Assembly: GCA_051892935.1 (NCBI GenBank)
Contig: JBJFGS010000017.1
Span: 1-22,032, forward strand
Length of the DNA stretch: 22,032 bases
Reading direction: 5' to 3'
From: Candidatus Coprovivens sp.
Lineage (GTDB): Bacteria > Bacillota_I > Bacilli_A > RF39 > UBA660
Both the position numbers and the translations under genes were made by a program. The number at the start of each line of letters is the position of its first letter. The stretch's first letter is position 1. The notes below the pieces were generated by a model. The model was given only the letters and a program-made list of their open reading frames with translations. It was not told where the DNA came from and did no database searches. Positions 1-22,032 of this stretch are shown piece by piece.

Positions 1-12
1 TTATTCATAAGA

Positions 13-38
13 AAACCTCTAGAAAAATCTAGGGGTTT
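13..38 (+). terminator. Probable intrinsic terminator for a + strand gene ending at or before the window edge
   Basis: AAACCTCTAGA-AAAA-TCTAGGGGTTT stem; the T18:G33 pair works as a G-U wobble only on the + strand. Confidence 0.5.
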
Positions 39-50
39 GTCTACACTCTG

Positions 51-85
51 AAAAATAACACTATTTCTTATAGTGTTATTTTTTT
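51..85. terminator. Bidirectional terminator-like hairpin overlapping the stop codon of the HEXXH operon
   Basis: Perfect 14-bp inverted repeat AAAAATAACACTAT (51-64) / ATAGTGTTATTTTT (70-83), 5-nt loop, A/T tracts on both sides. Confidence 0.7.
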
Positions 86-1123
86 ATATAAACAATCTTC
101 ATAATATAATACATTTTTATTAAGAACAATCCCATACTTATTTAGTATATCAAATATATTATATTGATTTCCATTTAAAATAATATCTTCTAATACTGCC
201 AATGCCTTTTTTCTATTTTTTTGATAAATTACATATAATTCAACAGCAATTAAATAAGGTAGTTGATAAGAATAATCTTGTGTAATAGATTCTTCAAGTA
301 AAAAAACAATATCTTCCTCACTAAAATCATACATTTTTAAGCATCTTAACAAATCATCTTCTTTTAAATGCTTATGCTTATTAACTAAATCTAACAACTC
401 GTTTTTATCACCTAAAAAAGATGCTTGAGATTTAATTAATGTATGCAAAAAATTTTTCCTTTGAAAATTATCATCAAATAAATTATATTTTTTGCTGATA
501 AAATCAGTAGCAATTAATTCCATAAATATTGCTGATGTTTCTCTTATGACAAATGAATCTAAAAAATATTGATTAGAAAAAAAATCTATAGCATGTTCTA
601 ATTCATGAATTAATATGGTAAATTTAGTAATATTAGAATAATTAGGAACAAAGATAAAAGCTTCGCCGGTACTTTTTAAAGTGAGAGTTTCTCCAGCAGT
701 ATCAGTTTGAGGATTAATAAATTTCAAATGGTCTTCTGCTTCCTCTTGAAAACTGCTAAAACCAGAATAAAAGAACTCTCCTTGATTTCTAAAAAACATT
801 TCAGCATCTTCCGTAGCCTGTCCATCACTTATTGGAAAAAAAGAGTAAGAAGTATTAAAAATTAATTCACTTTGAGAACGACCTATATTGCTGAATTTTT
901 CCGAAAATGAATAAAAAGGTTTATAAAAATGTATATCACCAGCATCATCTAATAATCGTTCATATAAAGATATACTTTTTTCAGAAAAATTTCTTTCTAA
1001 TCTTTTAATATAATTGGACAATATACCTATATCTGCCATAACAACAGGATCACTTGAATAACTTTTTAAAATATTAAGTAACTTTTTTAAATCTTCAATT
1101 CTTATATCGTAAACTTTTTCCAT
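68..1123 (-). CDS. HEXXH metallopeptidase-like protein (M3/oligoendopeptidase F-like fold), paralog 3
   Basis: 351 aa; IHELEHAID followed by RETSAIFMEL (third zinc ligand E) and YSYQLPYLIA; start overlaps the upstream gene by 29 nt. Confidence 0.7.
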   Translation of the reverse strand: MEKVYDIRIEDLKKLLNILKSYSSDPVVMADIGILSNYIKRLERNFSEKSISLYERLLDDAGDIHFYKPFYSFSEKFSNIGRSQSELIFNTSYSFFPISDGQATEDAEMFFRNQGEFFYSGFSSFQEEAEDHLKFINPQTDTAGETLTLKSTGEAFIFVPNYSNITKFTILIHELEHAIDFFSNQYFLDSFVIRETSAIFMELIATDFISKKYNLFDDNFQRKNFLHTLIKSQASFLGDKNELLDLVNKHKHLKEDDLLRCLKMYDFSEEDIVFLLEESITQDYSYQLPYLIAVELYVIYQKNRKKALAVLEDIILNGNQYNIFDILNKYGIVLNKNVLYYEDCLYKKITL

Positions 1124-2240
1124 CTTTTAAATCCCTTGCTTTATCAAATAATATCTTTAAATATTTTTCAAAATTTTTACCAGGTTCTAAACCCAAACTT
1201 TTTACATATTCCAAATAACCAGCTGAATGCTCATTTTTACTATTAATAATTTTATATAATAAATCTAAAGCAAATTGTTTGTCATATTGATAAATAATAT
1301 ACAACTCAATTGCAGTTAAATAAGAAATAATATAATGAAAATAATCTCTCATATAAGTGTTTATAACATCTTTTACACCTATTAAATTATATCCTTCTTC
1401 TATAGACAAGTACTTTTTTACAGTTCTCTTATCATATAGTTGCCTACTAGTTAAAGTATTATACATATTAAGTTTAGAACAAATTAATTGAGCAGAATAT
1501 ATATAATCTTTTAATACTTGTATACTAATATCGAATGAATCCTGTTCTAAATCTAATTTATCTTTTAAATAATCTACTCCCAGTATTTCGAAGAATAAAG
1601 ATTCTAATTCTATGAAACAATATTTTCCAAAATCAAACATTGCTAAAGGATTTATAGTACAAGAAATACCATGTCCAAATTCATGAATAGCAGTAATATA
1701 GTCCTGTGCAGTATTATTAACACCTAGTTCTATAAAAGTAATATCTGTATTGTAAACAGAATAAGTTTGACCACTTTCTGCAATATTAGGTGACAACTTA
1801 TTAACAAAAAGAGTATTTTTAAATCTACTTGATAATAAAGTATATTTTTTACTAAAGACACCACCAATAGAACTATAAAAATCTTTACTAATAGTTAGTA
1901 CTTTAGATATAGAAGTATCAATAGTAGGTAACTTATCATTTGGTTTTATTATCAAAGATTCACCAATATCACTAATCTCTCTAATATATGGACAATAAAT
2001 ACCATATTTATCTATAATAGAAAAATCATCTTCAATAATACATCTAAAATTAGAACTTTCTCCCTTTTCTAAAAGGTGCCTTCTAGTATGAGTAAGTTCA
2101 TCATATCTATCTATTATATCTAAAATAGAGTTAGCTGTACTTTCATATTCCAATGAAAGAGTAGGATCTGCTGTTTCACATGCTATACTATAATATTTAT
2201 GATATAAATCTTTTAAATAACCAATATTCCATCTTTGCAT
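1095..2240 (-). CDS. HEXXH metallopeptidase-like protein (M3-like), paralog 2
   Basis: 381 aa; IHEFGHGIS, FIELESLFFEI, FHYIISYLTA motifs; starts 1 nt after the stop of the upstream paralog. Confidence 0.7.
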   Translation of the reverse strand: MQRWNIGYLKDLYHKYYSIACETADPTLSLEYESTANSILDIIDRYDELTHTRRHLLEKGESSNFRCIIEDDFSIIDKYGIYCPYIREISDIGESLIIKPNDKLPTIDTSISKVLTISKDFYSSIGGVFSKKYTLLSSRFKNTLFVNKLSPNIAESGQTYSVYNTDITFIELGVNNTAQDYITAIHEFGHGISCTINPLAMFDFGKYCFIELESLFFEILGVDYLKDKLDLEQDSFDISIQVLKDYIYSAQLICSKLNMYNTLTSRQLYDKRTVKKYLSIEEGYNLIGVKDVINTYMRDYFHYIISYLTAIELYIIYQYDKQFALDLLYKIINSKNEHSAGYLEYVKSLGLEPGKNFEKYLKILFDKARDLKDGKSLRYKN

Positions 2241-2241
2241 A

Positions 2242-3396
2242 TTAAAACCTTCTTTTTTGTAATTTCTTATTGAAATTATTTAATATAATCCCGACTTCTT
2301 CTTTAGCGTGTGAATTTAAAGAAAGATTTTCTATTATAAACACCAATAAATCTTCATTAGCAGGAAAAGCTAAAAATTTTTTAAATAATTCTAAGGCTTT
2401 CTTTTTGTCGTTTTTATACATGTGTAATAATTCTAAAGAAACAATAAAACTTAAAACATATACACCATCGTCTTCTATTGTAGTAGATAAAGCTTTTTCA
2501 AAACATTCTTCATCTACTTCATAAGACTCTTCTAATTCAGAAAAAAATCTATTTGACATAACAAATTTATTGTCAGCCCAAGTATTAACAATAGGAGTAT
2601 GAAGAGTTAAAAATTCAGCTAAATCAAGATAAGTTACAACGTTTGTATATAAATGATAAGCGACTTCTAAATCATCAAAATTCCCTTTATTCTCATACAA
2701 AGCCACAAGCTCTGGGAAAATAGCAGCCACCTCAATAAAGAAATCTTCGCGATCGGTATATGACACATTAGGATTGACTATATTATGAATAGCATGGCCA
2801 TATTCATGAACAGCACAACCATAATTTTCTAAAGGGCTTATATCACAAATACTAATAAAATTTTTATTAACCCCACCAATGAATAGCGTATTGCCGTTAG
2901 ATTTTTTGTCATCATTTTGAGACCTACTTAAGAACTTTATATTCTGCTGTCTTTCTTTGTAAATAGAAGAAAAGACTTGATATAAATCTCTGTCAAATGC
3001 ACTGTAAAATTTATCAACAAGACTTAACGTTCTAGAATGGTTACTAGAAGCACCAGTATGTAAAAAATAAAAATTTCCGTTTTCATCAATTTCCTCAAGA
3101 CGATTAGAAATATCGTCAGCCAATTCTAAATGATCAATACATTTATCTAAAAAATTTCCAATAATAGAGTAATATCTTCCGTAAGTTAATCTAGCGTTCA
3201 ATATACTAGAAAGCCTTTGTCTAGCAGTATCCTTTGATGCTTGAAAATTGTTAAAATTATCATGAAATAATTTATCAGTAGTATCCGCAATCTTTTGAAG
3301 ATAAACTTTTCTTTTTATATCAGATTCTTTCTCGATTAATTCGTTTAACTTCCTAATTTCTTCTACAAACTCATCGTATCCCCAATTATAAGCCAT
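2242..3396 (-). CDS. HEXXH metallopeptidase-like protein (M3-like), paralog 1
   Basis: 384 aa; VHEYGHAIH, FIEVAAIFPEL, VYVLSFIVS motifs; GGGGGA ribosome-binding site upstream of ATG. Confidence 0.7.
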   Translation of the reverse strand: MAYNWGYDEFVEEIRKLNELIEKESDIKRKVYLQKIADTTDKLFHDNFNNFQASKDTARQRLSSILNARLTYGRYYSIIGNFLDKCIDHLELADDISNRLEEIDENGNFYFLHTGASSNHSRTLSLVDKFYSAFDRDLYQVFSSIYKERQQNIKFLSRSQNDDKKSNGNTLFIGGVNKNFISICDISPLENYGCAVHEYGHAIHNIVNPNVSYTDREDFFIEVAAIFPELVALYENKGNFDDLEVAYHLYTNVVTYLDLAEFLTLHTPIVNTWADNKFVMSNRFFSELEESYEVDEECFEKALSTTIEDDGVYVLSFIVSLELLHMYKNDKKKALELFKKFLAFPANEDLLVFIIENLSLNSHAKEEVGIILNNFNKKLQKRRF

Positions 3397-3465
3397 AGTA
3401 ATCCCCCATTAATTAATGAAATATAATAACACATGAAAATGTAAACTGCAAATGTTAAAAAAATA

Positions 3466-3494
3466 TTGACTAAAAATATTAAAAAGTATATACT
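3466..3494 (+). promoter_or_regulatory. Sigma-A promoter driving the non-coding region
   Basis: TTGACT (3466-3471), 17-nt spacer, TATACT (3489-3494); A-rich UP-like sequence upstream; predicted start near 3501. Confidence 0.75.
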
Positions 3495-3500
3495 TAATAT

Positions 3501-4511
3501 AGTAAGGAGGTATACAGAAGACGAACAATTCTTTAATACCTTAAAAATATGGTTTAGGGCATAAACTTGAAAAATAGTGATAATATAAAGAAATTTATAT
3601 TTCGTTTGTGAAAAAGTATATCTAATAAATGGTATTAAAATCGATAGTCCGCAAAACTATCAAAAAGTTCATTACCGCAAATAATGAATCATATAACTTG
3701 TAACATGTGTATTTGCAGTACATTTGTATATTAGTAATAGTTTACTAAGCCAACAAGTTATTTCCAGCATGAGAAATCATGACTGAAGAGGGTATATGTT
3801 ACCAATATACTCTATTCGTCAACTGTTAGTCGTTGTATGGTTTTAAAACTCATCACCATACGATTACTATTCAAGCAATTGGAGTATCAATTTACCACTA
3901 TGGTGTTATTAATAGTTAGCATTTTCTATTTGCCAAAAAGGATGATAACATTTTAGTGAAAATGATGGGGAGCTTTCATACTAGTCCAGATATATTAAAA
4001 TATATCGCAAGTATGTTATGCATTATTGATCATTTTTGTTAAAATATGATAATAACTACCTTACTTGAATTAGAAATGTTATCCTGATGAAAAGCATATG
4101 GGAAACAAGTCTTTGGGATTTTAAGGAAAAAGTATATCATATAAAAAACAATCTGTCCGCGTTTAAAAATTGGGGAATCTTAAACTTGTCTTGCAAGAGA
4201 ATCAAGCAATCCAAATGTTGAGTGAAAACCTTTTCGGTTAGCTGCTGATTAGTGAGTCACAATATGCTATATCGTGTGTGCGCGTATAAATAAAATTTAG
4301 CGATGAATTGGAGAATTCTTATACAAAAGTATAGTTAAACGTGAATGTGTTAATGTTACTTGGAATACAGGATGGATGACGTCGTGTATTTATGAAACTA
4401 TCAAAATAGTATGTCAAACCATTCAGCTATATGGAAGTTAATTTTCAAACGAATAAATGCAAAAAAGGATTAATATATCCGAGAAAAGAACGATTAATGT
4501 TCTTTTTTTTT
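3501..4511 (+). ncRNA. Candidate large (about 1 kb) structured non-coding RNA, family unassigned
   Basis: No ORF in the supplied track; own promoter and terminator; more than 15 helices by eye, including GAAA/GCAA tetraloops (3582-3601, 3765-3785, 4190-4199), twin CCGCAAA-loop hairpins (3643-3661, 3668-3688) and domain-closing helices 3693-3701/3753-3761, 3944-3953/4074-4083, 4105-4110/4184-4189. Confidence 0.7.
4484..4511 (+). terminator. Intrinsic terminator closing the candidate ncRNA
   Basis: AAAAGAAC-GATTAAT-GTTCTTTT with a run of 9 T (4503-4511). Confidence 0.7.
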
Positions 4512-4556
4512 GCATTCAATTCGTTTGAATATAAGTAAAGCTAAAAACGTTATATA

Positions 4557-4585
4557 TTGATTAAAAACCTAAAAAGGTATAAAAT
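4557..4585 (+). promoter_or_regulatory. Sigma-A promoter for the FIST/aldehyde dehydrogenase operon
   Basis: TTGATT (4557-4562), 17-nt spacer, TAAAAT (4580-4585). Confidence 0.55.
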
Positions 4586-4660
4586 ATAAAATAAGGAGGA
4601 TTGTAAAATCCCATCTAGCGTGTCTAGATTTATTGCATAGAATAAAAAGGAGGAATTTAT

Positions 4661-5818
4661 TTGAAAGCAATGGTAGGATCAAGTATCCTTAGTAACAGTT
4701 ATGAAGCAGGTGCAGATACTGCTAAAAATGCATTAAAAGGAATTAAAAGTCCTAAGATTGGTCTTTTATTTACTTCAGTCAAATACGATCAAGACGAAGT
4801 AATTAAAGGCATTAAATCTGTAAATCCCGAGTTAAAAGTTATCGGATGTACTTCATCTGGTGCTATTATGACTCCAGATGGAATTATCTCAAGTGAAAAT
4901 GGCTTCGCAGGTATGATGGTACTAGAAGATAATGAACTAAATGTTGGAGTTGCAGCTTCTCCAAGAGGCCAAGATCCAAGAGCAACAGGAAGAAAAATTG
5001 CTAAAGAAGCAATGGAAGATGCTGGTAAAAAACATCCACCAGTAGCATTTGCAATGTTTGCATCACCAGCTGAAGAAGAATACTACCTAAAAGGTATTCA
5101 AGATGTAATTGGAGAAGTTCCAATGTTTGGTGGCTCTGCAGCTGATGATGCAGTTGTAGGAGAATGGAAAGTACTTTGTGAAGACAAAACATTTGGAGAT
5201 GGATGTGCAGTAGCATTATTCTATACTACAAAAGAAATTAAAAATGTCTTTACAGGTGCATACAACGAAACTGACAACGTTGGTATCATTACTAAGGTAG
5301 AAGATGATCGTAAGATTGTTGAAATAGACCATGTACCAGCTCTAAAAAAATATGCTGAATGGACAGGATTAAATGCCGATGAATTAATGGGACAAAACCT
5401 ATTGGTAGCATCAATACCAATGGCATTAGGTGTAAAAACAATTCAAGGAGACTTAACTGCTGTTCGTCACCCAATGATTGGTAATCCGGATTACTCATTC
5501 AACGTTGGAGCAAAAATGGCTGAAAAAACTGCTATTATTCAACTTGAAACAGACGTTGACGGCTTAATAGGTGGCGCAGTATCTACAATTAAAGAATTAA
5601 AAACAGACTTCAAAGCAGGAGCAATGTTCTTAGTTCATTGCGGAGGAAGAAAATTACATATTGGTGATAGAGTAGATGAAGATTTCGTAGCAATTAAAAA
5701 TGCTGCTGGAGAAACTCCATTTATAGTAGCATTCACTTTCGGTGAATATGGTCAAAATAACCACTCTGGCGCAACAATTGGAGGATTGTCTCTATCATTT
5801 ACAGGATTCTCTGAATAA
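4661..5818 (+). CDS. Stand-alone FIST N/FIST C domain protein
   Basis: 385 aa, TTG start after AAGGAGG; FIST-typical motifs IGCTSSG, PMFGGSAAD, VHCGGR and FTFGEYG. Confidence 0.85.
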   Translation: MKAMVGSSILSNSYEAGADTAKNALKGIKSPKIGLLFTSVKYDQDEVIKGIKSVNPELKVIGCTSSGAIMTPDGIISSENGFAGMMVLEDNELNVGVAASPRGQDPRATGRKIAKEAMEDAGKKHPPVAFAMFASPAEEEYYLKGIQDVIGEVPMFGGSAADDAVVGEWKVLCEDKTFGDGCAVALFYTTKEIKNVFTGAYNETDNVGIITKVEDDRKIVEIDHVPALKKYAEWTGLNADELMGQNLLVASIPMALGVKTIQGDLTAVRHPMIGNPDYSFNVGAKMAEKTAIIQLETDVDGLIGGAVSTIKELKTDFKAGAMFLVHCGGRKLHIGDRVDEDFVAIKNAAGETPFIVAFTFGEYGQNNHSGATIGGLSLSFTGFSE

Positions 5819-5830
5819 TAGGAGGACAAA

Positions 5831-7270
5831 ATGGCAAAGAATTTAATAGGTAATAAATGGCTTGATTCAGCAGATGGCAAAGTAATCACAATTACAAACC
5901 CTGCAACTGGTGCAGTAATTGATACTGTTCCAGAAAGTACTCAAAAAGACTGTGATACAGCAGTACAAGTTGCAAAAAAAGCTCAAAAGTTATGGGCAAA
6001 AAGACCATTACATGAAAGAGCAGATATTTTGATGAAATTCGTTTCATTAGTTGAAAGAGATAAAGATATATTAGCTAAATTACTAAGTGATGAAACAGGT
6101 AAACCAATTACTGAAGCATATGGTGAAATAGCTAATGTGTCTGTTGGAATACCAGCTTTTTGCGAAAAAGCAAAACATGAATATGGTAATATGATTCCAG
6201 CAGGTCAAGAAAAAGGTAATGAAAATACCTTACAATATACAGTTCAAGCTCCATTAGGAGTAGTAGTAGCAATTATCCCATTCAATTTTCCAAGTGACTT
6301 ATTCTGTCAAAAAATACCACCTGCATTATTAATGGGAAATACTGTTATAATGAAACCATCACCACATAATCCATTAACATTAACTAAATATGCTGAATTA
6401 CTTCTTGAAGCAGGAGTAGATGAAGGTGTTATTAATGTTATAAATGGAACAGGTGGAGCAGCAGCTCAAGCATTAGCCGCTAATCCTGGTGTTGCCTTAG
6501 TAAGCTTAACAGGAGCTACTAAATCAGGAATGGAAACTATGAAAACTTGTAGTAACAACCTTACACATGTAATGTTAGAACTAGGTGGAAATGATGCCTT
6601 TATCTTAGATAGAGATGGCGATGTTGATTTAGCTGTTGAAGAAACAGTTTGGGGAAGATTCTATAATACAGGACAAGTATGTTGTGCTTCAAAACGTTTC
6701 TTAATTCATAATTCAGTTAAAAAAGAATATATTAAAAAATTAAAGGATAGATTATCTAAAATCAAAAGAGGAATGCCAAGTGACCCTACTGTAGAACTTG
6801 GATGTCTAGTAAGTGAACAAGCTGCAATTAGAGTTGAAGAACAAGTAAATCAAACGGTTGCAGAAGGAGCTACCATTGTTATGGGCGGCAAAAGAGATGG
6901 AGCTTTCTATGATCCTACAATTTTAGATGGCGTAACAAAGAACATGGCAGTTGCTAAAGATATGGAAATCTTTGGCCCAGTAGTGTCAATTATCGGATTT
7001 GATGATATTAATGAAGCAATCAAAATTGCTAATCAATCATCATTTGGACTATGTGGCTGCATAATTTCCCGTGATATGAATAATGCTATCCAAGTAGCAA
7101 ATCAACTTGAATGTGGTGGTGTAATTATTAATGGGGCATCATTCTTCCGTTCATTTGAAATGCCATTCGGCGGATGGAAACATTCTGGAATTGGTAACGA
7201 AGGTGTCATGTCTACATTAAAAGAAATGTCACGTACAAAAACTGTTATTCTAAAAAACATTCTAAAATAA
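5831..7270 (+). CDS. NAD(P)-dependent aldehyde dehydrogenase (lactaldehyde dehydrogenase-like)
   Basis: 479 aa; IIPFNFP, KPS, LELGGND (catalytic E), GQVCCA (catalytic C), EIFGPV, PFGGWKHSGIG; AGGAGG RBS. Confidence 0.93.
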   Translation: MAKNLIGNKWLDSADGKVITITNPATGAVIDTVPESTQKDCDTAVQVAKKAQKLWAKRPLHERADILMKFVSLVERDKDILAKLLSDETGKPITEAYGEIANVSVGIPAFCEKAKHEYGNMIPAGQEKGNENTLQYTVQAPLGVVVAIIPFNFPSDLFCQKIPPALLMGNTVIMKPSPHNPLTLTKYAELLLEAGVDEGVINVINGTGGAAAQALAANPGVALVSLTGATKSGMETMKTCSNNLTHVMLELGGNDAFILDRDGDVDLAVEETVWGRFYNTGQVCCASKRFLIHNSVKKEYIKKLKDRLSKIKRGMPSDPTVELGCLVSEQAAIRVEEQVNQTVAEGATIVMGGKRDGAFYDPTILDGVTKNMAVAKDMEIFGPVVSIIGFDDINEAIKIANQSSFGLCGCIISRDMNNAIQVANQLECGGVIINGASFFRSFEMPFGGWKHSGIGNEGVMSTLKEMSRTKTVILKNILK

Positions 7271-7294
7271 AAAAGATAACTAAATAATATATTT

Positions 7295-7332
7295 AAAGAG
7301 CAAAAAATGTATTAACTTTTTGCTCTTTTTTT
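7295..7332 (+). terminator. Intrinsic terminator after the aldehyde dehydrogenase
   Basis: AAAGAGCAAAAA (7295-7306) / TTTTTGCTCTTT (7317-7328) plus T tract. Confidence 0.8.
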
Positions 7333-7660
7333 AATTGCAAAAAAATTAAAAAAATCAAAAAAATTAAAAATGTAAATTTTATGAAAATCGATTTTTTTAA
7401 AAAAAGTAAAAAAATGTAAAATTGAAATAAAAAAATAAAAAAAGTGAACGAACCCAGGTAAAATAAGGAAAAAATAACTTTTATATATAACTGATAATAT
7501 CAAAATCAAAAAAACAAAAATCCCTAAAAATGGGAAAAATTCAATTTTTTAAAAAATGAAAAAAATGAAAAAATTGAAAAAAAATAAAAAATAAAACTTT
7601 TCATTATATGACATATCATTTATAATGAAATTAGGAAAAGGTAGAAGGAGAGTTTTGAAT

Positions 7661-9985
7661 ATGGCAAAAAGTAGAGAAGAAGTATTTTCTAATTTACAAG
7701 TAGTAAAAAGAAATGGAAAAAAAGTTGATTTTAATGAAACAAAAATTGCTATTGCAATAAAAAAAGGTTTCGATGATGTAATAGAATCAGCAATGGATGA
7801 AGAAACAGGAATTGCAAAATATTCTGAAAAAGACATGCAAAAAATATTTCAAGATGTTTTAAATAGAATTGAAAAAGAATATGCAGATAAAGACAAAATA
7901 AAGATAGAAGAAATTCAAGATTTAATAGAAACTTCATTAAAAGCAAAAAAATATGATGAAGTGTATGAAGCTTTTGCAAATTATAGAGAAAAAAGAGCGC
8001 AATCAAGGGCAGCTTTTACAGAAGATAAAAGATCTCATAAATTTTTAAAAACTTTGGAAGGATTAGCTCTTAAAAGTGCCTCTGAAGATGACACAAAAAG
8101 AGAAAATGGTAATATAGATGGTAACTCAGCAATGGGTACAATGTTACAATTTGGTTCAAATGTATCTAAAGAATTTGCTAAAACATACCTAATGAAAAAA
8201 GTTTTTGCTGATGCTCATGATGAAGGAGATATTCATATTCATGATATGGACTTTGAAGCAATGGGAACAACTACATGCTTACAAATAGATTTAGATAAAC
8301 TATTTAAAGGTGGATTTTCAACAGGGCATGGTTACTTAAGAGAACCAAATGATATAATGAGCTACTCAGCACTAGCAGCAATCGCTATTCAATCAAATCA
8401 AAATGACCAACATGGTGGACAAAGTATACCATTATTCGACTATTACTTAGCACCAGGAGTTATCAAAACATTTAAAAAACAATTAAAAATGACTATTCAA
8501 GATTTATTAGATTATTCAGATTTCGCATCATTTATAAATATGAAAACAGTTGAAGATGTAATTAGTAAATTAACAACTATAAACACAACAGTCGAAGTAT
8601 TTGAAAAATACTATAAAGAAAATGAATCCTTAAAAAGATTATTCTCTATGGCATTAGAAAAAGCTGTAGCTAAAACAGATAAAATAACATATCAAGCTAT
8701 GGAAGCATTTATTCACAACTTAAATACAATGCACTCAAGAGCAGGAGCACAAGTTCCATTTTCAAGTGTAAACTTTGGAACTGATGTTTCACCAGAAGGA
8801 AGAATGGTAGTTAAGAATTATTTACTGGCAGTTGATGCAGGACTTGGACATAGTGAAACACCAATCTTCCCAATATCAATATTTAAAGTAAAAGAAGGTG
8901 TAAACTATAATCCAGGTGATCCAAACTATGACTTATTTAAACTATCATGTAAAGTTTCAGCTAAACGTCTATTCCCTAATTTTGAATTTATAGATGCTCC
9001 TTATAATTTACAATACTATGTTCCAGGCCGTCCTGAAACAGAAGTTGCAACAATGGGATGCCGTACAAGAGTTATGGGAAATGTTGTAGACCCTGATAAA
9101 GCAGTAGCTCCAGGTAGAGGAAATTTATCATTCACAACTATTAACTTACCAAGAATAGCTATTAGACATGGTATAGTTGGCCCAAATAATGGTGCTAAAA
9201 AAGCCGATATGAAAGCATTCTATGAAGAATTAGATGAAAAAATAGAATTATGTAAAGAACAATTACTTGAAAGATTTGAAATTCAATGTAAAAAGAGAGT
9301 ATACAACTTCCCATTCTTAATGGGACAAGGCAACTGGATGGATTCAGAAAAACTAAAACCTAACGACAAACTAAAAAAAGTACTAAAACATGGTACATTA
9401 TCAATTGGTTTTATAGGATTAGCTGAAAGTTTAGTTGCTTTAACTGGTGAACATCATGGAGAATCAGCAAAAGCCCAAAAATTAGGACTTGAAATAATCG
9501 GTCATATTAGAGAAAAATGTGATGAATATAGCCAAGAATACAAATTAAACTTCACTTGTCTAGCAACTCCAGCTGAAGGATTAAGTGGAAGATTTACTAA
9601 AATAGATAGAGCAATTTATGGAAAGATAAAAGGTGTAACAGATAGAGATTACTACACAAATTCATTCCATGTTCCAGTATATTATAATATTTCAATAGCT
9701 AAAAAGATTAAGCTTGAAGCACCATATCATGCATTAACAAACGCTGGTCATATTAGCTACATTGAACTTGATGGAGATGTTACAGAAAATGTTGAAGCAT
9801 TTGAATCAATAGTTAGAATGATGAAAGAAGCTGGCATCGGCTATGGAGCAATAAACCATCCAGTAGATAGAGACCCAGTTTGTGGATATGTTGGAGTAAT
9901 TAAAGACGTTTGTCCAGGATGTGGCCGTCGTGAAGGAGATCCAATTCCAGCAGAATTACTAAAAAATTTAAATTTTAATAAATAG
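7661..9985 (+). CDS. nrdD: Anaerobic (class III) ribonucleoside-triphosphate reductase, large fragment with ATP cone, lacking the glycyl-radical loop
   Basis: VVKRNG ATP cone, IHIHDMD, TTTCLQ, QHGGQS, MGCRTR, ATPAEG, YTNSFH, C-terminal DPVCG...CPGCG; start placed at ATG 7661 after AGGAG rather than at 7625. Confidence 0.93.
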   Translation: MAKSREEVFSNLQVVKRNGKKVDFNETKIAIAIKKGFDDVIESAMDEETGIAKYSEKDMQKIFQDVLNRIEKEYADKDKIKIEEIQDLIETSLKAKKYDEVYEAFANYREKRAQSRAAFTEDKRSHKFLKTLEGLALKSASEDDTKRENGNIDGNSAMGTMLQFGSNVSKEFAKTYLMKKVFADAHDEGDIHIHDMDFEAMGTTTCLQIDLDKLFKGGFSTGHGYLREPNDIMSYSALAAIAIQSNQNDQHGGQSIPLFDYYLAPGVIKTFKKQLKMTIQDLLDYSDFASFINMKTVEDVISKLTTINTTVEVFEKYYKENESLKRLFSMALEKAVAKTDKITYQAMEAFIHNLNTMHSRAGAQVPFSSVNFGTDVSPEGRMVVKNYLLAVDAGLGHSETPIFPISIFKVKEGVNYNPGDPNYDLFKLSCKVSAKRLFPNFEFIDAPYNLQYYVPGRPETEVATMGCRTRVMGNVVDPDKAVAPGRGNLSFTTINLPRIAIRHGIVGPNNGAKKADMKAFYEELDEKIELCKEQLLERFEIQCKKRVYNFPFLMGQGNWMDSEKLKPNDKLKKVLKHGTLSIGFIGLAESLVALTGEHHGESAKAQKLGLEIIGHIREKCDEYSQEYKLNFTCLATPAEGLSGRFTKIDRAIYGKIKGVTDRDYYTNSFHVPVYYNISIAKKIKLEAPYHALTNAGHISYIELDGDVTENVEAFESIVRMMKEAGIGYGAINHPVDRDPVCGYVGVIKDVCPGCGRREGDPIPAELLKNLNFNK

Positions 9986-10006
9986 AAGGAAAAAGAGGTA
10001 AAAGGT

Positions 10007-10192
10007 ATGAAAACAGAAAAAATCGAAAAAACTGCAGAAGCAAAAATTGAAAGCAAAAAAATGGTAGGAGAAGGAGTAGGCTTTGAAAGAATCAGAAGAA
10101 TTACTGGTTATCTTGTTGGAACAGTAGAAAGATTCAACGATGGAAAAAGAGCCGAAGAAAGAGATAGAGTAAAGCATACATTCGAAAAGTAG
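10007..10192 (+). CDS. nrdD: Separate glycyl-radical peptide of class III RNR (NrdD C-terminal fragment)
   Basis: 61 aa containing RIRRITGYL and FNDGKRAEERDRVKH, the canonical NrdD C-terminus; own GAGGT RBS. Confidence 0.88.
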   Translation: MKTEKIEKTAEAKIESKKMVGEGVGFERIRRITGYLVGTVERFNDGKRAEERDRVKHTFEK

Positions 10193-10209
10193 GAGTAATC
10201 CTACTTTTT
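10185..10209 (+). terminator. Intrinsic terminator after the nrdD pair
   Basis: AAAAGTAGGA-GTAA-TCCTACTTTT perfect stem with T tail. Confidence 0.8.
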
Positions 10210-10230
10210 ATATATTAAAAATATAAAAAA

Positions 10231-10239
10231 TGATATAAT
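10231..10239 (+). promoter_or_regulatory. Extended -10 promoter
   Basis: TGATATAAT 36 nt before the start codon; the same TGnTATAAT motif precedes genes at 12210, 14764, 16216, 16412, 18632 and 20289. Confidence 0.6.
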
Positions 10240-10275
10240 AAAATAAATAATATAAAACAACATAGGAGGAATAAA

Positions 10276-12150
10276 ATGGAAAACTATGGTTTAATGTCAA
10301 AAAGCGTTGGAACTAAATCAAGCAATATAAACGATTCATTATCCGGTGTTAAAAATATTTCATTTGATGGTGTATGGAGTGGAGATGCATACAACTCTTT
10401 ATCAAGCGCTCTAGAGCAAACACTAACCAGAGCAGATAATGTAAAAAGTGATTTAGACAAGTTTTCAGCTATATTAACAGAATTAGAAAGATATAAAGCA
10501 TTAAAAGAAAGAATCGACAAGCTAACGGAAGAAATAAACTCAATTTCTATTCCATCAGAACCAAAAGCAGCCGCTGCTGCAGAAAGTAGAAGAAACTTCC
10601 TAATTGCTCAAAGAGACAAATTAATAGAAGAAAAAAAACAACTAAGACAAAAAATAGAAAGTGAATTAGCTTCGTTTGAATCTATAGAATCACAAGTTTC
10701 AGTAATAAACTTTAATGTTGAAGATCACAAAGAATACCTAGACTATCTAGAAGAACTATATAAACAATTTGGTGGTCAGATGACATCAGAAGAATTTTTA
10801 GCATATTTAAATATGTTAGGTATAGGAAATCTATTACCCAAAAATAATAGTGATATTGCTCATAGAGGAAGTCATCCCGGAGGCATATATGAAAATTCCT
10901 TAGAAGCTTTTATAGCTGCTGGAGAAAGTGGATTCTGGGGTTGTGAAACAGATGTAAGATTTGATGAAAATGGTAACTTAGTATGTAGTCACAATGCAGT
11001 TAAAGATGGAGAAAATCCAGTATCATTTGAAGAATACTTAGACATATGCAAAAAATATGGTATGACAGCAATAATAGATTTAAAATACGCAAATGGATTA
11101 ACAAGAAATCCAGATACAGAACTATCACCAGCAATTATAAAAATAATAGAAGAAAAGGGAATGCTAGATAGTTGTGTTCTTCAAACCAATCATTTTAATG
11201 ATATTCCATATATAAGATCACAATCAGATGATGTTAGAATTTGGTTACTTGGACATAACAATGTAACAGATGAAAACATTAAATTAGCTCTTGAAAATAA
11301 CGTAGAATGTATTAATTTCAATAACTCTGAATATAACGTTAGCAGAATCAAAAAAGTAACAGAAGCTGGATTAGATGCGTGTGTCTGGAATGTTCAAAGT
11401 GAAACAACAAAACAACAATGCTTAAATGCTGGAGCAACATACGTAATGTCAGATAATGTTCTTGGAATAACTCCTTATAAAGAGGGAGAAACTGATTTCA
11501 ATGCTGTTAAAGGAAATTACGTTAATACTCAAACAAATTCAACATATAATATTGAAGGAATAAAAGAATTATTAAAAACAACCTCATCATCAAGCTCATC
11601 AAGTAGTAGTACCTATAAATATAATGGTCCTATATTATGTGCTAATCCTGATGATCCAACTATTAGTGGAAGACTTGATTATGTAAGATCAGATGGAGTT
11701 ACAGTTCAAGAAAGTTGGTGTGATATAAACCTTGAAAACACTAAAGAACTTAGTGATTTCTACAAATTCGATGGTGAAAAAGTCGTTGAAGGTACTAAAA
11801 TAAAAGATATGAAATACTGGGTACGTGATGATGGAGTTCAAATGATAGGAGATTATGTCGCTGTTGCAACAGATGTTATCCCTCGTAAAACTTATGGCAT
11901 AGATGATAATATGGGTGGTTGGAACGGAAAAACATACAACTACGGAGATGTTGTTGAAACAACACTTGGAAAAGGAATTGTTATGGGAGTATGTACATAC
12001 GCAGTTGGTTATCGAGAACAACATGGAGATATGTATACAAACTTAGAAATATATACTCTTTGGAATACACCAGGTATCTCAAATAAAGTATGGTCAGATG
12101 ACTATGTTCCACCAAACTATGCTCACGATCCATTATTGATAAATAAATAA
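10276..12150 (+). CDS. WXG100-like N-terminus + coiled coil + glycerophosphodiester phosphodiesterase (GDPD) domain + Ser linker + possible 3D-like domain
   Basis: 624 aa; GVWSG motif near residue 34; GDPD motifs IAHRG, YENSLEAF, CETDV, CSHN, IDLK, VWNV, MSDN; poly-Ser linker; AGGAGG RBS. Confidence 0.8.
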   Translation: MENYGLMSKSVGTKSSNINDSLSGVKNISFDGVWSGDAYNSLSSALEQTLTRADNVKSDLDKFSAILTELERYKALKERIDKLTEEINSISIPSEPKAAAAAESRRNFLIAQRDKLIEEKKQLRQKIESELASFESIESQVSVINFNVEDHKEYLDYLEELYKQFGGQMTSEEFLAYLNMLGIGNLLPKNNSDIAHRGSHPGGIYENSLEAFIAAGESGFWGCETDVRFDENGNLVCSHNAVKDGENPVSFEEYLDICKKYGMTAIIDLKYANGLTRNPDTELSPAIIKIIEEKGMLDSCVLQTNHFNDIPYIRSQSDDVRIWLLGHNNVTDENIKLALENNVECINFNNSEYNVSRIKKVTEAGLDACVWNVQSETTKQQCLNAGATYVMSDNVLGITPYKEGETDFNAVKGNYVNTQTNSTYNIEGIKELLKTTSSSSSSSSSTYKYNGPILCANPDDPTISGRLDYVRSDGVTVQESWCDINLENTKELSDFYKFDGEKVVEGTKIKDMKYWVRDDGVQMIGDYVAVATDVIPRKTYGIDDNMGGWNGKTYNYGDVVETTLGKGIVMGVCTYAVGYREQHGDMYTNLEIYTLWNTPGISNKVWSDDYVPPNYAHDPLLINK

Positions 12151-12153
12151 TAT

Positions 12154-12177
12154 AAGTAGGTATAATCCTACTTTTTT
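12154..12177 (+). terminator. Intrinsic terminator
   Basis: AAGTAGG-TATAAT-CCTACTT plus T run. Confidence 0.75.
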
Positions 12178-12237
12178 ATTTTCTAAAATAACGTTTTATT
12201 TAGCTTTTATGTTATAATCAGTACTGGAAGTGATTAA

Positions 12238-13347
12238 ATGAATTACTTAAAAAAGCACAAAAAATTTATTGTCATATATAGTATTATTATCTTAATATCT
12301 ACATTATCCATAATATTTACGTATAATAACCATAACTTCTATAATAAAACAATCGCCAAAATAACTAACATAGAAGAAAAATACTTATCAACAGAAGAAG
12401 TTACATATGGTTACAAAGATACTTTATATAATCAAATAATAACAGCTAAAATACTTAATGGTAAATATAAAGGAGAAGTAATTATAATAGAAAACGAATA
12501 TCATAATGGAGAAGCTTATACCCAAAAATATCATATTAAAGATGAAATATTCATTTCAATAAATGAAAGTCAAAACACAATAAGAAATGCCCATATTGAA
12601 GGATATAAAAGAGATAAATACATTGTAATTCTAGTAACATCACTTATTTTAATAATAATATTAGTAGGACAAATAAAAGGCTTTCTATCTATAATAAGTG
12701 TAATATTAAATATAATAATATTCAATATAATAGTTTATCTTAATACAAAAGATATTTCTTTACCAATACTTTCTTATATTGGAACAATAATATTCTCAAG
12801 TATATGTTTAAGCCTAGTATCAGGAATAAATAAAAAAACATTATCAGCCATAATTAGTAGTATTATAGGAGTAACAATAACCATGTTGATAAGCCTAATA
12901 GTTATTAACATAACAAACTATAGTGGAATAAGATTCGAAAATATGGAACTACTGACAAGACCATATGAAGGAATCTTCATATCTGAAATAATTCTAGGTG
13001 GTCTAGGAGCTATTATGGATATATCGATTAGTATTTCCTCATCCTTAAACGAACTCCTTGAAAAAGACCCAAAAATAACCAAAAAACAATTAACTAAATC
13101 AGGATTTAATATAGGAAAAGACATAATGAGTACAATGATAAATGTTCTATTCTTTACTTATATATGTACTTCAATACCTAATTTAACAATCTTATTTAGA
13201 AATGGTATATCTCTAAGTACTTTAATAAACGAATACATAAGCCTAGAAATGACAAGAGCCCTAACAGGAGCTATAGGTATAACAATAACTATACCTATAG
13301 CAATATATACAACAGTATTACTATATAAAAGGAGGGTAAAAGAATGA
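12238..13347 (+). CDS. YibE/F family membrane protein
   Basis: 369 aa; N-terminal TM, extracellular domain, multiple TM helices; LGAIMDISISISS and GFNIGKDIMSTMINVL motifs. Confidence 0.85.
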   Translation: MNYLKKHKKFIVIYSIIILISTLSIIFTYNNHNFYNKTIAKITNIEEKYLSTEEVTYGYKDTLYNQIITAKILNGKYKGEVIIIENEYHNGEAYTQKYHIKDEIFISINESQNTIRNAHIEGYKRDKYIVILVTSLILIIILVGQIKGFLSIISVILNIIIFNIIVYLNTKDISLPILSYIGTIIFSSICLSLVSGINKKTLSAIISSIIGVTITMLISLIVINITNYSGIRFENMELLTRPYEGIFISEIILGGLGAIMDISISISSSLNELLEKDPKITKKQLTKSGFNIGKDIMSTMINVLFFTYICTSIPNLTILFRNGISLSTLINEYISLEMTRALTGAIGITITIPIAIYTTVLLYKRRVKE

Positions 13348-14183
13348 TAAATATACTATCCCTTATATTACTAGTACTACTAACTATCATAGGAGGTAAA
13401 AGAGGAATAAAAACATTCTTCACTATATACTTAAACTTAACCCTATTATTTATATTAATAATCATAGTAGGATGGGGATTCAATCCAACAATCCCAACCC
13501 TAGTAATATGTACAATAATAAGTATAATAATATTATTCTTCTTAAATGGTTACAACAAAAAAACAATATCTTCATTTATATCAGTAATAATAACATTAAT
13601 AATATTTACCTTTATAACAATATTATTAGGAAAGAATATATATATACATGGTTATACAGAAGAAACACTAGATACTATAGGATATTTAATATACAATACA
13701 GGTCTAGATATGCTAACACTATCTAATTGTATAATTATAATAGGTCTAATAGGTAATATAAATGATACTTCTATAGCTATTTCTTCAGCATTATATGAGA
13801 TACATGAAAATAATCCAAAACTAAAACCTAAAGAATTATTTCTATCAGGAATGAATATTGGAAGAGACATTTTAGGTACAACTACTAACACCTTATTCTT
13901 TGCCTACTTAGGAGGATTTATGACATTATTTATTTACTTTCAAGACTTTCAATATAGTTTTACTACAATAATAAATTCAAAAATATTTGCCATAGAATTC
14001 ACAAGAATAATTCTAAGTGGTATCTCATCATTTCTAATTATTCCATTAACTTCTATAATAACAACAATAATATGTAAATTTAATAAGGAGGATATATATG
14101 AAAAAATTAAACATCATTTACGAAGACAAAGAACTACTAGTAGTAGAAAAAGAACCCCACTTACTAACTATAGCAACAGATAA
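13344..14183 (+). CDS. YibE/F family membrane protein (second paralog)
   Basis: 279 aa, polytopic; IGNINDTSIAISS and GMNIGRDILGTTTNTLFFA; ATGA overlap with the upstream gene; AGGAGG RBS. Confidence 0.85.
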   Translation: MINILSLILLVLLTIIGGKRGIKTFFTIYLNLTLLFILIIIVGWGFNPTIPTLVICTIISIIILFFLNGYNKKTISSFISVIITLIIFTFITILLGKNIYIHGYTEETLDTIGYLIYNTGLDMLTLSNCIIIIGLIGNINDTSIAISSALYEIHENNPKLKPKELFLSGMNIGRDILGTTTNTLFFAYLGGFMTLFIYFQDFQYSFTTIINSKIFAIEFTRIILSGISSFLIIPLTSIITTIICKFNKEDIYEKIKHHLRRQRTTSSRKRTPLTNYSNR

Positions 14184-14748
14184 AAAAGAACAAAAAACGC
14201 TATATAGTGAAGCAAGTACATACGTGAAAAAACAATACCCCAAAAACAAAGTATTCATTGTTAATCGTTTAGACAAAGATACATCAGGAATAGTAATATT
14301 CGCTAAAAACCAAAACAAAAAACAATTTCTTCAAAACAATTGGTCTAATGTAAAAAGAGAATATTTATGTATTGTCGAAGGAACCCCTTCTAAAAAGAAA
14401 GACACTTTAAAAAGCTATCTTGCTGAATCCAAAACTCTAGAAGTATATTCAACAAAAGACAAAACAAAAGGGAAAATAGCTATAACAGAATACGAAGTAC
14501 TACAAACTAGTGGTAAATATTCACTACTAAGAATAAACATAAAAACAGGAAGACGCAATCAAATAAGAGTTCAACTTAGTGATATTGGGAACCCTATTGT
14601 CGGAGATAAAAAATATAATAGTAAATCTAATCCACTAAAAAGACTAGCTCTCCATGCAATTCTAGTAGAATATACCGAAAATGGAAAATTATACCATTTT
14701 GAAACAAAATACCCAAAAGAATTTATCAAGTTATTTAAGAATATTTAG
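14098..14748 (+). CDS. RluA/RluD family pseudouridine synthase (no S4 domain)
   Basis: 216 aa; IIYED..LLVVEK, NRLDKDTSG (catalytic D), TGRRNQIR, PIVGDKKY, LALHA; AAGGAGG RBS. Confidence 0.92.
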   Translation: MKKLNIIYEDKELLVVEKEPHLLTIATDKKEQKTLYSEASTYVKKQYPKNKVFIVNRLDKDTSGIVIFAKNQNKKQFLQNNWSNVKREYLCIVEGTPSKKKDTLKSYLAESKTLEVYSTKDKTKGKIAITEYEVLQTSGKYSLLRINIKTGRRNQIRVQLSDIGNPIVGDKKYNSKSNPLKRLALHAILVEYTENGKLYHFETKYPKEFIKLFKNI

Positions 14749-14796
14749 TAAATTCTTTTTTTATGATATAATCTCAATATAATAAGGTGATAATAT

Positions 14797-15531
14797 ATGC
14801 AAGCATTATTTAATTTAATATTTGATAACTTTATCTTAGTATTCGTAATAGGAGCAGTATACTATATATATAAACAATATAAAGATCTTCAAGATCGAAC
14901 AAACAGCATAAATGATATTTTTATTAAAACTTTAAATAGTTATTTAGATCAAAAATTTACAGAAGCTCAAAAATTAGCTGAAGAAATAAAAAAAGAATAT
15001 GGACATATTGATCAAATAGCCACAGAAATAGATCGATTGCTATTTATAGTTGAAAAAGCTTCTACTAAAGATGTAAACGACATAGTAGCAACAAGTAATG
15101 CATTAAATAAGTTTAAAGTAGATAAAAAAATAGATATAAAAAAATATCCTCGAATTATAGAATTAAATGAATTAGGAACATTTGATGAAGAAGAAATGGA
15201 ATCTTTAGACAATGGTATAGCCATAGCCAGAAAAGAATATAACGCTCAAGCTTTTAGATACAATGAAAAAGCCAGCTCATTTCCAATTCAATACTTAACA
15301 AAAACACTAAAAGTAAAGAGTCAGTTTAGTATATTTGATGCTCCAAAATCATCTACATACGAATTGAACTACGAAGTATTCGAAGAACAAGAACCAGAAA
15401 TAAATTCCTTAACAATGTTAAATTATTCGAAAGAAGAACCAGAAGATATTAAAAAAGACACCAAAGAAGATATTCAAGAAGATGAAAATAGCCAAATCGA
15501 ATTAACTAACGAAAAAGGTAAAGAAGATTAG
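14797..15531 (+). CDS. LemA-like membrane-anchored protein with acidic tail
   Basis: 244 aa; N-terminal TM; LDNGIAIARKEYNAQAFRYNEKASSFP resembles the LemA 'I..aR..YN..V..YN....FP' motif. Confidence 0.7.
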   Translation: MQALFNLIFDNFILVFVIGAVYYIYKQYKDLQDRTNSINDIFIKTLNSYLDQKFTEAQKLAEEIKKEYGHIDQIATEIDRLLFIVEKASTKDVNDIVATSNALNKFKVDKKIDIKKYPRIIELNELGTFDEEEMESLDNGIAIARKEYNAQAFRYNEKASSFPIQYLTKTLKVKSQFSIFDAPKSSTYELNYEVFEEQEPEINSLTMLNYSKEEPEDIKKDTKEDIQEDENSQIELTNEKGKED

Positions 15532-15551
15532 ATAATATCTAATTTTTTTTA
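15527..15551 (+). terminator. Weak intrinsic terminator
   Basis: ATTAGAT-AAT-ATCTAAT followed by a long T run. Confidence 0.5.
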
Positions 15552-15628
15552 TGTAAAGATTGAAAAAATATATAATAGAAACTTAAAATATGATAAGTAT
15601 TATAATATAATAGAAAAAGGTGGTTAAT

Positions 15629-16156
15629 ATGAAAAAAAATAAAAAATACGATATAATAATATATAGTTGTTTAGTAGGAGCATTTATATTTATACTTCTT
15701 GGATATTGGGATAATCTTAAAGATTTAAAAGAAGATGGTCTAAGTTTTTCTCTTAAAAATCAGGAAACAGAAGAAAATAGCTCAACAGAACAAAAAGAAT
15801 ATGATTTAGAACCAAAGGAACTAGTTAATGCTGATAAAAACGGAATTATAAAAAAATATCTAGATTCTTTACTAGATCGTATTGATGTAGACCCATTAAT
15901 ATCGTACAACATGATTAATACTTGGGAAGAATATGAAATATTAAATATAGAATATGATAGAAAAATAGCAGAAAACTATTATGCATATATAGTAGATATT
16001 AAAATAAGTAATAAAGATGCAGTAATTCCAACAAATAAAAACGAAAAAATAAGTACGAATGAATATATAGTGATAACTCTAAATGTTAATATAGCTTATT
16101 CTGAATTAAAAAATGGATTTATAGTTAAAAAAATAGATAAACCAGTAGAAAATTAA
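15629..16156 (+). CDS. Hypothetical membrane-anchored protein
   Basis: Basic N-terminus plus one hydrophobic helix; ATG 15629 follows AAGGTGG, so it is preferred over GTG 15620. Confidence 0.7.
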   Translation: MKKNKKYDIIIYSCLVGAFIFILLGYWDNLKDLKEDGLSFSLKNQETEENSSTEQKEYDLEPKELVNADKNGIIKKYLDSLLDRIDVDPLISYNMINTWEEYEILNIEYDRKIAENYYAYIVDIKISNKDAVIPTNKNEKISTNEYIVITLNVNIAYSELKNGFIVKKIDKPVEN

Positions 16157-16196
16157 AAAAACTACTGTTTTTTTTAAAAAAAAATCAAATTTTTTG

Positions 16197-16224
16197 TTGA
16201 CATTAGCCGTGAGAATGATATAAT
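16197..16224 (+). promoter_or_regulatory. Sigma-A promoter of the tRNA gene
   Basis: TTGACA (16197-16202), 16-nt spacer including TG, TATAAT (16219-16224). Confidence 0.8.
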
Positions 16225-16235
16225 TAAAGAGCAAT

Positions 16236-16311
16236 GCCTGATTAGCTCAGTCGGTAGAGCGCACGGCTGTTAACCGTTAGGTCGTAGGTTCGAGTCCTAC
16301 ATCAGGCGCCA
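16236..16311 (+). tRNA. tRNA-Asn (anticodon GTT)
   Basis: 76 nt; acceptor stem GCCTGAT/ATCAGGC, D arm GCTC/GAGC, anticodon loop CTGTTAA, T arm GTAGG-TTCGAGT-CCTAC, G discriminator, encoded CCA. Confidence 0.96.
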
Positions 16312-16321
16312 TTGTTAAAAT

Positions 16322-16347
16322 AACAGATTTTAAAATCTGTTTTTTTT
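16322..16347 (+). terminator. Intrinsic terminator after tRNA-Asn
   Basis: AACAGATTTTAAAATCTGTT palindrome plus T run. Confidence 0.8.
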
Positions 16348-16456
16348 ATTTATAATAAATTGTCAAAATATCGTAAAAAATAAAATCACATTTAATTACC
16401 ATTCTAATATGTGATATAATAAAAAAAATAGAATTACCACACTAGGAGGGAAAATA

Positions 16457-17629
16457 ATGGCAACATCATATAGCGATATATCAACAAATGTCGATACAGG
16501 AAAAGGAAATATTAACTCATCTATATCTGATATAAAAAATATCTCATTCGCCGGTGTATGGAGCGGAAGTGCTTACAATAATTTATCAGGAGCTCTAGAA
16601 TCAGTACTATCAAGAATGGAAAAAGAAAAGACAAATATTGAAACATTTTCTCAAGCAATGACTAAACTAGAAAAATATAAAGAAAATAAAGAAAAAATAG
16701 CTAAATTAGAGGAAGAAATTGCATCTATAGTCATACCAACAGATGATGAAAAAGCTGCCGCCGAAGCATCAAGTAGGAAAGCTGCACTAGAAAGAGAAAA
16801 ACAGGGCCTTGTAGATGATAATAAAACTCTTCGTGCCGAAATCGAAAGTTTATTAGCGACAATAACAGCCATTTCTCCAGAAATAAGAACTATTACTTTT
16901 GATCCTAACAACTATAAAGATTATATGGAATATATAGAAGACTTAGCAGAATTAAAATCAATATACGATACAGCCGGCCGTTTAAGAATGCTCGGAGAAA
17001 GTGATTCATTATATAATTATTATAATGTTTATGATGAAAATGGTAATCTTGTAATGAGCGGTCAAGATTACGTAGAAGGAGTAATAAAAGATATTCAAGA
17101 AAAATACTCTGGACGTGAAGCAGCAGTAAATTCTGCAATTGCTATACTTTCATTAGCAGCGGACAAAGGAATAAGACTAAATTATGAGCATTCTGGAACA
17201 GATAGTGACCCATATGTTCGAACATCAGATGTGGCCACTGGTGTTGACTGTAACCCATTTGTATCGTGGTGTTTAGATAAAGGAGTACCAGGTGGCTTCC
17301 AATGGCGTCCCGTAGGAAACTTTACAAGCATAGGTAAAGGATACTCATATGAAAATTGGGGCAATGCCAAACCAGGAGATGTCCTATGTAATGGCGGACA
17401 TGTAACAATTATTCTTGATAATGATCCTGCAACAGGACAATTCCTAATTGCCGAAGCTAGTGGTCAAGTAAATGGTATTAGAACAAAAAGTGTCACATAT
17501 CAAACATTAAGAAATAATGGATATACATGTAGAGACATGACAGATATCTATAATGGAACTGTAGATAGCAATAGATGGAATGATTTCTACTGGGTAGATA
17601 AAAACACTTATGTAAGAGATTACATATAA
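16457..17629 (+). CDS. WXG100-like N-terminus + coiled coil + NlpC/P60 (CHAP-like) cysteine peptidase domain
   Basis: 390 aa; GVWSG motif; C-terminal GVDCNPFVSW, KPGDVL, GHVTI, IAEAS (Cys-His-Glu); AGGAGG RBS. Confidence 0.8.
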   Translation: MATSYSDISTNVDTGKGNINSSISDIKNISFAGVWSGSAYNNLSGALESVLSRMEKEKTNIETFSQAMTKLEKYKENKEKIAKLEEEIASIVIPTDDEKAAAEASSRKAALEREKQGLVDDNKTLRAEIESLLATITAISPEIRTITFDPNNYKDYMEYIEDLAELKSIYDTAGRLRMLGESDSLYNYYNVYDENGNLVMSGQDYVEGVIKDIQEKYSGREAAVNSAIAILSLAADKGIRLNYEHSGTDSDPYVRTSDVATGVDCNPFVSWCLDKGVPGGFQWRPVGNFTSIGKGYSYENWGNAKPGDVLCNGGHVTIILDNDPATGQFLIAEASGQVNGIRTKSVTYQTLRNNGYTCRDMTDIYNGTVDSNRWNDFYWVDKNTYVRDYI

Positions 17630-17650
17630 AAGAGACTATGTCTCTTTTTT
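17628..17650 (+). terminator. Intrinsic terminator
   Basis: AAAAGAGAC-TAT-GTCTCTTTT plus T. Confidence 0.75.
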
Positions 17651-17652
17651 AT

Positions 17653-17680
17653 TTGACAAAATAAAAAATATAGTTAAAAT
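17653..17680 (+). promoter_or_regulatory. Sigma-A promoter for the amidoligase gene
   Basis: TTGACA (17653-17658), 16-nt spacer, TAAAAT (17675-17680). Confidence 0.55.
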
Positions 17681-17702
17681 ACCCTTTACAAGAGGTGATA
17701 CT

Positions 17703-18548
17703 ATGACATTAGGAAATCTAGATATCCAATTAGCTAATAATCCACTAAACTATCGAGATATTTTAACAATTCCTACTAAAACAAATATAGGTTTAGAACT
17801 AGAACTAGAAAATGTTGATATTAGAATAGTTCACCAGGATGTAATCACTGCCCTAGGACACAATTGGATTACTAAAGTAGATGATTCATTATTAAAAGGC
17901 AAGAGTGCTGAAATAGTAACACCAGTTTTCCAAAATAGAAAACAAACATGGATACTTCTAAAAAAATTAGGAGAAATATTAGAAAGATTAAAACCAACTT
18001 ATGATAATTGCAGCTTTCAAGTAAACTTTGATGGTAAGCTTTTGCCTAAATTAGAAGACAGAGTAAGATTTATAAAACTATATGCTATGTACGAAGATAT
18101 AATATATCGTTTTTCCCAAGGAGAAGATAATAAATATCGTGATTCATTAGAAATATATGCTTCTCCAATAATCCTAGCTTTAAAAGGATGTCAAGGATAT
18201 AGTAAAGATACAATAGTAGATTATTTTTCTAATAATAAAAGATACGGATTAGTGTTCAAAACAAATGGAAAAGACCTAATTGAATTTAGAACCCCCAATG
18301 CAACCAGCAATTCAATACTATGGCAAAACTATATAACAACATTCTATTATTTAATAAAATTTGCTACTAGCAATAAATATCCTAAAAAAGAAATAGATGA
18401 ATATATTGATAAATTTATGAGTATCTACCTATTAGAAAGATACTCAGTACCAAGATTAGAAAAAGCATTAAAACTATCTAACATGATATTCCCTCATAAA
18501 CAAGATCAACTATATTTCATGCATCAATACATAGGTAAATCTAAATAA
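17703..18548 (+). CDS. Putative amidoligase enzyme (COOH-NH2 ligase, Amidoligase_2-like)
   Basis: 281 aa; IGLELELE, W..KVDDSL, AEIVTPV, CSFQVNF, RYGL, IEFRTPNAT in the family's motif order; GAGGTG RBS. Confidence 0.75.
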   Translation: MTLGNLDIQLANNPLNYRDILTIPTKTNIGLELELENVDIRIVHQDVITALGHNWITKVDDSLLKGKSAEIVTPVFQNRKQTWILLKKLGEILERLKPTYDNCSFQVNFDGKLLPKLEDRVRFIKLYAMYEDIIYRFSQGEDNKYRDSLEIYASPIILALKGCQGYSKDTIVDYFSNNKRYGLVFKTNGKDLIEFRTPNATSNSILWQNYITTFYYLIKFATSNKYPKKEIDEYIDKFMSIYLLERYSVPRLEKALKLSNMIFPHKQDQLYFMHQYIGKSK

Positions 18549-18655
18549 TTATAATAACTATTTGGGGTTCACTTCAATTAGTTCTTTTTTTAAAAAACTC
18601 TAATATCTATCTAAGAATTTCTAAATATTTATGATATAATTAATTAGGTGGTATT

Positions 18656-19063
18656 ATGTCAAAAGAAGATACAAAATTAAATAATATAGAATTTGAAATA
18701 AAATGGGAAGGTAAACCATCAGGATTACTAGAAAGACTATTAACTCTTCTCCATTTAAATTTTACTGATTATCAAATTACAAAAGATGAACTTATTATTA
18801 AGAGAGGATTTTTCTTTCAAAGAACAAACACAACAGAATTATATATGTTAAAAGACCCAGATATGACAGTTAATTTATATCAACGTTTAATTGGTGTAGG
18901 AAATATATCTGTTATAATAGATACATCAAGTAATAATCATCGAGCTGGTGAAAAAATAATCCTAAAAAATGTACGTGATTGTGAAAAAGTAAGAAAACTA
19001 CTTAGAGATAGTATCGAAGAAGATGTAATGGAAAGAAAGATTACCTACTTTGATAAAGTATAG
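18656..19063 (+). CDS. Bacterial PH-domain (bPH_2/DUF304-like) protein
   Basis: 135 aa; [34 protein letters not shown]. Confidence 0.75.
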
Positions 19064-19068
19064 AAAGC

Positions 19069-20241
19069 GTGATTAGTATGTATGATAACCAAGAAAAAGG
19101 TAAACCAATTAAATATCAAATAGGTGGGAATAGAAGTGGTATTCCAACTTTTTCTCAACAAGCTCCCATTAATGAACCTATTCATCAAGTAGCTAATGAA
19201 ACTCTGGAGCAATTAGAAGAATCTATAGTAGAAAGTCCCATAACTCCAGTTAATCAACCAGTTGTAGAAGAAGTCGCTACTAAGATAGAAGAATCTAACG
19301 AAGAAAAAGAAATCTATAATGGCTTTGTTAGTATCTTAGATAGATATGCTCAAGAATTAACAAGTAGAGAATATATTACTGATCCATCTATCGGTCGTGA
19401 TGAAGAAATAAAGCAAGTTATTATGACACTTTTAACTCCTGAAAAAAGTGCTTTGTTAGTAGGTAAAGCCGGTGTAGGTAAAACATCCATTGTTGAAGGA
19501 GTAGCATATCGTATTCAAAAAAAAATGGTACCAAATGCTTTACTAGGGTATAAGATTTACAAATTAAATGTAACATCATTACTTGGAAAAACAGAATCAA
19601 ATGGCCAAATAGAAAGTAGAGTAGACTTACTTGTTAAAGAACTAGCAGCTCGTCCCAAAACAATTCTATTTCTTGATGAAACCCATGTATTAGTAAATAA
19701 AGATGGAGGCGAAGGTGGGATTGACTTCGCTAACATGTTTAAAGCAGGACTAGATCGTGGAGAAATAAAAATGATAGGAGCAACAACAGATGAAGAATAT
19801 GAACAATATATTCTAAAAGATCGTGCCTTCTTAAGACGTTTTCAAAAAATAGATGTAGTTGAAGCAGACCAAGCAACCTGTGTAAAAATACTAATGGGAA
19901 CATATCCAAAAATAGAAAAGAAAACAGGAGTTCATTTTGAATACACAGATTATGTTATCGAAAGAATAATGACTTTTATAGTGGATATGACAGATGAATA
20001 TAAACGTATTTACGAAATATCATCAAGATATCCTGATATTTGTTTAACAATAGTATCAAATGCCTTTACATATGCTTTATTTGATAATGAAAATGTATGT
20101 CGTATTAAACACATTTATAAAGCTGTATGTAATGCTAGAAATGTTTACGAAGATGCTAAGAAAAAAGCAATTGAAAAGTTCAAAATAGATTTTGCGGATT
20201 TAATAAGTGAAGAAAATGTCGATTTAACAGAAACTGAATAA
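19069..20241 (+). CDS. ClpA/ClpB D1-like single-module AAA+ ATPase
   Basis: 390 aa; [10 protein letters not shown], Walker A GKAGVGKT, Walker B LFLDE, IGATT..EY, arginine finger AFLRRF, RYPD; no second ATPase module; start GTG 19069 or ATG 19078. Confidence 0.85.
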
Positions 20242-20265
20242 GAGTAGTGTAAAACTACTCTTTTT
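20240..20265 (+). terminator. Intrinsic terminator
   Basis: AAGAGTAGT-GTAAA-ACTACTCTT plus T run. Confidence 0.75.
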
Positions 20266-20321
20266 ATTTAATTAATTCCCAATAAATTTGATATAATAAA
20301 AATATGATAGGAATGGTGAAA

Positions 20322-21395
20322 ATGGAAAAAGTAAGAGTATACCAAATAGGATGTGGAAAGATGAGTGTCTATACAATGAGATATGTATATGAACACGGAG
20401 CAACAATAGTAGGTGCTGCTGACATCAATCCAAATGTAATAGGAAAAGATATTGGAGAATTAATGGGTACAGAACACAAGAATGTAATCGTTAGTTCAGT
20501 AAAAAACTTAGAAGAAAGCTTAAAAGAAACAAAACCAGATATTGCTATAGTAACAACTATGAGCTTACTAAATGATGTACAAGAAGTTCTAAGAACATGT
20601 GCATTATTAGGTATAAATGCCATTACAACATGCGAGGAAGCATTCTTTGCTTCAAATTCTAATCCAACAGTGTGGAAAGAATTAGATGTTCTAGCCAAAG
20701 CTAACAAATGTACAATAACTGGTTGTGGATATCAAGACATATTCTGGGGAAATCTAATATCTGTTCTTGCTGGAACAACTCATAAAATAGCCAAAATAAA
20801 AGGATCATCTTCATATAATGTTGAAGATTATGGAATAGCTTTAGCTAAAGCTCATGGTGCCGGCTTAACATTAGAAGAATTTGATAAAGAAGTTGCAGCT
20901 GCTGATAGAATGACTCCAGAAGAAAGACAAAGAATAATAGACTCTGGTAACTTTGCTCCTTCTTATATGTGGAATACTGTAGGATGGTTAGCAGATAAAC
21001 TAGGATTACATATTACTTCTATGAAACAAGAATGTGTACCTAAGACAAACGATCATGACTTAGAATCATCTACTCTTGGAATGAACATTAAAGCAGGAGA
21101 TGCAACTGGAATGAGTGCTGTAGTAACAGCTGAAACAGAAGAAGGAATTATACTTGAAGCAGAATGCATAGGTAAAGTATATGCTGAAGATGAATTTGAT
21201 AAAAATGAATGGACAGTTATCGGAGAACCTGAAACAACAATAACAGTTCAAAGACCAGCAACTGTAGAACTAACTTGTGCAGATATAGTAAATAGAATAC
21301 CTGATGTAATAAATGCAGAACCAGGATTCGTTCCAACTTCTAGAATGCCAGAACCAACTTATAGATTAAAAGACTTACATGAATATTTAAAATAA
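20322..21395 (+). CDS. NAD(P)-dependent amine dehydrogenase, 2,4-diaminopentanoate dehydrogenase (Ord)/DapB-N-like
   Basis: Rossmann IGCGKMS, GKDIGE, NAITTCEE, C-terminal VNRIPDVINAEPGF; start placed at ATG 20322 because the promoter at 20289-20297 leaves no room for an RBS before 20304. Confidence 0.75.
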   Translation: MEKVRVYQIGCGKMSVYTMRYVYEHGATIVGAADINPNVIGKDIGELMGTEHKNVIVSSVKNLEESLKETKPDIAIVTTMSLLNDVQEVLRTCALLGINAITTCEEAFFASNSNPTVWKELDVLAKANKCTITGCGYQDIFWGNLISVLAGTTHKIAKIKGSSSYNVEDYGIALAKAHGAGLTLEEFDKEVAAADRMTPEERQRIIDSGNFAPSYMWNTVGWLADKLGLHITSMKQECVPKTNDHDLESSTLGMNIKAGDATGMSAVVTAETEEGIILEAECIGKVYAEDEFDKNEWTVIGEPETTITVQRPATVELTCADIVNRIPDVINAEPGFVPTSRMPEPTYRLKDLHEYLK

Positions 21396-21616
21396 AAAAT
21401 AAAAATTCGTAAATTTTTAGACTAAAGTCCGTTTTTTAATGGATTTTTTTCTTATTCATATTTATTGCCGTTTTTTTAGCTATAAACGGAAATAAGGTTG
21501 ATAAAAAAATTAATTTTAGTGATTATTTTGATAAATTATTCCACGACGAAAATACGGAGGTTATTTCCGTTTTTTAAACTTATTTCCGTTTCTTTGTAGT
21601 ATTTTTTATTGTTGAT

Positions 21617-21643
21617 AACAAATAAAGATGAACTTTATTTGTT
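21617..21643. terminator. Perfect hairpin between convergent genes, possible terminator
   Basis: AACAAATAAAG-ATGAA-CTTTATTTGTT, 11-bp stem. Confidence 0.55.
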
Positions 21644-21689
21644 TAAATATTTTAAAATATTATTATTGTCAATGATCAAGATGAACTCA

Positions 21690-22032
21690 CTATCGTTCGT
21701 CATTGACAATATCAAAAATTTTATCAAATAAATCTTCTCCATAAACTGCAATAAATGCATCTTTAGGAGAATTTCCATCTAAAGATTTAATTGGTGTATT
21801 TAATAAAGTTAAATTATTATTTTTTACAGTTAATTTTGTATGAGTATCTATTGATTTTCCTTTAGGAAAAAATTTTCTAATTTGCTTATTAATATTTTCA
21901 ACATTCGGTTTTTGATTGGATACATACGGATCACAAAAGAATAATTTACATCTTTCTTCACCAGTAATCTTAGAAAAACATATTCCTTCAATATCATTAA
22001 AACAAGGATCTCTATCTGTTAAAATAACAGGT
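21690..22032 (-). mobile_element. IS30-family transposase, C-terminal part (runs off the window; absent from the ORF track)
   Basis: Manual translation of the minus strand: PVILTDRDPCFNDIEG...KLFFCDPYVSNQKPNVENINKQIRKFFPKGKSI...LNTPIKSLDGNSP...VNDER*; matches the IS30 'TD....F / F.DPY...QK..vEN.N..IR.f.PKG' pattern; stop at 21690-21692. Confidence 0.88.

Follow-up and report, generated by a model that had tools for sequence, protein, structure and literature searches.

Positions 3466-4511 on the + strand of the DNA stretch analysed here (22,032 nt from a Candidatus Coprovivens genome, order RF39; hereafter the window) very probably constitute a free-standing gene for a heavily paired non-coding RNA (ncRNA) that is about 1,011 nt long and lies outside all described families. 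The gene comprises a promoter, the RNA and an intrinsic terminator, is free of open reading frames (ORFs) and is present in one copy in the genome of the window (Table 1). The RNA falls among the large ornate structured ncRNAs, a descriptive kind and not a homologous family: it is longer than 500 nt, non-coding, and combines a covarying multi-domain fold with conserved unpaired blocks.

Table 1. Features of the RNA gene and of the adjacent promoter (positions in the window).
Feature	Position	Strand	Details
RNA-gene promoter	3466-3494	+	sigma-70-type; -35 TTGACT 3466-3471, 17-nt spacer, -10 TATACT 3489-3494
5' domain	3502-3895	+	closing helices 3502-3505/3892-3895, 3509-3513/3884-3888, 3514-3525/3815-3826
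Invariant Shine-Dalgarno-like AAGGAGG	3504-3510	+	about 4 nt from predicted 5' end
Optional sub-domain	3526-3693	+	3547-3621 with nested hairpins; variable stretch with two GNRA (CGCAAA) hairpins
Hairpin with GAAA loop	3579-3603	+	nested in 3547-3621
Hairpin cluster	3694-3813	+	3694-3760 (encloses 3703-3727, 3731-3748), 3765-3785, 3789-3813
Hairpin region	3827-3969	+	3827-3840/3856-3869, GNRA hairpin 3870-3883, long hairpin 3896-3911/3943-3958
Candidate pseudoknot	loop 3849-3854 with 3964-3969	+	97% of cells pair; 2/6 double changes
3' domain	3971-4439	+	closed by long-range helix 3971-3985/4426-4439
Contents of 3' domain	3989-4006; 4008-4013/4357-4362; 4019-4024/4344-4349; arms 4045-4141, 4371-4423	+
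Most conserved core	4158-4343	+	nested helices 4158-4166/4335-4343, 4174-4181/4311-4319, 4207-4221/4297-4310
Further core helices	4185-4206, 4222-4260, 4268-4288, 4320-4333	+
Hairpin loop with central palindrome	4238-4244	+	AGCU at 4240-4243; candidate symmetric kissing loop
3' tail	4440-4484	+	conserved single-stranded block ~4446-4464, then variable spacer
Intrinsic terminator	4485-4511	+	stem 4485-4492/4498-4505, loop AUUAA, U-run to 4511
Separate promoter of downstream FIST-aldehyde dehydrogenase genes	4557-4585	+	outside RNA; scores 9/12

An original prediction from the window alone had proposed a free-standing structured RNA of about 1 kb, read on the + strand, and had suggested folding energies, covariation among homologues and an Rfam scan as checks. 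Comparison of homologues supports its structure, its strand, its promoter and terminator, and its separation from the downstream operon. For 3501-4500, the predicted folding energy on the + strand is -220.4 kcal/mol (z = -4.82, with 0 of 20 shuffles as good), against z = -2.64 for the - strand. When the minimum free energy (MFE) fold of the window alone was projected on 23 species, 82.3% of the cells were paired, compared to 38-45% with slid partners, and 499 cells carried double changes compared to 155-196, a value reached by none of 500 shuffles. The consensus structure has 265 pairs and is 92.6% paired; both sides have changed in 133 of these pairs (550 cells, vs 52-64 pairs and 103-146 cells for slid partners), which is unusually rich covariation for so narrow a clade. 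Run through the same pipeline on 15 genomes, the FIST coding control gave 29.5 double-change cells per 1000, 2.7 times fewer than the 78.4 of the RNA. The same helices, long-range ones included, are recovered by mutual information (MI) computed blind to structure: 80% of the 25 highest APC-corrected column pairs are canonical (14% in the background), and the top 200 contain 23 antiparallel-stacked pairs and no parallel one. G-U and U-G cells number 1252 against 116 for A-C and C-A, an excess that points to an RNA made from the + strand. Taken together, the comparison of homologues shows compensatory substitutions preserving approximately 38 helices (~265 bp), a candidate pseudoknot among them.

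Support is distributed over most of the molecule. In the 5' domain, helix 3514-3525/3815-3826 has changed on both sides in 9/9 pairs, pairs in 92% of the cells and is detected by structure-blind MI through pair 3515/3825. The two helices outside it (3502-3505/3892-3895 and 3509-3513/3884-3888) show no covariation; these and several core helices are invariant, so that covariation neither supports nor contradicts them. The optional sub-domain is mostly missing in two genomes (G002, G022) and partly in two others (G001, G007). Both-side changes affect 6/7, 3/8, 6/7, 6/7 and 8/9 pairs in the helices of the 3694-3813 cluster (helices 8-12), 7/13 pairs in hairpin 3827-3840/3856-3869 and 12/16 in hairpin 3896-3911/3943-3958, whose loop reads UUAGCAUUUU in 36 of 37 copies. 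The candidate pseudoknot reaches MI z-scores of 5.4 and 4.0. In the 3' domain, pair 3978/4432 ranks 6th among ~550,000 column pairs in structure-blind MI and the core pair 4177/4316 is also among the top pairs; column identity within the core is 0.82-0.93 in several blocks.

Most of the helices listed in the original prediction are backed by this covariation: 3582-3601, both CCGCAAA hairpins, 3693-3701/3753-3761 with 3731-3748 inside it, 3765-3785, 3789-3813, 3827-3869, 3989-4006, 4190-4199, ~4230-4252, 4320-4333 and 4397-4410. Three are not. The proposed 10-bp helix 3944-3953/4074-4083 is unsupported because 3943-3958 pairs with 3896-3911 instead, and neither 4105-4110/4184-4189 nor 3508-3513/3536-3541 is backed.

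The boundaries of the transcription unit are conserved as well. The proposed TTGACT-17-TATACT promoter matches the consensus at 10/12 positions and is the best of 10 promoter-like sites in the region; since 10.2 such sites are expected by chance, its weight comes from conservation, namely in 22/22 genus copies covering the site (alignment A1), with a -10 element alternating between TATACT and TATAAT. The RNA is predicted to start at ~3500-3502. At the other end, the suggested stem and U-run terminator recurs in 20/20 aligned genomes with compensatory stem variants (both sides changed in 5/8 pairs); it was not called by a consensus scanner because it has too few G-C pairs. A separate downstream promoter had also been anticipated, and a TTGNNN-17-TATAAAAT-type site for FIST is indeed conserved 3' of the terminator in 20/20 aligned genomes, which makes the RNA its own transcription unit. 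The absence of coding potential is likewise confirmed: 3397-4660 contains no ORF of at least 60 aa, the longest stop-to-stop frame (97 aa) lies on the - strand, and a comparison of 25 homologues reveals no conserved ORF, whether translated with table 11 or with table 4. An alternative genetic code was accordingly dismissed, as table 4 opens no conserved frame.

In the window, the RNA gene is flanked by three HExxH paralogues without a Pfam match on one side and by FIST, aldehyde dehydrogenase and NrdD genes on the other. FIST lies downstream of the RNA in 20 of 25 loci, with intervening ORFs in 2 of these 20, and the upstream HExxH gene has no match in ~6 of 24 other loci. Other ORFs stand between the RNA and the downstream genes in G016 and G020, and in G001 nrdD directly follows the RNA, with neither FIST nor aldehyde dehydrogenase there. 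The conserved promoter of FIST and the occurrence of the RNA without FIST in G001 are the grounds for reading the element as a free-standing ncRNA, which probably acts independently of the FIST operon. As the RNA and FIST are neighbors on one strand in most genomes, read-through of the terminator could still have some effect in cis. A hint of transcription comes from nine pig-gut and gut metatranscriptome runs (X1-X9, three studies), which contain 0.34-0.52 of the sampled words of 3440-4700; these shares do not say which part of the interval is covered and come from RNA libraries, which can carry DNA. Runs X11-X14 (shares ≤0.12) and X20 were not counted as evidence.

Among 26 genomes of other species in the genus, 24 contain the RNA, with an identity of 67-92% along ~1 kb. 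The two genomes without a match (G013 and G042) are 85% and 87% complete, and incomplete assembly may account for the lack. In metagenomes, 18 of 120 loci fetched by a 17-nt pattern carry the RNA, which is nearly complete in 13 of these. Compared with the copy in the window, the RNA is 65-94% identical, against 44-73% at FIST third codon positions of the same genomes; this comparison shows that the RNA gene is under purifying selection. Beyond the genus, nhmmer searches of 80 FIST loci from many genera gave 11 matches, all within the genus, and in other genera the FIST homologues are preceded by gaps of only 0-765 nt, without an nhmmer match. A covariance model (R1) built on the most conserved core was searched with Infernal's stricter filters: in the family sample it matched 2 of 151 genomes (that of the window and G002, the sole other genus member drawn), hence 1 of 150 genera, and in the order sample 1 of 151, the window genome alone. 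This narrow spread was counted as a point against the proposed reading. Short A+T-rich blastn matches outside the genus (28-83 nt, E 1e-4 to 1e-5) were treated as chance. No RNA match was obtained by blastn in distant mode among 50,697 phage records or among plasmids, and none of eight viral contigs fetched by pattern is homologous to the RNA. A mobile element or phage origin was therefore rejected, given also the single copy.

No known family accounts for the element. At gathering threshold no Rfam 15 family matches it in the window, and all 4227 models run on 3350-4700 at E ≤ 10 with lax filters gave no meaningful match; in six divergent homologues, no family matched inside the element at E ≤ 1. 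Short matches to a miRNA, CRISPR-DR56 and a plastid psbA 3' UTR were rejected as chance, as was a tmRNA fragment over the terminator (55 nt, 14.7 bits); RNase P RNA and tmRNA were located elsewhere in the genome. OLE (RF01071) is absent from the window at gathering threshold and from 3350-4700 at E ≤ 10. A true OLE RNA occurs elsewhere in the genome at 230 bits (gathering score 50), so the OLE search works in this organism. OLE is flanked by oap genes (oapA and others), and no oap-type neighbor was present among the ten window ORFs scanned. ROOL (gathering score 99.1 bits) has no match in the window and none in the genome, the latter being a weak result as control genomes also gave none, so that the scan of the window is the principal test. 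For GOLLD, the scan of the whole of Rfam 15 returned no model match, and there is no phage, prophage or tRNA-island context. No intron family appeared in the Rfam scans and group-II-D1D4-1 has no match in the genome; the element is flanked by a promoter and a terminator, not by the exons of a group II intron, and has no ORF. A riboswitch, T-box or other cis leader finds no model match either; the FIST promoter intervenes, and FIST is missing in G001. The original prediction had left the choice between a divergent GOLLD, ROOL or OLE and a new class: without an Rfam match and with the true OLE elsewhere, the first branch falls and the new class is left. We are highly confident that the element is a genuine gene for a structured ncRNA and represents a new class. 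The literature search, which covered sources other than subscription journals, found no description of this RNA, and the main text of a preprint (10.64898/2026.10.21.760802) does not mention RF39 or FIST; its supplement could list the RNA.

Among the alternatives, a giant cis-acting leader of the FIST-aldehyde dehydrogenase operon, attenuator- or riboswitch-like and controlling read-through of terminator 4485-4511, deserves the most attention. It would fit an RNA that in most genomes immediately precedes a co-oriented FIST gene, the terminator just ahead of the operon and an antiterminator-like stretch of 9 nt at 3828-3836 whose complement is formed by the loop and 5' half of the terminator. 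However, this stretch lies within a helix strongly supported by covariation and is mismatched in G018 and G001; the pairing is probably due to chance, being about as expected in A+T-rich sequence. Against a leader also count the conserved FIST promoter downstream of the terminator, the locus of G001 with nrdD in place of FIST and aldehyde dehydrogenase, the FIST loci of other genera, which lack the RNA, and size, 1 kb being several times the length of any leader known to us. This reading is consequently improbable. Still less credit can be given to an mRNA that encodes one or several very small proteins and has its structure in long untranslated regions. The perfect Shine-Dalgarno sequence at the 5' end and + strand frames of 20-57 aa would be in keeping with it, but no ATG, GTG or TTG follows at a usable distance, the longest + frames differ in place between species, and covariation-backed helices span almost the whole length.

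A very divergent or expanded OLE, ROOL, GOLLD or ORF-less group II intron that escaped the covariance models is hardly plausible. The many GNRA loops, multi-way junctions, long-range helices, pseudoknot and palindromic loop do recall these classes; the Rfam scans of the window and of the six homologues, the bona fide OLE elsewhere, the lack of ROOL and group-II-D1D4-1 matches in the genome, the promoter and terminator as boundaries, and surroundings without phage, tRNA-island, oap or reverse-transcriptase genes speak against them. Equally implausible is conserved non-coding DNA, whether a decayed gene or a protein-binding region, with RNA structure as a by-product. Structured RNAs of A+T-rich genomes usually show raised G+C, and at ~0.29, with flanks of 0.25-0.38, that of the element is not raised; this was counted against an RNA. 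Yet compensatory double changes are 2.7 times as frequent as in the coding control and 3-4 times as frequent as with slid partners, the excess of G-U over A-C is meaningful at the RNA level alone, and the promoter and terminator are conserved.

For a free-standing ncRNA, the features suggest how it might work: it would be a stable, trans-acting RNA with a structural or scaffold role, and both its ends would be protected. At the 5' end, AAGGAGG (3504-3510) is invariant in 23/23 copies, and 3499-3512 is mostly invariant or nearly so across these 23. The motif would pair with the 3' end of 16S rRNA, a gene that the assembly does not contain; window genes such as FIST use AGGAGG-type ribosome-binding sites. 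The last two G of the motif are predicted to pair with 3887-3888. The Bacillus thuringiensis cry3A STAB-SD binds the 30S subunit and thereby blocks the 5'-3' exonuclease RNase J1 (PMC4113751). Like STAB-SD, the motif is a perfect Shine-Dalgarno-like sequence near the (predicted) 5' end without a translation start; in cry3A it heads an mRNA, and here a non-coding RNA. By this analogy, AAGGAGG is a candidate 5' stabilizer of the STAB-SD type: a 30S subunit bound to it could shield the 5' end from RNase J, two genes for which are found in the genome, and the terminator hairpin could protect the 3' end.

The second hint concerns the loop at 4238-4244. Its tetranucleotide 4240-4243 is AGCU in 30 of 37 copies, GAUC in six, all of one clade, and neither in the remaining one, and 7/7 pairs of the stem below have changed on both sides. 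OLE dimerizes by a symmetric kissing-loop contact, and the tetranucleotide at the center of that loop alternates between palindromes (PMC12286853). The AGCU/GAUC loop might likewise mediate symmetric self-association, as in OLE and GOLLD, a possibility for which a single clade-level switch is only suggestive. Since A+T-rich loops are expected to contain A/U-only palindromes, those in loop 3841-3855 and in the terminator loop (UUAA) were given no weight. A self-associating scaffold is thus a tentative mechanism, possible but not favored. About as tentative is the idea of a class of kilobase RNAs, chromosomal and not phage-borne, that either form a symmetric homo-oligomer via 4240-4243 and other bridges or act as a new large ribozyme. 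If true, the homo-oligomer would be an assembly built of RNA alone, like OLE dimers or the cages of GOLLD and ROOL.

To our knowledge, very few bacterial ncRNAs exceed 500 nt. OLE, GOLLD and ROOL each proved to have an unexpected architecture and functions that are still open. The setting of the present RNA is different: its place on the chromosome is fixed, and its hosts are uncultured gut Bacilli (RF39) with reduced genomes in which OLE already occurs. These cells would thus have a further large RNA, independent of OLE. For structure modeling the alignment has sufficient depth, and it provides a testable hint of self-association. The RNA further indicates that a class of large RNAs can be restricted to one genus, and broad-motif surveys would miss such classes.

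Among the known systems, ROOL, a large RNA with a pseudoknot, was discovered in metagenomes of gut and rumen, and we know of no protein partner for it; its model (RF03087) has 574 positions, compared to ~1,011 nt here. ROOL is phage-associated (PMC12286853), whereas no phage link was found for the present RNA in the phage records and viral contigs searched. GOLLD resembles the present RNA in its multi-domain architecture and in size class, with many members longer than 800 nt, but its genes lie close to tRNA islands in phage and prophage genomes (PMC12286853); the RNA described here lies at its chromosomal locus with no phage genes nearby and has no Rfam match. OLE is likewise a large ornate chromosomal ncRNA, found in anaerobic Bacillota, in which covarying helices are interspersed with highly conserved single-stranded blocks, and its palindromic loop switch resembles that between AGCU and GAUC. 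It is shorter (~600 nt; model of 616 positions), and unlike OLE the present RNA is limited to one genus among the genomes searched. At ~1,011 nt, it exceeds the sizes quoted for OLE, ROOL and GOLLD and, ribosomal RNAs aside, would rank with the largest RNAs of bacteria.

The gap between the HExxH and FIST genes harbors what the evidence supports well as a real structured non-coding RNA gene of about 1 kb that fits no family described so far and, in the genomes covered by the searches, occurs in one genus only. The gap (1.26 kb) was originally described as free of ORFs, and it indeed contains none of at least 60 aa; the longest frame between two stops spans 97 aa and lies on the - strand, and no ORF is conserved across 25 homologues under translation tables 11 or 4. 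Its G+C content is approximately 0.25-0.31, not above that of the flanks. The TTGACT-17-TATACT promoter is the best promoter-like site of the region (10/12), but such sites occur there at chance level (10 seen versus 10.2 expected), so that it counts only through its conservation. The terminator is kept in 20/20 aligned genomes with compensatory stem variants, and the predicted transcript runs from approximately 3501 to 4511, roughly 1,011 nt. As a hint of transcription, a share of 0.34-0.52 of the words sampled across 3440-4700 occurs in each of nine metatranscriptome runs (three studies), a match that is not resolved by strand or by part of that stretch.

Predicted anatomy of the RNA and its surroundings
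Feature	Position	Strand	Remark
HExxH gene next to the RNA	2242-3396	-	divergently transcribed
Predicted promoter	3466-3494	+	TTGACT-17-TATACT
5' domain	5' end paired with 3815-3826 and 3884-3895	+	pairing encloses the domain
Optional part of 5' domain	~3526-3692	+	includes two GNRA hairpins
Hairpin	3827-3869	+	
Long hairpin	3896-3958	+	
Candidate pseudoknot	3849-3854 with 3964-3969	+	loop of hairpin 3827-3869
3' domain	3971-3985/4426-4439	+	closing helix
Most conserved core	4158-4343	+	inside 3' domain
3' end	4485-4511	+	terminator, preceded by a conserved tail
FIST gene	4661-5818	+	
tRNA gene	16236-16308	+	71.8 bits; Rfam matched nothing else in the window

The original prediction called for a check of covariation among homologues, and covariation was found by three mutually independent tests based on a single-sequence fold, a coding-gene control, and structure-blind mutual information. 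When the window copy was folded alone and its fold projected on a 23-species alignment, 82.3% of cells held standard pairs, compared with 38-45% when the 3' partners were slid by 1-3 columns; both sides had changed in 499 cells versus 155-196, and 0/500 shuffles reached the observed values. To control for shared phylogeny, the RNA and the FIST coding region were put through an identical pipeline in one set of 15 genomes, which yielded 29.5 double-change cells per 1000 for FIST versus 78.4 for the RNA. Finally, a 37-sequence alignment was examined, without presupposing any structure, for APC-corrected mutual information across its ~550,000 column pairs. The canonical share of the 25 top pairs was 80% against a background of 14%, the top pairs sit in predicted helices (including the long-range 3978/4432, 4177/4316, and 3515/3825), and 23 of the top 200 are antiparallel-stacked, while none is parallel. 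The functional strand is the + strand, as anticipated, because G-U and U-G cells number 1252 against 116 for A-C and C-A. The proposed folding-energy check agrees: 3501-4500 folds at -220.4 kcal/mol on the + strand (z = -4.82, 20 dinucleotide shuffles), versus z = -2.64 on the - strand.

A consensus structure derived from the 37 sequences, mapped to the 23-species alignment with one pseudoknot added, comprises 265 pairs in 38 helices, with 92.6% of cells pairing and double changes at 133 pairs (550 cells) versus 52-64 (103-146) when slid. As it is scored on the sequences from which it was derived, the statistical weight rests on the three tests. Several of the helices originally listed were confirmed and three were not. 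The optional part of the 5' domain is missing in two species (G002, G022) and partly missing in two others (G001, G007). The candidate pseudoknot pairs in 97% of cells, with two of its six pairs double-changed (MI z-scores 5.4 and 4.0). In a further species (G003, locus L032:1863-2567), a single-copy insertion of ~705 nt falls exactly in the apical loop (window-equivalent ~4087-4098) of the variable hairpin 4072-4112, a position at which it would spare the remainder of the fold; Pfam matched none of its ORFs (101-136 aa, opposite strand). In most species, 3828-3836, the 5' strand of hairpin 3827-3869, is an exact 9-nt complement of 4489-4497, the terminator's 5' half and loop, although the window copy has one G-U in it, and G018 and G001 each show a mismatch. 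In A+T-rich sequence such complementarity is probably fortuitous, but it may represent an alternative long-range pairing with the terminator, whose loop AUUAA is unusually conserved.

The original prediction considered a divergent or expanded member of GOLLD, ROOL, or OLE. This is not supported: in the suggested scan, no Rfam 15 model matched the element at its gathering threshold or at E <= 10, and six divergent homologues had no match inside it at E <= 1. On other contigs of the genome lie RNase P RNA at 265 bits, tmRNA at 133 bits, and a true OLE RNA (RF01071; contig C5:3019-3507, - strand, locus L255; 230 bits versus a cut-off of 50), so this RF39-type organism carries two large structured non-coding RNAs. 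The ROOL and group-II-D1D4-1 models found nothing in the genome, and the element showed no similarity to phage and plasmid records. Searches of the openly accessible literature, covering abstracts and main texts, turned up no account of this RNA.

Candidatus Coprovivens (GTDB UBA11963) belongs to order RF39, family CAG-1000 (PMC8035907), and near relatives are gut bacteria of animals and humans. The window genome (1.81 Mb, 53 contigs) has one copy of the element. Among the genus's 26 other species genomes, 24 carry it (67-92% identity over ~3456-4466); completeness is 85% and 87% for the two in which no match was found. Of 120 metagenome loci fetched by a 17-nt pattern, 18 proved homologous by nhmmer, 13 of them near full length. 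Under stricter Infernal filters, a covariance model of the core (198 positions, 40 pairs) matched 2/151 genomes and 1/150 genera in the family sample, namely the window genome and G002, the sole other genome of the genus drawn, and 1/151 genomes in the order sample, the window genome alone. Genome sizes in the genus (1.0-2.4 Mb) generally exceed those of the genomes listed for other genera in these samples (0.8-1.3 Mb), and the genus-restricted RNA may be part of a lineage-specific gain of sequence. Judged by sequence identity, purifying selection acts on this non-coding stretch as strongly as on the neighboring coding genes, since the RNA is 65-94% identical to the window copy, against 44-73% at FIST third codon positions in the same genomes and 23-58% between species for the upstream HExxH protein, where matched at all. 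That gene is one of three tandem diverged paralogues at 68-3396 (-; 351, 381, and 384 aa; motifs HEYGH, HEFGH, and HELEH), which are 24-26% identical to one another (E 2e-12 and 3e-10) and match nothing in Pfam.

The stretch could instead be the leader of the FIST operon, but this is improbable. The separate FIST promoter posited at 4557-4585 lies downstream of the terminator and is conserved in 20/20 aligned genomes. G001 keeps the RNA directly before nrdD without FIST or aldehyde dehydrogenase, and in G016 and G020 other ORFs intervene between RNA and FIST. For FIST homologues of other genera, nhmmer detected nothing like the element, and their upstream gaps measure 0-765 nt, against 1,179-1,316 nt in 8/10 genus loci measured; the remaining two measure 946 and 469 nt, with short spurious ORFs lying within the gap. 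Together these observations favor a free-standing RNA, as originally proposed, which we consider likely. Further downstream, the 354-nt gap 7271-7624 before nrdD (anaerobic ribonucleotide reductase) is extremely A+T-rich (G+C 0.165 in 7201-7600).

The free-standing RNA would most likely act as a stable trans-acting scaffold, possibly self-associating. A block containing AAGGAGG (3504-3510), close (~4 nt) to the predicted 5' end, is invariant in 23/23 copies, and no start codon follows it. Genes of this genome use AGGAGG ribosome-binding sites, and two RNase J genes are present. The FIST mRNA leader also starts with an SD-like AAGGAGG (4593-4599, +), just past its -10 box; two small hairpins (4598-4611, 4613-4629) come next, with the actual ribosome-binding site well downstream at ~4651, and the arrangement is kept in several species. 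Transcripts of the genus may in general carry such 5'-proximal SD-like elements. In Bacillus, STAB-SD sequences are bound by the 30S subunit and stop RNase J1, a 5'-3' exonuclease (PMC4113751); the element likewise has an SD-like sequence near its predicted 5' end without a start codon. By analogy, 30S binding at AAGGAGG could shield the 5' end from RNase J, and together with the terminator hairpin this protection would give a long-lived RNA.

Self-association is suggested by the loop 4238-4244 (5-7 nt), which caps a stem with 7/7 pairs covarying. The four bases at its center read AGCU in 30/37 copies, GAUC in 6/37 (one clade), and neither in 1/37. Both are palindromes, and adjacent bases of the loop cannot pair within one chain, so a symmetric kissing loop between two molecules may form. 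As the switch is a single evolutionary event, it is a lead rather than a demonstration. For OLE and GOLLD, the same pattern of switching between palindromes was taken as support for kissing loops that join separate molecules (PMC12286853).

Follow-up and report, generated by a model that had tools for sequence, protein, structure and literature searches.

Twin hairpins with a shared loop lie in an uncatalogued ~1-kb structured RNA of Candidatus Coprovivens with candidate loop-loop contacts

Background

To our knowledge, very few bacterial non-coding RNAs of more than ~500 nt show dense covariation, and those described so far (the rRNAs, RNase P, group II introns, OLE, ROOL and GOLLD) have each proved biochemically remarkable. 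OLE is ~600 nt long, ROOL ~580 and GOLLD ~800. Complementary loops of 7 nt are the classic format of a kissing complex, as in RNA I and RNA II of ColE1, while the dimerisation initiation site (DIS) of HIV-1 presents a 6-nt palindrome, e.g. GCGCGC or GUGCAC, in its loop. Other RNAs repeat a loop motif on neighboring hairpins. ANTAR targets present a pair of hexaloops, each with A as its first and G as its fourth base, and their second hairpin competes with a terminator; CsrA/Rsm sponges carry GGA motifs in hairpin loops. The tRNA anticodon loop has an invariant U at position 2.

We have analyzed a 22,032-nt stretch of DNA of Candidatus Coprovivens sp. (GenBank contig JBJFGS010000017.1, positions 1 to 22,032; hereafter the window), in which two neighboring hairpins with the same loop had been noticed. 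The hairpins lie within an RNA of ~1,010 nt that is extremely well conserved within one genus of uncultured gut Bacilli. Like OLE, ROOL and GOLLD, this RNA extends over hundreds of nucleotides, with many covarying helices, long invariant single-stranded stretches, a promoter and a terminator of its own, and a loop word that stays self-complementary as it covaries from one palindrome to another. Unlike them, it is longer, is confined to a single genus in the searches made, sits at a fixed chromosomal locus and was found on no viral contig; its self-assembly and loop-loop contacts are proposed from the sequence. It offers an experimentally tractable case for asking what purpose RNAs of this type serve, by which routes peripheral kissing loops evolve (a natural swap of partner motifs is seen here) and how common RNA homo-oligomers are. 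The twin hairpins, at first an isolated curiosity, become a defined structural element whose candidate partner can be tested.

Methods

Homologues were aligned as a 23-species alignment (A1) and a 57-sequence alignment (A3), and a covariance model, R1, was built from the conserved core at 4155..4346 (alignment A2). Loops of the twin hairpins and of the downstream hairpin that bears loop L11 were extracted by alignment column; RNAfold-based extraction over-extended the stems and so shortened the loops. In a search for pseudoknots by covariation of every alignment column with every other, phylogenetic signal dominated and the result was too noisy for individual loop pairs.

Results and discussion

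Re-reading of the window confirmed the twin hairpins exactly as the preliminary description had given them, namely GATAGT-CCGCAAA-ACTATC at 3643-3661 (H1) and TTCATTA-CCGCAAA-TAATGAA at 3668-3688 (H2). The spacer is AAAAAG (3662-3667), the identical 7-nt loops lie 26 nt apart, and the H2 stem can be extended to 8 bp through a G3667.U3689 wobble. When 3636-3695 of the + strand was folded in isolation, exactly H1 and H2 were obtained (-9.2 kcal/mol, z = -4.06), with none of 200 shuffles equally stable, and both hairpins are also present in the single-sequence minimum free energy structure of the entire 5' domain. The word CCGCAAA occurs three times in the window against 0.71 expected, a count reached in 3 of 100 shuffles. 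The arrangement CCGCAAA-N12-30-CCGCAAA has one match in the 1.81-Mb genome, at the twin-hairpin locus, and its reversed control has none. The sequence after H1 is AAAAAG and that after H2 is CATATA; with no T run after either stem, both were ruled out as intrinsic terminators. A simple scan, which stems with few G-C pairs escape, returned no terminator-like site within 3300-4800.

The hairpins and the features that surround them are listed below.

3466..3494, + strand: promoter-like TTGACT-17 nt-TATACT, with 10/12 the top score of the region; conservation in the 23-species alignment extends to both hexamers
~3501..4515, + strand: whole non-coding RNA gene, ~1,010 nt, as indicated by lack of an ORF, covarying structure, genus-wide homologues and metatranscriptome contigs
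3501..3515, + strand: near-invariant 5' end with a Shine-Dalgarno-like AAGGAGG (3504-3510), from the conservation profile and alignment
3502..3895, + strand: 5' domain, with closing helices 3502-3505/3892-3895, 3509-3512/3885-3888 and 3514-3524/3815-3826, the last with double-sided change in 9/10 pairs
3547..3621, + strand: branched sub-arm directly upstream of the twin hairpins (helices 4-7, from the alignments)
3643..3661, + strand: hairpin H1, 6-bp stem, loop CCGCAAA at 3649-3655; 6/6 pairs with double-sided change on A3
3668..3688, + strand: hairpin H2, 7-bp stem, loop CCGCAAA at 3675-3681; 6/7 pairs with double-sided change on A3
3703..3727, + strand: hairpin with loop L11, UUUGCAG (3712-3718); helix 99.6% paired, 4/8 pairs double-changed
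3971..4439, + strand: 3' domain, closed by a 14-pair helix, 3971-3985/4426-4439
4155..4346, + strand: most conserved core, with long invariant runs (mean column identity 81% in A2)
4185..4206, + strand: conserved hairpin with a GCAA tetraloop at 4193-4196 (helix 32, from the alignment)
4268..4288, + strand: hairpin with an invariant UAUA/UAUA stem and a large loop that holds a 6-nt self-complementary word at 4278-4283, here GUGCGC
4484..4515, + strand: intrinsic terminator with a T run after the stem 4484-4492/4498-4506 (helix 40, 6/9 pairs double-changed)

The position of the promoter-like hexamers suggests that transcription starts near 3501. The RNA would be transcribed on the + strand from its own promoter and ended by its own terminator, which the simple scan missed because the stem holds too few G-C pairs. 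The predicted structure comprises 255 pairs, of which 91.1% of the cells are paired across the 57 sequences, compared with 34.5-45.4% when the pairing is slid along the alignment. Double-sided change is seen in 160 of the 255 pairs (84-112 when slid), and the observed values were reached in none of 500 shuffles. Canonical cells amount to 91.1% when read on the + strand and 80.1% on the - strand, with 1783 G.U combinations against 240 A.C; the folded strand is the + strand.

The strong promoter and the perfect Shine-Dalgarno-like AAGGAGG at the 5' end might instead suggest a protein-coding gene, read in an unusual code or decayed to a pseudogene, in which the hairpins would be incidental, and blastn did find short stretches (~47-61 nt) matching the promoter and 5' end ahead of ordinary ORFs in four genomes of three other genera. 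However, no start codon lies downstream of AAGGAGG, and parts of 3501..3515 pair with 3885-3895. The RNA gene has no ORF of more than 44 aa, all three stop codons are frequent in the six frames (at least 20 stops in every frame), and substitutions counted by position modulo 3 (1748/1698/1722) lack codon periodicity. Insertions and deletions of 1-2 nt are common across the locus, and its DNA is 67-90% identical across the genus, compared with 26-58% for the neighboring protein. With the massive covariation added, we find a coding origin scarcely credible.

Of 24 other genomes of the genus Candidatus Coprovivens, 23 were found to contain the RNA, at a fixed chromosomal locus; in the window, the hairpins lie in an intergenic region between divergent genes. 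R1 was searched, using Infernal with stricter filters, against one genome from each of 150 genera of the family; none of the 149 other genera gave a match, the sole hit being the genome of the same genus. By blastn against 300 genomes of the family, apart from the short matches to the promoter and 5' end, the RNA was likewise recovered only in the one same-genus genome. A pattern of 19 specified bases had no match over viral contigs. Its matches in unrelated taxa are considered to be chance (R1 rejected 13/36 matches in genomes and 30/72 in metagenomes), and two further metagenome matches were marginal under R1 (E 0.011).

Contigs from gut metatranscriptomes (four runs, three studies) cover 3530-4469, hairpins included; strand, ends and level cannot be read from these contigs, and carry-over of DNA is possible. 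In the same set, no contig lies on 2000-3415 or 4478-4654, and 3501-3529 and 4470-4515 are uncovered, which says nothing on the ends of the RNA.

When the whole window was compared with the 4,227 models of Rfam 15 at gathering scores, nothing was returned except a tRNA at 16236-16308. Relaxing the search to E values up to 10 over 3350-4700 gave six noise-level matches, far under the cut-offs, and a relative's corresponding locus had no match with E values up to 0.1. The genome encodes RNase P type B, tmRNA and a 6S-like RNA at other positions. Since no model matched, the RNA is not a member of OLE, ROOL, GOLLD, HEARO, raiA, the group I/II introns or another Rfam family, and no published description of it was found in the literature, searched at the level of listings and abstracts. 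The ~1,010-nt RNA is previously uncatalogued, and the twin hairpins are very probably a covarying arm of this new large structured RNA.

The preliminary description had argued that different stems around a conserved loop pointed to selection at the RNA level, and compensatory stem changes among real homologues bear this out. In A1, the 13 pairs of the arm are 79.3% paired, compared with 31-52% when slid, and 10/13 have changed on both sides, which none of 500 shuffles reached. Stem variants include GAUAGC/GCUAUC, UUCUGUUA/UAACAGAA and CUACCA/UGGUAG. Wobble pairs are seen in the stems of both H1 and H2, so the pairing of the arm belongs to the RNA of the + strand.

Perfect short palindromes between divergent genes could also bind a protein as DNA operators, or the inverted repeats could serve as terminators or attenuators. 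Against this, the stems change freely and still pair, their G.U pairs would be A.C on the other strand, neither hairpin is followed by a T run, and the repeats lie ~150 nt inside a structured RNA that metatranscriptome contigs cover. Moreover, the constant part is the spacer, i.e. the loop, and not the arms, which is the opposite of what an operator would lead one to expect. We therefore give very little credence to an action at the level of DNA.

Within the folded RNA, H1 and H2 would be adjacent stem-loops of a multi-helix junction in the 5' domain. In 9 of the 57 sequences the twin arm is missing or is reduced to a single unrelated hairpin, so its role is not essential to the RNA, and in some lineages it is missing jointly with the sub-arm at 3547..3621. 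Far from standing alone, the twin hairpins form a peripheral arm that the ~1-kb structured non-coding RNA can dispense with.

Conservation of the loop, the other half of the original claim, held in a looser form. While the stems covary, GCA at the loop center is largely kept where the arm exists (both arm loops qualify as GCA-centered in 23/57 sequences by script criteria, and 26 sequences were placed in type I by eye), but both loops read exactly CCGCAAA in just 13/57. One clade has UUAU in both. A mimic of the tRNA anticodon loop, with its 7 nt and GCA at the anticodon positions, was set aside since position 2 is mostly C.

H1 and H2 may serve to display their 7-nt loops. In the window, GCAAA of each loop (3651-3655 and 3677-3681) is complementary to UUUGC (3712-3716) of L11. 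When Watson-Crick complementarity to L11 was scored, 37 of 54 sequences had an arm loop that matched over 4 or more consecutive pairs (shuffled L11, mean 5.8, maximum 13), and in 21 of 54 the match extended to 5 or more (mean 1.0, maximum 5); the sequences are kin, so this control overstates significance.

The complementarity takes several forms among clades. Type I (26 sequences) has GCAAA in the arm loops and UUUGC in L11. In type II (9 sequences), L11 is UUAGCGG and faces CCGC of an enlarged H1 loop. The motifs are swapped in type III (8 sequences), where H2 has UUUGCAG and L11 has CGCAAA, complementarity being kept. In type V (3 sequences), G-C letters have been jointly lost from all three loops. 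These clade-wise changes amount to ~3-4 independent events on the tree. The best L11 run is at most 3 in 17 of the 54 scored sequences, a group that includes some type I sequences with CCUGCAA or CUGCAA in L11 and three type II sequences in which the script chose other hairpins.

Two GCAAA loops face a single UUUGC loop in the RNA of the window, which leaves one arm loop without an assigned partner. In 12 sequences the neighboring loop L12 is UUUGCG, giving two partners for two arm loops, and we read L12 as a possible second partner; used as a control loop, it reaches at least 5 pairs in 12/54 sequences, which shows that the UUUGC motif recurs.

It is hypothesized that GCAAA most likely pairs with UUUGC of L11 and locks the peripheral arm onto the P10-P12 arm, either inside a single molecule or from one copy of the RNA to another. 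Heterotypic loop-loop contacts are described for bridge B4 of ROOL and bridge B7 of GOLLD in a published study (PMC12286853). The loops here resemble those contacts and that of ColE1 in presenting complementary words in loops of ~7 nt, kept across clades including through a swap, but differ in having two 'sense' loops per 'antisense' loop and in the shortness of the complementarity (5 bp, A/U-rich). We judge the chances of pairing between the arm loops and L11 to be evenly poised.

Among the mechanisms offered in the preliminary description, tertiary or intermolecular loop contacts are favored by these data, with complementarity of GCAAA and UUUGC kept, shifted or swapped across clades. The description had raised, as its leading idea, tandem sites for a dimeric RNA-binding protein; a dimeric or multivalent binder would make the RNA part of a ribonucleoprotein. 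The same 7-nt loop on two hairpins 26 nt apart is what such a protein might recognize, and both loops switch together between clades (CCGCAAA twice or UUAU twice). A protein could also account for the conservation, beyond the needs of a 5-bp contact, of CC at the first two loop positions and of the closing A-U pair of H2, and a GCA-centered word recurs at the tetraloop 4193-4196 and in the invariant AAAUGCAAAA at 4455-4464. However, no candidate protein was identified, and the flanking genes vary while the RNA remains, FIST being absent at two loci. Although the same motif on neighboring hairpins recalls ANTAR targets and CsrA/Rsm sponges, the defining features of both are absent: the loops have 7 nt with C at positions 1 and 4, neither hairpin overlaps a terminator, and GGA is missing from both loops. 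The exchange between H2 and L11 in type III and the UUAGCGG of type II are not predicted by protein binding, and the swap points to loop-loop pairing rather than protein sites. We consider protein binding to be unlikely, if still worth serious attention.

A further alternative is that the GCAA/AAA part of the loops docks by non-Watson-Crick, GNRA-like or A-minor contacts into a helix or receptor, in cis or in a second copy, with no pairing to L11. The loops do contain GCAA followed by A, and a conserved GCAA tetraloop is present in the core of this RNA as well. In OLE, ROOL and GOLLD, a major part of the glue is reported to come from A-minor contacts and from A-rich loops that are conserved (PMC12286853). 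Yet the loop has 7 nt and not 4, lacks the closing pair needed to form a GCAA tetraloop, and the receptor sites inspected, 4155-4160 and 4273-4284, show no clear correlation with loop type. The complementary motifs in L11 would also be left unexplained, and we think docking of this kind quite improbable.

Pairing of the arm loops with L11 may be accompanied by a second contact, in the 3' domain. Strict palindromes of seven kinds occupy 4278-4283 in 38/60 sequences and wobble palindromes in 19, with neither in 3, and kinds of palindrome recur in separate clades. Palindromic covariation of this sort in a loop is read as symmetric RNA-RNA dimerization in the published work. On the basis of this signature, the RNA-only quaternary structures of OLE and GOLLD were argued to be biologically relevant, and palindromy maintained through sequence change, as at symmetric kissing sites of the OLE B3/GOLLD B8 type, is what 4278-4283 presents. 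The whole RNA probably self-associates through this self-complementary loop.

We lean slightly towards the statement as a whole, in which the hairpins belong to a new structured RNA, kiss L11 and accompany self-association through 4278-4283. More tentatively, and as less likely than not, we suggest a new class of giant ornate bacterial RNA, in which an RNA-only homodimer or higher assembly would form through the DIS-like loop and the GCAAA hairpins would bridge to the UUUGC loop of a partner molecule. Such bridging between protomers would explain the two 'sense' loops per 'antisense' loop, as well as gain and loss of the arm as a peripheral brace.

The likeness to the HIV-1 DIS extends to the words themselves, GCGCGC and GUGCAC being among the seven variants of the 6-nt palindrome. 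The element here differs in that it lies in a bacterial chromosomal RNA, in a larger loop (~13 nt) and on a hairpin other than the twin hairpins, and in that the dimer is predicted from the sequence.

A structured non-coding RNA gene

The twin hairpins H1 and H2 (together, the arm) lie in a 1,264-nt gap (3397-4660) in which no ORF longer than 44 aa was found. The gap separates three divergently transcribed paralogous ORFs, none of which matched Pfam, from a FIST-domain gene and an aldehyde dehydrogenase (ALDH) gene. The features are as follows:

68-3396, - strand: three tandem paralogous ORFs (351, 381 and 384 aa) with HExxH-type motifs (HEFGH, HEYGH)
3466-3494: promoter-like site TTGACT-17-TATACT, the best-scoring of the region
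~3501-4515, + strand: RNA gene of ~1,010 nt
3502-3524 with 3815-3895, + strand: closing of the 5' domain
3971-3985 with 4426-4439, + strand: closing of the 3' domain, which holds the core with long invariant runs
4484-4515: stem and T run, end of the RNA gene
4557-4585: second promoter-like site, ahead of the FIST gene
16236-16308: tRNA gene, the sole Rfam gathering-level match in the window

The RNA gene is non-coding, structured and on the + strand. Substitutions were distributed evenly over positions mod 3 (1748/1698/1722, no 3-nt periodicity), 1- and 2-base indels were abundant, and every frame held at least 20 stops. RNAalifold predicted 250 pairs for 23 species, with compensatory changes in 132. 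A larger alignment was made of 57 of the 61 sequences collected, leaving out L120 (an exact duplicate), L064 and L132 (truncated contigs) and L032 (a large insertion). In it, the consensus together with the two hairpins comprised 255 pairs in 40 helices; 91.1% of cells were paired vs 34.5-45.4% with partners slid, double-sided changes affected 160 pairs vs 84-112 and 1,547 cells vs 307-429, and none of 500 shuffles reached any of these measures. Read on the opposite strand, only 80.1% of the same pairs were canonical, and on the + strand G.U cells outnumbered A.C cells (1,783 vs 240). RNase P, tmRNA and a 6S-like RNA were found at other genome sites, so the ~1-kb RNA is no disguised version of them.

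Synteny is kept among relatives, the element lying between peptidase-like paralogues and either FIST/ALDH or an anaerobic ribonucleotide reductase gene. The possibility that the element is the leader of the FIST gene was ruled out because it persists at two loci that lack FIST (L014 and L024). The RNA-gene DNA is conserved more than the neighbouring protein, the fast-evolving ORFs at 68-3396 sharing 26-58% identity between species of the genus.

Among the holder runs listed, 13 of 19 were recorded as RNA. Contigs of four metatranscriptome runs from three studies were compared over 2000-7300. Run X1 gave a 915-nt contig (3555-4469) with a depth figure of 110 vs 2-6 for small downstream-gene contigs, although contig depth cannot rank genes. 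Cover was 3561-4454 in X2, 3559-4296 and 4267-4348 in X4, and 3530-3827 and 3950-4464 in X6; no contig of the four runs lay over the upstream genes or 4478-4654. This cover is consistent with an abundant, discrete RNA spanning the hairpins, the contigs being silent on strand, ends and level.

Distribution

When 40 relatives were searched at the DNA level, the stretch 3456-4466 turned up in 23 of the 24 other genomes belonging to the genus (67-90% identity), the exception being an 85% complete genome (G013); 16 genomes of other families gave short, weak matches only. A search of 300 genomes of the family gave the one same-genus genome; beyond it, only four genomes matched, over ~47-61 nt of promoter and 5' end that sit before ordinary ORFs. 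R1, a covariance model built on the 192 nt of highest conservation (4155-4346), matched none of 149 genomes of other genera of the family. An exact core pattern gave 36 matches in 185,579 species representatives, and the 23 that R1 confirmed all carry titles of Candidatus Coprovivens or of uncultured Bacilli, Tenericutes, Erysipelotrichaceae and similar MAGs. The pattern had no match in viral contigs and 72 in metagenomes; R1 bore out 40 of the latter and scored 2 more as marginal. As far as searched, the class is confined to one gut genus. The RNA gene had no Rfam match, and no description of it was found in the literature searched; a new ~1-kb structured RNA class is a real finding, and a larger one than the twin hairpins alone.

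The twin hairpins

The window sequence bears out H1 (GATAGT-CCGCAAA-ACTATC, 3643-3661) and H2 (TTCATTA-CCGCAAA-TAATGAA, 3668-3688) as first described, with perfect stems and a shared loop, separated by an AAAAAG spacer. Folded in isolation, 3636-3695 gave exactly these hairpins (-9.2 kcal/mol, z = -4.06; matched by 0 of 200 shuffles), and both were retained in the MFE fold of the complete 5' domain. CCGCAAA occurs three times in the window vs 0.71 expected, and its tandem pattern once in the 1.81-Mb genome (reversed control, 0). The twin hairpins lack the features that define an ANTAR target, a CsrA sponge or a terminator.

The preliminary description was right to read selection at the RNA level, as the stems have been rewritten many times with pairing kept. 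In the 23-species alignment, the 13 arm pairs were 79.3% paired vs 31-52% when slid, and 10 showed double-sided changes; over 57 sequences, such changes were seen at every one of the six H1 pairs and at six of the seven H2 pairs. The central GCA of the loop is kept among variants of H1 (CCGCAAA, UCGCAAA, AUGCAAA, ACCGCAAA, CC(C/U)GCAAA(A/C)) and H2 (CCGCAAA, CAGCAAA, CUGCACA, CCGCACA, UUGCAAG); 13 of the 57 sequences have exact CCGCAAA in both. The arm is peripheral: 9 of the 57 have no arm or one unrelated hairpin instead, and the arm-less lineages are the deepest branches of the core tree. It is thus either a later addition or repeatedly lost, and dispensable for the RNA's basic function.

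A candidate loop-loop partner

The next hairpin downstream (3703-3711/3719-3727; 99.6% paired, four pairs double-changed over 57 sequences) carries the 7-nt loop UUUGCAG (L11, 3712-3718). Its UUUGC is complementary, by Watson-Crick pairing, to the GCAAA of H1 and H2 alike.

Loop types, assigned by eye over 57 sequences
Type 0, 9 sequences: twin arm missing
Type I, 26 sequences: H1 and H2 GCAAA-type; L11 UUUGC-type
Type II, 9 sequences: H1 enlarged to CC(C/U)GCAAA(A/C); H2 replaced by an unrelated hairpin; L11 UUAGCGG, its GCGG opposite CCGC of H1
Type III, 8 sequences: H1 (A/C)AUGCAAA; H2 UUUGCAG; L11 NCGCAAAG; GCAAA and UUUGC words exchanged between hairpins
Type IV, 2 sequences: H1 ACUUGCAAAA; H2 UUUGCAG
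Type V, 3 sequences: both arm loops UUAU-type; L11 (C)UUAA; G-C letters lost jointly from all three loops

By mechanical count, 37 of the 54 sequences scored had an unbroken run of four or more Watson-Crick pairs between L11 and an arm loop, and 21 had five or more; with L11 shuffled, the means were 5.8 (maximum 13) and 1.0 (maximum 5). Nine other loops reached these thresholds in 3-16 and 0-12 sequences, respectively. The highest was L12, the loop of the following hairpin, which had at least five pairs in 12 sequences because it reads UUUGCG there (L086, L092, L121, L114, L129, L133, L068, L126, L085, L078, L117, L072); those RNAs would have two partners to match their two arm loops. L12 (3738-3741) is UAGU in the RNA of the window itself.

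The sorting of loop types and the count against controls favour a kissing contact between the arm loops and L11. Of the two mechanisms originally offered, tertiary or intermolecular contacts are accordingly preferred, by loop complementarity to L11, over tandem sites for a dimeric RNA-binding protein. Several points weaken the kissing reading: the complementary stretch is short and mostly A and U, a score of three or less was obtained for 17 of 54 sequences, and the pairing is supported by only about 3-4 independent clade events; a per-column covariation scan gave no informative signal for the L11-arm pairs. In addition, two GCAAA loops face a single UUUGC loop in the RNA of the window itself.

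A palindromic loop and a probable homodimer

A stronger signal than that of the twin loops is found in a hairpin with an invariant UAUA/UAUA stem (4268-4271/4285-4288), at a loop 6-mer (4278-4283). It is a strict palindrome of seven kinds in 38 of 60 sequences (GAGCUC 18, GUGCAC 6, GCGCGC 4, GUCGAC 4, GGAUCC 4, UCGCGA 1, ACGCGU 1), a wobble palindrome in 19 (GUGCGC 16, GCGCGU 3) and neither in 3. Neighbouring bases within a single loop cannot pair with each other. Identical kinds recur in separate clades. One account takes palindromic loop covariation as support for symmetric intermolecular kissing loops in OLE and GOLLD (PMC12286853), and with this precedent the switching makes it probable that the RNA assembles at least into a homodimer. 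In such a dimer, one twin loop might contact the partner chain, and the 2:1 ratio of GCAAA to UUUGC would then be accounted for. Judged from its sequence, the RNA would work like the large ornate RNAs OLE, ROOL and GOLLD, and the proposed contacts resemble their kissing-loop bridges, but by the Rfam search it is not a member of these or any other Rfam family.

Other features of the RNA gene

The near-invariant 5' end (3501-3515) carries a perfect Shine-Dalgarno-like AAGGAGG with no start codon downstream; this could be no more than a strand of the closing helices, or else a site that faces the ribosome. Similar promoter-plus-Shine-Dalgarno stretches of other genera lie ahead of ordinary genes. 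In one species (locus L018 of genome G003), ~13 tandem copies of a ~45-nt unit lie inside the RNA gene (L018 3526-4160), in a variable arm of the 3' domain equivalent to ~4073-4108; Rfam gave nothing for the insert, and all the ORFs in it (43-116 aa) are repetitive translations of the units. A candidate long-range pseudoknot joins GCAUUU (3916-3921), in the loop of helix 3912-3915/3926-3929, to the complementary AAAUGC (4455-4460) of the 3' tail immediately ahead of the terminator, both sides being invariant. A 14-nt inverted repeat (4441-4454 and 4519-4532, 93% complementary) flanks the terminator hairpin, in a region where conservation falls past ~4510.
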